Source: Cladosporium halotolerans (Eukaryota). From it: a stretch of 64,000 bases of DNA. This document shows, piece after piece, positions 1-64,000 of the stretch. A program made the position numbers and the translations under genes. The stretch is taken from positions 744,001 through 808,000 of the forward strand of contig NW_027191458.1 in NCBI RefSeq assembly GCF_011745625.1. The letters are read 5' to 3'. Position 1 is the first letter of the stretch; every line of letters starts with the position of its first letter. The notes beneath the pieces were generated by a model. It was not told where the DNA came from, made no database searches, and saw only the letters and a program-made list of their open reading frames with translations.

Positions 1-104
1 CCGCAAGCGCCTAGCTCCTACGCAGGAGCACATTGCAGCCGAAGCTTAAGTGATTGGCTGCCCTAGCCAGCGCATAGCAACATACATCTTCAGACCCGCA
101 CAAG

Positions 105-689
105 ATGGGCTTCCTCGACGGCGACTTCTTCGGCGGCAGCTCTTCCACCTACGGCGGTAATACCCGCCACCGCTCACGCTCAGGTACTCGCTCCACGAGT
201 GGGCGCACATACTACGCTCGCCCTTCGAACTCTCGCAGCAACTCCTACTTCGGCGGCGCAGGCGGGAACTACAGCAGCTCGCGCGGCTTCTTCTCTTCCT
301 CAGGCAGCGGTGGATCTTCATACTACAAGCGCCGACCGCGCGATGGATACATCCAATACCTCGTACACCGCCTCCAGCGATTGCTGAAAGACCTTTGGCA
401 ATACTTCCGCAGACATCCCGTCAAGGCTTTCTTCGCGGTCATTGTACCGCTGATCAGCGCCGGTGGAGCCATTGGAGGACTGTTGAAAGGCATGGGAGTC
501 AGGCTGCCGCCTGGAATGAGCGATGTATTTGGAACTGGAAGCACGTCGCGAGGCGGCGGAGGATACTACGGAAGCCGAGGATATGGAGGGTCAAGCTCTG
601 GAGGCTTCGGCGACTTCTTCGGCGGAGGCGGAGCTGGGATGATGGACAATGCTGGCAATATTCTCAAGATCGCCAGAATGTTTGTGTGA
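105..689 (+). CDS. Gly/Ser-rich hypothetical protein with one central hydrophobic segment
   Basis: 194-aa ORF with strong C-ending codon bias. A structured-looking core YYKRRPRDGYIQYLVHRLQRLLKDLWQYFRRHPVKAFFAVIVPLISAGGA is flanked by G/S/Y-rich tails. Confidence 0.75.
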   Translation: MGFLDGDFFGGSSSTYGGNTRHRSRSGTRSTSGRTYYARPSNSRSNSYFGGAGGNYSSSRGFFSSSGSGGSSYYKRRPRDGYIQYLVHRLQRLLKDLWQYFRRHPVKAFFAVIVPLISAGGAIGGLLKGMGVRLPPGMSDVFGTGSTSRGGGGYYGSRGYGGSSSGGFGDFFGGGGAGMMDNAGNILKIARMFV

Positions 690-1236
690 GGAGTCGATTG
701 ATTCCCAGAGACGGCGCGGCTCAAACGGGTCTGCACCAAATGCAAACGCGAGGCGTCTCCTGAACCAGGCGGAGAGTCGGGTCTTGACCGGTGTCTGAGC
801 GAAGAGCGTGTGGAACGCCCACTGTTCGCGCGGCAAGACTTCACTCTTGCACCCGCACCAGATTATCACCTCTCTTCATGGGTTACAACACAAAGACTTA
901 AACATAACGATAGAATGGCAGCAACGAACGATCTAGTGGGATTACAGGGACGGCGTTTGGGAGAACTACCTTCGATGGCAAACTGCAAGACCGACGCTCA
1001 CGCGAGGAGGACTTCTTGGGCTCGGTAAACAGAACAAGCATGTGAATGAAGTCATTGACGAACCGCACCTTCCACTTTCGAAGTGAAGCCTGCTGTTGCT
1101 GCGGGCAACATTTCACGAACCTTTGTTGACTCCTACTGACGACACCCGTCTCCGTGAATCTTGTCAACACCTAAGCAACTACCCTCACTCCCACATCCAA
1201 CAAGCCGACGAACATCCACAACTAACCACGGCCAAC

Positions 1237-2379
1237 ATGGATGACCTCTCCCATCTCGAGTACCTCCCCTCAACGCCAGAATTAAATTCTGTGTACCCCA
1301 ACACTCCGTCGCGCCTCGACGAACAACCCGCGACGGCCATCTACCTCAGCTCTTCGTCGAGCGACACCGACTTCGACGACAACAACAACACCCAGAGCCT
1401 TGGGTACCACAAAGCCCAGCACCACAACAACATAACCCTCAGTCCCGCCATCCACCACGGCCTCCCCATGCGCCCTCTATCCCCCGGGGCCCGCCCGCAA
1501 CCCTACCTCCCCTACACCACCTCCAAGCTCCCCACCACCCTCTCCCGCCGAACCATGAGCCCTACACCCCCAAAACCCGCGATCAAAGTCCTCCTAGTTC
1601 TAACCCCGAACCCGGCCAGCGCCCACGAGCACGCCCTCTTCGCGTCCCTCGGCGCGCAGTTCGCCAAAGACTTCAGCCCCAGCAGCAGCAAATGGACCTG
1701 CGTGAGCCTGTACGCGCACTTCCGGGCCTGGGCTGACGAGCACGCCAGCGCTGGAACCGACACCGGAACCGGAACCGGCACCGGAGTCGACATCGGGAGC
1801 ATCCACCCTCTTGCCCTGCGCGCGCGCCTCGAATCCGAGACAGAGGTGCCGTGGCAGCTCGCGCTGCCGGTCCTTCAGGAGCTGATTGATGCGGAAGTGG
1901 CCAAGGGCGCGAGGAAGTTCGTCGTGGTGGGTTTGTCGGGGATGAAGTGGGATGGGGCGGCGAATTTTGGCGAGACGGTTTGTTGTATTCCTTTTTTTTT
2001 TGACCCCTCCCACGAGACCTGGTCATTGTATTGCTTTCACGAAGCAGAGCTAACGAAACACCACACACAGATCGCCGACCCAAACGGCATCCTGATCTTT
2101 CTCCCCGCCGACGCGAGCGACAAGCGCGTTCCGTTCGCCTACAAGGACAGGACCGTGAAGGTGATTCATCCTTTTTACTCCGGCGCCCGGTCTGAACGAA
2201 GCAACCAGGCTGACGTATCTCTCCAGATCAAACCCACCGGCCCGGAAGACACCTACAGCGCTCTGCTCGCGGCTCTGTACGCGAGAGCCTTTCCGGCGCG
2301 CGAGGAGGAGGTCGAGGTGATTGACTTGGTTGGGGAGAGCGATGCGGACACGGCACTGGATGACGAGGACGCAATCTGA
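1237..2379 (+). CDS. Hypothetical protein; C-terminal half resembles a degenerate adenylate/UMP-CMP kinase fold (introns 1978-2070, 2161-2226)
   Basis: ATG in aacATGg context at 1237. Introns GTTTGT..GCTAAC..CAG (93 nt) and GTGATT..GCTGAC..CAG (66 nt). The fold assignment is my pattern inference. Confidence 0.6.
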   Translation: MDDLSHLEYLPSTPELNSVYPNTPSRLDEQPATAIYLSSSSSDTDFDDNNNTQSLGYHKAQHHNNITLSPAIHHGLPMRPLSPGARPQPYLPYTTSKLPTTLSRRTMSPTPPKPAIKVLLVLTPNPASAHEHALFASLGAQFAKDFSPSSSKWTCVSLYAHFRAWADEHASAGTDTGTGTGTGVDIGSIHPLALRARLESETEVPWQLALPVLQELIDAEVAKGARKFVVVGLSGMKWDGAANFGETVCCIPFFFDPSHETWSLYCFHEAELTKHHTQIADPNGILIFLPADASDKRVPFAYKDRTVKVIHPFYSGARSERSNQADVSLQIKPTGPEDTYSALLAALYARAFPAREEEVEVIDLVGESDADTALDDEDAI

Positions 2380-2883
2380 ACAATGCGGAAGCTGCATGGT
2401 CGCTCTGAAGACGAGCGAACGTTGGTCTGTACGACTGAGGAAGCGCACCGAGTGGAAGGCGGGGCTACAGATTTCCTCGTTCGAGCTTTGCACGGAATTC
2501 CTTACTCGAGGGATAGGGCCAGGATGCAGCAGGCCGAGCTCACCCTCCGCCGAGGACTTCACGCCTGCTATAGCGTTTAAGCCAGCACAAACGCAACAAC
2601 GATAATGAAAGACACTTCACTTCACCCCACTCACACCCGAAACCCGACTCGTGATCTTGAATCGTGATCTCAAAGCTCCGTCATGTCATACTCTATCCAA
2701 CACATTAAAGATTAAGGAAAAAGGTCGGTTCATCCGCGCTCCCTCCCTCTCACACCCCACCCCATTCCCGTCTCAACGAGCGCCTCGTGAGCGCTCCACG
2801 ATCATCTCATCTCTATCGTCGCTCGCAAAGCCATTAATTCGAATGACAGCAGTAGGCGGAAGCCGATCGCGGGCAGGCAAAAG

Positions 2884-2907
2884 AACGCAAACGCAAACGC
2901 AAACGCA
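2884..2907. repeat. (AACGCA)4 microsatellite
   Basis: Four perfect hexamer copies read directly, in the region between two convergent genes. Confidence 0.85.
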
Positions 2908-3336
2908 AGCAAAAACGCCCAAAAAGGTGTAATAGCGAAGAAAGGGGCAGTGAACCAAACCAAAGCAAGCAATGATCGAAGAACAACAGCGCCCCGGAAA
3001 AAAAAAGACGTGCAGAGTTCCGCCTATCGAATTGAATTTTTTTTCCTGCTTGTCCTCCTCCCTCCCTTCCTTCCTTTCTCTTGCTGTCGCGCTTTTTGTG
3101 AAAGTCCATGTCCGTGTCCGAAACTCGCTTCCCTCCCAAGAAGAACAAGGTGGGAAAGGCAGAAAGAAAAATCGAAAAAAAAAAGAAAAGAAAAGTGAAA
3201 TCACCCTCCCCATCCCTCTCCCTAGTCCACCAACACCGCCAGATCCAAACTGCCCGCCGCGTCGCTGATTCGAGCAAAAAACCAACAATTAAGAAAAGCA
3301 GGAGGCTCGAGCCGACTCGCTCGTCGCCCCTCACTC

Positions 3337-6300
3337 TCACTCGACGTTCTGGTACAAATCGTTCAACTGCTGCTGCTCGTCCTTCTCCTTCCTCCCGCGC
3401 CCCCACTTCCACCTGCGCTCGCTGCGCTTCTTGGCCATCTCGCCCCAGCCCGCGTCGTCGTCGTCCTCGGGCTCGACGAGGCGCGACGACACGCGCGGCG
3501 CGCCCTTGGGCTTGTCGATGACGCGGATCGTGTTGCGCTGCTGCTGCTGTTCGGGCTGCTGGGGGTTCTGGAACGCCTGGAGCGTGAGCGAGGAGGTCAT
3601 GCTCTGCGAGCGGGCGCCGGCGGGCGGGACGGCGCCGCCGCCCTCGCCGCCCATGGTGGAGACGGGGCGGTAGCGCGAGGGCATGCCGATGTTGGAGCGC
3701 TCGCTGGGGGCGATGGAGGGGGTGTAGGAGGCGCCGGGGCCGGTGGGGAGGTTGTGGACGGAGGGGGTGTAGGATTGGAAGGTGGAGGCTGGGCGGCCGT
3801 TGGGCTGGGGCGGTTGCAGCATGCCGCCTTGGTTCCAGGTGGAGGGCGGGCCCATCATGGTCATTGAGCGGCCTTGGTTGGGGGGCGCCTGGCTGGCCAT
3901 GGACATGGGGCGGCCTGGCTGGGGTTGCTGCTGGGGTGCGGGCTGCTGGCCCATGCTGGCCTGCTGCATCGCCATCATGTTTTGCATGAACTGCATCTGC
4001 ATCTGCATGAATTGCTGCATTTGCTGGTTCGGGTCTTGTCCGGGCATCATCATGGGCATTTGCGGCATCTGAGGCATCTGAGGCATCTGCGGCATGGGAG
4101 GCATTCCTCCGTACATGGATGGAGGCGGCAGGTTGCCCATAGACATCGTGCGAGGCATGGGCATGTTGCTGGGCAGAGGGCTCGTTCCGTACGCGGCAGA
4201 AGGTGTAGCTCTTCTTGCAGCTTTGGCGCGCTCTTCTCCTGCGATGACACCGACCAATCCACCAGGGTGGCCACCAGGGACGGCAGCCGGGCTACCCAAT
4301 GGTGAAGCCGCAGGTCCGCCGTACACTGATCCGCCACCGTAAGCCAGAGACTCACGGTTCGCTGGGTTTACGAGGCCAGCCCCATAGTAGGGATCGGCAG
4401 GAAGTCGTCGTGCAAATGCTGGCAAGTTACCTGCTCCTGCACCACCATTGACGATAGATCCCGCCATGGATGCCCGTCGCGCGTTATCGTCACCGCTCCT
4501 AGTCGGTGGTCGCGAGCCGTTGGGGAAACCGTGTGCTTGAAGAATGCCCAAAGGCACATCGTCGTCGTCATCGTCATCTGGCTTTGGGCGAAAGCTGTCT
4601 GTCGGCGGCGCACCGTTCATGCCACCCATGTACAGGCCGGGTGCGCTCTGCGAGTTTCGATCCAGGCCTGGCCTTGAGGGCAAATCCGAGGGGCCGCCTC
4701 CTGTCACCTTCTTCATTTGTTGCCTGTAGACCGACATGTTGGCTTCTTGCTTCCTCCTTTGCTTTGTAGCTTGCTTGGCCCTCTCTTCGTCGTCCTCATC
4801 GTCATACTCGTCGCCAGAATGGCTGTCGTCTTCGCTTTGTTCCACGCTAGAGTTGCCATTCTTTTGGAGCAGTTCAAACTGTGCTTTTGTCATCTTCTTT
4901 GGGGTGCCGGTTTCGGTGCGCTGGGTCGCATATTCGCTGGGTCGCAATGCTCGACTGGGAGGGCCTACAGGAGAAATCTCATCGAACAAAGACTCCTCGT
5001 GTGCAGATTCGCGAGCGGCAAATCTTGTAGCTTTGGGCGTGACATTCTTCGCCTCGGCCGCAAAGTTACTGCTTTCTGACTTCCAGGGGCTGGTGGCTTG
5101 GGGTTTGGCGCTGCTCGGCGCAGCGGTTTGCGAAAGTGGTTGCCGAACAGTCGAGGATGAAGAGTTTGTTGGGAGAGAGTTGTTGGATACCGAGGCAATC
5201 GGTGCTCTCCAGTCCGGCTTTTTCGACCATCGGTCACCATCGTCCAGATGCGCTTGTCTGCTAGCAAATGCCGGCTCGTTCTCTTTGTTTCCTCCTGTTA
5301 CAAATTCACGCTGGCTGTTGTGGCTCTCGAATGATAAGCGCTCGTGGCTAGGCGAAGAATTTTGCTCAGACACTAGCGCGTAACCCTGCTTTGATCCTCC
5401 CAAGAAAGCTGGTGCTATCGCCGGAAGACCGGGTCCTTCCTCTGCTGTTGGCGAGCTGAAGGTAGAGCCGGCGACGAGACCTTCGTTAGACCTGCGGCCT
5501 TCCAGCGAATAAGGCGATGCGTTGCTAGCTCGAATATTACCCATCTCGCCAGGGGACGGTAATGCGCCCTGACGAGAGTAGGATCTGGGTGGGTACATGG
5601 GCTGGTTCTCCTGATTTTTGTAAGCATGCGGTGTGCGGTTGATCGTGGCTGTGTTACTGACTGTGTAAGAAGATCCATTCAGCGGTAGAGGCGGCGTCGG
5701 CGAGCCTCTACTAGGCCTGCGAGTGTTGAATGAATCGAACATGCCACCGAAGTCATTGCCGAAATCTGATGTAGGCAAGTCCAAAGATTGCTGTGTTTTA
5801 GGAGGGACTGCAGTGCTTGCGTAGCTGCTTGTTGTCATGGCTCTTTCTCGTGATGGGCTGTAGCGGCTTCCATCGGCCGACCCAGGCATTGGAGGCGCAT
5901 CGTCGAGTCTGGGCGGAGGCGTCTTGCCCTTCAAACCAAACGAGAGGGCTCTACTCGCTCGTGAGGTGAAGGATGGCGGTTGAGGCAGAGGGTGTGGTGC
6001 CACCGTGGAGTTGGAGGATGAGAACATAGGCGCGGTCGCTCGCTTCACAGGAAACAGATCCTCTTCCTCTGGCTCGCGCTCAGGCTCAAGCGACGAGGGG
6101 AGTGTGGAGGTGGAACTGTATCGTGCCGAAGCGCCGGAGGAGTCGTAGTATCCGCTCGAGCCGGAGTTTGTGGTGCCGCGGCTTGTCCTTTGATTGATCA
6201 GCCGTGGGTCCTTAAGCGGTTTGCCGTGTGAACGGCCATACCTGTTCGGCCCGGAGCCAACGTCTTCCGTCGATTTGCCCCGAAGTTGTTGAAGCGGAGA

Positions 6301-6516
6301 GTTGAAAGGTCGGCCGTGACTGCTCTTTACTGGCGATGTTATCTTCCGGTCTCCGCCATCAAAGTTGTGCGAGCTAGGCCGGTCGGTTCTCTCGATGACC
6401 CTGAAGGAGGAGGAGGAGGGAGCGGAGTCGGAAGGTTCGGACGAGGAGACAAGGTCGAGAGCGTTGCCGACGGATCTGCGGCGGCCGAAGGGGATCTTGA
6501 AAGCAGGTTTGGGCAT
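3337..6516 (-). CDS. Large disordered uncharacterised fungal protein with a Met/Gln/Pro-rich C-terminus (probable introns 6188-6241, 5611-5661)
   Basis: 1059-aa ORF with motif-like islands QRRKQEANMSVYRQQMKKVTG, DDDVPLGILQAHGFP and YTPSIAPSERSNIGMPSRYRPV. Two in-frame intron-like segments: GTATGG..GCTGAT..AAG and GTCAGT..GCTTAC..CAG. Confidence 0.8.
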   Translation of the reverse strand: MPKPAFKIPFGRRRSVGNALDLVSSSEPSDSAPSSSSFRVIERTDRPSSHNFDGGDRKITSPVKSSHGRPFNSPLQQLRGKSTEDVGSGPNRYGRSHGKPLKDPRLINQRTSRGTTNSGSSGYYDSSGASARYSSTSTLPSSLEPEREPEEEDLFPVKRATAPMFSSSNSTVAPHPLPQPPSFTSRASRALSFGLKGKTPPPRLDDAPPMPGSADGSRYSPSRERAMTTSSYASTAVPPKTQQSLDLPTSDFGNDFGGMFDSFNTRRPSRGSPTPPLPLNGSSYTVSNTATINRTPHAYKNQENQPMYPPRSYSRQGALPSPGEMGNIRASNASPYSLEGRRSNEGLVAGSTFSSPTAEEGPGLPAIAPAFLGGSKQGYALVSEQNSSPSHERLSFESHNSQREFVTGGNKENEPAFASRQAHLDDGDRWSKKPDWRAPIASVSNNSLPTNSSSSTVRQPLSQTAAPSSAKPQATSPWKSESSNFAAEAKNVTPKATRFAARESAHEESLFDEISPVGPPSRALRPSEYATQRTETGTPKKMTKAQFELLQKNGNSSVEQSEDDSHSGDEYDDEDDEERAKQATKQRRKQEANMSVYRQQMKKVTGGGPSDLPSRPGLDRNSQSAPGLYMGGMNGAPPTDSFRPKPDDDDDDDVPLGILQAHGFPNGSRPPTRSGDDNARRASMAGSIVNGGAGAGNLPAFARRLPADPYYGAGLVNPANRESLAYGGGSVYGGPAASPLGSPAAVPGGHPGGLVGVIAGEERAKAARRATPSAAYGTSPLPSNMPMPRTMSMGNLPPPSMYGGMPPMPQMPQMPQMPQMPMMMPGQDPNQQMQQFMQMQMQFMQNMMAMQQASMGQQPAPQQQPQPGRPMSMASQAPPNQGRSMTMMGPPSTWNQGGMLQPPQPNGRPASTFQSYTPSVHNLPTGPGASYTPSIAPSERSNIGMPSRYRPVSTMGGEGGGAVPPAGARSQSMTSSLTLQAFQNPQQPEQQQQRNTIRVIDKPKGAPRVSSRLVEPEDDDDAGWGEMAKKRSERRWKWGRGRKEKDEQQQLNDLYQNVE

Positions 6517-9061
6517 GTAGCCGGTGTTGCGCGGGTGTATGTTGTGATGAAGCGAGAGACGAGGTCAAGCGCTGCGACGGAAGGCCGGTAGGGCTACTGG
6601 GACATGGAAAACGAGTGGTTGCAGAAGCGGCGCTAGAAGGTATGTACAACGGGTGGTGTCTTTGATGGACGTGCGGCGCGCGCGTGGTACAGGCTGGTCG
6701 AGCGACGGTGCCTGGCTAGGGACCGAATACGACGGTTGGGTGTGGAGAAGCGGGCTCGGGAGGTGCTGGTTCTGCTGCTGGGAAGCTGGGAGCTGGGTGA
6801 CGAGGCGGTGGTCAGCGGCGGCGACGGGCAACACACGCGGGAGTGAGACAGTGTCTCGGCGAGGCGGCGACAGAGCGAGCGGCAGCCGATCTGGGACGGC
6901 GGAGGGAGCAGGTATGGATGGCAGCGGAGGCGATGGCGAGGTGGTGGAAGAGGTGCAATGGGGCGTCGGGTGGTGAGTGCGTGGGTGGTGGTGGTGGTGG
7001 TGCTGGTGGCAGCGGCCGGCTGGAGACTCGCGGGCTGGCCCAAAAAGCTTATGCGGCGCGCGGTGGAGAAGGCGGACGGGTGGAGAAGGGGTGGCAGGGA
7101 CTCACCTGCAGGCGGCGAGCGGAGGCTCGATAGAGTGCGTGCAAGCCACCGCCGGCTCTCTCGCGGCGCTGCGGCTGGGCTGCTGCTGCTGGTGATGCTG
7201 CTGCGGTGCTGGGCGGATGCGCAGCGTGCGGCGGCCGGCGCGAGTGATTGGTAACAGACGACGCTTCTCATCAGACGGAGACGGAGGGCGGGCGATCACC
7301 GCAACGGCGCAGGCGGGCGACAAACACGGGCGAGGCGGCGATTTCAGTAGCGCTGGCGGTGCGCGCACGAGCACTCGCCGGAGATGAAGCAGTCGCCAGC
7401 GTCAGGAGACGGCGGCGGCAGCCTGCCCAGAGCCCTCGCAACACCCCCAGCCCGCCGTCTGCCCTTGATTGATTATTCTGCTACGAGCGCGAACAGAGCG
7501 CTGCTGGGCGCGTCAGGCCTCTTCCAGCAGGGCAACAGCACCGAATGGGCTCGCCGCGTGGTCTGATTTGCTTGCTGCTGTGCGCCGGCCAGGAACAGCC
7601 GAAGTGTGGCGCGCGCACCTTAGCACGCACGCCCGATTATATACAGTACAGTCCCTACTAGGTACAGTGCCCTGTGTACACCACTGTGCAGCCCTCGCCA
7701 CCCCTGCGCGCGGACCGCGGCGACTGCAAGAATTGCTGCGCACGCCCGCCGCGAGGACGCCCTTCACGTGCTCGAGCGTGCGCCATGCGAAGGCTAGGAG
7801 GCTCGAGGCAGTACCTACTACTATCTAGTGGCTGCTGTTTTTAGGCGTGCCGCGCTCATCACCCGCCGCCGGCCTGAATCCCAACTTTTGCATCTCATCC
7901 CGCCAGCGCCCGCGGACACCACCACCGCCGCCAGCCGCCCAGCACCACCTCATGCGCCATCATGCACCCTCGGCCAGTTCACCAGCCGCGCCGGCTGTGG
8001 CGCGCTCGCCGAAAGTCAGTCGGCGAGCCGGCTTGGTCGTCATCGTCAGCAGCGGCGCCCAGCATGCCTGAGCGGTCCCCGCGACAACGACGGCGTGCGT
8101 CCAACCTCGACATTCCTCTGTCTCACGAGGCGTGCCCGCATCGCCCTTCGCAACGTCATGCGTCGCACTCGGCGCCCACGGCCATGTGCTTGACCAGCGC
8201 GAGACCCTGGCGCCTGGCTGGGCCACGCCGCGCTGTGCGACTGGCGTGGCGAGGCTTGAAAGTCGGGTCGTCCGTTGGGGAAGCGGGCACCGGGGCGGGC
8301 ACCGCGCAGCATCAATCGATCGGGACTTGGGGATCTACACCACTGCCGCCTGCGCTCGCGTCAGAGCCGCGCGTTTGCTGATCCCATTCCAACATCCTTC
8401 CAGAGGTCGAGACCAGTTGAGCGCGGTGGAACCTGGGGTCCCGTCCGCCAGCGTTTCCTCTACTGGGCGCGTCGCGGGCGAACGTCGTCATTGATATATT
8501 CCGCAACGACTGGCTCTCGATGCTGCTGGCCTGAGTGGATGCGGTGACCCGGTGTTTTCTCGTGTTCGCTGCTCACCGAGAATCAAGCTGAATATCAATC
8601 CCCCTCATCGGGTCCTCATGCGGTCGGGATCTACCATGTATGCGTCGTGTCACCGGCTTGCAGCGCGTCGATTCTCGGGACCGCACCTGGCTGTTTCAGA
8701 AAGCCAATGCGACAAAGCACCGCAGCTTCTACCGTGTAAAGTAAGTCAGTGCATTCCTGCGATGTTGGAGCAACTACACCGCCAGTACAATCCTCGCAGG
8801 TTGTTCACTGCAGCATTGTAGGACGCGAGTATGCTATTAGCGCTCCTCTCCACGCAACCGCAGCGCCCAGCTCCTTGCCCACAGCTCGGCAGCGAGTATG
8901 ACGTACCCACCCGACCTCACCTCTAACACGTCGCACCACCCACACAGCAGCATACAGCACAGTACCACCGTTACACAAAACCACCCCTCACTCATCTCAC
9001 CTCTTGGCAAACACCCCCCCACTGCAAACCACAACCAGTCACCACCCCGCCCACCAGCACA

Positions 9062-10552
9062 ATGCCCCCCATAAACCCCGACGCCCTCTCCAGCTTCACC
9101 AACTCCGCCGCCTACGACTCCCACCGCCCCACCTACCCCCCCGCCTCCATCCAGCACCTCCTCACGCAATGCCGCGTGGCCGGCAAGCGCGGCGCGCGCG
9201 TCGTCGACCTCGCGGCCGGCACGGGCAAGTTCACGGAGGCGCTGGCGGCGCGCGAGGAGGAGTTCGAGATCCTCGCCGTCGAGCCGCACGCAGACATGCG
9301 TGCGGTGTTGGAGGCGAAGGGGTTGAGGGGTGTGAGGGTTGTGGACGGGACGGCGGAGGAGATGGGGGTCGAGGAGGGGTGGGCGGATGCGGTTTTTGTT
9401 GCGCAGGTAGGATTGAATCATTCTTCTAACTTCTGAATGTCTTCTCATGATGGCTTTTGCCGACGAATCGTGGCGAACGAGCGGCCACCGCTTATCCAGA
9501 GGTCTGTGACATGCGATCTTTGAGTGAAGGTCCGGCTTTGAAGGTCCGGCGGAGAGGGTAGCAGGCGACGCTGATTCGTAGTGTCTGAGCCTCGCAAAAG
9601 AACTGCTAGTTGAGGCTGTTAGACGTCTTCCTTGAAGATACACTGCTCTCACCCTGCGGCGAAGAGAGTCCAGCATGTACACAGATTTCCGGATAAGCGG
9701 TGGGCCCTCTGTAACAACAAAGTGATCCAAAATCACCTACAGGCCCGTGGCTCGCTCGGAGCCCCTACTAGCAGACTCGACGGCCCAAGAAAGGCCTCCA
9801 CCACTTGCAATCCCAACCTTCCCTTAACCACCACCCAACCCATCCTCACCATTGAACCAACAAACCAACCATCCAACTGCTAACCACCTCCCCACACAGG
9901 CCTTCCACTGGTTCGCCACGCCCCCCACCCTCCGCTCCCTGCACACCGCGCTCCAACCCCACGGCACGCTGGGCCTAATCTGGAACATCGAGTCCTACAA
10001 CGCGCCGCGCTCCACGACGCCCTCCACCTCCTGGGAAGCGAAACTCCAAGCCCACACGCTCGCCTTCCCGGACGCCAGCCCGCGCTTCCGCCACGAGCAG
10101 TGGCGGCGCGTCTTCGAGGACCAGGTGTCGCGCTCGCCGCTGAACTACGTCATCGCGAGCGCCGAGGAGCCGCTGTTTAGCATGCCGCTCGGGGAGGACG
10201 TGAGGGGCTGGGAGGTGCCGTTGGCGCGGGAGGGGGTGTGGAGCCGGTGGAGGACGTTGGGGCAGGTTGCTGTTTTGGAGGGGGGGGAGTTGGAGGTTAG
10301 TTTTGCTTTTTTTTTTTCTGTGTTCTGTCTTGATTTTCTGGCCACTGTCTGTGGGGTTGGGGATGTGAGTGCTGACCAGCGTGATTGCAGAAAACGCGCA
10401 AGATGTTCGACGATGCGGTGAATGCGGACGGCGTGGAGGAGAATGACAAGGGGGAGTTGACGCTGCATGGGGCTACGTATGCTTTTTGGACGACGAAGAT
10501 TCCGGCGGAGGGGAAGGATGATGTGCTTGCGGTTGAGAGGCCGGGTGCTTGA
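9062..10552 (+). CDS. Class I SAM-dependent methyltransferase (Methyltransf_11-like); exons 9062-9406, 9900-10295, 10391-10552
   Basis: Motifs YDSHRPTYP, VVDLAAGTGKFT (motif I), LAVEP, and AQ|AFHWF restored by splicing. Introns are 493 nt and 95 nt with GT..CTAAC/CTGAC..CAG. Stop TGA at 10550-10552. Confidence 0.9.
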
Positions 10553-10958
10553 TTTGGTGCGTGCAGGTCGACATAAATGGCAGACGATAGAAGTCATAAA
10601 GGCAAAAAGGCAACATCTCAACAGAAGGGGAAATTCGGGTGGAGGACGTTGAGTTCTTGCTCAGAGTCCGTTGCGTTCGGTGTAAATAGCTAGATAGTCA
10701 AGCTGCTGGGTGCAAATCCTGAAATCTGCGAGCTTCTGAGTCTCAGGCCGAAAGAAAACAGCTTTTGGCTGAGCAGTACGTCTCCCAAGCGGACCCGCCG
10801 AGTGATGTCTCCATGGTGCACGCTCAGACCCGACCGTCCCGCATCTCCTCTCACTGCCTGAAGGTTGGTAGGTGCCAAGCGTTTCGTATGATCGAATCGT
10901 AGCTCATGTCGTCTTATCTCTAGCACGTCTATGGAATTCTTGCTTTGGATCGGGCGGC

Positions 10959-11403
10959 CTATGAGTCCGCAGAGATGTATGTTACTGGAAAATTTGTAAG
11001 CTTGTCTACTGCAAGACCGTCACTTTGCAAAACCGAAAAGACAGTTCAAGATCCAAAGAGAGAGGAAGAGACAGCATCATTGAAGTCGAACATACCATTG
11101 TTTCCCCTCACAAACGCATCGCCATACGACCTTCTCATCTTGCCGTCCACAAACTCGCGCGTGCCCTCGAGGGCGATGTTCATGTAGCCGTCGACGGACT
11201 GCAGCTCGCCTGTTATCACATGTCAGTAAGTCGAAACCAACTTTATCCTCAGGCAAAGGCATACCCTTGTAGACAACGCCAGAGTTCAACTTCACCGTGA
11301 CCGGCGCGCCGATAATCTCACTCAGGAAACCGGACGGGTCGCGGGCGTCGTTTGCGGATTGGGGAGCGCCGGCCGAGGCGCCGTTGGGAGCGGGTGCGGA
11401 CAT
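10959..11403 (-). CDS. LSM6: U6 snRNA-associated Sm-like protein Lsm6; exons 11403-11265, 11209-11096, 10984-10959
   Basis: Spliced product ...DPSGFLSEIIGAPVTVKLNSGVVYKGELQSVDGYMNIALEGTREFVDGKMRRSYGDAFVRGNNVTYISADS* carries Sm1/Sm2 motifs of the Lsm6 type. Confidence 0.93.
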
Positions 11404-11855
11404 TTTTGCTTTTGGTTTCTGTGTTTTGGTGTGGGACAATGTGACTCTCTTTTGGATGTTAGAGCGTGGTTCGTTTTGCCCCCAACACTCTCAGACTTGC
11501 CCGCTGTCGTCGTGCCGCCTGGCTGAAGTGCTCGCAAAAGCCGGGGCATGTGACTTCGCGAGGCGGCCGCACGGACCACTGTGAGCGTGAGATCGCGGGG
11601 CAAGCTTGCGATGGATGGACCGGGACCAGGTTTTGGAGTCTGCGCATAAAAGGATTACGCAGATGCGGGTAGCTTGTCGTGCAGGAGCGGCAATGTCCCC
11701 ATGGCCTTGAGGTGACACTTCACATGCTCGCGATACGCCCTGTCGCACGCTCGACGTTGAAGCTGCAGCGACATTCACTGCGGCGCAGAGGATCATCGTG
11801 ACGACTGCGGATTCCTGATTTCTTGTTTGATTTGCTACGAGAATAAGAGGTCGCC

Positions 11856-13289
11856 ATGGGGCTGTTCAATCGCCCGACTATCGCGACTGCTTCGACGGGC
11901 TCGTCAGAGACCGACCAGCCGAGGGACATCTTCTCACACTCGGAATCCTACGACTCAATACTGGCCGAGCAGGATCGACGGCGGAAGGAAAAGCTTGAGA
12001 GGCAGAAAGTCAAAAGAGAAGGGAAGCGCACAAGCGATGAAGGGGTTGCGGAGTCGCCTAGGAAGGCCAGTGGGAGTGCTTTGAGTCCGAAGAAAAGCGA
12101 GGCTACGCCTAAGCGGAGAAGGATATCTGGTCAAGACATTGGGAATTTGTTGAAAGAGGCAGGGCTTGAAGGAAATGATTCAGCGCAGCGAAGCGATGAA
12201 GAGGAAATCATCATGGGACAGGGAAGTGAAGAGAGAAGGTCACCAAGGAAGGGAGGTGTGGATGCTAGAGGAAGTCGGACAGCCGCGAAATCGACGAGGG
12301 GAAAGACTGTTACTCCCGTAATAGAGGTTGACGACGGATCGTCAGATGTTGAGATTCAGCCCAGTGGCAATGCAGCGAAGCAGGACCCGAAGGACTCATT
12401 CCCAATGGAGGAGCAAGACGACGAGTCTGATGAGGAGCTGGCCGCGCTCGCTCGACAAGCACGACAACGGCGGCGACAGCAACAACAGAAGACTTCTGCT
12501 TCACCTGCGACCATAGGCAAGGATTCATCTCCCCAGACAACTGGATTAAGGGCGTCGCATTCAGGCTTCCAGACGCCTCCGCTACCCGACCCGCCCGTCA
12601 AGGTTTTGGTCGTCTCGAGAATCGAAAACACAAATCCACTACTGGTCTTTCGAAAGCTATCGCAAAATCTCAGAGAGATTCGCCTGGCATATTGCAAACG
12701 ACAAGGCTTCAGCGAAGACTTTACAGAGAAAGTGTTTCTCATCCACTGCATGCGGCGAGTTTACGACGTGACAACGTGCAGAAGTCTTGGCTTGGAGACC
12801 GACACAGAGGGCAACATCACAATGAAAGGCGCCGAGGGCAAAGAGGGCGTCGATCAGGTGGCGCTCGAAGCGGTGACTGACGAGATTTTCGCTCAGATCC
12901 GTGCAGAGAAGGCGAGAGAAGATGCAAAGAGGGCTGGTCACTGGGATCCTGGGGCTGAAGCAGGTGCCGAATCAGAGCAGCCAGACGCTCCGCTGGCAGA
13001 AGAGGAGTACCTCAAATTGGTGCTAAAGGCAAAGGACAAGGCTGATTTCAAGCTAATGGTCAAGCCTGTGAGTAACCCATTACCCACTCAGGGCCAAGAG
13101 CCGTGCTAACATTAGACACCGTAGACCACGCCTTTCTCCAAAATTATCAACGCCTGCAGGAAGAACTTCCACGTGGCCGACGGCAGCGCCATCACGCTGG
13201 AATTTGACGGCGACCCTCTGGCGCCAGAGGAGGTGGTTCAGAACACCGAGCTTTCGGACCTGGACATCGTGAACGTGCACATTTCCTAG
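11856..13289 (+). CDS. Rad60/Esc2-family protein with C-terminal SUMO-like domain (intron 13068-13124)
   Basis: Splicing gives ...LKLVLKAKDKADFKLMVKP|TTPFSKIINACRKNFHVADGSAITLEFDGDPLAPEEVVQNTELSDLDIVNVHIS*, a SUMO-like domain with FDGD and no terminal GG. The N-terminus is acidic and disordered. Confidence 0.85.
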
Positions 13290-15586
13290 AGACCCGCACT
13301 CATTTGTGGATTTGTGACTCACGTCAGCTGAAACATGTGTGCTGTCACTTGTTTTTTCCTTGTTTCCACCGTTTCCGAATTCCTGGGAAGCGCGGCGTTT
13401 GAAGAGTCATACCACATACCCCCGTCTGTTGTACAGCTTTTGCAATTCTAGATATCAGGAAGCTCGCAAGTGTATCGAGAGTGTTGTAGCTCCCGGCTCC
13501 AACTCCGTCAAACCTTCAAGAACATACCTAATAGTCTGCGTCATCACCTACATCAGTATATCCATGGCCGTCTAGAATCACACCCTCCCGCGACAAGTCA
13601 GGTACACATGCATTCCCACTGGCCGTCGGGCCGCAACGCACCACCACCACGCGGGCGACAGGAGCGAAGCACGAAAGGTTGCCTTGCAGCATGCTGCTGT
13701 CGACCGCCAATAGCGCTGTTGGGGTGAGACCGGTGGACTTGGGCTGCGTCGCCGGACGAGCCGCGCTAATGCCGGCTCTCGCGGTTGGGCAGATACGTGG
13801 CGCCGCTGGCGAGCGAAGGAGTCTCGGGACCGCTTCTGGCGGCGGTATCGCGCGGTCGGTGGCAGCCCAAAGCGACGACGCGAGGGCTGCTCGTCCGCCC
13901 GGTTTTTGGCGCTGGGGATGGGGGTGGAGATGGTGTTGCGCGGTGTCGCCTTGGAGCGCACGCGGCGTCCAGTCCGGGTCGCTGCCCGACGGTCGTGCCA
14001 TTGGCTCGCGAAGTAGGCAACATATATATGGACGGCGCCAGCGGTGGGAGTCATCGACGGAGGAGGTCATATACATTCCCATGCGCCGCCGTCGCGCTGC
14101 CGTGCGACACTGACCAGCAACTGTTTGCCGTGGGTGACACTACAGCTCCCCTCGCCGACCAACACCGTCCTTCGCGCACACGGATTTCCACGTCGCAGCT
14201 CCACACCACCGCCGCCGCATTGCAATGCTACCTCACAGACTCCGACACTGCCAACTGAAGAAACTGCGAAGACACCGCCGCCGTCGGCCCTGAAGCCGCG
14301 CTCCGCAGAGTGCATACACCAACCGAAACTTACCGTTCTTGCCTGCCTTGCCGTCCGATCGCGTGCGCCAAACGCAAGCCGCGGCTGACACCATCCGGTC
14401 ATTCACACCACGCTGATCCAGATCTCGTGCGGACCGCGCGTGGTGGTGTGTGGGAGAGAGGGAGCGAGGAGGGGCTCTCAACCATCAGCTGGCCACCTTT
14501 TCCTCGCCGCCCTGCCCGCACCGGCCTCATTGACCTCCGATTTCTTTTACTCGTTCCCATCGATATTTCACCCACCCCGGGCAATAGCCAGCGATTGTGA
14601 GTCCTACTTTTCTTCTAGGGCTTGCGCAGACTCCACGCGCGTGCATGAAACCGAGCCCACTACTGTGCGGCTAGCCTCAGGCCGGTGGCAGTGGTCAGGC
14701 TGGCCCAGTGGCCCCTCCTGCCTGGCCACCTCGCCTGCGGGCCTGCGCCGACAACTTTTTTCCCTCTCCCCGTGCGGCAGACTATAACACAACACGACGT
14801 CCGTACTGACATTCGCGATGCGGTAGAGACGCCGCAGCCAGAGACACGCCCCGCCGCCAGCCCGAGCCCTTCAGGCAAGGCGTGCGCCCTCGCAGCGGCT
14901 GCCCCGTTGGCCTGGCTACAACCCCCCATCCCACTTTGGCTTCGTCATAACGCCGCCGCCGGCCAACACCAGACCGCACGCAAACACAACACCCCTCCAC
15001 CCCCTGCTCTCACGACTCCGGGCTTGTATATGCTCGACAGGCGACCCTCCGATCGACGGCCCCGTTCATAGCACGACTCAGGCTATATCGCCGCGAAACA
15101 GCTACGCCGCGCCCTGAAACCTGCCCGCGCGCTTAGCTTAGCGTTTCGCCCTGCTCCTGTCGGCTTCGAGATCGCAGCCAACACCAACGCCAACGTCTGC
15201 GCAGCGCGCCACGCCCACCCCTTACTATCTTGCGATTGATATTGCCATCGCTGCGCCCGAGCTGCTGTAGTCTGGCCTAGTCTTACCATCGCACAGCCGG
15301 CTCTGAGACATACAGCACTAACTCACTACTACCGCTGCCTTCCTCCTAAGCTATCATCGCCGGCGAACAGCACTTCCCCACAATCTAAACAGATCGACGC
15401 GCATCTTCTGCCTTTGGTGCCTGTGAGCCTAACGCGCTCCGAAGCTAAAGCTCACCCCGTACTCCCTGTCAGACCGCCGCCACCCAAAGGCAATCCTTAT
15501 CACCTCGCAGACCGCCTCTTCTTGACCTCTCTTCGCTGCGTGAAGTGCGGTTGAGACGAGAGCGCTTGCACCCACACGAACATTCC

Positions 15587-17925
15587 ATGCCGTCGTAAGT
15601 CCCTCTTAGGCCATTGATAGACGAACTCCTGCCCAATGCTTCTCTGATCGGAGGCATAAGTGGGGTCGCCATCACGGTCGGTTCGCCGCCAAACAAGCTC
15701 ATCACTGACATTCCATCAGCACCGTCACATACACCAACAGTTCAGGATCGGGCAAGGTGCGAGTCTATCCTGCCGGCGACGTGCACTCTTCCAGAAGCCC
15801 ATCAGTGCACTCGCCTACTTCCAGCGAGAGCCGCAGCTCTTCGCAGTTCTCGGATTGGACGCACCTGTCGGAGGACGAGATCGATCCCTCAGAATCAGCC
15901 TCACGACCTCCGCGACCTTCTAGGTCGCGTCGCCACCACACCGAAGCTCGCCCTGCGCCTAGCAGACATCATTCGTCTCGCTACGAGCAGGACGAGCCGC
16001 CGCGTCAACATCGCTCGCACCGCCACCGATCGAGCCGTCACCAGTCCCACGAATCTCACGACCATCGCGACCGTCACGACCCCAGACGCCACCCGTCTGA
16101 CGGCTCTTCGTCCGGCACCGTGGAGCTGCACGACGAATTCTATGGCCGCCGTGGTCCGCCGACCCAACCGCCTTTCCCACCATCCGGTGCGTACAGACAT
16201 GGGTCGGGGCCAATCCCCAGCAGCCATGGCGGCTTCCCTCCCGGCATGCCTGGCCCTTCAGCCTATGCCGACCCATTCCAGCCTCAGGCCTTAGTCCACA
16301 GGTCTCAGCACGATCCCTACGGCTACCCTACTCAGGGTAACCCCTTCGCACCCGGCCCATCTGCCCCAAATCCGTTCTCTCCAATGGAATCCACACACTC
16401 AAGCTACTTCCAGACTGAGCCGCAACAGCCGCCAATGAGCCAGCCTCACAGGCCGGGCCCACCCTCTCAGCGACACAGCATGTATGGACACGGACCTTCT
16501 GGGTCCACGGCCTATGGCTCCGAGCTGATGGTCTCGCCCTACGGCTATCCTGGCATGCACGGGATGCCGCACATGATGCAAGGCTACCCAATGCCGGCTC
16601 CATCGCCCTACTCTGGATACCCGCCTTCCCACGTGGCGTCGCCGGCGCCGCCGCAGCCGAAGGAAGAGAAGAAAGAGGAGCCCAAGGAGGTTGTTAAAGA
16701 GGTGATCGTTGAAAAGCCAGATGAGGCTACACTCAAAGAGCTCGGAGAACTTCGCGAACTCATCAAGAAGACGGAGGAAGAGCGCGTGGCTCGCGAGCAG
16801 GCCGCGATTGCGGCCGCGGCTGCCAAGAAAGCAAAGGAAGAGCAGGAGGCCTTGCAGAAGAAGGAGGTCGCCGCTGCGTCTGCTGCTGCCAAAGAGGCTG
16901 CGGAGAAGGCTGCTGAAGAGGCCGCGAAGGCCGCCAAGGAGGAGAGCGACAAGAAGCTCGCCGAAGCTGAGGCGGCCCGCGCTGAGCTCGAGAAGAAGCA
17001 GAAGGAGCTCGAGGAGGTCGTGAAGAAGAACGAGCCTGAGCCGGACATGCTCAAGGCGCCTATCAAGTTCAAGGACGCGGTGGGCAGGAAGTTCAGCTTC
17101 CCATGGCACCTGTGCAAGACGTGGAAGGGCATGGAGGGCCTGATCAAGCAGGCTTTCCTTCACGTCGACGTTATCGGTCAACACGTGCAGGAAGGCCACT
17201 ACGACTTGATGGGCCCCGACGGTGAGATCATCCTCCCGCAGGTCTGGGACACGATGATCAAGCCGGACTGGGAGGTCTCCATGCACATGTGGCCGATTCC
17301 CGAGACGCCCGAGAAGAAGAAAAAGAAGAAGGAAGAGCCAGAAGAGCCGCCGCTTGTTGATGAGCACGGCCACCCTCTAGGCCCCGATCCTTACGGGCCC
17401 ACTCTTGACCAGATCCTTGCGATGAACGCCCAGGCTGCCGCTGGCAAGGACCCAGCGAAGAAAGCCAAGAAGAAGGACAAGTCGGCGAAACGCGCATCCG
17501 CTCACATCGTCGACGTTCCTCCAGCTGCCGCCGCAGCACTTCCTCCCGCTGCGTTCCCGCCCGGCCTCGACCAGGCGACCTACGATGCTCTTCTCGCTGC
17601 TCAGGCTCAGCAAGGCCCCATGGTCGTGGACGTTGCGCCCGGCCCCGAGGCTGCCCCTAAGGCGAAGCAGAAGAAGAAACTGACGGGCTTGCAAGCATGG
17701 ATGGTCGGCGCGCAGCCCAGGCCGTCAAAAAAAGATGATGAAGAACGTGACCTGTCGGCCTCGAACCACTCCCACTCCCACTCTCACCACGCCGCAACAG
17801 CACCCGTCGCGATCGCCAGGCGTCGCCGGAGCACGGCCGGGTCCTCTTGGACCACGGCTTCCGCTTCGCCGCCGGCTAAGGTCGTCGCGACGGCTGAGCA
17901 GGGCACGTCGTGCGCGGTCATGTGA
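15587..17925 (+). CDS. Fungal protein with Pro-rich N-terminus, charged coiled coil, ubiquitin-like domain and C-terminal CaaX (intron 15595-15719)
   Basis: ATG CCG TC|GTAAGT..ACTGAC..CAG splices in frame to the 722-aa ORF. Domain PIKFKDAVGRKFSFPWHLCKTWKGMEGLIKQAFLHV..GHYDLMGPDGEIILPQVW is a recognisable fungal ubiquitin-like domain. The protein ends CAVM*. Confidence 0.85.
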
Positions 17926-18988
17926 TCGCTCGCTACGTGTTGCTCGGCACTGTTGCAGTGTGTTGCCAGAGGAGAGGGCAAAGGTCTGAGGCCGATGGGA
18001 CTCACGGAGCGTACGGTCTCCTCCCGTGGACAGCGCGGGTCTTACGTGCGCGCATCTTTTCACTTCTACCTCTGCATTTGAGGTTTTCGTTCGATTTCGG
18101 CTGACATCGTTCGGATTTTGATGATCATGGTTTCACGATTGAAACGAGTTTGGTGACCATTTACGAACGTCTTGCACCAGCTCACGCTTGGGCAAAACGA
18201 AGCAACAGAAAAAACGGCCGGGAATTGTTTTTGCTTTTTGACGCGTTGCTTCGCGCTCGCTTTCCCTTCTTCTGCTTCTTTGATACCCTGCCTCTTTGCT
18301 TTCCTTCTTGCTGCATTCGCTTTTTCTTCTTCACTCCGACTGCACGGCATTAGCATCTTTGCTCGCAGCCTGACCATTTTCTGTCGTTTTGACTCGAGCC
18401 TGCTGCTATCTATCTATCGTTGTTGCTTAGCGAGCGTGCTTTGGTTTCCTTGCGGAAAAGACTGGACGGCAGGGCGATCCTCGTGCGGATGGGATGGTAA
18501 TGATCTGTGTGGGGGATGGATGATGATTGAGATTTTGAGATTGATTTGCGATGCTTATGTTGTTACGTGGAATATGTTGAATGCCATCTTTGATCACATA
18601 CATTTTCGTTTTCTCTTCCTGTTAATCACTCGCAACTAGAAGAGCCCATTCTTTCGCCGTCTCTCCATTGAACTCACAAAAGCGGTGGGGCACTTTCAGG
18701 TCTCACAAGCCTACACGCTCGCGGGCCGAGGCGCTTGGGGACTCTCGTCGCCAGGGTCGCAACTACAGAAAAGTGAATCGCGGCAAACAACCAAATGCGC
18801 CGGAGCCCCTCACGTTCCAACAACCCACCTACACTCGTTCGCAACACCCACGGCCAGCTCCTGAGCCAGCACAGTATCCGCGACTAAATTGCATGGGTGC
18901 GGCGGAATCCCACGAACCCAAAACCGACTCTTCCTCCCTCGACCCTCCCGCAACCCTCACAACTCACCCCTCCACCAACCCGCCAAAA

Positions 18989-19338
18989 ATGGCCGCCGAG
19001 TAAGTCCTCCCTTGAGAAAGCAAAAACACCAACCCCTCTAACCCCTCTGAAGCCCCATCTCCACCCCCCGCGTAACCCGCCGCTCCGCCGCAGCCGCCGC
19101 CGCCGCCGCATCAGCAGGCACCACCAACAGCAACTCGCCCGCTCCTCCCCCAGCGACGCCCGGCTTCCGCGTCCTGGACAACGGCAAGAAAGTCTCGCGC
19201 GCGGAGGCGGACGGGATCAACGCGGACGAGCAGCTGAACCGCGAGCAGAGGATGGCGCAGAAGAGCAAGAGGGCGCGCAGGAGGGCGAGGGGCGCCGCGA
19301 GGAGGAGGGAGGGCGCGGCGTCGCCTGTTAAGGTCTAG
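18989..19338 (+). CDS. Small basic hypothetical protein, 98 aa (intron 19000-19052)
   Basis: aaaATGg context, GTAAGT donor, CTAAC branch and AAG acceptor give MAADPISTPRVTRRSAAAAAAAASAG...RMAQKSKRARRRARGAARRREGAASPVKV*. Strong C/G-ending codon bias. Not in the ORF track. Confidence 0.65.
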
Positions 19339-20223
19339 GAGATGAAGGGAAACTGTCTCGCTGGCTTGGTGGGGAGGATTGGGAGTCCGGAGCAGGGTTG
19401 AAAGGCTGGGAGGGAGGCTTTGTGGGAGGTTCATGTTACGGGGTTGGAGGTGGTGTTTCGGGTCGGTCTGGCTGAAAGGAGGTTACGGCATCGATCGAGT
19501 TGGAGTGTTGGATTTCGGAGGATGTGGAGCTGTGTGTGTGGAGTTGCTGTGGCAGATACGAGTCTCGGGAAGGGTGTATTTGATATGGAAGCAAGAGCAG
19601 AAGCGAAATTCTCTACGGGGTGCCAGGTGCAAGACAAATGGCAGAATCGCTGGATACGCGCCATTGTCGAGAGTCAAGGTGACGGGATGCGATCGCCGAA
19701 TGTTCCTCAGTCAACTGGGCGCGACGGGTCGCATAAGCTTTTTCGAAACGCCGGGATCGTCTTGTCCGTGGGAGAGATCGGAAATTGAACGATGACTACG
19801 GCTGAGGAACTACAGTATCGGATCAATACGGCGTCAGCTTGGTACCCACCGTTCAATACCGCCAACGAAGAGCAGACTTGATTTTCTGATCCTGAAACTG
19901 GCACCCTTCATTACCTTTCATCGACTGCATGTCTATAGAAAGCAAAGGTCTCGCTCGAAACAGCGTTCGATCAATGACGGACATAAGCCATCCAATATTT
20001 GACAGATGACGATAGAAATACTAGACTTGGCACTAGAGTTGCATCGGAAGACCTTTTCAGTCAATTTCATCACTGCATTGCTACAACGGAGCCTACATGT
20101 AGACTACTCGGACAATAATGGCCACTATCCAACAACTTTGTCCCGAATTAATGAACCATTAGCAATGAGCACAACGACCATAAACCCCCAACTTCATTTC
20201 CCCTACCTCCCCACCCAACCGCC

Positions 20224-21765
20224 TCACTTCCTCCCAGGCTTCACCTTCCTCGCAACCCCCTTTTTCCTCCCCGCAGCGGCAGCCCCTCTAAGCGCAGGCG
20301 CTACCTGTACGTCAAGCTCCGGTTCCGCCTTCTTGCTGGCTTCAACCTCCCGGGGAGAAATCTCCCTGGCACGCTTGGGAGCCGGCTTGCTAGCAATGCC
20401 TTTTTTGCGCGGCCTCGTTAGACGGGTCTGAGTTTGCGGTTTCGTGGTGTCGGTGTCGAGATTGAATGAGGTGGCGGGGTCGTGGTTTTCCTTTCTAAGG
20501 GCTTGGGAAGGAGTGGTCGTGCTGTTGCGGGTGACGGACAGAGTTGGAGTGTTTAGACTAGGAGCCCTGGGCAGATATTCGGCGTTGATGGATGGGCGAG
20601 GTGACGAATCGGGAGTAAGGCCGGTTACGAAGAGACTCTCGGATTGATCATAGCTGTCGAAAGCCGGGCCAGGGCTGGCTGGTTGGATCGTCAGTCGTGG
20701 CGGAGTTGACGAAGCGATTGGGGTCCGTGGTGTAGCAGCATGGTTTCGTTTGGTCTTTCGATGGGCACCGCGAGCGGCTAAATGAGGCGTTTCGGGTAGG
20801 AAGACATCGCCAGTGGAGGTCTTCCCCTCGTCGGAGCCTTCGCTCTCGCTCCACGGAGCGATGAAGTCTTTCTTCTTGGACTTGCGGGCTGGTGGAGACT
20901 TGGCCCTGATTTTCCTGGAAAAGGCGCTGGGACTGGCTGGGTTCCTCTGGCTTCGGAGTGGGCTCGGGGTCGGATCTTCGCGTAGACGAGTTGATACCAG
21001 CCCTCCCGCGACAGACATGGGACTACTCGAAGTCGGAGTATCCGGATCCGCATTCTTCGATCTCATGTCATCCATCCTGCGTACCATGCCAGCGCCCCAT
21101 GACCCCGGTGAAGCCTTAATTCGGCCAGTAGAAGAATGGCCAGTAGCAATCGGTGTCTTCTCCAGGCCTGACTCCTTCGCCTCCATACCATAACCACCAT
21201 CCTCATGCCCTTTTGCCCCCTGGTCCTCGACATCCTGATCCTCCCCAAACAAATCATCCATCGGCCCCAGCGGAGAAGAATCGATCTCGCGCGACACCTC
21301 GACTCCTTCATCCTCCTCCACCCCTCCCTCTCCCTTCCCTTCCTCCTTCCTCCCCTTCCTCCCCAACATCGCAAAAGCCGAATCCTCCCTCCACCTCCCC
21401 ACCCCGCCCTGCGCCCTCAAGAACCCGACCCCCAGATTGCGCTCCCTCTTCTTCCCCGTCCTGTACCCGCCGCCCGAGTACGACGGGACGTATTCAAGGA
21501 ACGGCGGCGTCGTCCTGTCGTCGGCCGGGTCGGGCATGGCGCGTGCGAAGGCGCGGATGTGGGAGATGGGGAGGGATGATATGTAGAGGATGCTTGAGAA
21601 GAAGAATGGCTGTGCTATTGCTGTTGGTGATGCTGGTGGTAGCGGTAATGGTGGGAAATGCGTGCGCTTGGGAGTGCTTTGGCTCGCTATTGGGAGCTGC
21701 GTGGGTAGGGGCGATGGGTGGTGGGGGAAGGAGGCGGAGAGGTATTTAAGCAGGCGCGCGGGCAT
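20224..21765 (-). CDS. Ser/Pro/Thr-rich disordered hypothetical protein with a basic C-terminus
   Basis: Stop-free frame of 629 codons. The start is uncertain (21765 MPARLL or ~21537 MPDPAD). No domain recognised. Confidence 0.55.
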   Translation of the reverse strand: MPARLLKYLSASFPHHPSPLPTQLPIASQSTPKRTHFPPLPLPPASPTAIAQPFFFSSILYISSLPISHIRAFARAMPDPADDRTTPPFLEYVPSYSGGGYRTGKKRERNLGVGFLRAQGGVGRWREDSAFAMLGRKGRKEEGKGEGGVEEDEGVEVSREIDSSPLGPMDDLFGEDQDVEDQGAKGHEDGGYGMEAKESGLEKTPIATGHSSTGRIKASPGSWGAGMVRRMDDMRSKNADPDTPTSSSPMSVAGGLVSTRLREDPTPSPLRSQRNPASPSAFSRKIRAKSPPARKSKKKDFIAPWSESEGSDEGKTSTGDVFLPETPHLAARGAHRKTKRNHAATPRTPIASSTPPRLTIQPASPGPAFDSYDQSESLFVTGLTPDSSPRPSINAEYLPRAPSLNTPTLSVTRNSTTTPSQALRKENHDPATSFNLDTDTTKPQTQTRLTRPRKKGIASKPAPKRAREISPREVEASKKAEPELDVQVAPALRGAAAAGRKKGVARKVKPGRK

Positions 21766-22303
21766 GATGGCGTAGGACTTTTTGTCTTTTTGGGCAGGAA
21801 GTGACTGATGGGCGATGATTGAATGTTCGGCTTGGGTTGTGGTAAAGGAGATTGATGAATGGGAGATGGGCCGATCGATCTGGGTGAAAGCGGCGTCAGG
21901 ATTTTGCTGGCGGCTGCATTCACTGTGGCTGGGTAGTGAATTTGTTAGTGAAGTTTGGCAAAGCTGGGGAGTGCGAGAAAGATGGGTGGATGCGCGCGAT
22001 ATAAAGAATATGATGTGGTGAGAAAGATTGTCGGAGCCTTTGCTAACAAATGCGTTCTTTATAAGGAAAAAATCTTTTGGTGAGCATGTATCTTGATCAA
22101 CTTTTAGTATCATGTCGCGTAACGGTGTCGCTAAGGTGCCTAGAACAAGAAATGAATCTAGCCAGCATCTATGCCAAAAGGGCTTCTAACCACCTGTAAG
22201 CATGGCCGCCCCAAAAACACTGGATATCAACGCAAAGAAAAACAGAGGCCTGGTGTTCGACGAAAGGGTGGAGGTGTACATCGCCGGCTGGCAAGATAGT
22301 CTC

Positions 22304-23875
22304 CTACTTCTCGCTCTTGAGCGTCGGGAGCTCCTTCACGGCCTCGGCGATGATCTTCAGGGCAGTCTTGATCTGGTCCTCGTCGATGACAAGAGGCGGC
22401 GCGAGACGGATGATGTTCTGATGGGTGGGCTTGGCCTGCGGAGGAAACGTTATGTTAGCGTCAGGTCGATCGACGGAGGTCGCAGTCGTGGCCCTCTCCT
22501 CAGCAGCCGCACCAGTGTGTCCAGTAGTTCCGGACCCTATGGTGGGGTCTATGGGCTCCATGGACACAGTTGGCAGGGCAGCTGAGGTAGTGGAGGACTT
22601 GAAATGAGCGATTTTGAGGGCACGGCCTACCAGAAGTCCCTTCTCCTTCATCAACATGCACAGATCCCACGCACTGTGGCCACCGGTCTTCGACTCGTCG
22701 ATAATGATGGCGTTGAGCAGACCCTTGCCACGGATGGTGGTGATCATGGGGTCTTGCTTCTGGATGTCGCGCAGGCCTTGACGGAAGATCTCGCCGAGGC
22801 GCTCGGCACGCTCTGTGAGTTGCTCCTCTTCCACGATCTCGAGTGCCTTGATAGCCACAGCAGAGCCCAGAGGGTTACCGCCGTATGTCGAGCCGTGGGT
22901 GCCGGGCTCGATGGTGAGCATGACATCCTTCCTGCCGAGGACGCAGGACACAGGGTACATGCCACCAGAGATAGCCTTGCCGAGCAGGACAATGTCTGGC
23001 TTGATGCCTGACCACTCGTGGCAGAGCAGCTTGCCGGTTCTGGCGATACCAGTCTGGATCTCGTCGACCATCATGAGGACATTGTGCTTGTCGCAGAGCT
23101 GGCGCACACGGCGCAGGTAGTCCTCGTCGGGAACCACAATTCCAGCCTCGCCCTGAATGGGCTCGACAAGGAACCCAGCAACCTCCTTGCCGTGCGCCTC
23201 GAAGGCAGCCTCAAGCGCCTCGACATCGTTGTAGGGAATCGCCTTTCCAGTCGCCGGGCAGTAGGCGCCGACACCAGGCAGGTAAGGGCCGTAGTTCTCT
23301 CTGCTCTCGGGATCGGTCGACATGGTGATCGCCGCGAAAGTCCTGCCGTGGAAGTTCTCCTGGACGCTGAAGACCAGTGCCTTGTCCTTGGGGATGCCCT
23401 TACTCTTGTAGCCCCACTTGCGCGCGATCTTGACGGCGGTCTCGACGGCCTCGGCGCCGGTGTTCATGGGCAGCACCATGTCGAAGCCGGTCATGCTGGT
23501 GATCTTCTCGGCGAACTTGGGGAAGACATCGTTGTAGAATGCTCTGCTGCTGAGCGTCAGACGGCTGGCTTGGTCCACGAGCGCCTGGATCAGCTTCGGG
23601 TGGCAGTGGCCCTGGTTGACGGCGGAGTAGGCAGAGAGGAAGTCGAGGTAGTGCTTGCCCTCGGGATCCCACACGCTGCATCCTTGCGCTTTGGCGAACA
23701 CAATGGGCAGAGGGTGGTAGTTGTGCGCGGCGTATGCGGCCTCAGAGGTCATAGCCTCTTTCGATGTGGAAGCATGGTATGAGGAGGTTTGGGTGGGCGG
23801 TGTGAATGTGGCAGCTTTGGCATTGAGGTTGCTGTCGACGCCATTGCCGTTTGTCTCGACCGCCATGGGTGCCAT
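22304..23875 (-). CDS. car2: Ornithine aminotransferase, class III PLP-dependent (intron 22436-22630)
   Basis: Motifs [63 protein letters not shown] (PLP Lys), [30 protein letters not shown] is restored by removing GTAGGC..GCTAAC..CAG. Confidence 0.97.
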
Positions 23876-24153
23876 GTTGTGCGGTTGTCGGAAGATACAA
23901 GTAGAGTGAGCGCCGGCGTGGGGTAGTGGAGGGGTAAATGCTGGGGATATCGGTGAATTATTGGCGCGAGGAACACGTGGGAAGTTTGAGTGAATCTTAT
24001 CGCGGAGAGAATCAAGGAAAATGAACTGGACGGCGGGTTGATCGCCAGATCTTATACCACAGGCGACGGGCGAGGGCGACAGAACTCAACCACGGCGTGG
24101 GCGATGGCAAACGGGCCCCTCCCCACCGCGCGGCAGCCAATCGCGGAGGATTT

Positions 24154-24236
24154 TGGTTATACCTGCGCTTAAGGAATGTCGTCTGGCTATTCCTGCGCTT
24201 AGGAGGCAGCGAGATGGCTCGGCCTGCACTTAGGGG
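24154..24236. promoter_or_regulatory. Three tandem degenerate copies of TGGYT-N3-CCTGCRCTTA(A)GG at 30/31-bp spacing upstream of car2
   Basis: tggttatacctgcgcttaagg (24154), tggctattcctgcgcttagg (24184), tggctcggcctgcacttagg (24215). Adjacent CCAAT (~24137) and a CreA-type CCCCAC (24121). A regulatory role is inferred. Confidence 0.5.
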
Positions 24237-24924
24237 AATTCGTATGACTTATATCAACCCCTAGACTTTCTCGCCCGGATACGCTCGCGATAGTCATGTG
24301 CCCGTGGCTCCACCATGACCGCGCCGCTTAGTCGCGGCAATCTCGTAATGTGTGATTGGGCGGTTGCGCCGCGACGCTGCGGTATCGCCGGCGAGAGTCT
24401 TCTGGTCGTTGTTCTACCTACGCCGTCTGCGCTGGCCTGCGATTCTCACGTGCGAGCCGACATCAAGGTGTACTACTCTGCCCGGCCGTGGCCTCACCCA
24501 CGCCCATGCAGGTACCCAGCAAATCAGATCATCTCTGCATCCCCAGACATCACATTCTGGCCACACGAGGATTCAAGCCACCCGTTGCACGACTTGGCTT
24601 GCTGGTGAGCCGCACAAGGGTGGCCATAAGCCGCCGGCATTTTCGCCGAGGTCGCTCGGACACCAATGCTGGAATAACAACTCTGGCAAACGCTGAAACG
24701 CAAGCATCACAAAGCGTACAGCACTACAAATGGCATGTGAGGCAAAAACGCAGGTGACCGCCCTCGCCACGGAATCCCGGTGTTAAGGGGAGACTCGGCG
24801 AGGGGGCCTAAAAGACGCCGCTGGGATTCGTTCTGGCCCGCCAATATGACCATCCAGTCCATCGAAATACGGTCTAGTGGTTGATTATGCGTTCCGTTTC
24901 GTTATGAAATGTGTGTAAGGAGAG

Positions 24925-25290
24925 AAAAAGGAAGCGCTCGCGAGCGCAAGCGAGAATTGCATTTTGTGCAGCCAGCCTCCCACGCCAAGCGTCTGGCTTC
25001 TCCTCCGCGGTCGGTCCGTGCCTGCACCGTCGCTCTACTTTTCTTCGGAACTTCGCTGGCGGAACCGTCCTCTCTTCACCAACAAGCAACAGCACCTCGT
25101 GCCTTCGCTCGCACACTCGCTGCGAGCCGAAAGCACAAAGCTGCGTTGCTCTGCCAAGGTAGGTACCGCGCTCGCCAGGACTCTCGCTTCCGCAAGCAGG
25201 TTCCCTCCGAGTACGAACACGACAGCACAATGTCACCCACGATTTGCCTGCTTCCTGGCTCCCAAACATAGCCAGGCAGCTTACTTCATC
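24925..25290 (-). ncRNA. Candidate structured non-coding RNA of unassigned family
   Basis: Contiguous hand-identified helices: 25254-60/25270-76, 25194-200/25247-53, 25182-89/24948-55, 25173-78/25056-61, a long hairpin 25085-25150, and ~24970-24998. G-U pairs in the long hairpin work only on the minus strand. A T5 run lies at 24929-24925. Confidence 0.5.
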
Positions 25291-26000
25291 ATATCAGTGG
25301 AAGATAAACCCCCCGCTTGGGGGCGGCGATTAGCAGCGCCGCGTCTTCTCCACCCTTCGCTCTGCGTTTTTATCAGAGTACAAGGACTAATACAGGACGA
25401 ACATACCCGTAGCTATTTTGATTCTTTAGTGGAATTCGTGGAACGTGAAGTACCCGTCGCTGGGCGTCTGTTAGTCTGGCTTGGACCTATCGAACATGCC
25501 TTGAAATGCTGTCGAGCATCTGACGAGCATTTGTGCGGACGAATGCCGTCGCCAGAGCTCCAGTGCATGTCTCGTTGCCCAAAGATCCGTGTGGTAGGTT
25601 GTCACGCCTTGTGCACACCTCGTCTTCTCAAATCACTGTATGAATGCATAATGCTACTTCAATCTGGACTACATATGCTTTTATCATTTCCAACCCAAGA
25701 AGGGTCCAAGCGATGCACGGCGATGCTAGCAAAGTCCTTCAATCGACACAAAAGGAACCGTCCCAATGCAATGGGGTGTAGTCAAAAGGGTAGAAGACAA
25801 GAAGGGAAGCCGTTCCAGAATCGAAGAATCGAAAAGCAAGCGCCAAACAAAAAAAGAAAAATCCATCGTACATGAACCCCATCCAGAGAATCGAAGAGAA
25901 AAAGAAGCTTCTCCGACTCTTCCCCGCTTTCATTCATATGCCAATCCATCCAAACAAGCAAATAGAAAACCATACATCATCCTCGTCCTCATCCTCATCC

Positions 26001-28139
26001 TCATCTCACATACCTTGCGCTCAACCCCGCAAACGCATCCGGGCTGTGTCGCCCGCTGCCCGCGAAGCCCTGGAAGTCCGCGCTCTCGTGGCTCACGTGC
26101 CTGGTGCCGCCGCTGTGCATGGCGGGCGGGGGCTGGGCCTGCTGCTGCGCGAAGGGGTTCATCGTGCCGCTAAGGGGCATCGTGGCGCTGCGCTGGGGGA
26201 GTTGCGAGGCCTGCTGTTGTTGCTGGGGAGCCGCCATGGGAGCGGGGATGCTGTCTTCGGGGAGCGTCTGGAGCGGTCGCTGGGGTGCGAGGTGCGGGTA
26301 GTTGTAGAGGGCGAGGATGGAGGATTTGTCGGAGCGTGGTGGGTTGGATGCAAATTGTTGCTGGGCGAATTGTTGCTGCTGCGGCTGCATTTGCTGCTGC
26401 TGGAGTGGGGGCGCCATTTGCTGCGGTTGTTGCGGTGCTTGCTGCTGGGGCATGCCTGTCTGCTGCGGAGCCAGCTGCGTCTGCCAGAAGGGGTTTTGCG
26501 TGGATTGAGGCGACAGGGTTCGTGCGGTCTGCTGAGGTACCATGGGCTGTGTCTGGTACATTTGCTGTTGCTGCTGGACTTGTGGCTGCTGAGGTGCACT
26601 GAAAAAGTCTTCCTGCTTGCCGTAGACTGGCTGAGGAGACTGCATCATCGGCTGCTGCTGCAAGAAGTTTGGTTGAGCGGGTGCCTGTGGCTGCTGCTGC
26701 CATGACATCCCGAATGGGTTGCTGGTCTTCTGTGTTGGCGGAGACTGCGATTGCGGCTCCATAGGCTGCGCCCATGGGTTGCTGGGCGTGAAAACCTGCG
26801 ATCTCGAGGTTCGGAGGAAAGGATTGCCAGTTTGCTGAGGTGAAATCATGGATTGTTGCTGCTGTTGCGGTTGTTGATATTGTTGACCATACGCGGCGGT
26901 GGTAATAGGCTGTTGCGGCATCTGCTGACCGCCCCATGGGTTGGTGGGTTGCTGCCAGGGATTGCTCTGAAACTGTGCTTGCGGTTGAGCGTTCTGCGGT
27001 TGAGCGTACTGCTGCTGTACCGGCATTGGCTGAGACACCTGCAAGTTCTGGAAACTTTGCTCAAGCGGCTGCTGTGTTGGCGCTTGAGGCAGGAAAGGGT
27101 TCCAGTTTCCAGTGGGTATCGCGGCGCTCGTGGATCTTGTATTGGTCTGAGGTAAGGGTACCGTGGCTGACCTCTGTGTCTGCTGCTCGTCCAGCGCTTC
27201 CCACGGATCAGATGACGCCTTGTTCTCTTGCTGCCGCCTCTTTTCGACCGTGATACCGTTCAGTCCAGAGCTGCTCATTGACACAGGCGTCAAAGCCCTG
27301 GCACTCGACGCCTCTGTCCTTGTCGGCGCTTTGTGTTCCTCAGCCAAAATGTCCACGGCTCTATCCAGGACTCCATTCGTGCTCTTCAGAACTTCGGAAT
27401 TCCTCCTGCTATCCGTAAAGCCCATGTCGCGCAAAGTCGCCAGCTTCTGGTCGAAGTTATTGCTCACGCTCGTTATCCTCATCCCGAAAATCTGGCTTGG
27501 CTTGCTCGACTGAACATCCATAGGCTCTGCTGCCCGCTCGCTCCCGTTGTATGTCGGCGAAAGAGGAGGCGTGAAAACATCCTGCTTTCGGCGTCCTCCA
27601 AAGGACGAGCTCGCAGAACGCAGACTGAATCCAAACTTCTTGCCCGGCTTCGGTGGCAGAGGAGGCGGTTCGTCTCCAACTGATCCCGTGCTCGTGCTGC
27701 CTGTGTAATGCTGCGCCGCGGCCGGCCTTTGGCCTCCTCCGCCGTTACCACCCGAGAAGGACCTGTATTCGTACTTCTGCCGAATGTATCTCTCCAGAAC
27801 ACCATCGACCTCGTCAACATCAATAGGGATCTCAGCCTTCACGTTCTGCGGGTTGTAGAGCTTGTTCGAAGCGGCGTTTCCAGTCTTCTTCATAGAGTCC
27901 ACCTGCTCCGTGCCCCAGGTGTCCATACTCAGGCTTTTCACTTTGCTGACGTGCGTACCCAGCTTCCTGTGCAGGGCCGCGCAGCGCATGCACAAGAAAA
28001 TGCCTAGGTTCCAGCTGGCCCATCCTGGATTCTTTGCGCTGCAGTCCGCGCATCGGTCGTTACCCGGAACGGAGCGAATGAGGTCCTGGAGCGCCTTCTC
28101 ATGGCGGGCTTGCTGTCGCTTGGAGATTGCCGAGGCCAT
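26001..28139 (-). CDS. ArfGAP plus UBA domain protein (Gts1/Ucp3-like) with a Gln-rich NPF/NPW-repeat tail
   Basis: ArfGAP zinc finger CADC-x16-CMRC followed by [20 protein letters not shown]-like [24 protein letters not shown]. Multiple NPF/NPW motifs. Start [14 protein letters not shown]. Confidence 0.92.
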
Positions 28140-29522
28140 GGTTCTCGTGTTCCGCTCTGGCGGAGAGTCCGGTCGCGCAAGACACGTGCGACAAGGTGCG
28201 GCGTCGGCGGGCAAAGGTAGAAATACAAGCAACGGGCGGGCGCGGGTGTGGTGGCGCGACACACCGGATGGGCGAAGGAACAAATGACGAGGCGAAAGGA
28301 GTGTCACGGCCGCAGTGCTGTTGACCGCGCGGCACGGATTACATGGAAGATTACAGTCGCTGACGAAGTGCAAAAGGCAGTTGTGGAGGGGGCCATCTTC
28401 AAGCCCAGGCGAGACCAGCGCAGCCAGGGGAAGCGGAGAATCGCAACGGCGCTAGGGCGGTGCTGCCAATAATAAGCTTTACGTTGGCTCTTCAGTCTTC
28501 ATCCTTACCGAACCTAACGGACTCTATCTGACACTTCATGTGGTGGATTCTACTCGATCTATCTTGGTCTCAGCCTGTCACATCCCGGTCTCCCATGCGC
28601 AGAGCCAATACGAGCAGAAGAGCTTGCCTGCTCGTCTCGTCTTCCAGCTCAATTTACGCGACGCCTCCCCCATACGCGTGCGTGACTCGGGGCGTGCAGT
28701 AGTCGGTCGAGGCGTCAGCCAATGAAAGGGTTAGACCGAAATGAGGGTGGTACTCCCAAGAAGCGTCGAAGGATCGTGGAAGATACCTCGGATCAGAGGT
28801 GCCTTGTGGCGATGAGAACCAAAGCACTCAGGAAATGCGTCAAGGTCGTGGGGAGTCTATGACACTTGAAGTCTAAGTACTTCTCGAAGTCTGGACGAGC
28901 AGGAAAATACTCAGCTGTCTCTCGACTTATGAGCTGAACCCTGCAAGTGATCCGCGCCCAATCCTTGAGAATGCAGGGGGAGTATCTATAGGCGGCGAAC
29001 GACCGAAGGTGAAGTATGCTCAGTAGTAGTTGCTTGTGCTTCTGTTACGACTTTTCTGTGGACCCAGTATAGTGACAGATGTCACCGTAGACGGGGGACA
29101 GTATCAGTGTAAGAGCCATGTGGCTACCAACGATAGACGTGAATTGTACCGCAATTGCACGTCCATGGCGGTCGATTGACGTGTAGGCGTCCTCGTTCCA
29201 GCCGACCCTGATCCTTCATGAACTGTGGAGGATTTTGATCTGCCCTCGGAACGTGGCATTCCCTTGTCTGCATGTGGTTGCAGACAGGGGCCATGATTCG
29301 ATGCTCACGTCGTGCAGCTAATGATGGGCTGCATAGCGTGCATTACCTTTTCATCATGTGATGATCGGCCTGCTTGTCACCCATGTCGAAGGTAGTTGCA
29401 AGAAACTTTACCCACCAGAAGTGAGCATGAGCTTGAAGGAAAGGCTATGAAGTATTCCCCCTGAAACCAGAGTCGATCGAACATTCATCTAACTTTTAAA
29501 TTCCTTTCTACGTGATAATCGT

Positions 29523-30371
29523 TCACTCATTGCTGACAGCCATGACAAGCGAGCCACTGCCTTCGGTATTTTGTGCGTCCAGCTGCGACATTTCCTCCTG
29601 GGTCAACTCAAAGCCGTAGACGTCCGCGTTCTGTGCAATACGCTCGGAGTTGTCACTCTTCGGAAGAGGTATCCAATCCTTCTGCAGGCAGTATCTCAGC
29701 AGAACCTGGGCCGTGCTCTTTCCATGCTCGCTCGCAATACCTGAGAGCACCGGATCGTTGGCCTTCTGGTTGCGCACCAGCGGGCAGTATGCCTCGACCA
29801 CCACGCCGTTCTTCTGGCAGTACGAGACGATTTCGCGCTGCTGCAGCCACGGGTGAAGCTCAAGCTGGTTGACCGCAGGCGGCCATACCTTGGCATACTC
29901 CTTCATGCGGTCGATGTTGCCGATGCCGAAGTTGCTGACGCCAATGGCCTTCAGCTTACCCTCGCCCTGCAGCTTCTCCATGGCTTGCCACATCATCTTC
30001 ACACCGTCGGGGCCGGCGGTGCTGTTGTGGATGAGCATGAGGTCGAGGTAGCCATTGTCACCGTCGATCTTCTGAATGCTCTCGAGGATTTTCTTGTAGG
30101 TCGACTCGTCGTCGTCGGCGGGCTTGAGGACCTTGCTGGTCACGAAGATATCCTCGCGCTTGAGTCCAGACTCGCGGACTGCCTTGCCCACTTCAGCCTC
30201 ATTGCCGTAGACCTGTGCGGTGTCGATGTGTCTGTAGCCAGTCTTAAGAGCGGAAAGGCAAGACTGGGTTGTAAGGTGTGCAGGCGAGTCCCACACACCG
30301 AATCCTAGGCGTGGGATAGCTGTGCCCGACTTGAGCTTGAGCGTGGAGTGGAGGGAGAGCGAGGAAGCCAT
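29523..30371 (-). CDS. NADPH-dependent aldo-keto reductase (AKR5/Gcy1-like)
   Basis: IPRLGFG, GYRHIDTAQVYGNE, FVTSK, LDLMLIH, KAIGVSNF, NQLELHP, IPLPKS. The D/Y/K/H catalytic tetrad is present. Confidence 0.95.
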   Translation of the reverse strand: MASSLSLHSTLKLKSGTAIPRLGFGVWDSPAHLTTQSCLSALKTGYRHIDTAQVYGNEAEVGKAVRESGLKREDIFVTSKVLKPADDDESTYKKILESIQKIDGDNGYLDLMLIHNSTAGPDGVKMMWQAMEKLQGEGKLKAIGVSNFGIGNIDRMKEYAKVWPPAVNQLELHPWLQQREIVSYCQKNGVVVEAYCPLVRNQKANDPVLSGIASEHGKSTAQVLLRYCLQKDWIPLPKSDNSERIAQNADVYGFELTQEEMSQLDAQNTEGSGSLVMAVSNE

Positions 30372-30714
30372 TGTGAGGGATTTGAAGGAATGGGAAAATT
30401 TGTTGAAACAGCTGAGTCTGGCGAGGAGCGCGAATCACTTTAAAATTAAGAGCTCCCAATGTCACCAAACGTCATGTATCTGAACTTCCACAACGGGCAT
30501 CGATCCGTCTGTGCCCACGAGCAACAGATCAGCCAGATCCAGGGTCCCACTAAATCATGGCGTCACCAGACGGCCGCTAGCGGCGCGCACCGCACTCGCC
30601 GTCCCGCTCGAAACATGAAGGGAAAAGCTTTGGGCGGCTACCTGACGCATCGGTCTGCAGGGCCCGGCTGGCTGTTGTTGAGACGATCATAAGTATTTTT
30701 CCACGATTTCAAGG

Positions 30715-31934
30715 ATGGTGCTCGAAGCGATCCGCTACCAGCCTGGTAGCCTGCAGATTCTCAACCAGCTCAAACTGCCTCATCAGGAGGAGTATGACGA
30801 GGTCCGCGGCTCCGAGGATGGTTGGCATGCCATCAAGGACATGCGCACTCGTGGAGCGCCTGCGATTGCCATAGTCGCCGCTCTGGCGTTGGCCGTGGAG
30901 CTTCAGAACAACAAGACTTCTGATGTTGCCGAAGAAGTCAAGGTTTTCATCGTTGAGAAGTTGAGGTACCTCGTCACCAGCCGCCCGACTGCTGTCAACC
31001 TGGCGGACGCTGCTGGTAAATTGGAGAAAATCGTCACGAACGCGGCGTCAAAGCCGGACAGCGACGGGACTGCCGTCTCCAAAGCTTACTGCGACGCTGC
31101 TGCCCGTATGCTGATTGACGATGTCTCTGACAATGAAGCGATTGGACAGCACGGTGCTGAGTGGATCTCGAAGAAGGCTGGAGGTGGACAGGTGAGCGTC
31201 GTTACGCATTGCAACACAGGGTATGTAGAAGTTATGCAACTGTCATTGTCTGTGTACTGAGTATGTCCAGTTCGCTTGCCACCGCAGGCTACGGTACGGC
31301 TTTGGGTGTTGTTCGCTCTCTTCACGCCAACGGATCTCTGAAGCATGCTTTCTGTACCGAGACCAGGCCGTACAACCAGGGATCTCGCCTGACTGCATTC
31401 GAGCTTGTGCATGACAAAATCCCATCGACCCTGATCACGGATTCCATGGCGTCCGCTCTGCTCCGTCTTAGGGGTCCCTCTGAGAATATCGCCGCAATCG
31501 TTGTCGGCGCAGATCGCGTGGCGGCAAACGGCGACACCGCCAACAAGATCGGTACCTATCAGCTAGCCATCACTGCGAAGCACCATGGCGTCAAGTTCCT
31601 TGTGGCAGCACCGCGCACAACCATCGACCTCTCCACCGCTTCTGGAGCCGACATCGTGATCGAGGAGCGTCCTGGAAAGGAGATGACCTTTGTCAAGGGC
31701 CCGAGATTCGACGGTGTAGATCTGGACCTTGCGCAGGTGGAAACCGTGAGCATTGCCGCAAACGGTATCAACGTCTGGAACCCGTCCTTTGACGTGACAC
31801 CTGCGGAGTTGATTGACGGCATTATCACTGAGGTGGGCGTGGTCGAGAAGGGCTCGGACGGAAAGTTTGACCTGACGCTTGCCATGGAGGCCAAGAACGA
31901 GGGGGTGAAACCCAACACTGTTGGCGGCTTGTAG
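30715..31934 (+). CDS. MRI1: Methylthioribose-1-phosphate isomerase, methionine salvage (intron 31221-31270)
   Basis: [73 protein letters not shown]. Confidence 0.96.
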
Positions 31935-32138
31935 AGCAGTATTTCCACAACCTCGCATAGCGTTTAGTCTCATTTCGTCGCCAGTCGATCACGCGCCATT
32001 TCGCGACGCTCGCGCACGACCTAGATATCCGTGTCGCCAATCATCATTATCATAAGTCGGTAGAATGTATCTGCTTCGTAGCCCGTAACTCGTAATCTCA
32101 GCGGCAAGTCGCGTTGCTTGGTGGTGCTTCGAGGGCGC

Positions 32139-32440
32139 TCATCGCGAGGCCCCTTCAGCCTTGCCTCCGTCTTTGGTATCTGTCTGCTCTTGCGTAGCCT
32201 GAGTGTCCGCCTGATTTCTCTCGGCCTGTGCTAGCAGCTCTTCAATCCTCGCTTCCATGGCCGTGAGCTGGTTCTCGAGTGCAGTGGCGGTTTGCTCGCC
32301 CTTGGCTAGCTCTTGGAAAGCCTGAATATGTGAGTGCGGTGTCCTGACGGGATGTGGGACAGGGTTATTCGTACCTTAGCCAGGTCCGCCTCGTCGGAGC
32401 CATTGGCATCAGCGCTAGCAACTGGCTTTTCGGGTGCCAT
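32139..32440 (-). CDS. Small coiled-coil hypothetical protein, 82 aa (intron 32322-32374)
   Basis: MAPEKPVASADANGSDEADLAK|AFQELAKGEQTATALENQLTAMEARIEELLAQAERNQADTQ...GASR* via GTACGA..CTCAC..CAG. Clear heptad pattern. Not in the ORF track. Confidence 0.75.
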
Positions 32441-32881
32441 CTCTTCCTATCAATTCTAGGTCAAAGCACATGAATCGACGGATGAAGCACTGATGTTGAG
32501 TGATGCACCGCGAGTCAGTAGTCGGAGTGTTGAACCTCCGCTTGCCGCTGTGGCCGGAGGCCACAGCCTCTATGAGGCTTAGGGCCGGGAGCTCCCGAGG
32601 AAGCTCCTACACCTTCTGTGGATCTTAGTAGATAGATGACCAATGACACACACCTTCTATCAGCCACACCGCGGCCTGCCAAAAGCATCTGTTCCCGTTT
32701 CCGCCCTCGATGATGATGCTTTGGTAAGCACGCCCATTCCATCTCCGTTTCGTCTGTCACTTCTGCCTAGCATTGCTCATATTCGTGACGTTTCGTCTGA
32801 GTAGACTTGGCTGGATTCCATAGTATCAACGCCAAGGAGGTCATCGCTCGTGCTCAGATACTATATCACCCAGGCCCGACC

Positions 32882-34048
32882 ATGGCGCTTCCAACAATTG
32901 CCACCTTTGCCGGACCTGATCGAGCATCGGCATCTGCACGACGGTTTGAGCAATCCAATTACAGCATGGTTGTCGAAAAATCTTCACAACACCCCGAAAA
33001 GAAGATGACTGCAGCTACGTTATCGACGCCCGAAGACTTTTGTGAATATCGCCAGTCGGAATCGAAGAGAGGGACAGTGTTGTATCTCGCATACGGTTCG
33101 AATCTCTCCATCGAGACATTCAGAGGGAAACGTGGCATCAAACCTCTCTCGCAGGTCAATGTCCAGATCCCTTCGCTTCGTCTTACGTTCGACTTACCGG
33201 GAGTACCGTATGTGGAGCCTTGTTTCGCAAATACTGCTCGCAGGAATCCGGAGAACGACCCTCCGCATGATAGCCAGCCAGCAATCCTTAGTGAAAAGTC
33301 CGAACCGTCATATCAGCGTAAAGGAAAGCCTCACTATCGGAAAGACAGGTGGCACAAGGGCCTTATCGGCGTCGTCTACGAGGTCACGCCCGAAGATTAC
33401 GCGCACATCATAGCGACTGAGGGCGGCGGCTCGTCTTATCAAGATATTCTAGTCGACTGCCACCCACTCAATGGTTCCGATCCTGCGCGTGCTATTCCTC
33501 AAAATCCCACTACTCCGCCGTTCAAAGCGCACACTCTCTTCGCGCCAGCGACGGTTCCGGGTGAGGAGCCACCAAAGGACGGCGGTCGCTTCCAGCGTCC
33601 TGACACGAGCTATGCGCAAGCTTCGGCGAGATATCTCAAATTGATCACAGATGGTGCGGCGGAATGCGCTTTGCCTTACGAGTACCAAGACTATCTCCGC
33701 GCCATCCATCCCTACACGATGACGACGCAGAAACAGCGAATGGGCCAGTTCATTTTCTCGAGCCTGTGGGTCCCATTCATCATGCTCATCTTCGCTCTCG
33801 GGAGGATGTTTGCAGACGAAAATGGCGTCATCCCCAATTGGCTGAAGGCATTGACTGCTGCTATCTTCAAGGCCAGCTGGAACAGCTATGATCGCTTCTT
33901 TGAGCCTTTGTTCGGGGATGGAGAAAGGTCGATTCCTGATGGTGGCGACGAGGCGCCGGATGCTGAAATGCGTCGGGCTGATGCAGGAGATGGTGCGGAA
34001 CAACCTCTCCTCGATATCGAACAGGGCGCAACTATAGCAAAGTCATGA
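32882..34048 (+). CDS. GliK-like gamma-glutamylcyclotransferase-family protein with a C-terminal hydrophobic helix
   Basis: VLYLAYGSNL, GVVYEV, IIATEGGG (GGCT catalytic Glu position), SARYLKLITDGA. The start may be 32882 or 32966. Confidence 0.85.
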   Translation: MALPTIATFAGPDRASASARRFEQSNYSMVVEKSSQHPEKKMTAATLSTPEDFCEYRQSESKRGTVLYLAYGSNLSIETFRGKRGIKPLSQVNVQIPSLRLTFDLPGVPYVEPCFANTARRNPENDPPHDSQPAILSEKSEPSYQRKGKPHYRKDRWHKGLIGVVYEVTPEDYAHIIATEGGGSSYQDILVDCHPLNGSDPARAIPQNPTTPPFKAHTLFAPATVPGEEPPKDGGRFQRPDTSYAQASARYLKLITDGAAECALPYEYQDYLRAIHPYTMTTQKQRMGQFIFSSLWVPFIMLIFALGRMFADENGVIPNWLKALTAAIFKASWNSYDRFFEPLFGDGERSIPDGGDEAPDAEMRRADAGDGAEQPLLDIEQGATIAKS

Positions 34049-34295
34049 TACATTCTGTGGGTATTTTACGAGCTTTGAATTTCTTCATTCTATTGTACAC
34101 CCCAAAGCACCATCTAATGTCCAATTATGGACGGCTCGTCTTGTTCTCGCCCCGGTTGAGCGTTCGAGGGAGGAGCGCGTTCGCGACGCGCATCCATCGC
34201 TCTTGCCAAACCCGACAGCAACGCGACCATCTATCGCAGCCTTGCTTCAATTTCACCCTCCACTTCTTTATCGGCCGGCCATCAGAGGCATCGCA

Positions 34296-37200
34296 ATGGC
34301 GGATCAGTACAGTTCCTGCCAAAGCATCATGTTGCTAAATGTCAGTGAAGATCACATAAGCACAGCTGGCTCGCCCGTTTCAGCGCCGGATCCTCATGAA
34401 ATCGTACAGCGTTCGCCCGTAATGCGCGCGGAAGATCTTGAGAGGGATGACTTCAGGGCAGAGCCGACAGATGTTGTTGAGGACTCCTACAAAGAGTCAC
34501 TTCAGAATGAAACACAGCCTGGCCGATTATCTCCGGCTCACCAGGATTCTGGCGACGAGCTATACGAGTTGAGCCCAAAAGCCAAAGTCAAACTTGATGC
34601 AAAACTGCAAGCGAAGGAGGTTGTAGCTTCAGAGCAGGTGATTGCAGGCTGACATGTGTTCATATACGATGAGACGGCGCTAACACCTGACAGCGACCAG
34701 CAGCGCCTTCCCACAATCCAATCGAGTTCTTTCTTCAAGAGGGCGCGATACCTGTTACGAAGCCACTGGAGTATTCAAGTCATGGCCCCCCGACAAGCCG
34801 ACGGAACAACAGCAAACTCTCAAAACCGCGGGAGGCTTTATCCAAGAAAGTCCAAGCCGTGACTAAGAATGTCAAGGCCTCTTCTAGGAGCACGTCAAGC
34901 ACAGCACATGGACGGCCCGAAGCCCCAAACAGCAACATGCATGAACCACTTGAAGAAAAGCGGAACGATGTCGCTGGCTACGAGCCGGGAATATCGCAGA
35001 AAGGCGCCAGTCGTCCCATCTCTCCTCGTGAGAAGGTTGTGGAAAACACGTCGTCCCTTGAGCAGGGTGGTGTTGTCACTGCAGCCCCAGAGACTGGTCT
35101 CTTCCAAGCGGACAGCGCAACGAGTTACAACCAAACAACTTCTGATACGAAACCTCCTGACCCTTCGCGTAAGCTCGCAAAGAGGCATCCCCCGGCTAAA
35201 GCTGAGTCAAAATCGCGGCTCCAGCAGGAACAAGTCCTTCCGAATACTACGAGTGGCCATCCCCAGCGTAAAGCAAAGCAGACTGCTTTGGCAAAGCTGA
35301 GATCGACGAACATCGAAACAGATGACGATGAATTGGCTCACAGTGATGGCGAGCCCGAAAGTGACGCCTCGATGGTCTTCACCAAAAAGACGAGGAACAG
35401 TGTTACCAGAAGGGTGGAAGAAGGCGAGGTCAAGCTTTCGAAATCTACCGTAATTGACTCACACTCGAAGCAAAAAGAGACAGGATTACCGAGTGGCAAA
35501 TTACGCTCCATGAAAGCGAACAGATCTGTTTTCAAGGCAGATGCAAAGACAGAGGTTGCAAATGCACGCGCAGCGCCTGAAGATGGACCCAATGATTCGT
35601 TCGGAGAATGCAAAGGAGATGAACTCAACAAGAGAGAATTGCAAGCTTCAACAAAGACAAAGCACACCGCACCGCGTAGTCGACATGTGCCGGATCGTTC
35701 TCAGCCAAGTAAGCGTCCCGGAATGTTGAAGCGTCCCGCCAGGTCCGCTTCACGTGGGAGGAAATCAGTACGAGATCAACATGTCTCTGATGTTACAGAA
35801 AATGCTGTCCAGACGACCAGGTCCAAGCGGAGTCTTTCAAAAGCATCGAAACCGCCCACAGCTAAGATCCAGCCTACGAGGCAAAGGATGCAGGCCCAGT
35901 CTACCAAAGAGCGATCACGTCAGGCCTCAGCGCAGCAGACCAGGTTTCGACGGCGGCTGCAGGATAGGGTTGGATCGTCTCAGACCAACGCCATTTTGAT
36001 ACATCAAAGTGATAGGTCCAGCTCATGCTCATCTTCAAGGACTTCAACCCCGTTAAAACAAGCAACGGCAGATGCTTCCCATAGTTTCCGTGTTCCGGAA
36101 GCCAAGGGGAGGCTACAAACACCGTTTGTAATGCAATCTTCGCCGCCTGGTCCTACCTATATGAAGAGGTCAGAATACACTCCTGTGTTTGACAAGCCTA
36201 CCATCATTGCCTTCGGCAAGAAGGGACCACAAAATCAGGGCAGTGCATCGCTTCGTAAGGACAAATCTTCGAAGCACAACTCAAGTGACGGAAAACCACG
36301 TTCCAAAGCCCTGCTCATCCGTGATGCAACAAACATGTTGGCGAAGACGCCATTTCCAGCAGATTTCAACGCTGCCAAAAAGGTTCTCGCACCTACTCAA
36401 ATAACAAAAGGACTTCACAATACAGATACTAGAAACGACGACGTCTTCAGTGCCTTCTTGCAGAATGGAAAGAATACTGCTCTTGCTAAGATGCTGGGAA
36501 AAGATTGCGAAGCTGGTGAAAACATTCATCGGTCAGACGCAGCTGACGACGAACGCGATGTTGACCCGCTGTGTCTAGGAGATGATTTTGAAGGCCCAAC
36601 GCTTATTGAAGAGGACCGCGGGAACCGATTTGCGCACAAGCTGCGCACTACATCCCAAGTTGCGATGCCACCGCCGAAGAGGGTTGCACTGAAGCACAAG
36701 ACAGGAAACAGAGAGCGACAGGAGGCTGAAGCGTTCTGCACCGCCCATGTTTCAGACATTCATGAAGCGGAAAGGACCAGTTCTGAGTCACTCAGAAGGT
36801 CATACCCACCCCTGCGCATGGAAGACCAAAATATGAGTTCACCGGAAAAAGGCGAACCGCACTCTGCAGAGAAGACTCGGAAACGGGGCACAGACAACTT
36901 TCCGGTGCTGGTGTCGAAGAAAGCCAAGTCATTGCAAACGAATCAAGAACGAAATCTTGGTCGAAGCAACAGCCCCGGGCTTGGAACTTATATCTTGGAA
37001 TCACCACATGTCGGTGTTACGGCCCTTGCGAAGGATGATCAGGGCGCGGCTCAAAAACGAGACCGGCGAACTCGTCGATCTGCTCAAAACTCAAATGGAG
37101 TTGACCTTCTAGGAAGCCCTTACCCAAAGAATTTGCACGTACCGAAACAGGCGACCGCATTAGAGGTGTTTTCGCAACAAACCGGCTTGTCATCCGATCG

Positions 37201-38053
37201 CCCTTCCGTTCCTGATGATCGAGAATTCCCAGGCCCTCTCATTTTCGCCCTTCTACCTGCCGCGCGGTCTTCCGGTGAGCTTAGACACAGGTCGAGCAAT
37301 GGGGAGCTTCGCTTGTCAGCTGATCAGGGAACTCCTAAAGCACTCATTAGAAACGCGTCCGGTCCGGTCACTCGGCGCTTACTGAAAGCAAATTCTTCGA
37401 TCAAAGCCACGGACAACCCTTTCATTACATCCCATACACAAAAGCCCACAAAGGCTGGTCCCATGTCAGAGCTCGCAGAAAAACTCCGCCTACGTGGTTT
37501 CACTTCTAGTAACGAGAATATGGACGGCGACCAACCACTGGAGGAAGATGACGACCCTGAAAAGACCCTTCTGGATCGGATGGACGACCGTGACGATGGG
37601 TTCAAAGACATCACAAGCTCTCCGGCTTCTAGCAAGGCATCTGACAGCAGCACAACCAGGCATGCCGAGAAGATCATCGAGGACGTAGGCGACTGGCGCA
37701 ACGCCTTGAAGCCCCACCAAACCCGCCTTTTCGACTCGCTGGTGATTGCCTCACACAAGCTTGTGCGGCACTTGGTCGACAGGGATACGGCCGATCGAGA
37801 CATCGTGGCGGACTATCGTCGACGCGGCGAAATCATAGTCACAGAATTGCAACAAGCGCAAGCCAGGGAGTACGAACAATACCTATCAAGAATGCAAGCA
37901 TGGAAGCAGCAAGCTGCCGACAAGCTTGAAGCGCACGCCAAAGAACTGGGCAAGCACGCGAAGGATTCTGAACGGGCTAAGATTGAGCGGCAAAAAGCTA
38001 AGCGTTCCTGGAATGAGGTTCAGAGCGTGTTTAGCAGACTTCTCGAAGGTTGA
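34296..38053 (+). CDS. Very large low-complexity protein with a C-terminal helical/coiled-coil domain (intron 34638-34693)
   Basis: GAGCAG|GTGATT..GCTAAC..CAG joins ORF 34203-34652 in frame to the 1064-aa ORF. The last ~130 aa are amphipathic helix/coiled coil (WRNALKPHQTRLFDSL..LVRHLVD..IVADYRRRG). Confidence 0.75.
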
Positions 38054-38387
38054 TCTGAAGGAAATGGCCAAGAACGTGCTATACGTGTAATGACTGCCGG
38101 GCCGATCTCATAATGTTTGCTTGCTGTGGGATCGTCATCACACGTTCTGGCGGCATGGAAATGGGGCCTTGACGTCAATTGCTCAGTAGTGTTAGATGTA
38201 TTCATTTCATCGCTCTTTTAATCACCTTCCGATGGCAAGCTGCGCCTGAAACGCCTCGCCATGCGCTTTGCACACCGGTCTATGATACATGCAAGCTCTT
38301 GCTCTCTGTCGTGTGACTGTATCGGCCCGGACTTGATTGAGCCCACCTAACGCCTGATCGTGCATGCTCGTTTCCCGACACACCCCT

Positions 38388-39118
38388 CTAATCTTGCCTG
38401 CCCTTCAACAGCCTCTTGGTAACCTTGTCCTTCTCAATGATGTAGACGTGCGCTCCCCAACCGGAGAGAGCGTCTCTGTCGACGGCGTTGAGAAGAGCCT
38501 GGGAGATCGTCTCGAAGAGGTCATCAGGCTCGAGATTGGGCTCCCAAAGACCTTCGCAAGTACCGAAAAGCTGGTCGGAGGCAGTTCCAGCAACGATGAA
38601 GTCCTTCGCAAAGTCGATGCAGCCGATGCTATCGAAGCTGTTTGTCTAATGTTAGCTCGTGATCCAACGACGATCCATCTTGTCTTGTACGTACCCGCAA
38701 ATGAAAGGCTTCCCATCAGTGGCGTTGATGCCCGCCACGACCGGGCTCACAAACCACGGACCGAACCTCCTCTCGTATAGACTGCTGCTGACCAGGTTCG
38801 CGAACGTCTGCGGGCTGATGTCCCTCTCTTCCCGTAACCGGTACATGTTGTGCTTGTATCTGAAGAGCTCGGAAACCGTCTGGACGTCTGTCGCGAGGCC
38901 CGTGAGGCCGAGATGGACTTGCGAGCCGTACTGGAAGATCTTGGGGAAGTTGTTGCTGACGGTGAGGGCCTGGAGACCGAGGCGCAGGTCACAGGCGATG
39001 GCGACACAGTCCTTTCCGACCATGGCCACGCAAGCGCCGCCGTCTGGGGTGTTGTTAGCGATCGCATCGTAAGCAATCATTCGAAAGTGCGCTTACTTAT
39101 GGAAAAGGGAGATGCCAT
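38388..39118 (-). CDS. PUP3: 20S proteasome subunit beta-3; introns 39044-39096, 38638-38694
   Basis: [74 protein letters not shown]. Confidence 0.97.
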
Positions 39119-39498
39119 GGTGATCTGATGTTGTGGTGTAAGGTTGCCGACGTCAAGCGAGACGGCTTGGATTGATGACAGCCGGCTTAAGGTGTTCGTT
39201 GCTCGCGCCTCGTCAGTACAGGAGGATGCCGAGAGAAGTCGTAGTCTGTCGTGAGAGGAAAGCGAATTTGTTGGCTGATGGCGGGTTGGTGGTGTTGCTA
39301 TTTGGTAGCTCGATCACTATAGACAGCGGTGCACCTGGAGGCAGCTGCTCTGACGCGCGCAGTTGGAGCTGCCACGGCTCGACCCGCATCCGCATCCGCT
39401 TCAAGACTCCCGAGCCGAACATCGCCAAAGTCCCGTAGACCATCTCGACTGCCCATCGCCCTGTCAATTGCAGGCACAGCACCACGCCGTCGTCCAAG

Positions 39499-40059
39499 AT
39501 GGCAACTACACAGCAACACATTCGCCTTGCGCAGGATCTGCACCCACGACTTCTACGTTTTTTTACCCGGTTTCCGCCAGCAGCACTCACTGGCGCCACG
39601 GCAACTCCAGAGCCCGTGCAAATCGCAGAAACGACATCCCCCTCGGACCCTAATGCAACCGCGACCACCACAACCGCCCAGTCACCCCCGGAACACACAT
39701 ACCCGCGCAACCGCAATCCGTTTCTCGCCTTCAAGAACCCGCGCACCGGCAACTGGCACGCACCGCACTACTCGCTGCGCCGGCAAGCCGAGCTCTTCAA
39801 GCTCGCCAAGGCCCACGATGTCCTGCCTCTGATGCCTCTTTCGCCCAAACACCCCGAAGTGAAGGAGCAGAAGCGCATTGAGAATGGCCTGAGGGTACAG
39901 GGCACGGGTATCGGCAAGAAGGTCAAGGGTAAGCTCTGGGAGCGCACGCTCAAGGGCCGCCTGGAGGACAGGAGGAAGGCGATGGAGGGCATGCCCGAGA
40001 TGATCAGGCAATGGAAGGAGAGAGGCCACGGCCGTGGCTGGAAGAAGTGGCCCAAATAA
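39499..40059 (+). CDS. MRPL25: Mitochondrial ribosomal protein mL59 (Mrpl25-like)
   Basis: LHPRLLRFFTRFPP, NPFLAFKNPRTGNWHAPHYSLRRQAELFKLA, VKGKLWER, MPEMIRQWK..GWKKWPK. Confidence 0.9.
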   Translation: MATTQQHIRLAQDLHPRLLRFFTRFPPAALTGATATPEPVQIAETTSPSDPNATATTTTAQSPPEHTYPRNRNPFLAFKNPRTGNWHAPHYSLRRQAELFKLAKAHDVLPLMPLSPKHPEVKEQKRIENGLRVQGTGIGKKVKGKLWERTLKGRLEDRRKAMEGMPEMIRQWKERGHGRGWKKWPK

Positions 40060-41431
40060 ATGGGCTGAAGGTTTTGGCTGCACAGTGTTTGGCATGGCGT
40101 TTTAATGGATCGGGAGCATCTGAGTGGTGTTCAGCAAGAGGCATTCTGCAGGAGCAGACATATGTGGCTACTGTACTATAAGAGCTGTACGAATGATAGG
40201 ATTGAGCCCACTGAGCGTATTTGTTCCCGGAGATCAAGGAACGCTTCAAGCACAGATGAGCCAAGTTACTAGCGGCAAGAGGTTAAAAAAGTCGCTTGGT
40301 CTAGCAGCAATTCGCAGGGGCACCGGCTTGGAACAATACGTGCTTGGTTCGCCGAAGTCTTCCTACATGCCTTCATTCATGCTCTCACTGTCCCCAATGA
40401 CTGGCAGTGCTCAAATACAAGGGGCCCGAAAGTATAGTTCTTCTCAATGAGCTGGCCGTTGACAGATTGCCGAGCTTGGCTAAGACCAAAGGAAGGCAGC
40501 GCCTCATCGATCTGTTCTTCGGAGATCGACGGTAAACCATTGGAAAAGTAACCATCGGTCAATGGCTTTCCGTGCTGGATAGGGTCTTCTTTGCATATAC
40601 GCCTACGATAGCTAGATCCTCAGCTTTTCGCAGGGAATAGTGTAGAAATGGCTGGCATTCAACTTGCCGATCGGGGTTGCGCCGGAATCATATCTCTGAT
40701 ACTCATATTGCAGGAAGCGAAGCCCTAGGCCAGAATTTGTCCACTAACATCGAAATCATCGATCGAGGAGCTTAGTGTGACGCGGCACGTCTCGTTTGAA
40801 CAGATTCAACGGTGGTGAGAGCTCTGAATCGAAGGTAGAAACCTCATCTAGTAACGATTCACACCGCAACCATTCGGGCAGAATGATGATGCTCTCGTCG
40901 TATGATTTTGCTGAGAGCTGGATTCAATTTGTTTTGTTGGGCATGAATTGACGCATTCAATCATAAACTATCAATGAAGCTCTGACTGGCCCAGGTATAT
41001 CTAGAAGATTTCTCGTGATCTGTTTTCATTACTACGGTTGTTGCATGTTGCTTAGAAGATTTTGTCATGTGTAAGCCTAGAGACAGGCAAGTCGTCTACA
41101 CCTTCGCCCGGAAACGCAGCGTTCAAAAAAGAGATGTATAATGAAATTGCTTCAATAAATCGTATATTGCGATAGATCGAAGTCGACCATAGGTTGTAGA
41201 ATGAAACCGAGTTGATGTGTTACGGGACTGCCGACCAGTGACGTCACGTGTCGTGAGGACGCGTGAAGGTCGAATTCTTTTGAGTGAATTGTCCATGTGC
41301 TGTATATCCACCACCGACACCGACTAGTCTTTTTACATTTGCTCTCGGTAGGACGACTGGAGATTAAGAAACACGCAAGTTGGTTCGTCATTGGTGGAGA
41401 GCCGCCAACAAGCTTCAGGACGACTGCAACA

Positions 41432-42496
41432 ATGTCCACAGAAGAGCAGACACTGGTAATGCTCTCGCAACCATCGAATTACTTGGGCGCCACAATTTTC
41501 TGGCTATACATTATCCTCGCCTTGGTGTTCACGAGCATTACTGCATGGACTTTGCTCTCGTTGTCCGCATCGAAACGGCCTAAAAAGAGGCAAAGCTCTG
41601 GACAAGTATTCATATTCAGCGCCCTCGCCGTTCTCAGCTTCGCCACGTTGTCGAGGAACATGCTGGAAGTCCTCATCCAATCTTTCAACCAATGGTCAAT
41701 TGGACTGCAACCTATTCCACCGAACGAGCTGCCGCTCCGCATTTGGCAATGGTCCACGAGATCGACCCTTTTCCGCGACTTCGGGGAAGCCATCGTAAGC
41801 GACTCTGCTCGTTTCATCTGGGTTCAGAGTGCTCTCCTAGCCACACTATCCATGTTTTTCTACATGGGGACTGAAGGAAGGCACAGAGAAGTCCCTCGCC
41901 TGTGGGCCTTTTTCTGCCTTGGTCAGATCCTGCCTATTTCTTTCGCGCAGAACCTGTTCTACATTGCTCTGGTTTTCTCACCTGTGAAAGCCGATCAAAT
42001 CCATTTCAACAAATCCGCAGCCGTCGGAAGTGCTGGTTTCTATTGCTTATGTCTCGCATGCGCTCAACTGGTAGCAGGCACGGATCGATTGATCCCACTG
42101 ATCCTGGCAGCTCGCGCCGCCCTCATGACACCCTTATTCCTGAAGGCAGGCCACATTGGCGCGGGTGAGAAGCCCACGATTGATCGCGCTACTAGCAAAG
42201 AAGTACAAAGAGTTATCCTGAAGGCGGCATTGATCATGTCGGGAATGAAGGCCTATCAGGCCGTGCAAGAAGGCTGGGATTTAGGAATGCTCTTCCTAGC
42301 TCTCCGTGATCACCCGGCCGTCACAGCACTCGGCTACGACTTCCTGCTCAGTGCCGCGAGCTTTGCTATCTGGACACTTATGGGTCCGAAGGACAAGCCA
42401 ACTGCCGGCAACGCTACTGCGACTTCTACCAGGGTCGCCGAGGGTAAATCCACCGGCAGAACGCAGCGCGTGAGCGGTCGGAGAGGCCGAACATAG
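41432..42496 (+). CDS. Multi-pass membrane protein of unknown function
   Basis: Single long ORF with roughly 7-8 hydrophobic segments (e.g. IFWLYIILALVFTSI, LWAFFCLGQILPISFAQNLFYIAL, HPAVTALGYDFLLS). The start is 41432 or 41459. Confidence 0.8.
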   Translation: MSTEEQTLVMLSQPSNYLGATIFWLYIILALVFTSITAWTLLSLSASKRPKKRQSSGQVFIFSALAVLSFATLSRNMLEVLIQSFNQWSIGLQPIPPNELPLRIWQWSTRSTLFRDFGEAIVSDSARFIWVQSALLATLSMFFYMGTEGRHREVPRLWAFFCLGQILPISFAQNLFYIALVFSPVKADQIHFNKSAAVGSAGFYCLCLACAQLVAGTDRLIPLILAARAALMTPLFLKAGHIGAGEKPTIDRATSKEVQRVILKAALIMSGMKAYQAVQEGWDLGMLFLALRDHPAVTALGYDFLLSAASFAIWTLMGPKDKPTAGNATATSTRVAEGKSTGRTQRVSGRRGRT

Positions 42497-45367
42497 CACG
42501 TGGAAAATGTCAATCACGTGAGGCACGTGCTGCGTGTAACCCTGGCGCCAGGAGGACAGATGATTCCCAACAGACATATAGATTGTGCAGAGTTTGAGCG
42601 GTATCTTGTGGGCACTCTTCTACTATACGATACTCGTCGCTACCTACGATCCATATGCCATTTCATTCGCAACGAATGGGCCGCGTGCATCGACTTCTGA
42701 ATCCTGTCTATGAAGGAACTTCAGGAGGCTTTCCTAGTCTCATTGTGGCTCAACTATCATCAGATCTTTCTTCGTGTGTTGGCCAACGGAGTCTGCCGTG
42801 GCGGACCTTTGAGACTGTTGTCTACGGAGGCTCGCTTAGAGAAGTTGCGCCATCCACGCGGCCGCTCAGGGCCTCAAAGCAGGGATGTATAAAAGACCCG
42901 CTCGTTCTCTTGGGCAATTTCTTTGGCCGTCATCGCGCTACTTTAGGGCTAGACATGAGAGAACGTCACACGACAACTCCAGTGCTTCCGCAGGACCGGT
43001 TCTTGCGCGGCGAGCTAGCTGCACCGGACATGCTCGCGGGTGCCTCCAATCTGGAGGGTCACTTGACTCGTTAGGCTCTCCGTGAGGTTCTGCGTCGTGG
43101 ACCCACCCACAACGTAGTGGATGACAGGTTTGACAGCGGCTCGCTCCGACCTTCGTGCATGTACAGTATAACAGTTGCTGAGTCCTTAGCTCCTTAGGGT
43201 GTCAATGTAGCAGATGATCTGAAACATGCTGTCCATAGAAAACGCGGCTGTCGTGGACTCGCGCCGGGAAACGCTTGGAGCAGGATTTGCAGCCGATGCA
43301 GGAACCGAGGTCGCCTGCTGCATACTGATCCCGCGGAGCGCCTGTAGCCCCAGTGGCCACATGAATACCATTTTGTCGCGCAGGATCCTTGATCACTGTG
43401 TATCAGATTGTGACTCTCCGAAAACACGACGAAATACGAGGAGTCCAGCCAGCTTGAGTGCATGATCGGTTTCGCAGAAGCCTGTGCGCCAGTATGCTCC
43501 CATCGGTCGATCGTCGACGAGGAAGGTGAGCCAAGAAGGAACGCAAACGCATCCCGTGAGTCCAGACTCGTGGCGCTCAACTCATTCACCTGGTACACAG
43601 GATGGCATCACTGTACGCGGGCTGCTGCTGTGAACGTCGCCGTATGTAGGTTCTCAATGACTTTCGGGGCCCGGTTGTCGAACCGAGAAGTCAAATCCTG
43701 GACCCCCCAACTCCAGTCGAGTTCAGAGCGTGAATGGGTACATGGCTGGTCGGCACTTGGCCTGGAGAGAGATCACACGAGTCAAGGGCTTGGCTGCAGT
43801 GGCTGGCTGAACGCGTGTGAAACGCACAAGTCACAGCACTCAAATGTTCGGTAGGTTGCAGCGTGGCAGCAGCTAGCGTCGCATCGGTGTGCCGGCGAGC
43901 CTACCGTAGTAGCTTGCCGAAACGGTCAACGCGTGGACTCGAATGGCCACGTGTGGATGGGGCGCTGTTCGCTCGCAAAGTTGGCCGAGCGATCGACACC
44001 TCATGAATCCTCTGGTCCCAATCAGAAAAGGCGGAGTCGTTTCCGCCACCACTCTTGATAGTCCCTATTAGTGTACCGGCCGGGGCTCACACGCACAGCC
44101 GGAGATTTGCACAGATCCCCGAAGCAATTCAGCCCAGATTGCCAGTCAACAACGGGATATGGTCTGGCGCTGTGCACGACATCATTATCCCGGACGCCAA
44201 AGGAGCTTGCTGGGCCCTTCGGAAGATGAGCGGCCAGGGGAGCTCAAGATCGTCGGATCGAGCCCACATGATTCGCATGCCAGCATGCCACTTGGGGGAT
44301 AAGCTCGGAGTCTGATCAGCTCGGGCCGACAAGTTAGCATGCGAGCACGGTGCCCTAGGGCGACGTCGCTCGACACCGACGCAGAGGTTCAGCGTCCGGA
44401 AGAACATAGCAAGGGCTGATGAGACTGTGGCAGAGCTGGATGGAAGTTCGAGCCGTAACGGAACATGACCGGGCCTTCAACCGCAAAGCGCGCTTTGACG
44501 TCAATCGTTCGCTTTCAAGAGCTCTGCTCTTGCCCTCACCCAGATGCGAGGGCTTAGGAACTGTATCGGCCCTGACGGGCGATCGCAGCGATCGGTCAGA
44601 CAATGGCCGAAGAAGATCTTCAAATCAGCTCAGCCATCGCCCGCGGTAGTGATCCGAGATCGGGGTCAAAGTTACATCAACCCCCTTCTTGCCGAGCGCA
44701 AGCCACAATATTCGAAGAGAGGCAACCGCGTTGCCGTCTCGCCGAGGCGCCGATCTCGAGATAGGGAAACCATGCTCAAACCAAAAATCTGTGGCATTGA
44801 GTTCTTCCGGACGGCCAAATTAGTAGGTCGATATTAATAAGACATGGAAAGGAAGAATACTCTAATTATTCAACACCTGGAACATCTGAAGGTCTCCCTA
44901 TAATCTAAACTTTCGGGCGAGCGCTGAGGAGGTGCGGGTGTTCTCCCGCGAATCCACAGTCAAGCGAAGTATCAGCCTTTCTTCACGAATCATGTCTCAG
45001 TACCTAACGGTAATAACGAAAGTCGGCTCTGGCTCACTAGTCAAGGGCCGAGCACAGATCGATGGCAAACCAATAATTCCTGACTTTTACCATCGGCTAT
45101 CGTTACTCAACATTATGGCCAGGCCCAGTTCCTGTAAATATTGCGTCACGTCGCAAACAACGCCCGCGCAGCCGCCATCGTTCCAACCCAGCAGAAGTCT
45201 CGTATCACTTAATCGGCGGCAAAGAAAAGGTGGATGAGGTATGCAGGTTGAGCGTCCAAGATTAACGATCCGGAAGGAAAATTAAGAGCACCGCAAGTCG
45301 GTCGCCCCAGAATGAGAGGATAACAATATCCATGAGTTTTGGAAATTCGAAAGACGGGCCGTGAATA

Positions 45368-46548
45368 CTAGTTTAACAAGTTTCGCGATATGCCGCCGGC
45401 AGCAAAGCGAGTAGGATCCGGTTGTGGATGAGTGACCAAAGGAGACGAGGGAGGAAATGCGCTTTTGTCGAAATAGAGCCTGTTCCCAGTAATATGAGAC
45501 GTATTAGAGTCGATCCAGAGAATGAGTCGCTCCAGCAGACCATCGAGTCCAAGAGCTGGTAAGCCACCGCGCAGACTGACCATTCGAGTGAGTCCTTGCA
45601 TGTGTGTGTTGCAGATGGAGCGGTCGCCAAAAAGAGCCTCGAAAGATGCCATCTTGGCGACAGCAACAATCAGTTGGTCGGAGGTGCCACGGCCCTCCTC
45701 AGCTAGGGCGTTGTTGACCTCGCGAATGGCCATGCCTCTGAGCTGTAGTAAGTCAATCGTGTGCGATTTGCTTCCTCGCACTCGGCCATAGTGTGATGCA
45801 GCCATCAGCATTATGGCGTGAACGGACGCTGGGTCGGTCATGATGAACGGGAAGAGTTGTGTCCGTAGTAAACCTGTCGCATCAGGACTATCGAGGTCTG
45901 GATTATCAACCGCCATATTCGTGAGATAATGATCCTGCAAACATTAGTGGGGCCGATAGAGGCACTCAGGGGATTTTCATACCAGTATGCGAGCTACGTA
46001 TGGGTGCCATGCTTCTGGGTAGATGTCATTCAAGACAACTTGATGCTGTGGGGTATGCGCCGTCGGTGAAGGACTAGGCGACGGGGATTTCGAAGCTCGT
46101 GGGCTTCCCCGCCTCGACTGAGAGTGACCCTCGTGGAGCTCTGACAGGTTTGGGCGGTTGGAAGGAGTGGTTGCCGCATGCGCTCGCTGCGGTGGCGGCT
46201 CCTCTTTGTCTGTCCGAGTGTGGTAACTGTTGGACCTTCTTGCTGCTGTGAGCGCTAGCTCGCGCTGATGCTGTTGCTTTGTGACATGGCTTCGAACTTT
46301 TTTGCGGTGCTGCGAGGTCTTTGCTTCTGATGGATGGGTAAAATTCAGAAACTGCCAGTCGACCTTCGAGGCTTCGGTCGGAGAAGAAGCCTTGCTGTCT
46401 GCCAAACCGTCAGTATCGCTCCACACGACATCTTATGGAAAAAGCAAAGTCGTTGGGACTCACTGCTGCTGGCATCTGATCTTGATGTAGGTGAGCGGCT
46501 CGGTTGTACAGGCTCGCGCTGCAGGTCAGCAGTCCTTTTGCTCGTCAT
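45368..46548 (-). CDS. Fungal-specific transcription-factor-like protein (Fungal_trans_2-like domain, no Zn cluster); introns 46399-46463, 45935-45982
   Basis: Basic motif WQFLNFTHPSEAKTSQHRKKVRSHVTKQQH. C-domain DPASVHAIMLMAASH..AIREVNNAL..SDQLIVAV..HMQGLTRMVSLRGGLPALG..LILWID. Splice sites are canonical and frame-consistent. Confidence 0.82.
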
Positions 46549-48108
46549 AACCTCTGTAGTGACGACCAAATCGCCGTAGAGTGGGAAACGCAGCGGTCGC
46601 AAGCAATGCATCCAGGGACATCGAGGGAATATATGCTGCGATGGAGTCGAGATTTCCAGGGGGCTCTTCGTCCTCGCGTCTTCAGTGCACCATGCAGCAT
46701 GCAATGTCGCGCAATGCAATGTGCTTGAAAGCGCACCTGGGGTCTGCTATTGGAAGACCGGTGGCGACCAGTCAATGTTGTGGTGGAGGCAACAGGGTAG
46801 GGAAAGTGATCAGGTAGTGTCTTACGCTCCACCGTCCTGGGCAATCAGAAGAGCCACGGTGCCTGTCGATATGCAGCCATGAGAGGAGCCACCTGCGAGC
46901 CCATCCCCGAGACAGCGCTTGGGTGCTACTATTGGCTCACCGATGAATTGGCTCAAGCCAGATCAGCTGCCGAATGGCAGATGCACTCGCGAACTGTTTG
47001 CTCGGGGTTTTGGCTGTGGGGGCTCCGGCCCACTGCCCTGAAAGCCACTACCGAAGCGGACCAGACACTTGGGTGACAGGCTTCGTAATGGGCGGGCAAG
47101 AGCTGAGCGCGATCTTCGCTCTATGTCTTCTGGGCTGCTTCTACGCACTATCCTTGCGGACGCCCCGACACAGGTGCGGGACCCCATTGGCTGCACTAGA
47201 ATCCGCCAGCGTTATTACATCGGACGCACACCTCACTCTGCTTTGTCCGCCAGCAGACCTGCGCACTTTAGTCTCTATGTAGAGCCCCAAGCCGTACATA
47301 CATAGTGGACATGTATAGTACAATCACAGTCTCGCCGGAGCGGCGAACTCCGGCCACCGGATTCCCGCAGGAGATCTGTCGTGCCGTCGTACAAAGTTGC
47401 ACCGAGCACCTGGCGTACTGGGTCGCGAGCCGACCCTTAAAGTCGGCGGGCAAGGATGGTGATGCGGCATTGTGCTGAGTGCATGGGTGGCGATCTTCCG
47501 GGTGATCACTGCCCGGGTGACACGAGTGGAAGTGGCTCACGATAACGTCGAGTCGTAGCGGTGCCAATTGTTCGCGAGCAGAGCCGGCCGCTAATTACTC
47601 TCCAACGCAACAACGTTTGATGTAGTGTTGCAAGTGCGCGGCTGTGCTTCCACGCGAGCTGGTCGTTGCGGGCTCGGTCGCGCCTGGGAACCCCATAGGA
47701 GACGCCTAACCGAAAGGAGGCATTCGACAAGATCGACAGACTTTGCTGGGCTTAGAGGCGCTCGGACCGCGGCATTGAAGTGAACGGGCAGCAGGAGTCA
47801 GCTCGCTGCAGGTATTGCGTAACCGCGTCGCTCGGGCCAATGGCACCATGTTGCAGGGTCGAGAATAGCTGCACATGTCAAGAACATGCCCTGCATACCT
47901 GCCGCCACGGCCGTGAGAGGCAAAACAAGACACAACGACGCTCTTTCAGGTTGAATGCAGTCCAGGAGAGGCTGAGGATGGCAAAGCGTCGGATGAGGCT
48001 GAAGTGGTACTAGTCTAATCTGGGACGCTGTGGCAGTGATACGCACGCGGCGTTCCGGCTGCACATCCCGCAGCCATCCGGCACGCAGCTGAATCTGCAG
48101 CGGCGATC

Positions 48109-48855
48109 ATGGCATTAGCACAACCACGTTGTTTTCATTCGCACTCGGAGCAGTGTTCGTGTAGCCCATCTGATTGTGTCGCTTCAGAAATGAGGCTTTC
48201 TCCAGAAGCGGCTCGATCGTCAGGCCACGACACATCAGCGTCGCACAACGTGCGGCGGCACACCAGGAACAAGAAATCCGATCCATTCTTGGAGCTGCCA
48301 AACGATGTCAACATTACCGAACAGCCAAATCCGCGGAGCCGGCAAGACAGCGACGAGGCTAGCGAGGGCGACTCGCTTTTCGCTGATGTACGCCCATTCC
48401 TGCACTTGCCCACCTAACTCGGTGCGAGATAGCTGACTGCGGACGCCTTGCAGCTTGTGCTTGCGCCGCTGAATATGATCACCTTCATCATCAGCCTCGT
48501 TCTAGTGGATGAGCAACAGCGCCAATGGCGTCTGTCACAGCACGCCCCAAGTTCGCCACCCGCCTGGCGACGCTTTGCCCACTGGTCTGGTTCTCAGCCG
48601 GAGCCGTATCAGGACTCCGACACATCAGAGTGGAGCCAGCGAGCGGGTGCGTCGAGTCGACCTGCTTCGCAACGTGCCAACTCATTCCAAGGCTGGTATG
48701 CTCGTAAGAAGAAACGGGCCATCGCGAAGCTTGAGATCGGCGACGCACTGGATATGCGAGGTCGTGTGTTGGTGGCGCTGATTGCATGGGCCGTTTTGGG
48801 GGCGTTGGCACTCTATTACGCACTGCGGCAGGTATATAAATGGCTTGCGGCTTGA
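48109..48855 (+). CDS. Hypothetical membrane protein with 2 hydrophobic segments (intron 48388-48453)
   Basis: GAT|GTACGC..GCTGAC..CAG joins to LVLAPLNMITFIISLVLVD..KKRAIAKLEIGDALDMRGRVLVALIAWAVLG. The start may be 48109 or 48190. Confidence 0.7.
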
Positions 48856-49631
48856 AGGGTGCTGCCCGCCGATAACGACATCCCCGCTCGTGGGTGTGAC
48901 AAACTATTTGAGTTGCCTGCAAAATATTGTGTCCCGGTCACAATAACGGTCGCTACCTTACACTGCAATTTAGCGAGAGCGTGGCGTCGGAGTCGGAGCA
49001 CACGGAAGCGGCGATGAGAAGCGAATCGGCGGTCAGTTCTGATCACGACCAAAAAGGAAACTGAACGGATGATGGATTTTCTCAATTCCTCTAAAAACGT
49101 TGGTGCAGATGAGGTGAGGTCGCTGGGCCTTGGCAGCGCAGAAGACAAACGCGATTTAATGAGGAAAGAACGACCCAGTGCGGAATGACAGCTATCAGAA
49201 ATCGGCCTCTCGCGGCAACGAGGGCATGCAGACATCGCGTGTCCGAAGGGTCGCAGCCTTCTCCGAGGAACATCCCATCCTACGTTTTTGAAGGAGAAGA
49301 TAGCGCCCCATGTTTTCTACTATCGGTAGCCGTTGAGGAAGAGCAAGGACTTTAACGGCTCTAGCTTCTCAATAATAAATCCTCTCGTGTACTATGACCT
49401 TGTTGCAGACATTGAGGCGCGACAGTGAAGACTTGATAAACGAAAAGGAACCGCAGACATCTGAAGGTACCTCGAATTACCTTGCAATAACGCAACGATC
49501 TATAAACTTCTCGGAGCGGACAGCGTCCAGCTCCAGACCAAGTTCCTTACAAGCGCCCGATTCTAGCCATATTCATTATCCATCGTGTGTCCTCGATCCA
49601 GCATCTGTCTTCAGATGGGTGCTCGAGATCA

Positions 49632-51227
49632 TTACTCATCGTCGATGAACTCCACCATCACCGTGCCATTCTTTAGGCCTGCTTCCGCAATCGGCACGTC
49701 CAACATGTCGATGAGATTCTTGCCCATAGTGATGAGCTCGAAACTTGTGTTCTCCTTTCCTTCGAAGGGAGCCGCCTTGAGCCACTCGTAAATGCGAGAG
49801 ACGGGGTCAGAGAGTGAGAAGCGGCGCACAATGCGGCCACCGGAGTAGCGGAACTGAATGCGCGTCGTCTCCTTCGGATCGGTGGATGTGGGTTCCTCAT
49901 GTGGCGACGTGGAAGAGATACGCCCGAATGGCGTGTCGTCGCTTGCTGCAGGCGCAGTACTTCCGTTGGTTCCAGATGGCCCCATGTCCGCGGTATCCAT
50001 AGCTTCCGACACGGAGGCGCGCCCTTTGCCCTTGCCATCGGCGGCTTTCGTGAGTGCGTCGGGGTCTTCTTCGCGCTCTTTGTTACCACCGTTCGCCAAG
50101 CTGTTCTGCATAGCCATCTCGAGCATCTCTTCTTCACTCATCTGCCCAACGTCCTTCTTGCGCTCCTTCCGTTGTGTCTGCACGGGGTTCTTCGAATGCA
50201 TGCTGAGGCTGTAGCGGTCAAGGAACTCGTGGAGATCCATCAGGAAATCTGAGGGTTTCGGTCCGGGGGAACCAGACCACGTCTTGACCTGCTCGCCCGT
50301 TCTAGGATCGACGATTGCAATGTGCGGATAGGAATCTTCGTTGTCGCGGTGCATGCTGAAGTAGTAGTTGACATATTCCTGTCCACGAGGGTCGTCCTTG
50401 TTGTACTGCAGGAAGATGAAGTGCTCCTTGATGGTGTCCTTGATGGACTCGTTCTTCCAGATGTCACGGTTCAAAACTTGGCAATCAAAGATCGAGGGAT
50501 CTTGGACATTGACCAAAATCCACTTTTCTTCCTCCTTACCCTCGTCGCGCGCCGCTGAAATGGGAATGGGCGAAATTAGATCGAAAGGCGGGCGGAATAG
50601 GTCGGCGAGAAGGTTTGATTTTGAGGTGGCATCGGAGGCTCCTCCAGTGGCTCTTGAAAGCACGCGGCGGTGGGCTTCAGGATCTTCAGGATTGTCCTCT
50701 GACCAGATCGAGGCCTCGTCCCGCTGGTTGAAGATGCCGGCGCGCTGAGCCTGGCGGTGCCTCATACGAGCATTCATTTGCTCACCGATAGCCGCCTGCA
50801 TCTGGTCGGGATCATCTCTCCAGTCGCTGCCAGGTCCAACGAGCGTCTCCGTCGTCCGCGCCATCGGTGCTCTCACGCCTTCTTCGTCAACGTCGCCCAT
50901 TCCAGCTCCACCGCCGCCACCTCCGGCGCCGTACATCTCTTGCTGTAACCGACGAGCCATAGCTTCGTCATCCTCGGTCGAAAGACCACCTTGTGCACCG
51001 GTGGTCTCCATGACATCGTCATCGTCATCATCAATATTGATCGGATCATCTCTTGTCGAAGCTGGCTGCGCCTGAGCCGCGGGTGCCGAGCCAGCAAGAT
51101 CGGGGTTGTTGAAGAAAAGCTCGATGGCCTGCTCTACGTTGCCATCGCTGAACTGAAGATACTGTTGTGCCTGCTGTGGCGTGGTTGAGGTGATAGAGCA
51201 GAAGGTCGTGATCGCTTCATCGTCCAT
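49632..51227 (-). CDS. UBX-domain Cdc48/p97 cofactor (UBA-like, UIM, UAS, UBX; Ubx5/UBXN7-like)
   Basis: N-terminal AITTFCSIT..AQQYLQFSDGNVEQAIELFF, DDEAMARRLQ, LADLFRPP, UAS KWILVNVQD..FDCQVLNRDIW, SEEEMLEMAMQNSL, UBX TTRIQFR..RIVRRF..EAGLKNG. Confidence 0.93.
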   Translation of the reverse strand: MDDEAITTFCSITSTTPQQAQQYLQFSDGNVEQAIELFFNNPDLAGSAPAAQAQPASTRDDPINIDDDDDDVMETTGAQGGLSTEDDEAMARRLQQEMYGAGGGGGGAGMGDVDEEGVRAPMARTTETLVGPGSDWRDDPDQMQAAIGEQMNARMRHRQAQRAGIFNQRDEASIWSEDNPEDPEAHRRVLSRATGGASDATSKSNLLADLFRPPFDLISPIPISAARDEGKEEEKWILVNVQDPSIFDCQVLNRDIWKNESIKDTIKEHFIFLQYNKDDPRGQEYVNYYFSMHRDNEDSYPHIAIVDPRTGEQVKTWSGSPGPKPSDFLMDLHEFLDRYSLSMHSKNPVQTQRKERKKDVGQMSEEEMLEMAMQNSLANGGNKEREEDPDALTKAADGKGKGRASVSEAMDTADMGPSGTNGSTAPAASDDTPFGRISSTSPHEEPTSTDPKETTRIQFRYSGGRIVRRFSLSDPVSRIYEWLKAAPFEGKENTSFELITMGKNLIDMLDVPIAEAGLKNGTVMVEFIDDE

Positions 51228-52176
51228 ATTGTCGTTGCGTCGCGCGTGCGACGGAAATGTAAGGGGTATAAAGCGCTGCGGGATGTGGTGTCCGTGGGTG
51301 CGCCGAAGATAACGGTGAAAGTAAAGAAGAAGTCGGTTTGCTGAATGTGCGCAGCTTTGAAGGCGATCTCGAAGCTTCTGAGCAAAGTGCGTGGACGTGG
51401 GGTTCCGCCGGCTTTCGTGAGTTTCTGACAGTGATGAAATACCGCAGGGGTATGAGAGGACAAACTGTCGCAAACAGTGTGCCTTTTGCAAGTGACGGGT
51501 CTTGGATAGCGGAGCTTGGGAATCAAAAGGTTGCGTTGTCTGGTGCCATCCCGCTGCACGTCATTGTTGGGGTGTGCCCTGGATGTCGCTTGACTTTCCG
51601 TTCACATGCCAATTGCGACAGCCACGGGTGAGCTGTGACACCTGTGGGCGGTTACGTTAAGGTATTTCACTGCTTATATTACCCAAGGATTTGTGGCATG
51701 TGGCCAATACATTTTCAAAAGACATGTCATTTCTTGAAGACACAGGCTTGTAAAGAACCATGTATGCGGCTGTCACGCCGCGCCAATGCGAGCTATCAAT
51801 TACCACCTCTGCGGTCTGATTGAATGTACTACAAACTTTCTGATGCACAAGCCGATGCAATCAAGTTGATGGAGAGCTGTGCGTCTGGCACTACGGCCGT
51901 CGCTAAAGCACATCTACCATGGCTTCTTTACATGTTTCGATTTCACGAGTCTTTGTATTCAAGTCGTTCGACTCTTTCCGCTTTGCGAGAGAAAAGCAGG
52001 TGGTAACGTGCCATCTCTTCTTTCAGACTATTTACGCCCAGTCTCCGACTGAAAACTTTCTATTTTCTATACTCGACCACGTAGCAGCTTTACCAGGCCC
52101 GCACGAGGTGTAGGTACATAGAGCATACGAAGATGTAAGATGACAGCATCAATAGCTAGTAAGATATGCGTCCGCT

Positions 52177-53489
52177 TTACAGTGAGTCCTTGAAAGTCCC
52201 GGTATCCACAGTCGAAGTCTTGCCCGCGGCGTGGAGGATCAGCTTCTTGTATCCACCGACAGCATCTTGAAGCTGATCCTCAGTGATCGCTTCGTGATCA
52301 GAGTGGGCCACCAAGATGGTTCCCGGACCGTATAAGTACCTCTTCTGGCCGTCCACGCTCTTCTTGAGATTGGGAATATCAGTGCCGTAGTTGACGATGA
52401 ATGTGTCGAACCCAGGAACGTCAGCATCAATGTCGACCGGGCTGTAGCCTTCGCCGGAGAACTCAATGTCCAGAATATCGGCGGGTTGTTGGTCTTTCTT
52501 CAGGAATTTCGAGATTGCAGTGTTTATCGCAGTAGTAGTCTCATTTCTCATGAAGGCAGGCGTACCTTGAGCAATACGTATGGCGACAAGCGCCTCCGCA
52601 GACTCGGCCACGACATTGTGCGCAACTCCGCCCTGAATTTTGCCCAGGTTGATGGTAGTCACGCCGAACTTCTCGTCAACGGGTAGGTTCTGTCCGAGCT
52701 CCATCAGGGCCGCAAGAGCGGTCACAATCACCTCGTTGGCACTGAGACCCAGCCAAGGATAACCCGAATGAGCAGCCTTGCCCTTTGCGTGGAGCTTGAA
52801 GCTCAACATGCCCTTGTGTCCCGATGCAAGCTTGCCTTCGGTAGGCTCGCCGAAAATGATCGTACTTGGCTTTAGGTTGAGGTCATTCGCGGCACGCATA
52901 CCGTCACCGCCAACCTCCTCACCTACTACATACAAGAAGGAGACATCATCGGGATTGATCTCATTGTCCTGGAGAAGGCTGTTGGCTGCGATGATCTGGG
53001 CGGCTACGCTGGCTTTAGCGTCCACTGAGCCGCGGCCAGAGATTGTTTTGTCGTTGTGGTGTTTGTAATCGTAGAAAGGCGGCACCTAGGCTTCGGTTCA
53101 GCCTCGATTGCAAAGAGGAAGGCTAGACTTTAAAGATCACTTACGGTGTCGATATGGCTCGAGACCAGCACTTTGGCATCTCGCTTGCTACCCGGCCACG
53201 CAAGAACGTTGAATCTCAGTGGATCCTTCGCAACGATCTGCTTCTCGACATTGTAGCCTTGAGAACTTAGACTTTCGAACAGCCAGTTGCCAACTGCCTC
53301 CTCGTTACCACTGATAGACTCTATCTGCGTGAGGTTCTTGTGGAAGCCGAATAAATCATGCGTGAGGTCGAGATGACCGTGAGTAACGTCGTCTCTCAGA
53401 ACATCCTGCGAAGGCTCGCGAGTATTACTAGATGCAAGCACGTTGAAGGCGTACGCGCCTATCAGAATGGCGGTTCGCGACAAGAACAT
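52177..53489 (-). CDS. Secreted M20-family metallopeptidase (ArgE/DapE-like); intron 53086-53144
   Basis: Signal-peptide-like N-terminus. Metal-ligand motifs SHIDT|VPP, GRGSVDAKAS, VGEEVGG, FGEPT, AAHSGYP, YGTD, AHSDHE. Confidence 0.92.
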
Positions 53490-53956
53490 CGTTATCTGAG
53501 GCAGAAAGGTGTGGGATGTTTCAAGTGAAGTCGGCCATGCAGGAACAAGGCGGTGGCACGAAACCCCGCCATTGTCGACGCGCTAATAAAGCCGCATTGT
53601 TTTGGACGCCCGTACATCATGCAGCAGCAGCGAACATCCCGGTCCCGTGCGACGGTTTGTTTTGTTGTTTCATAATTGGGTCCTGTTACGCCACATGCTT
53701 CCACAGGCCACAGCACCTCTTCGAGTTACATTCTGCTTGCAGGCATAATGCCGTAATTGCGACGCAGTGTCTCACACCTTGTACCTTCCGCCTCCTTCCT
53801 TCCTGCCCACGACCCTCACACCGCAACGCGCATGGCTAGCATTGCTCTGAACCCCTTCACCGACAATTAGAACTACGAACTTACGACGACACGACACATT
53901 GATTCGCGGCTCGCATACCATAGGCCGCAGCCCCCACCTGATACTCGAGGCCAACC

Positions 53957-55990
53957 ATGGCGGCCACTATGAACAGCGGTCATGCCGATCCGGAGACAAT
54001 ATACACAAAGCAATCATGCATAGGAGGAGGCAGCTTCGGCAAGGTATACAAGGGCGTCGATAAGCGGACAGGACAGTCAGTGGCAATCAAGATCATCGAC
54101 GTGGAAAACGCGGACGACGAGGTGGACGATATCATTCAAGAGATCTCCATTCTCTCAGGTCTCAACTCGCCATACGTCACCAAGTACTATGGCTCCTACC
54201 TGAAAGGTTCCGACCTGTGGATCATCATGGAGTTCTGCTCAGGCGGCAGCTGCGGTGACCTGTTGAAGCCCGGTCTCATACCAGAAGACTACATTTGCAT
54301 CATCGTGCGGGAGCTACTCTTGGGTCTTGAATATTTGCACAACGACGGCAAGCTCCACCGTGACATCAAAGCTGCGAACATTCTACTTGGAGCGAATGGT
54401 CAGGTCAAACTAGCCGACTTCGGTGTTTCCGGTCAACTCACCGCGACGATGACCAAGAAGAACACGTTCGTAGGTACGCCTTTCTGGATGGCGCCGGAAG
54501 TCATTAAGCAATCTGGCTACGACCACAAGGCAGACATCTGGTCCTTGGGTATCACTGCTTTAGAGCTGGCTCTCGGAGAGCCTCCGTACTCTGACATCCA
54601 CCCCATGAAAGTCTTGTTCCTCATTCCGAAGAACCCTGCGCCGATGTTGGAAGGTCAATTCAGTCGGGACTTCAAGGATTTTGTGCACCGTTGTCTTCAA
54701 AAGGAGCCGCAGAAACGGCCAAGTGCAAGGGAACTTCTACGCCATCCATGGGTGAAGAAAGCAAAACGCACAGCATATCTTACAGAGCTCATTGAGAGGC
54801 ATGAGAGATGGCAAGCCACCCATCGCGAGGACGGCGATAACGACGAGGACGACCCCTACGAAGATTCTCCCGCTCGCAATAGCGAAGACGAAGATCTCTG
54901 GGATTTTGGAACCGTCAGGCCCGTGGGCGGTCGTGCTCGAGGCAACAATGGTGGAGCACTGAGGCCGATGAACGAGAGTGGAATGAACTCACGGAGCTCG
55001 CGCATGCAGACATCGCCGTCAAGACGGTCCGTCTCAAATAAGGAAAATGCGCCAGCTGATGATGTCGAAAACACGAGTCGTGGGACCATCAGAGGGAGCA
55101 TGCTCCCTCCTCCCCTTCCTCGGACACCCTCCCCCTCGAAACCACAGCAAGTCCTCCAATCCCCAGGCGCTGCTGCAAAGGTCCCCTTACCTGCGTCGCC
55201 AACCCGTAGACCTGTTCCGGCTGTCGAGACCCCTCAACTATCCCCAGAAAACAAGCCTACTGCGTCACCTCGACCACCCGCCACTCCTCAATCGCCTCGT
55301 CACCTAAATGACGATTTCTTACAGCAAAGCATTGCAAGCGACATGTCTCAGTACATGAAAGGACTATCACTGAAAGACGACCCGGCATCAAAATCAACAC
55401 CTGCACCGTCCCAGCTCCCGAGCAGCGACCGCCCAAGCGCAAACCATCTGAACCCTCGGCCAGAACCACCCGTCCGAACACCCTCGAACGATCTCTTCGA
55501 AAAGCCCGTGCCATCACTTGCACCGCCCAACAAAGGCCAGATACGAACACCCACCACTACCACACCAAACCCCTCCGCAACCCCCGACCCGACCCCCCGC
55601 CACCAAACCGAACCCGCCGCCCCCTCCACCTCCAGCCGCCACACCCCCCACCAAGAACCCCCCGTCACCGCCCTCACCTCCGTCGTCATCCCCGCCCTCG
55701 AAGCCGCCATGCACCGCCGCAGCTACCAGCTCTCGCTCATCGCCAAGCAGCACGCCGCCTCGGCCGCCTCGCTGCCGGCGCCCGCGGCCGCGCAGGCGGA
55801 CCGCCAGCTCGCGGAGCGCAAGGCCCAGCACGACCTGATCAAGAAGTACATGGCGAAGGCGTGCAAGCTGTTCAGGGACATCGACTACCTGGACGGCGTG
55901 GCGCCCGTGGGCATGGGGGACGGCGTCGAGGGGCTGCTGGAGGGGTTTTTGGAAGAGGTGCTTTGTCGGGTTGAGGCGGAGGATGCGTAG
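53957..55990 (+). CDS. Ste20-like GCK-III Ser/Thr kinase (Mst3/STK24-like)
   Basis: N-terminal kinase domain IGGGSFGKVY, VAIK, HRDIKAAN, DFG, NTFVGTPFWMAPEV. Then DLWDFGTVR and a C-terminal LEGFLEEVL helix. No intron needed. Confidence 0.94.
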   Translation: MAATMNSGHADPETIYTKQSCIGGGSFGKVYKGVDKRTGQSVAIKIIDVENADDEVDDIIQEISILSGLNSPYVTKYYGSYLKGSDLWIIMEFCSGGSCGDLLKPGLIPEDYICIIVRELLLGLEYLHNDGKLHRDIKAANILLGANGQVKLADFGVSGQLTATMTKKNTFVGTPFWMAPEVIKQSGYDHKADIWSLGITALELALGEPPYSDIHPMKVLFLIPKNPAPMLEGQFSRDFKDFVHRCLQKEPQKRPSARELLRHPWVKKAKRTAYLTELIERHERWQATHREDGDNDEDDPYEDSPARNSEDEDLWDFGTVRPVGGRARGNNGGALRPMNESGMNSRSSRMQTSPSRRSVSNKENAPADDVENTSRGTIRGSMLPPPLPRTPSPSKPQQVLQSPGAAAKVPLPASPTRRPVPAVETPQLSPENKPTASPRPPATPQSPRHLNDDFLQQSIASDMSQYMKGLSLKDDPASKSTPAPSQLPSSDRPSANHLNPRPEPPVRTPSNDLFEKPVPSLAPPNKGQIRTPTTTTPNPSATPDPTPRHQTEPAAPSTSSRHTPHQEPPVTALTSVVIPALEAAMHRRSYQLSLIAKQHAASAASLPAPAAAQADRQLAERKAQHDLIKKYMAKACKLFRDIDYLDGVAPVGMGDGVEGLLEGFLEEVLCRVEAEDA

Positions 55991-56384
55991 ATATTCTTTC
56001 TCGGGCTCGGGTTTCTCGTCTTCTTTTCTTTGCTTTGCTTTTGGAAGCGGCTAGGGTTCTTTTCTTTTCGTTTGCGGGCATGGCGTTTTGGCATGGCGGT
56101 GATGGGCTAGGCATGGCGATGTGGCGTTGGAAATCTTCATAGGCAAGCAAGCAAGCAAGCATTGAAATCAGAAGCGCCAACAATCGCACTGCGTTGCGCG
56201 GACTACCAAGCCCCTTATTCGCTCCGTACCCGAACGGACCACATCTCGTCGTGAAAAAAACAACCCCCAGCAGCAGAGCCGCGTATACCAAATGCCATGC
56301 AACGACGAAGGCCCTTGCTCGCCGCAAGAATGCAGATGCTCTCCACCCCAAAACGCCCCTTCTTGTTTCCTCCAAAATCACAAC

Positions 56385-58913
56385 TCACAACCCACAATTA
56401 ACAACGCCCAGCCCCCGCTCCCTCCCAAACCTCACCCAATCGACCTCCTCCGCCCGCCTCCCCACCTCCACGCACCGCCTCTGCTCCTCGCAAACCCCCA
56501 CCAGCAACCGCCTCACCACGCCCGTGTTCTGCCCGATCCCGTGGCCCTCGAAGGCCCGCAGCAGCTCGATGGCTTTGACTTTCGCGTCGGCGGTCGGGGT
56601 CGCGATCCCCGCGATGAAGATGGGGAAGACGACGGCGCGGTGGTCGAGGCCGCCTTTTGACAGGATGGCGGAGGCGAGGGAGAGGATTTGCGCGGCGCGC
56701 GCGGCGGTGTCGGTTGCGAGGAGGGCTTGGTTGGCGGTCGGGAGGAGGCGTTGGTTGGGGAACATCGAGGTGCGGGTGTAGAGTAGTGTTGCATGGTAGA
56801 GGAGGAAGGCCTGCGGGGTGTTAGTTTGGGGACTTGAGGGTGGCTGGGTGGGGGGAATGGAGGCTTGCGTACGTGCTCGAAGACGAACCGCAGGCCGGGC
56901 TCGAGGACTCGGCCTGCGATCGGGGAGTCCTTTTCGAGGAAGTCCGGGTATGCTTGGGCCCAGAAGTTGCTGAGGTTGGCTTGCAGCTGGGAGACCTGAG
57001 CCTGCCATTGTGCGTATTGGCCTGGCGGGATGGGTGTTCGGGCTGCAGCTTCGCTGCGGAATCCTTGTGCTGTCTGCGCTATCTTCGCCGTGTGTACGAG
57101 CACGCCGCGTTTCATGTTCATGATGATCGGGAATGCTTGCCCTTCCCTCGACCAACCGGTGCATCCTTGGGATGACCAAAAAGATGGCATCCCGGCGCCT
57201 AAGGGAGGAAGGATCTGTCGCTCGAGCGCCATGCGGAAATAGTCGCAGCTGCCGTAGCCCATGAGGCATGCGTAGGTATCAAAGGTGCAGATCGACCACA
57301 TAACAAACGCGTGCGGCTCTTTCCCAAAGCGAGCAACACGAGCTTGCGTCAGAGTGCTCAGGTGCTTGAGGTGACCAACCCACATGCCTGCGACGGTGTT
57401 GCTTGCGTCAACGGTCATCGAGATGTCGTAGATGAATAGGAGATAATGTCGAAGGAAGACGCCGTCGGATAAGAGGTCGTCGCTTGCGGTTGGTGTTTGC
57501 GCTGAGAGCGCTTTTTCGTAATGCTCCATCGCTTCCTCTAGAGTAGCCTGGCCGTGGTAGCTTAGGTTGAGTGCGCTCAAAGCGCAAATTGCATGATGCA
57601 ACTAGAGGCATGTTAGAATGATCGCGAGAAGCCATGCGACCGACTTACGGGTGGGAATTTCGTCGCTTCGAGTTCAAAAAGATCCCTTATCGATCCAGGT
57701 GTCAAATTGTCGCTTGGTGTGTCCTCCAAAGGGTTTGGGACTAAACGCCCTACGATATATCGACGAAAGTGCGACACAAGGCGGCTTTCCGACGGTGAAA
57801 CGTATGCAGAAGGTGTCGTAGGTTGAGAAGATGTGCCGGATGACGGTGTCATGCTGAGAGACATGTGCTGTAAAGACTCGGGTAGACCTTCTTGCCGACC
57901 AGTGGGACCAAGAGAGGCCGGGAGTGATGTCGTGGCTGTCAGCTCCTCAAAGCGATCCAGTACAACAACATTCGGGTCGGCCGATGATCTTGTTCTACCG
58001 ACCGGGTTTGAGAATGTCCGCCTTTTTCGCTCTGTGCTCTGCTGAGACCTTGTTTCTTGAGGACTGCTCGTCGAGGCGTATTCAGGAAGGTCGGCAAAGC
58101 TCTTTGGCGTGACGACAACGCTGTAAGTTCCCGGCAGTGTTGCTTCTGCTTTCCTTTCTCGGTCCTCATCATTTGTGAGCCTGGAAAACGCTGGGAGGTC
58201 ATCACGAACGGAGGCAGAGGATGCACTCGCGGGGCTTCCTACGCGTGATCGTGCTGTAGTCCGGTTAGGATGGTCATTTGTGGTATCAACAGAGGCCATA
58301 ATGTCAGATGATTGGAAAACGCGGACAGGGAGGACACTTACGATCCCATACGGTGCTCCCGGAGGTGGAGACATTCCGATGCTTGTGCTGTGTGCTCGAC
58401 GTCGCGTCGCTGAACTACCCAATGGTCAGCTTTCAGTCGCTTCATAAGGTACCTAGATGAGATGCCGTACATTCCATCTGACTTCCCAGTCACAATCCCT
58501 GTGAAGTCGGGTGCACGGCTGACGAAAAGTTAGCATGGACGAGACTGGCTTTACCGGGCTCCGCCGTACTTACACCGCATCGCGGTTGAACCTCGTCGCA
58601 TTTCACCTTGAGATGGTCAACTTGACAAGAACGTCGTTGTTTCACAATCAGACTTCACCTACTTTTCGCCCCCGACAAGTGTCTATGGGAGTGAGATGTT
58701 AGCAGGGGTCGCGAGAGACGAAACACGGATCTCCCACGCACAGCAGCCCGCTCTCGAGCGGTGGGACAGCCTTGGGGTCCGTCCAGGGGGCAGTGAGCCA
58801 GATGATCGGCGCTCTTTCGACGAAGATTTCGTATCTCTCCGCGGCGCCAGAGGAGGGAGTTGATTCTGTGATCGGGAAGGAGGTGGAGGTGAGTCCTTGT
58901 CTTGCTGCTGCAT
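56385..58913 (-). CDS. Zn(II)2Cys6 transcription factor with Fungal_trans_2-like domain, 8 exons (introns 58683-741, 58607-662, 58519-573, 58415-470, 58254-341, 57602-648, 56811-872)
   Basis: Splicing rebuilds RSRAGCYTCRGRKVKCDEVQPRCGPCTRLHRDCDW. Downstream motifs are STVWDP, LHHAICALSAL, VFLRHYLLFIYD and VFPIFIAG. All junctions are GT-AG and frame-consistent. The start ATG is uncertain. Confidence 0.9.
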
Positions 58914-60196
58914 TTCTGCAGCCAGCGGGAGAGTTGACTGTCGAACTTCGGCCAGTGCCCGGTGCCGTGACTTCGTGGCGGTTCGGGTTGTGCCGGTCGA
59001 GATTGTGGCTTGAAGCGCCGATTGGGCGGTACGCAGAGTCCTACTTGTTAATAGCACAGGAGGGCGAGCGCGAAGGCATTTGAGGCGAGCCGAGCGATCA
59101 TGGCATGGCGATTCGAAAGCAGTATGTCATGAGTTTCTGGCCTCGCCCCGGAAGATACTTTATGCTAATCCTCGAAGCTTGGGGAAGGCGGCATGTCTTG
59201 GTCAAAAGTAGTAGGCAGGCTGGTGAAGCAAAAAGATCGATAAGGAATGCCACATTTCTAGGCTAGAATACGGTCGCCAGCTCGCCGAGAACTGCAGCCA
59301 CAGTCGGAAAGAGTTTGCAATCCGAATGCACAGGCAGCGATGACGAGCGCCGGCAGGGCCAAACGAGTACCGGGCCTATCCACGTCGCCAGGCATTAGAG
59401 CGGCTACTATGCGCCAGACGGCTCGTAAGGAAAATGCCGCTCCTCACGGCATACAGACAGGCGAAGTGGCGGGATGCAAGGCTGCTTGGAATAGGCTGGT
59501 GGCGGCCACGAGGTGGATCCTTCCGTAGGGCGCCACCCAGGCCCAACTGGCGTCGGGGCATCACGTGTGGAAGATGCATGGAAAACACCGGACGGGCACC
59601 AGACGAGCTGGGGCCGCACTTGTCAAGCGTCGGCCGTCGACTGCAGCGGCACGCAAGGCCGTAAGCGAGACGGGCCTTATAGTCGGGCGGATTGAGCCAG
59701 CGGTCATATTCATTTAGCTCCTATGAACGGCGCGCGCCAACGCAGCGGCATCGTGGCTTGCCGGAGCGCTCAATAACAATTAGACCGAGGAGATGGCAGG
59801 CGAACCCTAGCCAGACGTAACCTAGTGCACGCAGCGGTTAAGGGCGGACGAGCAACGGACGAACGATGGATGCAAGATGGTGTCTGCCGTGAGCAGGGCG
59901 CTGCACGGCAGGAAACAGGGCCACGCGAGCCAGGGCTGGGCGGAGAGCTCCGGCGCCTGGAAGCACTCGCCCGGGCGCCGGGCAGTTTCCACTGCAATGT
60001 GGACATGGCAGAGGTGAGGTGACAGCCGAGGAGAGCGAGGCAGGGCAGCGGTGGCAATGACGAGGGTTGTGAATGGGAACGGTAAGGCTGCAGCTAGAGG
60101 GCGGCGACGCGGGTCTAGCCCTGCGAGGATCGCCGCCATGCGGGGGTCTAGGCCCTGAGCCGGCGACAAGCACGCCTGCAACACCAGGACTTCGCT

Positions 60197-60239
60197 CGAA
60201 CGCTACGAACGTTACGAACGCTACGAACGCTACGAACGC
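60197..60239. repeat. Tandem 9-mer (CGAACGYTA) x ~4.8
   Basis: cgaacgcta cgaacgtta cgaacgcta cgaacgcta cgaacgc read directly. Confidence 0.85.
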
Positions 60240-60579
60240 ACAACAGCGGTGGCTACCTATTGCGGCTAGAGCCTGCGGCGGTGCATCTGCGCGCGCCTCG
60301 CCGTTTCAGCGCGCATTTCCGGCGACGGCGCTGAGCACCGGGACGAGCGCGCGTCGCCCTGCCCGCGCAGCAGCTGGTGGCGCGCCGCTAACAGAGACAC
60401 ACAGGCGAAGCTGGCGAGACGGCTGCTGCCCGTGATGTGCTGCTGCCCACAATACCAATGCGCGCGTGTGCTGTGTCGGAGCCATCCCCCGACCGCCTCC
60501 CAGCGCTGCGGTGCAGTTGACGTGGGATCGCCGGATCGCCGTGGCTCCCACGTGTCTGCCCACGTGTCTCAGGCGCGCA

Positions 60580-63500
60580 CTAGCATGTTGACGCACTCAG
60601 CAGCCGCTCGCGCACCGTCTTGGACGGGTCGTCCTTGGCGAGGCTCGAAACGGCAGCGCGGAGCTCTGCAGCCAGCGCCTTTGAGAACTTGACTGCCGCC
60701 GTGATGGCGTCGGCGCGCAGCAGCCGCACCGCCTCGCTGCCTGCGTCGGCGCGGAACAGGTGCTGCCTGAGACTCCCGACAACCCTGTCCCCTGCCGCGG
60801 CGCCCTCGTCTGCCTCCGCGCCCGCCAGCTTCTCGAAGAGACCCGCGATGCCCGTGTACACGGCACGCTGCAGCGCGACGTTGGGACTGCGCAATTTCAA
60901 CGTCTCCTCCAGCGAACCCTCGACCTGCCGGTGCAGCTCGTCCCCCTTCGCGACCTCCGGATTCACCGATGCGAACACCGCCTCGATGGCAGCCGCCATG
61001 GTGCTGTCCCGCCTGCGAATTGTCAGCATTGTACGACCGCCCACGAGGCCGTGGCGTGCCCGTAGCCGCGAGGGACTCACGCTTCCGCTGCGCCCGACGC
61101 TTTCGAGCCATCCTTGTCGACGTCCATAGGGTCGCCCTCCGCGTCCTCCTCGATGATAGGTCTCACGACGCCAACGACCGTCTCGTGCATGTCGACATCC
61201 CGGCGTGCATCCCCGACGCGCGCGAGCGCCCGGAGCGCGTGTGGCTTGTAGGCTGCATTTTGACGCTTCGCCTCCCTGACGGCGATCTGCGTGGCACCCA
61301 CGTGTCAGCCATGCTCCCCTGTATGCTGTGCGCGCGCGTGTGTGCGCGCGCCTGACTTACCTTGACAACGGCTGCAGCCACGTCCGGATTCTCCAGGTAC
61401 CAGGGCCGCGCGCTTTGTGCGAACTTCACGAAGGCACTCAGTACCACCTCCTTCCCTTCCCATGTCTTGCCGCCCAGCGCTTTCTCCAGACTCGGCCAGA
61501 GCAGCTTCGCGGCATCAGCTGAGATCTGGCCCTCGCTTACTGACACCGCCATGACCGAGTCGGCCACCGTTCGCGCGGCAGTGTGCTTGAGCGTCCACTG
61601 CGCCGAGTCGAGGTGGGTGTTCGACAGCTCGAGGATCTCTTTGAGGTAGAGCAGGACGGCCCTCGAGCCGCCGACCGCCTCCTCCCAGGTGTTCTGGAAC
61701 TGCTCTTTGACCGCCGCGTGGGAGTCGTGCTTCCCCACGAAGACAAAGGGGAGGATGGAAGAGGCCAGGGCGTTGAATCTGTCGTTCGCGTGCTTGGTCA
61801 GCGCGAAGACGATTTCCGCGGAAGTCAAGCTCCTGCGCTCGCGGTCATGCTCGGAATCGAAGTAGAGACTCTTCGCAAAGGTCACCGTCCTCAGGATCTG
61901 CTTGTCAGAAGCATGCCGCGCGACGTATCCCACTGCTGCTGCGTAAGAGCTGGCCACTGTCTCATTGCGGTCAAGCACCAGCTTCTCGATGAGCTTCATG
62001 AAGTCGTCTGCCACGGGTTTGAAGATTGCCATCCGCCTCGTGCTCAGCGAGACCAGGATTCTGCTAGATCCGACCTTTGAGGGGAGACCGACTGCGCTCT
62101 TCATGGCGTTCGCGAGCTTCGGCTGGAGTTCCTGCATCGTCTCGTCGTCTACCAAGTCGAGGCATCGTTCGATGGCTTCCATGATCGGGCTGCTTCGTAC
62201 GCTTGACAGTCTCATGTCGTCGATCTTCTGCTCTGTGAGGTTGTATTTTGAAGCATTGAGGTGAATGTAGTTGACTGCCTCAGGCTCCAGCGAGCTGAGC
62301 AAGCCGACCAAGCGCTCCACCAGCTCAGGAATAAAAGGCCGCAGCGTCTTGCCGTTGCTCTTCTTGACGATCTCGAGAAGCGTCCGAACAGCGAAGCCTT
62401 GCACTTCCTGCGCACTCGACTCCATTCCTGACGGCGAGAGAAGGAACGGCAAGACGTGCTTAAGCATGCTGGAGGCCGTCTTTGTAGAAGAATGGTCAGC
62501 CTCCAGCGCGCGAGTCAGAATGCCCGTGAGCGTCCTCGCCAGAGACGCAGCAGCCGCTCGCACCGACTCCTTGATGTCGTCGAGCACCTTGAAACAGCAG
62601 TTCCAGATCCTCTCCAGGTAAGGCTCGTATTTCTCCATCGATCGCCCTTGCACCAAGTCCGCGATCGCCGCGCAACTGGCCTGTCGCGTGCGCCACTCCT
62701 TGCCCAGAATGCTCGCCAGCAGATCTTCCATGATGGCGTCGAAGTGCTTTTCAATTGTCGTAGACGAGTCCTTTACCAGCGCGTTCCAAATGTCATTCAT
62801 CGATCTCTGCACGCCCTGGTTGGGATCGAACCTGTAGCGGAAGAGCTTGGGGTACAGCTTCGGGTTGTCGGCCAGGTACCCGTCGACGCTCGAGTCCGAG
62901 AGCACGTTGCTCAGACCGAAACGTCCAAACGCTGCGCGACTCGACCAGATCGCGTTCGAAGACGCCATCGACATGAATCTGTAGACCAAGCTTGAATCGC
63001 CGACCTCGGACGCCAGGCTCATGATGTCCTTGTATGTAGAGACGGAGCCATCTCCAGTGGGCAAGGCGCCGGGCTCGAACAGCTGCGTGTCTGCCGACAC
63101 AGTGCCCGCAAGGCCAGTCTGCTTGTCCGACGAGAACGAAGAAACCAGATCGCGGACGAGATCGTCCTTAAGCTTCCTGTCGCCCTTCTCATACACCAGC
63201 CCCAAACCCCTCGACGCAGTCTCCTGCACCAGCTCATCGCGATCCGTAAGACAGCGCTTGAACGCGATCTGAATCGGCCCCAGCCGGTCCTGAATCTCCC
63301 TCTGCTCGCCGCAGAACTGCAGCAGACACAGCAACCACATCGCCGCAGCCTTCTTCAGAGACGGCTTTGTCTGCGCGCAGTCCTTGATAAACCGATCTGC
63401 CAGCCTCGTCAGCGTCGCCTCCCGCTCCGGCCCCGTCGGCACAGGCCCCTCGACGTCCACCTTCGCCGCGAGCGCGCTCGACGCCCACCCCGAAGCCACG

Positions 63501-64000
63501 TAGCTGAACGCCTCACCGACGCCAAAGTGCACCTCCGCCTGCTTGACCTCGTGCAGCTTGTGCAGCTGCTCGATGACGTAGTCGAGGTCGCTCTGCTCGT
63601 CGCTTTGAGAGGCCTTCTCGTCGAGCACCATGGAGATCTGGCCCAGGCACAGCGTCGCCTGCTCGTTGCCCGCTTTCGCGACTTCGTAGACTTTGTCGAC
63701 GGTTTTCCTGATCGTCTCGGTGTCCGGCACGAACGCGCCGAACATGCAGAGCTGGCCGAGCGCGGTGAAGCAGGCTTCTTTGAGCAGGGAGTCTTTGACG
63801 GTGGAGAGGGTTTCGAGGAGGAGGGGCAGGAAGGAGGTGTACGATGGGTCGGATTTGAGGGCGGCTTCGTCCCTGTAGCAGGCGCGGGCGAAGAAGAAGC
63901 CGAGGGTTGTGATGGCGCCGTGGACTTGGTTGGCTTGCGCTCCGACGGCGGTCTCCCAGGAGCGTGCTTTCTCTAGCAGTTTTGCGAGGTGCGATTGGAC
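60580..64000 (-). CDS. ECM29: Proteasome adaptor Ecm29 (HEAT repeats), 5' part outside the window; introns 61287-61360, 61013-61080
   Basis: VQETASRGLGLVYE, TYKDIMSLASEVGDSSLVYRFM, PKLFRYRFDPN, WRTRQASCAA, LDDIKESVR, LSSLEP. The frame is open to the window edge. Confidence 0.94.

Follow-up and report, generated by a model that had tools for sequence, protein, structure and literature searches.

The only intron in the coding region of an ornithine aminotransferase (OAT) gene, carried on the minus strand of a 64-kb stretch of fungal DNA (the window), keeps its splice signals and, across relatives, a reading frame that runs on from the flanking exons. The explanation favored here, with modest confidence, is that it belongs to an old family of introns under joint splice and frame constraint with an exitron-like retained isoform, and that one lineage has added a zipper stem. 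The family's members would be orthologous introns lying between the codons of KGLL and AKPTH (KGLL|AKPTH) and held by two simultaneous constraints, the first on splice signals (GT with G at +5, a CTRAY in frame, and as last codon a NAG limited to CAG or AAG) and the second on an open frame (a length of 3n, no stops, and two motifs, an initial VGRALKIAH(V/L)K and a TSLLDQ or NTFDRP before the branch site). Some transcripts would be left unspliced and then translated, giving an OAT with a mostly disordered loop of 20–69 residues placed nine residues ahead of the substrate-binding Arg of IIRLAPP. In the Cladosporium-like lineage, a gain of about 100 nt may have folded as a zipper stem that shortens the path from splice site to branch.

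The gene is an ornithine aminotransferase of the car2/otaA type from a Cladosporium-like Dothideomycete, with two coding exons split by one intron (Table 1), and its product scores 678.5 bits against the equivalog model TIGR01885 (Orn_aminotrans), well over the cut-off of 378.4. The best solved relatives are 5viu (E 6e-147) and 1oat/2oat (E 1.7e-139). Residues 41–415 of exon 1 can be aligned with OAT-type chains of known structure, 5viu and 1oat among them, and exon 2 aligns to 5viu residues 384–418, immediately following residue 383; the solved chains are contiguous across the junction and therefore carry no insert at the intron position.

Table 1. Features of the OAT gene and its intron, in window coordinates.
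Feature	Position	Strand	Remarks
OAT coding exon 1	22631..23875	-	415 codons; ATG 23873-23875; ends ...KEKGLL; covered by RNA contigs
Phase-0 GT-AG intron	22436..22630	-	195 nt, 3n, stop-free (65 codons if retained); from the letters and RNA contigs
5' splice site GTAGGC	22625..22630	-	also codons Val-Gly; GT at 22630/22629
Conserved peptide VGRALKIAH	22604..22630	-	encoded by the first 27 nt of the intron
Conserved long hairpin	22493..22592	-	columns 39-147 of alignment A2; core arms 22498-22530 and 22555-22587; apex near 22531-22554
Second peptide-coding motif (TSVDRPD; NTFDRPN or TSLLDQ in relatives)	22460..22480	-	just upstream of the branch site
Branch site GCTAAC	22454..22459	-	in-frame Ala-Asn; branch A is intron nt 176
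3' splice site CAG	22436..22438	-	also last insert codon, Gln
OAT coding exon 2	22304..22435	-	ends ...TLKSEK; TAG stop 22304-22306

The intron is spliced out, which leaves an mRNA for the canonical enzyme with the junction KGLL|AKPTH. Spliceosomal introns were recognized by a GT donor and a CTRAY branch site 10–25 nt from a YAG acceptor; all three signals are present, the branch A lying 19 nt before the intron end. The exact 195-nt skip occurs in contigs of X7 (RNA), X16 (RNA) and X4 (kind unknown, depth 652), one contig per run joining 22434 to 22630 with CT..AC ends on the plus strand. A DNA-type contig from a relative (X13) spans 22086–24400 with 57 differences and no gaps, and the intron is therefore of the same length there. 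Every junction-crossing contig in X7, X16 and X4 was spliced, none retaining the intron; since contigs drop rare variants, these data bound retention without excluding it. Positions 22488–22571 have zero contig cover in the same three runs, which is not taken as evidence against retention.

Translation confirms that retention would insert 65 residues rich in Thr, Ala and Ser, ending DANITFPPQ, after ...KEKGLL. Frame 0 has no stops, against four in frame 1 and three in frame 2, so that the intron has the length (3n), the lack of in-frame stops and the flanking coding sequence in the same frame that are expected of an exitron. Frame 0 stayed open in 478 of 5000 dinucleotide shuffles, and a further factor of one third for a 3n length brings the chance to about 3%, which is unremarkable for a single intron in a genome. 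It is only the comparison with relatives that shows the open frame to exceed chance.

That comparison draws on 120 proteins ranked by exon-1 residues 320–415 alone, 90 of them from ORF callers and 30 NCBI/nr-sourced. Sixteen of the 90 ORF-caller proteins were spliced. The segment was open in 54 and closed in two VGRALK-type proteins and open in all four VG-variant proteins, giving 58 of 60 VG-type proteins open at the KGLL|AKPTH junction, whereas ordinary introns with GTAAGT-type donors (VS/VR-type) at the same site were open in 1 of 14 and closed in 13. A Fisher test (54/2 vs 4/14) gives p = 7e-10, a value that is indicative only, the sequences being related. Inserts take 29 distinct lengths between 20 and 69 residues in this sample, and the insert is annotated as coding in 16 of the 30 NCBI/nr-sourced entries. 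VG-type inserts are spread over named Dothideomycetes, one Eurotiomycete (Lithohypha) and one Candelariomycete (Pycnora). The orthologous DNA segment measures 51–111 nt in 74 of 81 sequences and 195–207 nt in the other 7, but the loci were the 80 best out of 155 tblastn relatives, a choice that favors in-frame cases, and the unbiased argument for an open frame therefore rests on the protein sample. Exceptions are the VG-type DNA locus L067, which has an in-frame stop, and the VGRALK-type ORFs P0143 and P0146, which terminate within the insert.

Both ends of the insert evolve as coding sequence. VGRALKIAH is invariant at eight of its nine residues, the other one occurring in at least 90% of the 27 proteins of alignment A1, and among 54 distinct VG-type DNA sequences the first two positions of codons 1–9 are almost fixed while the third is free and the Arg codon switches between CGN and AGR. 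Variation in the second motif is likewise of synonymous type (Arg as CGA or AGA and Leu as TTG or CTA, for example), so that the turnover at third positions and between CGN and AGR looked for in exitrons is present in both motifs. The group of long versions has a diversity of 0.07/0.00/0.22 at the three positions of its first 10 codons; the aligned sequences of the window and locus L001 differ by five synonymous and no replacement changes in the first nine; and indels among long versions still leave a length of 3n. Antisense coding as the cause of this codon pattern was rejected because the variable sites are third positions of the sense frame.

Splice signals are kept in the same codons. The donor hexamers of the 54 orthologues are GTAGGA (22), GTAGGC (13), GTGGGC (9), GTTGGT (4), GTCGGT (3), GTAGGG (2) and GTAGGT (1), and the first codon is GTA in 38 of 54, compared with 7 of 134 Val codons (5%) in the flanking exons. 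The insert closes with CAG in 38 sequences and with AAG in 16, never with CAA or AAA, against a usage of 23% CAA and 34% AAA in the flanking exons and interior insert counts of 12 CAA, 12 CAG, 50 AAA and 58 AAG. A CTRAY lies in the last 45 nt of 53 of the 54, always in the same codon register. The frame-preserving property is thus real and selected, and normal versus insertion isoforms are a reasonable reading of these sequences.

It follows from the favored explanation that the unspliced message probably makes a second form of the enzyme. An AlphaFold2 model of the short-insert homologue P0062 (132 sequences) shows that the OAT fold tolerates an insert, at least as predicted: mean pLDDT is 91, the OAT fold is kept, V-G-R extend the strand past GLL, and the block 411–420 reaches pLDDT 95. 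Residues 424–429 and 435–442, which make up much of the remaining insert and the start of AKPTH, fall below 50. A model of the read-through protein of the window itself, run with 76 close relatives, is uninformative (mean pLDDT 69, insert below 50), and neither model gives ALKIAH a confident structure. It seems doubtful that at least three fungal classes make two OATs from one gene, with the hairpin setting the ratio of splicing to retention in Cladosporium-like molds. Were this true, a VGRALKIAH...TSLLDQ loop beside the substrate-binding Arg could alter regulation, partners or specificity, the hairpin could make the ratio respond to temperature or helicase activity, and a structured, protein-coding and regulated intron would hold three overlapping codes within 195 nt.

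The original prediction of a 195-nt, 3n, stop-free intron with a long hairpin is borne out by the letters, by the presence of the stems that it named, and by folding energy: the intron's minimum free energy of -69.2 kcal/mol lies below the -55.4 (sd 4.5) averaged by shuffles, a z-score of -3.04, with 2 of 200 shuffles equally low. The stems include CCUCAGC/GCUGAGG (22581-87 with 22498-504), UGUGUCCA/UGGACACA (22561-68 with 22516-23) and an apical GACCC/GGGUC. Two alternative pairings had been proposed for GAGGGC and both can form; the minimum-energy fold uses GCCCUC beside the 5' splice site, leaving GUCCUC as the alternative partner. The GCCCUC/GAGGGC extension is, however, confined to the window sequence and absent from the consensus fold of seven long sequences.

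What the long versions share is a single long, imperfect helix that lacks any conserved multi-way junction, present in all seven (195–207 nt; the window and six relatives) and confined to them among the orthologues. Of its 41 consensus pairs, ten have changes on both sides, a number matched by 1 of 500 shuffles, and 92.3% of cells are paired against 86.8% in shuffles (none of 500 matching), although these are seven related sequences from about three lineages and kinship alone can beat all shuffles; slid controls pair at 27–40%. In the hairpin region the window is 51–67% identical to the other long versions, and diversity is about equal across codon positions (0.34/0.25/0.28), which argues for a structural constraint and not one on the peptide. 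The apex sequence UGGAUCCGGA, encoding GSG, is conserved. Folding z-scores run from -1.8 to -3.8 in the seven long versions, compared with a median of +0.2 in 54 short versions, two of which fall below -2. The intron of the Cladosporium-like lineage has gained about 100 nt, and the extra piece is the hairpin.

There is reason to think that the hairpin serves the geometry of splicing. From the 5' splice site to the branch A there are 50–98 nt in short versions and 173–185 nt in long ones, and with the hairpin closed the linkers of the seven long versions total 46, 64, 41, 57, 75, 64 and 94 nt. In the window, the effective path falls from about 176 to 46 nt with the outermost admissible pair (11–139), or to 85 nt with the core (44–133). 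Across the long versions the shortened path of 41–94 nt matches the 50–98 nt of the unstructured short orthologues, as would fit a zipper stem. Five of the seven sequences lie within the 42–85 nt range of yeast and the other two are narrowly outside it at 41 and 94 nt, the limits having been modelled on the Saccharomyces cerevisiae spliceosome and the host here being a filamentous ascomycete. A point against this reading is that disruption of the RPL28 zipper stem lowered retention (Rangan et al. 2025, PMC12350175). On the inference made here the OAT hairpin, a candidate zipper stem, would be a device for splicing geometry rather than a sensor of metabolites.

A metabolite sensor had nevertheless been proposed, namely a switch responsive to arginine, ornithine or polyamines that acts through the hairpin and its alternative pairing at the 5' splice site, as TPP riboswitches do in NMT1 and THI4. 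The hairpin is real and conserved, GAGGGC can take either GUCCUC or GCCCUC as partner in the window sequence, and two isoforms are plausible, but the proposal now appears very improbable. A scan of positions 21800–24400 against Rfam at E values up to 10 found no relevant match, including riboswitch, snoRNA, tRNA or miRNA in the intron (the sole match, to mir-593 in exon 1, is a chance one, with 22.4 bits where the gathering score is 100). The structure is one imperfect helix lacking a conserved multi-way junction, the splice-site pairing lies outside the consensus of the seven sequences, the contigs are spliced only, and 47 distinct VG-type orthologues of 60–111 nt keep frame and motifs without notable structure. 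Because these short orthologues share the open frame and peptide while being unstructured, the choice of isoform cannot generally depend on the hairpin. The isoform switch that was first envisaged therefore divides: selection on the frame keeps the two isoforms reasonable, whereas gating by structure fails for orthologues that are open yet unstructured. The same division emerges when the orthologous introns are aligned, as was originally suggested, since most are short and unstructured (against gating) yet do not disrupt the frame (in favor of isoforms), with compensatory pairs in the seven long versions and an open frame in 58 of 60 VG-type proteins. Some other RNA role, whether tuning of retention by temperature or helicase or service as a small-RNA precursor after release, would accord with a stable helix of about 100 nt with compensatory changes and with the conserved GSG-encoding apex; it is quite unlikely, as no Rfam miRNA family matches the intron and the zipper-stem reading explains the geometry more simply.

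Two further alternatives would each remove one half of the favored explanation. The hairpin might have no function and be a remnant of a palindromic insertion (MITE-like, template-switch or introner-like) into an older short intron, with only frame and splice signals selected. Long and short versions do differ essentially by the hairpin piece, peptide-level constraint is lacking in that region, and long, structured, multiplying introner-like elements are known in Dothideomycetes from the accessible text of one study (PMC3879977). Neutral decay should, however, break a helix, and here the arms are 51–67% identical between lineages yet 92% paired with 10 compensatory pairs; blastn at word size 9 over the 64-kb window and 80 related loci turned up no second copy; and the insertion is common to seven diverged orthologues at one site and is therefore old. 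A relic is thus a minor possibility. It is unlikely, on the other side, that the segment is ordinary, never-spliced coding sequence in most relatives and a constitutive intron here that has inherited a coding signature and yields no insert isoform. Contigs from the window's species and close relatives are only spliced, the coding annotation of the insert in 16 of 30 NCBI/nr-sourced proteins agrees with such a history, and GTYGGT donors and AAG acceptors look weak. Yet the GTA first codon, the NAG last codon and the in-frame CTRAY exceed codon usage in both length classes, short and long, and the demonstrably spliced long lineage still changes only synonymously in its first nine codons and keeps its indels at 3n. 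Among the database proteins no spliced and unspliced pair from the same species could be recognized, the best pair being 91% identical.

Retained introns in fungi are for the most part regarded as noise that nonsense-mediated decay removes. Stop-less 3n introns have been reported as counter-selected, as far as the available text of that report goes (PMC2911113), and the OAT intron is the opposite case, with frame, two motifs and splice signals kept together in a core enzyme of nitrogen metabolism. The lineages with consensus donors, closed in 13 of 14, offer a natural control, so that the translation of retained introns in fungi could be tested on one gene. The hairpin is a candidate zipper stem beyond the budding yeasts, constrained to be 3n and stop-free, and a clean system for the trade-off between intron length and structure in short-intron fungi. 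There is also a consequence for annotation, since the NCBI/nr-sourced entries noted above present the insert as though it were constitutively coding. Among the papers listed by searches of the literature outside subscription journals, none described a retained-intron or exitron case in a fungal OAT.

The intron and its hairpin would be variations on kinds already known, the exitron and the zipper stem. Fungal TPP-riboswitch introns are of the NMT1/THI4 type, and the OAT intron resembles them in placing structured RNA within a metabolic gene's intron, where it may influence splice-site use; it differs in having no aptamer, Rfam match, conserved junction or unpaired core, and in that its structure is absent from most orthologues. 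Introner-like elements in Dothideomycetes were reportedly described by van der Burgt and colleagues in 2012. The OAT intron is, like them, longer than usual and stably folding, as judged from the part of one account that is available (PMC3879977), but its position is ancient and cross-class, only one copy was found in the window and the 80 loci, and it preserves the frame and carries conserved peptide motifs. Exitrons, in the available portion of their description (Marquez et al. 2015, PMC4484396), are internal GT-AG segments of 3n length, stop-free, coding when retained and removed in frame, with non-consensus donors and largely disordered products, all of which applies to the OAT intron, and its GC content is exon-like (0.59, against 0.57 for the window). 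In the same text transcripts that keep the exitron are the major isoform, and ancestral coding exons are the source of at least some exitrons (PMC4484396); the form of OAT seen in RNA is instead the spliced one, which is the canonical enzyme, and the site is elsewhere an ordinary intron position with GTAAGT-type donors. The zipper stems of RPS17B and RPL7B in S. cerevisiae, to the extent that the accessible sections describe them, are alike in that sequence is poorly conserved and structure kept, and the OAT hairpin also starts at least 10 nt beyond the 5' splice site and ends at least 20 nt before the branch (PMC12350175). Compared with the yeast cases in those sections, the OAT host is filamentous, the orthologous introns are 51–111 nt, and the stem sits within a frame-preserving intron and must therefore itself stay 3n and stop-free (PMC12350175).

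The intron that interrupts the ornithine aminotransferase (OAT) gene of the window is best read, from its relatives, as a deeply conserved, frame-preserving segment that would be alternatively retained, with a hairpin in the window's lineage that would offset its extra length. The gene product is an OAT by profile search (TIGR01885, 678.5 bits vs a curated cut-off of 378.4), and its closest matches among solved structures are OAT-type chains (5viu; human 1oat/2oat), where the residues on either side of the intron site directly follow one another (...NGLL/AKPTH...).

Features of the OAT gene, in window positions
Feature	Position	Strand	Details
OAT stop-to-stop frame	24085-22304	minus	
OAT exon 1	22631-23875	minus	415 codons, likely ATG at 23875
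OAT intron	22436-22630	minus	195 nt; GTAGGC start, GCTAAC 19 nt from end, CAG end
OAT exon 2	22304-22435	minus	

This segment is a spliced intron. When four public sequencing runs were compared with window 21900-24400, one contig each from X7 (RNA), X16 (RNA) and X4 (kind unknown, depth 652) joined 22434 to 22630, skipping exactly 195 nt between CT..AC ends on the plus strand, which are GT..AG on the gene strand. The fourth run, X13, supplied a DNA-type contig from a relative (57 differences over 22086-24400) that crosses the intron ungapped, so the intron of that relative is of equal length. No contig of X7, X16 or X4 covers the intron interior, and as contigs drop rare variants a minor retained form is possible.

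The original prediction of a 195-nt, in-frame, stop-free, hairpin-forming intron is borne out by these junctions, by the absence of stops in frame 0 (the remaining two frames hold 4 and 3) and by a predicted fold of -69.2 kcal/mol vs -55.4 +/- 4.5 in shuffles (z -3.04; 2 of 200 as stable). Taken by itself, the window sequence exceeds chance only moderately in its open frame and fold: frame 0 is stop-free in 478 of 5000 dinucleotide shuffles, which, multiplied by 1/3 for a length divisible by three, gives ∼3 per cent. An Rfam scan at permissive thresholds returned no match inside the intron. The decisive information comes from comparison with relatives.

With the read-through frame as query, a protein search recovered many database entries of ∼500-545 residues that likewise read through the junction, among them Dothideomycetes (Cladosporium, Elasticomyces, Friedmanniomyces, Aureobasidium, Myriangium and Sphaceloma) and, beyond these, Lithohypha (Chaetothyriales, a Eurotiomycete) and Pycnora (a Candelariomycete). 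In an alignment of 27 such proteins, eight of the nine residues of the opening motif VGRALKIAH are invariant and the ninth nearly so. Because the first query included the insert, that is, the residues encoded by the retained intron, the search was repeated with ranking on exon-1 residues 320-415 only, and the 120 proteins listed fell into 29 spliced, 76 read-through and 15 that end or change frame. Ninety of these came from plain ORF callers, which cannot 'choose' splicing; 16 of the 90 are spliced and presumably derive from transcripts. Among the ORF-caller proteins, segments of the VGRALK type stay open as far as AKPTH in 54 cases and are closed in two (P0143, P0146), and the variants VGQALK, VGRTLK, VGRALR and VGRTVH (P0140 among them) are open in four of four, whereas the ordinary introns found at this position, with VS or VR as their first residues and GTAAGT-like donors, are open in only one of 14 (Fisher test as computed, 54/2 vs 4/14, p = 7e-10, indicative only, as the sequences are related). 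The open inserts come in 29 distinct lengths of 20-69 residues.

In lineages with consensus GTAAGT-type donors, 13 of 14 ORF-caller proteins thus show a closed frame (P0122, P0130, P0134, P0139, P0145, P0157 and P0175 among them), and remnants of the motif persist in some of these proteins (VSQSLKIY, VSRALELLL) and in the DNA of two related loci, L074 and L080, of L073-L080. Such sequences suggest repeated loss of the peptide-coding state in lineages whose donor turned strong. Rare natural frame losses within the VG type, by in-frame stop or early end, occur in locus L067 (a 69-nt segment) and in P0143 and P0146. Public annotation of OAT is inconsistent across Dothideomycetes: in the exon-1-ranked sample, the insert is annotated as constitutive coding sequence in 16 of 30 proteins from NCBI/nr and as spliced in 13.

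The DNA loci, the best 80 of 155 relatives in a metagenome scan, were ranked with a bias toward in-frame segments and give no frequency of frame retention; in all of them and in the window the segment is a multiple of three, at 51-207 nt. They comprise 61 distinct sequences, 54 of the VG type and seven ordinary, with stops in one (L067) and four, respectively. Within the first 27-30 nt of the VG-type sequences variation is nearly all at third codon positions, apart from CGN/AGR (Arg) and CTN/TTG (Leu) exchanges, a pattern indicative of selection on a peptide rather than on an RNA motif, and a second motif 5' of the branch site (NTFDRPNAN and TSLLDQx forms in relatives, TSVDRPD in the window) varies in the same synonymous manner.

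The splice signals are kept more strictly than the peptide requires. GTA opens the segment in 38 of 54 VG-type sequences, although it accounts for 7 of 134 Val codons in flanking exons; the final codon is CAG in 38 and AAG in 16 and never CAA or AAA, codons that make up 23 and 34 per cent in flanking exons and are common in the insert interior without its first and last codons (CAA 12, CAG 12; AAA 50, AAG 58). Nor is the last codon ever GAG, a poor acceptor, or TAG, a stop. In 53 of 54, a CTRAY branch motif occurs no more than 45 nt from the end of the segment, in constant codon register, read as (A/T/S)(N/D). On the simplest reading of these sequences, the segment would sometimes be removed and sometimes translated in all VG-type lineages.

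Only the window and loci L001-L006 carry long versions (195-207 nt), the other 54 distinct sequences being 51-111 nt, and all seven share a long imperfect hairpin. Their 41-pair consensus is paired in 92.3 per cent of cells vs 86.8 per cent in shuffles (equalled by 0 of 500), with 10 pairs changed on both sides (reached by 1 of 500), and slid controls pair at 27-40 per cent. As a caveat on these figures, the seven sequences are related and represent about three lineages. Fold z ranges from -1.8 to -3.8 in the long versions; the 54 short ones have a median of +0.2, with two below -2. The window is 51-67 per cent identical to the other long versions in the hairpin region, where diversity is equal across codon positions (0.34/0.25/0.28) vs 0.07/0.00/0.22 in the first ten codons, which indicates that constraint on the mid-part of the insert acts on RNA structure and open frame, not on the peptide. 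A second small stem (window ∼22470-22483, alignment columns 157-170; palindrome TCGATCGA) sits 3' of the main hairpin and ahead of the branch site, has five pairs, two with compensatory changes among the seven, and overlaps the conserved DRP-coding motif.

The orthologue comparison thus recovered both the stop-free, multiple-of-three state and compensatory hairpin changes. Of the structure-gated two-isoform switch proposed earlier, the idea of two isoforms is plausible and conservation of the structure is upheld, but a ligand-gated mechanism is unsupported; the alternative pairing of GAGGGC with GCCCUC beside the 5' splice site belongs to the window's own fold and is absent from the seven-sequence consensus. 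The hairpin might instead be the decaying relic of a mobile-element insertion. However, neither the 64-kb window nor the 80 loci hold a second copy of the intron or of its hairpin part, and the insertion is common to diverged orthologues with pairing kept by compensatory change, which argues against decay. Most likely, the hairpin offsets the extra length and keeps splicing efficient, since 50-98 nt separate the 5' splice site from the branch A in short versions and 173-185 nt do so in the long group, and closing the hairpin leaves linkers totalling 46, 64, 41, 57, 75, 64 and 94 nt, a span that short orthologues have naturally. Closure would thereby let the enlarged intron stay efficiently spliced as a zipper stem, and the purely spliced contigs are consistent with this.

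How the enzyme would accommodate the insert was approached with AlphaFold2. The window's read-through protein was modelled too poorly for use (mean pLDDT 69), and the short-insert homologue P0062 kept the OAT fold (mean 91): V-G-R prolong the strand beyond GLL at high confidence, NIIRLAPP resumes its position, and pLDDT is below 50 in much of the remaining insert and at the beginning of AKPTH (residues 424-429, 435-442). The model is compatible with a surface loop on a folded enzyme, near an arginine that we take to be substrate-binding.

Relatives' OATs continue ∼20 residues beyond ...ELPxLKGKKE (DEVLPAGEKHLEPVLEN, then stop), and in the window an in-frame TAG (22304-22306, minus) truncates this conserved tail, whose remnant is still recognisable 3' of it (ETILPAGDVHLHPFVEHQ..., 22169-22306, minus) without the usual stop; the TAG could be a nonsense mutation of recent origin or, alternatively, a candidate site of stop-codon read-through. 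At 23893-23951, just upstream of the ATG, several short X4 contigs and one of 977 nt match only 23904-23933, with a loose end at 23904 beyond which their sequence is absent from the window, a possible sign of splicing within the 5' UTR or of an alternative first exon.

A literature search found no report of such a fungal OAT intron. Stop-less introns of a length divisible by three are otherwise described, in an excerpt of PMC2911113, as counter-selected. Like the exitrons of an excerpt of PMC4484396, the OAT segment would be both removable and translatable; unlike them, it yields the canonical enzyme when spliced out and occupies what is elsewhere an ordinary intron position. Five of the seven closed-hairpin linkers lie inside the 42-85 nt zipper-stem range, modelled on the S. 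cerevisiae spliceosome in an excerpt of PMC12350175, and two just outside. The OAT intron would therefore combine two known kinds, an exitron-like intron and a zipper stem, and be new as a variant of both.

Follow-up and report, generated by a model that had tools for sequence, protein, structure and literature searches.

A probable cluster of three box H/ACA guide RNAs between an ArfGAP gene and an ornithine aminotransferase gene of Cladosporium halotolerans

The 64,000-nt stretch of Cladosporium halotolerans DNA that was analysed (the window) contains a gap of 2.1 kb between an ArfGAP gene and an ornithine aminotransferase (car2-like) gene. Relatives have an ornithine aminotransferase of 85-89% identity, encoded on contigs as long as 68 kb. 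A first-pass annotation had proposed a single structured RNA of about 360 nt in this gap, at 24925-25290 and read on the minus strand. Three units are described here, namely A on the plus strand, M on the minus strand inside the noted span and B on the minus strand just outside it. The helices on which the proposal was built are present, all 26 of the named motif strings being found on the minus strand at or beside their places. They include an 8-bp 'long-range stem' of AAGCGAGA (25189-25182) with UCUCGCUU (24955-24948), CUGGCG (25178-25173) pairing with CGCCAG (25061-25056), AGAAAA at 25044-25039, ACA at 24967-24965, UUUUU at 24929-24925 and AUGAUGA at 25292-25286. Perfect self-complementary words in the span were counted and compared with 300 mononucleotide shuffles. 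There were 40 such 6-mers against 15.4 ± 5.0, a number reached by none of the 300 shuffles, and 13 7-mers against 4.1, reached by one shuffle. The two 8-mers, against 0.96, were matched by 78 of the 300 shuffles, so that the 8-bp long-range stem is no more than chance would give. The same holds for the AAGCAGG/CCUGCUU helix that had been taken to close a domain.

Folding of the whole 366 nt on the minus strand gave a z-score of -1.60, with 7 of 100 dinucleotide shuffles folding as well, so that the span as one unit is no better than shuffled sequence. The plus strand gave -2.55 (2 of 100 shuffles as good). When both strands between 23900 and 26089 were scanned in 35 sliding windows of 150 nt, the sole outlier was 25040-25189 on the minus strand, with z = -4.62 and none of 100 shuffles as good; the plus strand of the same segment gave -1.84. 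This segment is the long arm. It has 46 pairs, of which 6 are G-U, with zero A-C juxtapositions on the minus strand, and its energy is -63.1 kcal/mol on the minus strand against -43.9 kcal/mol on the plus strand. The remark that its G-U pairs favour the minus strand therefore holds for 6 of 6 pairs (p roughly 0.03). The minus strand as the sense strand is supported for the long arm but not for the first ~45 nt of the span, where the CCUGGCU/AGCCAGG hairpin, the 'A box' and AUGAUGA are part of the opposite-strand snoRNA A.

Searches of Rfam over the whole window, the noted span included, returned nothing at gathering scores. At E ≤ 10 there was no match in 24400-25800, only weak matches to snR92 and HOTTIP in 24725-25410, and only chance miRNA matches in 24722-24925 and 24905-25255. 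A tRNA/tmRNA scan found none. Telomerase RNA was rejected, a TTAGGG-type template 9-mer being absent from the window, as had been observed before. No piece has a second copy. The open reading frames over the span (131 aa on the minus strand, 303 aa on the plus strand) are junk-like and have no Pfam match, and no homologue was found for the 131-aa product. A box C/D reading was also rejected; AUGAUGA is antisense within A.

That the region forms one stand-alone minus-strand structured RNA of at least 360 nt, of the RNase P/MRP, SRP or another Pol III kind, is considered highly improbable. Helices are indeed many, the order of stem, arm and GAAGUUCCG is as previously described, and the 668-nt stretch 24735-25402 folds with z = -3.19 (20 shuffles only). 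As in RNase P/MRP RNA, a GAAG-U-rich single strand comes after a long helix-loop-helix arm and finds a complementary stretch downstream, and CGGAAC within ACGAAACGGAACGCAUAAUC at 24903-24884 could form a 6-bp P4-like helix. However, no RNase P/MRP or SRP family of Rfam matched at E 10 on 686, 351 or 204 nt, the GUUCCG/CGGAAC helix pairs without a bulged U, and the 8-bp stem would break the P/MRP topology by closing ahead of the CR-V-like stretch. The sole P4-like partner, CGGAAC at 24896-24891, belongs to the leader of the following snoRNA, and the CR-I-like stretch departs from what we take to be the RNase P/MRP consensus motif. Two P1/P2 pairings, a 10-bp AAAAACGCAG/CUGCGUUUUU and a 9-bp GUGGGUGAC/GUCACCUGC, were considered by eye and dropped. 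The RNA contigs described below divide the region into separate RNAs, one of them on the other strand, and there are neither tRNA-type genes nor a telomeric template. The RNase P/MRP assignment is thus not supported. Nor is a Pol III gene, there being no tRNA genes and no SRP match, and its 'A box' and terminator-like UUUUU lying, respectively, inside A and in the guide strand of M.

Box H/ACA RNA binds the proteins Cbf5, Nop10, Nhp2 and Gar1, and Cbf5 converts an unpaired uridine to pseudouridine. By this established mechanism A, M and B would direct pseudouridine formation via Cbf5; in each unit the internal loop of the 3' hairpin would pair with both sides of one rRNA uridine, and an ACA box comes after the hairpin. 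The rRNA used for guide matching was a stand-in for that of the organism itself, consisting of fungal-type loci from eukaryotic contaminant contigs in prokaryote assemblies. In all, 23 rDNA loci were scanned, and viral contigs yielded only 103 nt of LSU rDNA.

Unit A, 161 nt long, is an H/ACA snoRNA at 25246-25406 of the plus strand, recognised from an RNA contig, its fold and a weak snR92 match. It overlaps the first hairpin of the span (25276-25254) in antisense. A contig of RNA run X15 covers 25246-25402 with 1 mismatch, and the fold z-score of A is -3.43, with none of 200 shuffles as good. The 3' guide hairpin with its ACA box occupies 25342-25403, with a lower stem of 25342-25347 and 25394-25399, pocket strands at 25348-25353 and 25386-25393 and the ACA at 25401-25403. 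The distance from the top of the pocket to the ACA is 15 nt, within the 14-16 rule, and the ACA is 3 nt from the predicted 3' end at 25406, which in turn is 4 nt past the end of the contig at 25402. Both AUAUCA (25291-25296) and AGAUAA (25302-25307) fit ANANNA and are candidates for the hinge box. An open pocket is lacking from the 5' hairpin (25250-25280), for which the search gave no rRNA target. In 5 rDNA loci the 3' pocket pairs on both sides of a U of 18S helix 34 through 11 bp, none of them G-U, a match reached by 0 of 5000 and by 2 of 3000 shuffles. A would therefore be a guide to this uridine of helix 34.

The weak Rfam match of A is to S. pombe snR92 (RF01444). The 3' hairpin of A aligns with its ACA at the end, and neither pocket strand differs from the consensus; the same target is therefore predicted for the two RNAs. 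However, A scores 13.9 bits (E 5.5) against a gathering score of 80, which is not significant alone, its 5' half is unaligned (64 model positions against 23 nt of A), and it has two extra small hairpins between the hinge and the 3' hairpin. A literature search on snR92 gave nothing relevant. Counting from the CCG of helix 34, taken as acetylated C1280, the target U of A lies 10 nt further 3' and would therefore be ~U1290. U1290 of yeast 18S is a known pseudouridine whose guide is S. cerevisiae snR83/Ruf3. PMC5464676 places acetylated C1280 in helix 34 of 18S and names snR83 near that helix. A resembles snR83/Ruf3 by target position alone, its pocket bracketing the U at ~1290. According to a fungal snoRNAome paper, the snR83 family is specific to Saccharomyces, and thus A would be a functional analogue rather than a homologue.

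Unit B, at ~24733-24906, is a discrete small RNA of ~170 nt that was read as an H/ACA snoRNA on the minus strand. Contigs of 162-166 nt with no mismatches, running from 24739/24741 to 24901/24906, were present in RNA runs X15, X17 and X18 of three studies, and so B was recovered as a discrete RNA of snoRNA size. The contigs have no loose ends at their shared termini whereas a DNA-like run reads through. In X15 the contig depth of both A and B is 8-9. RNA libraries may contain DNA and the contigs are without strand information; the minus strand is assigned to B from its ACA box and its guide match. Three further RNA runs match B by word share only, at 0.17-0.18. The earlier claim of stand-alone non-coding RNA at the locus is supported. 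A metagenome scan with a 20-mer of B found one locus having nothing else in common with it, a chance match.

The 3' guide hairpin of B (24741-24819) has a lower stem of only 4 bp, 24819-24816 with 24744-24741, and pocket strands at 24813-24808 and 24756-24747. The pocket forms 16 bp (1 G-U) around a U of LSU rRNA, which was reached by none of 3000 rRNA shuffles; the target was seen in locus L013, the sole fungal-type locus covering that region. B would thereby guide modification of a U in the 3' third of LSU rRNA. The ACA box at 24736-24738 is 18 nt from the top of the pocket against the canonical 14-16 nt. The contigs stop 1-3 nt short of the ACA, which is 6-8 nt short of the predicted 3' end, and extend 5-7 nt beyond B's own T5. 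At the H-box position stands AGAACG (24829-24834), the last base of which is G, and no ANANNA is present in the hinge 24834-24820. No rRNA target was found for the 5' hairpin. No C or D boxes were found in B on either strand. An acetylation guide of the snR4 kind was discarded, there being no boxes and the long duplex predictions being meaningless, and an Sm-site snRNA, a SINE, an intron and a 5' exon were considered by eye and dropped.

Unit M is a candidate H/ACA snoRNA of ~270 nt at ~24911-25180 on the minus strand, proposed from its architecture and from the match of its pocket to LSU rRNA. The architecture is that of hairpin, ANANNA, hairpin and ACA, with the arm at 25178-25056, AGAAAA at 25044-25039, a hairpin at 25005-24917 and ACA at 24916-24914. 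The 5' hairpin is the long arm (25056-25178; 46 bp, 6 G-U, closed by CUGGCG/CGCCAG) and no rRNA target was found for it. The hinge box AGAAAA (25039-25044) sits in an unusually long hinge, 11 nt from the arm and 33 nt from the 3' hairpin. The 3' guide hairpin (24917-25005) has a 7-bp lower stem of 25005-24999 with 24923-24917 and pocket strands at 24998-24995 and 24932-24924, and is the best-energy geometry for its ACA box. From the top of the pocket to that box (24914-24916) the distance is 16 nt, and the predicted 3' end of M is at 24911. The H/ACA-like class suggested by the first-pass annotation is therefore borne out by the long arm, AGAAAA, and the downstream hairpin with its ACA. The ACA at 24967-24965 had been proposed as the box, but the ACA at 24916-24914, at the close of a larger hairpin (GAGGAGA/UCUCCUU), is taken to be the functional one. 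The pocket of M, one strand of which includes the UUUUU at 24929-24925, forms 13 bp (1 G-U) around a U of LSU rRNA in 4 fungal-type loci of the 23 scanned, with a 9-bp core match in 5 further loci, and this was reached by 3 of 3000 rRNA shuffles. M would thus guide modification of a U in the middle of LSU rRNA. In run X2, from another lineage, one base is absent at 24930, at the edge of the U-rich pocket strand; by our reading this loss still leaves a paired guide and a 15-nt spacing.

The guide matches were compared with shuffled sequence. An unconstrained guide search gave hundreds of matches of 12-13 bp and was useless. A 12-nt complement to LSU rRNA at 25210-25199 is at the chance rate (~0.5 expected). 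Under a permissive pipeline allowing all geometries, 214 of 366 shuffled loci yielded a match as good as that of A or M, and 11 of the 366 yielded one of the quality of B (S ≥ 14). A simple H/ACA shape scanner did not separate real from shuffled sequence; at a score of ≥22 it recorded ~2 units per strand in shuffles, and the score of B was reached by 16% of the shuffled ACA boxes. Thus neither the ACA at 24967 nor the first geometry for B gains anything from it. In the structure-first control the best-energy hairpin was chosen for each ACA box and then searched against rRNA. Two of 12 real ACA units, A and M, reached the score compared with 2 of 1,768 shuffled units; one such unit was present in 2 of 135 shuffled loci and two were present in none. 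Since the permissive pipeline matches shuffled loci so often, support for the units rests on the structure-first control together with the RNA contigs. All three targets are in conserved mature rRNA rather than in spacers.

It is conceivable, though rather unlikely, that A and B are the only real snoRNAs. The noted span would then be a spacer, leader or promoter between them, the long arm would be either a decayed DNA palindrome or a processing stem at which RNase III cuts a precursor, and the match of M to rRNA would be a coincidence. No RNA contig covers 24907-25245 in X15, X17 or X18, even with A and B at their depth in X15, although such a hole proves nothing by itself. The folding of M as a whole does not stand out from that of shuffles (z = -1.02, 28 of 200 as good), its hinge is odd, its 5' hairpin is targetless, and over half of the shuffled loci contain a match of its quality by the permissive pipeline. 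However, such a match is rare under the structure-first procedure and among the rRNA shuffles. The geometry of M is canonical in its lower stem, in its distance to the ACA and in the ANANNA upstream, the target is in conserved mature LSU rRNA, and the G-U bias of the long arm points to an RNA of the same strand.

M as a separate guide, with A and B as its neighbours, is the reading that we prefer, and the structured RNA of about 360 nt is most likely one of three neighbouring rRNA pseudouridylation guides. We consider it probable that three box H/ACA guide RNAs are clustered compactly in the gap between the ArfGAP and ornithine aminotransferase genes. A would be divergent from M and B, its 5' end separated from that of M by a spacer of ~65 nt (25181-25245) that holds the GUUCGUACUC 'B box' and the CCUGCUU arm; no feature above chance was found in it. 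M and B would lie head to tail with a spacer of at most ~4 nt and are probably cut from one minus-strand precursor. Such close packing also raises the prospect that M and B form one composite RNA, a tandem double H/ACA RNA of four hairpins, or that a precursor of this kind leaves B as its sole stable product. At most ~4-9 nt separate the 3' end predicted for M from the 5' ends of the B contigs at 24906/24901, and B has no proper H box of its own. However, the contigs from three independent RNA runs start at 24901-24906 with clean ends and carry no M sequence, and this makes a composite RNA improbable.

In Gao, Jones and Rivas 2021 (PMC8216456), H/ACA snoRNAs and 'intergenic structures' of Pezizomycotina are found by covariation. 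A, M and B resemble these as unannotated intergenic H/ACA-type RNAs of filamentous ascomycetes, and B resembles those described there in which a single guide hairpin and an H box go with an incomplete set of boxes. None of them matched A, M or B through Rfam 15. Polycistronic snoRNA clusters occur in fungi, an example in PMC5824354 being the conserved box C/D cluster snR77-snR73, in which head-to-tail snoRNAs are released from a single precursor, the arrangement suggested here for M and B. In contrast to the cluster as described there, the members here are H/ACA RNAs, the M-B spacer is of a few nt and the third member is on the other strand.

A, M and B were previously unannotated and are of an ordinary gene kind. 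If they are as proposed, a gap in annotation is filled with three rRNA pseudouridylation guides, missed by Rfam 15, in a ubiquitous airborne fungus, and three directly testable modification sites are predicted. A region described as wall-to-wall helices, and missed by covariance-model libraries, is then resolved by guide-target complementarity and contigs from public RNA libraries. Only the departures of B from the H/ACA rules and the nearly abutting M-B pair might be unexpected to a snoRNA specialist. It is a rather doubtful suggestion that one minus-strand M-B precursor is split within the ~4-nt spacer, or exists as a transient tandem of four hairpins, with B an abundant functional guide despite AGAACG and the 18-nt spacing to its ACA. 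If true, a functional B would extend the rules now accepted for boxes and spacing in eukaryotic H/ACA RNPs. The 46-bp 5' hairpin of M might double as a processing signal for the cluster.

The 2.1-kb gap under study follows an ArfGAP-domain gene (28373-26001, minus strand; Pfam ArfGap, E 1.6e-36) and precedes a car2-like class-III aminotransferase gene (23875-22304, minus strand; Pfam, E 2.9e-121), for which Cladosporium fusiforme provides the closest named relative (87% identity) and other Dothideomycetes the next. GGTATAAGA at 24050-24060 on the minus strand, about 180 nt upstream of the ATG at 23875, is likely to be the TATA box of the car2-like gene. The relatives of the aminotransferase assign the window to a Cladosporium-like ascomycete, consistent with the occurrence of 24700-25500 in air, dust and surface metagenomes; a metagenome scan with one 20-mer gave a chance match only. 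Open reading frames across 24925-25290 matched no Pfam protein family, and one of 131 amino acids had no homologue. Scans of the window found no tRNA genes, telomeric template or repeats. Rfam 15 gave no match in the whole window at gathering scores and none at E<=10 across 24400-25800, and the echo of RNase P/MRP RNA noted in the first-pass annotation is judged to be mistaken.

That annotation had read 24925-25290 on the minus strand as a single structured RNA. All of its motifs and helix arms are present on that strand where it had placed them. Self-complementary words were in excess, with 40 6-mers against 15.4 in shuffles (reached by 0 of 300) and 13 7-mers against 4.1 (1 of 300); for 8-mers the count was 2 against 0.96 (78 of 300), which puts the proposed 8-bp long-range stem at chance level. 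Folded whole on the minus strand, the 366 nt did no better than dinucleotide shuffles (z -1.60; plus strand -2.55). When 35 sliding windows of 150 nt were folded on both strands and compared with 100 shuffles, a single one stood out, namely 25040-25189 read on the minus strand (z -4.62, 0/100 shuffles; plus strand -1.84). This is the long arm closed by CUGGCG/CGCCAG (25178-25056), for which the choice of the minus strand was right; it has 46 pairs including six G-U and no A-C juxtapositions. Thus the observation was real; the arm exceeds chance, as do short inverted repeats in general, but the whole fold does not.

The presence of transcripts was examined using contigs from public sequencing runs. 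Twenty-four runs were listed for 24700-25500, of which six, from six studies, are on record as RNA libraries; the share of sampled words was 0.17-0.18 in five of these and 0.28 in the sixth. Contigs of three RNA runs (X15, X17 and X18) and of X2, a DNA-like run from another lineage, were compared with 23000-27000. Each RNA run had one contig of 162-166 nt lying wholly inside 24739/24741 to 24901/24906, with no mismatches and no loose ends, and X2 read through these ends. X15 had a second contig, of 157 nt, at 25246-25402 (one mismatch). Other cover in the RNA runs consisted only of short imperfect matches (3-8 mismatches) in both flanking coding regions; those at 26368-26402 and 26853-26885 in the ArfGAP coding region, with 3-4 mismatches in about 33 nt, come from unrelated RNA contigs that carry CTG/GTT-type repeats in their non-matching ends. 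Contigs give no strand and RNA libraries may contain DNA. Agreement between several studies on where the contigs stop is a weak hint of real ends. As such a hint, the contigs outline two discrete small RNAs flanking the proposed one: A (25246 to about 25406), overlapping its first 45 nt, and B (about 24740-24906), beginning about 20 nt past its end.

Targets were sought in stand-in rRNA and not in the organism's own, namely eukaryotic rDNA found among prokaryote assemblies with a standard LSU primer. Fungal-type loci were chosen by primer-site spacing: L029 and L053 for SSU, L013 for a whole unit with introns, and L006, L012, L032 and L053 for parts of LSU.

On the plus strand, 25246-25406 (A) folded with z -3.43, matched by 0 of 200 shuffles. 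Its 3' hairpin, as modelled, is a textbook H/ACA guide, with a 6-bp lower stem (25342-25347/25394-25399), pocket strands at 25348-25353 and 25386-25393, and an ACA box (25401-25403) spaced 15 nt from the pocket and ending 3 nt before the predicted end. Rfam searches of shorter stretches gave chance-level matches except that 25306-25406 aligned with the Schizosaccharomyces pombe H/ACA snoRNA snR92 (13.9 bits); the match is weak (E 5.5), but both pocket strands are identical to the model consensus and ACA stands at the end. In five rDNA loci the pocket brackets one U of 18S helix 34 with 11 bp, none of them G-U, a match reached by 0 of 5000 and 2 of 3000 rRNA shuffles. This U lies 1,266-1,274 nt past the NS1 primer site. 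A CCG, presumably the helix-34 motif carrying acetyl-C1280, precedes it by 10 nt; if the acetylated C1280 is the C of this CCG, the target would be about U1290, which in yeast 18S is a pseudouridine guided by snR83. The CCUGGCU/AGCCAGG hairpin, the 'A box' and AUGAUGA are antisense of the 5' half of A. The proposed Pol III boxes are judged to be misread. One X2 contig joins 25406 to 25659, omitting 252 nt, a deletion whose start coincides with the predicted 3' end of A. The second-best fold outlier (25460-25609, minus strand; z -2.97, 1/100 shuffles) falls between the ArfGAP stop codon and A and may be part of the 3' UTR of ArfGAP.

The proposed extent was also wrong. At its 5' end, 24925-25290 comprises antisense sequence of A and a spacer of 65 nt. 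Most of it is a candidate minus-strand H/ACA RNA of about 270 nt, M (about 24911-25180), in which the long arm would be the 5' hairpin, followed by AGAAAA as hinge box within an unusually long hinge, a guide hairpin and ACA. The structure scan proposed the 3' hairpins of M and B before any rRNA comparison. That of M is closed by GAGGAGA/UCUCCUU (25005-24999/24923-24917), with pocket strands at 24998-24995 and 24932-24924 and the ACA box at 24916-24914, directly after the hairpin (spacing 16 nt); the ACA at 24967 chosen earlier is not the box. Of 23 loci scanned, four of fungal type allow the pocket to form 13 bp (one G-U) on the two sides of a U in LSU rRNA, which 3 of 3000 rRNA shuffles reached, and five more show a 9-bp core match. 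The site lies 3' of two primer sites, about 1,296 nt from LR3 and about 500 nt from LR7. This pairing and the position of the box bear out the H/ACA-like class first suggested. X2 differs across 25018-25259 by three bases and one gap in 241, and lacks a single base at 24930, at the edge of the U-rich guide strand of M, which by our reading would leave the guide paired. No contig in the three RNA runs covered M in the 4 kb compared.

B, also assigned to the minus strand (about 24733-24906), has 3' pocket strands at 24813-24808 and 24756-24747 and an ACA box at 24738-24736. In the 3' third of LSU rRNA, which L013 alone among the fungal-type loci reaches, the pocket forms 16 bp (one G-U) on the two sides of a U; non-fungal loci differ there, and 0 of 3000 rRNA shuffles reached this match. 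The hinge reads AGAACG, with no ANANNA, the spacing is 18 nt and the lower stem has 4 bp. The 27-nt apical loop of the 3' hairpin can pair by 7 bp with the upstream hinge (24771-24780 with 24820-24829), a possible pseudoknot at about chance level (our estimate 0.07). For the 5' hairpins of A, M and B no rRNA target was found in the stand-in loci.

A simple H/ACA shape scanner did not separate real from shuffled sequence, so shape alone, including the earlier AGAAAA...ACA(24967) pattern, is no evidence. A permissive pipeline, taking every geometry for every ACA box, is uninformative: 214 of 366 shuffled loci yielded one or more matches no worse than those of A or M, and 11 of 366 yielded one no worse than that of B. 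The matched control repeated the path taken, with the best-energy hairpin per ACA box first and the rRNA search second. Of 12 units in the real locus, two (A and M) reached the score, against 2 of 1,768 units from 135 shuffled loci, none of which had two such units. Because the end of the RNA contigs had already pointed to the ACA box of B, a per-box rate applies to it, roughly 0.002 by the permissive pipeline.

Non-coding RNA is confirmed at the locus, which is re-drawn as three probable H/ACA guides; genes of this kind are ordinary, and these are newly recognised. Since at most a few nt separate B from the preceding M, the two would probably share a minus-strand precursor, with A divergent. 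Modest interest comes mainly from the rule-breaking boxes of B and the abutting M-B pair. A limited literature search found no paper on A, M or B. One paper places acetyl-C1280 in 18S helix 34 (PMC5464676), another presents H/ACA snoRNAs of Pezizomycotina that had lacked annotation, together with 'intergenic structures' that have an H box only (PMC8216456), and a third describes polycistronic clusters of fungal snoRNAs, some S. pombe H/ACA families extending to Pezizomycotina and snR83 as restricted to Saccharomyces (PMC5824354).

A minus-strand RNA would be complementary at 25199-25210, over 12 nt and with no mismatch, to an LSU rRNA segment that is universally conserved and adjoins the LR5 primer site (13 loci), with about 0.5 expected by chance; no C/D boxes flank 25199-25210. 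In the prokaryote genome collection, the 17-nt fungal LSU primer matches at least 55 contigs (L005-L059) filed as bacterial or archaeal, many with complete eukaryotic rDNA (e.g. L013, L029 and L053); this eukaryotic rDNA is contamination of that collection.
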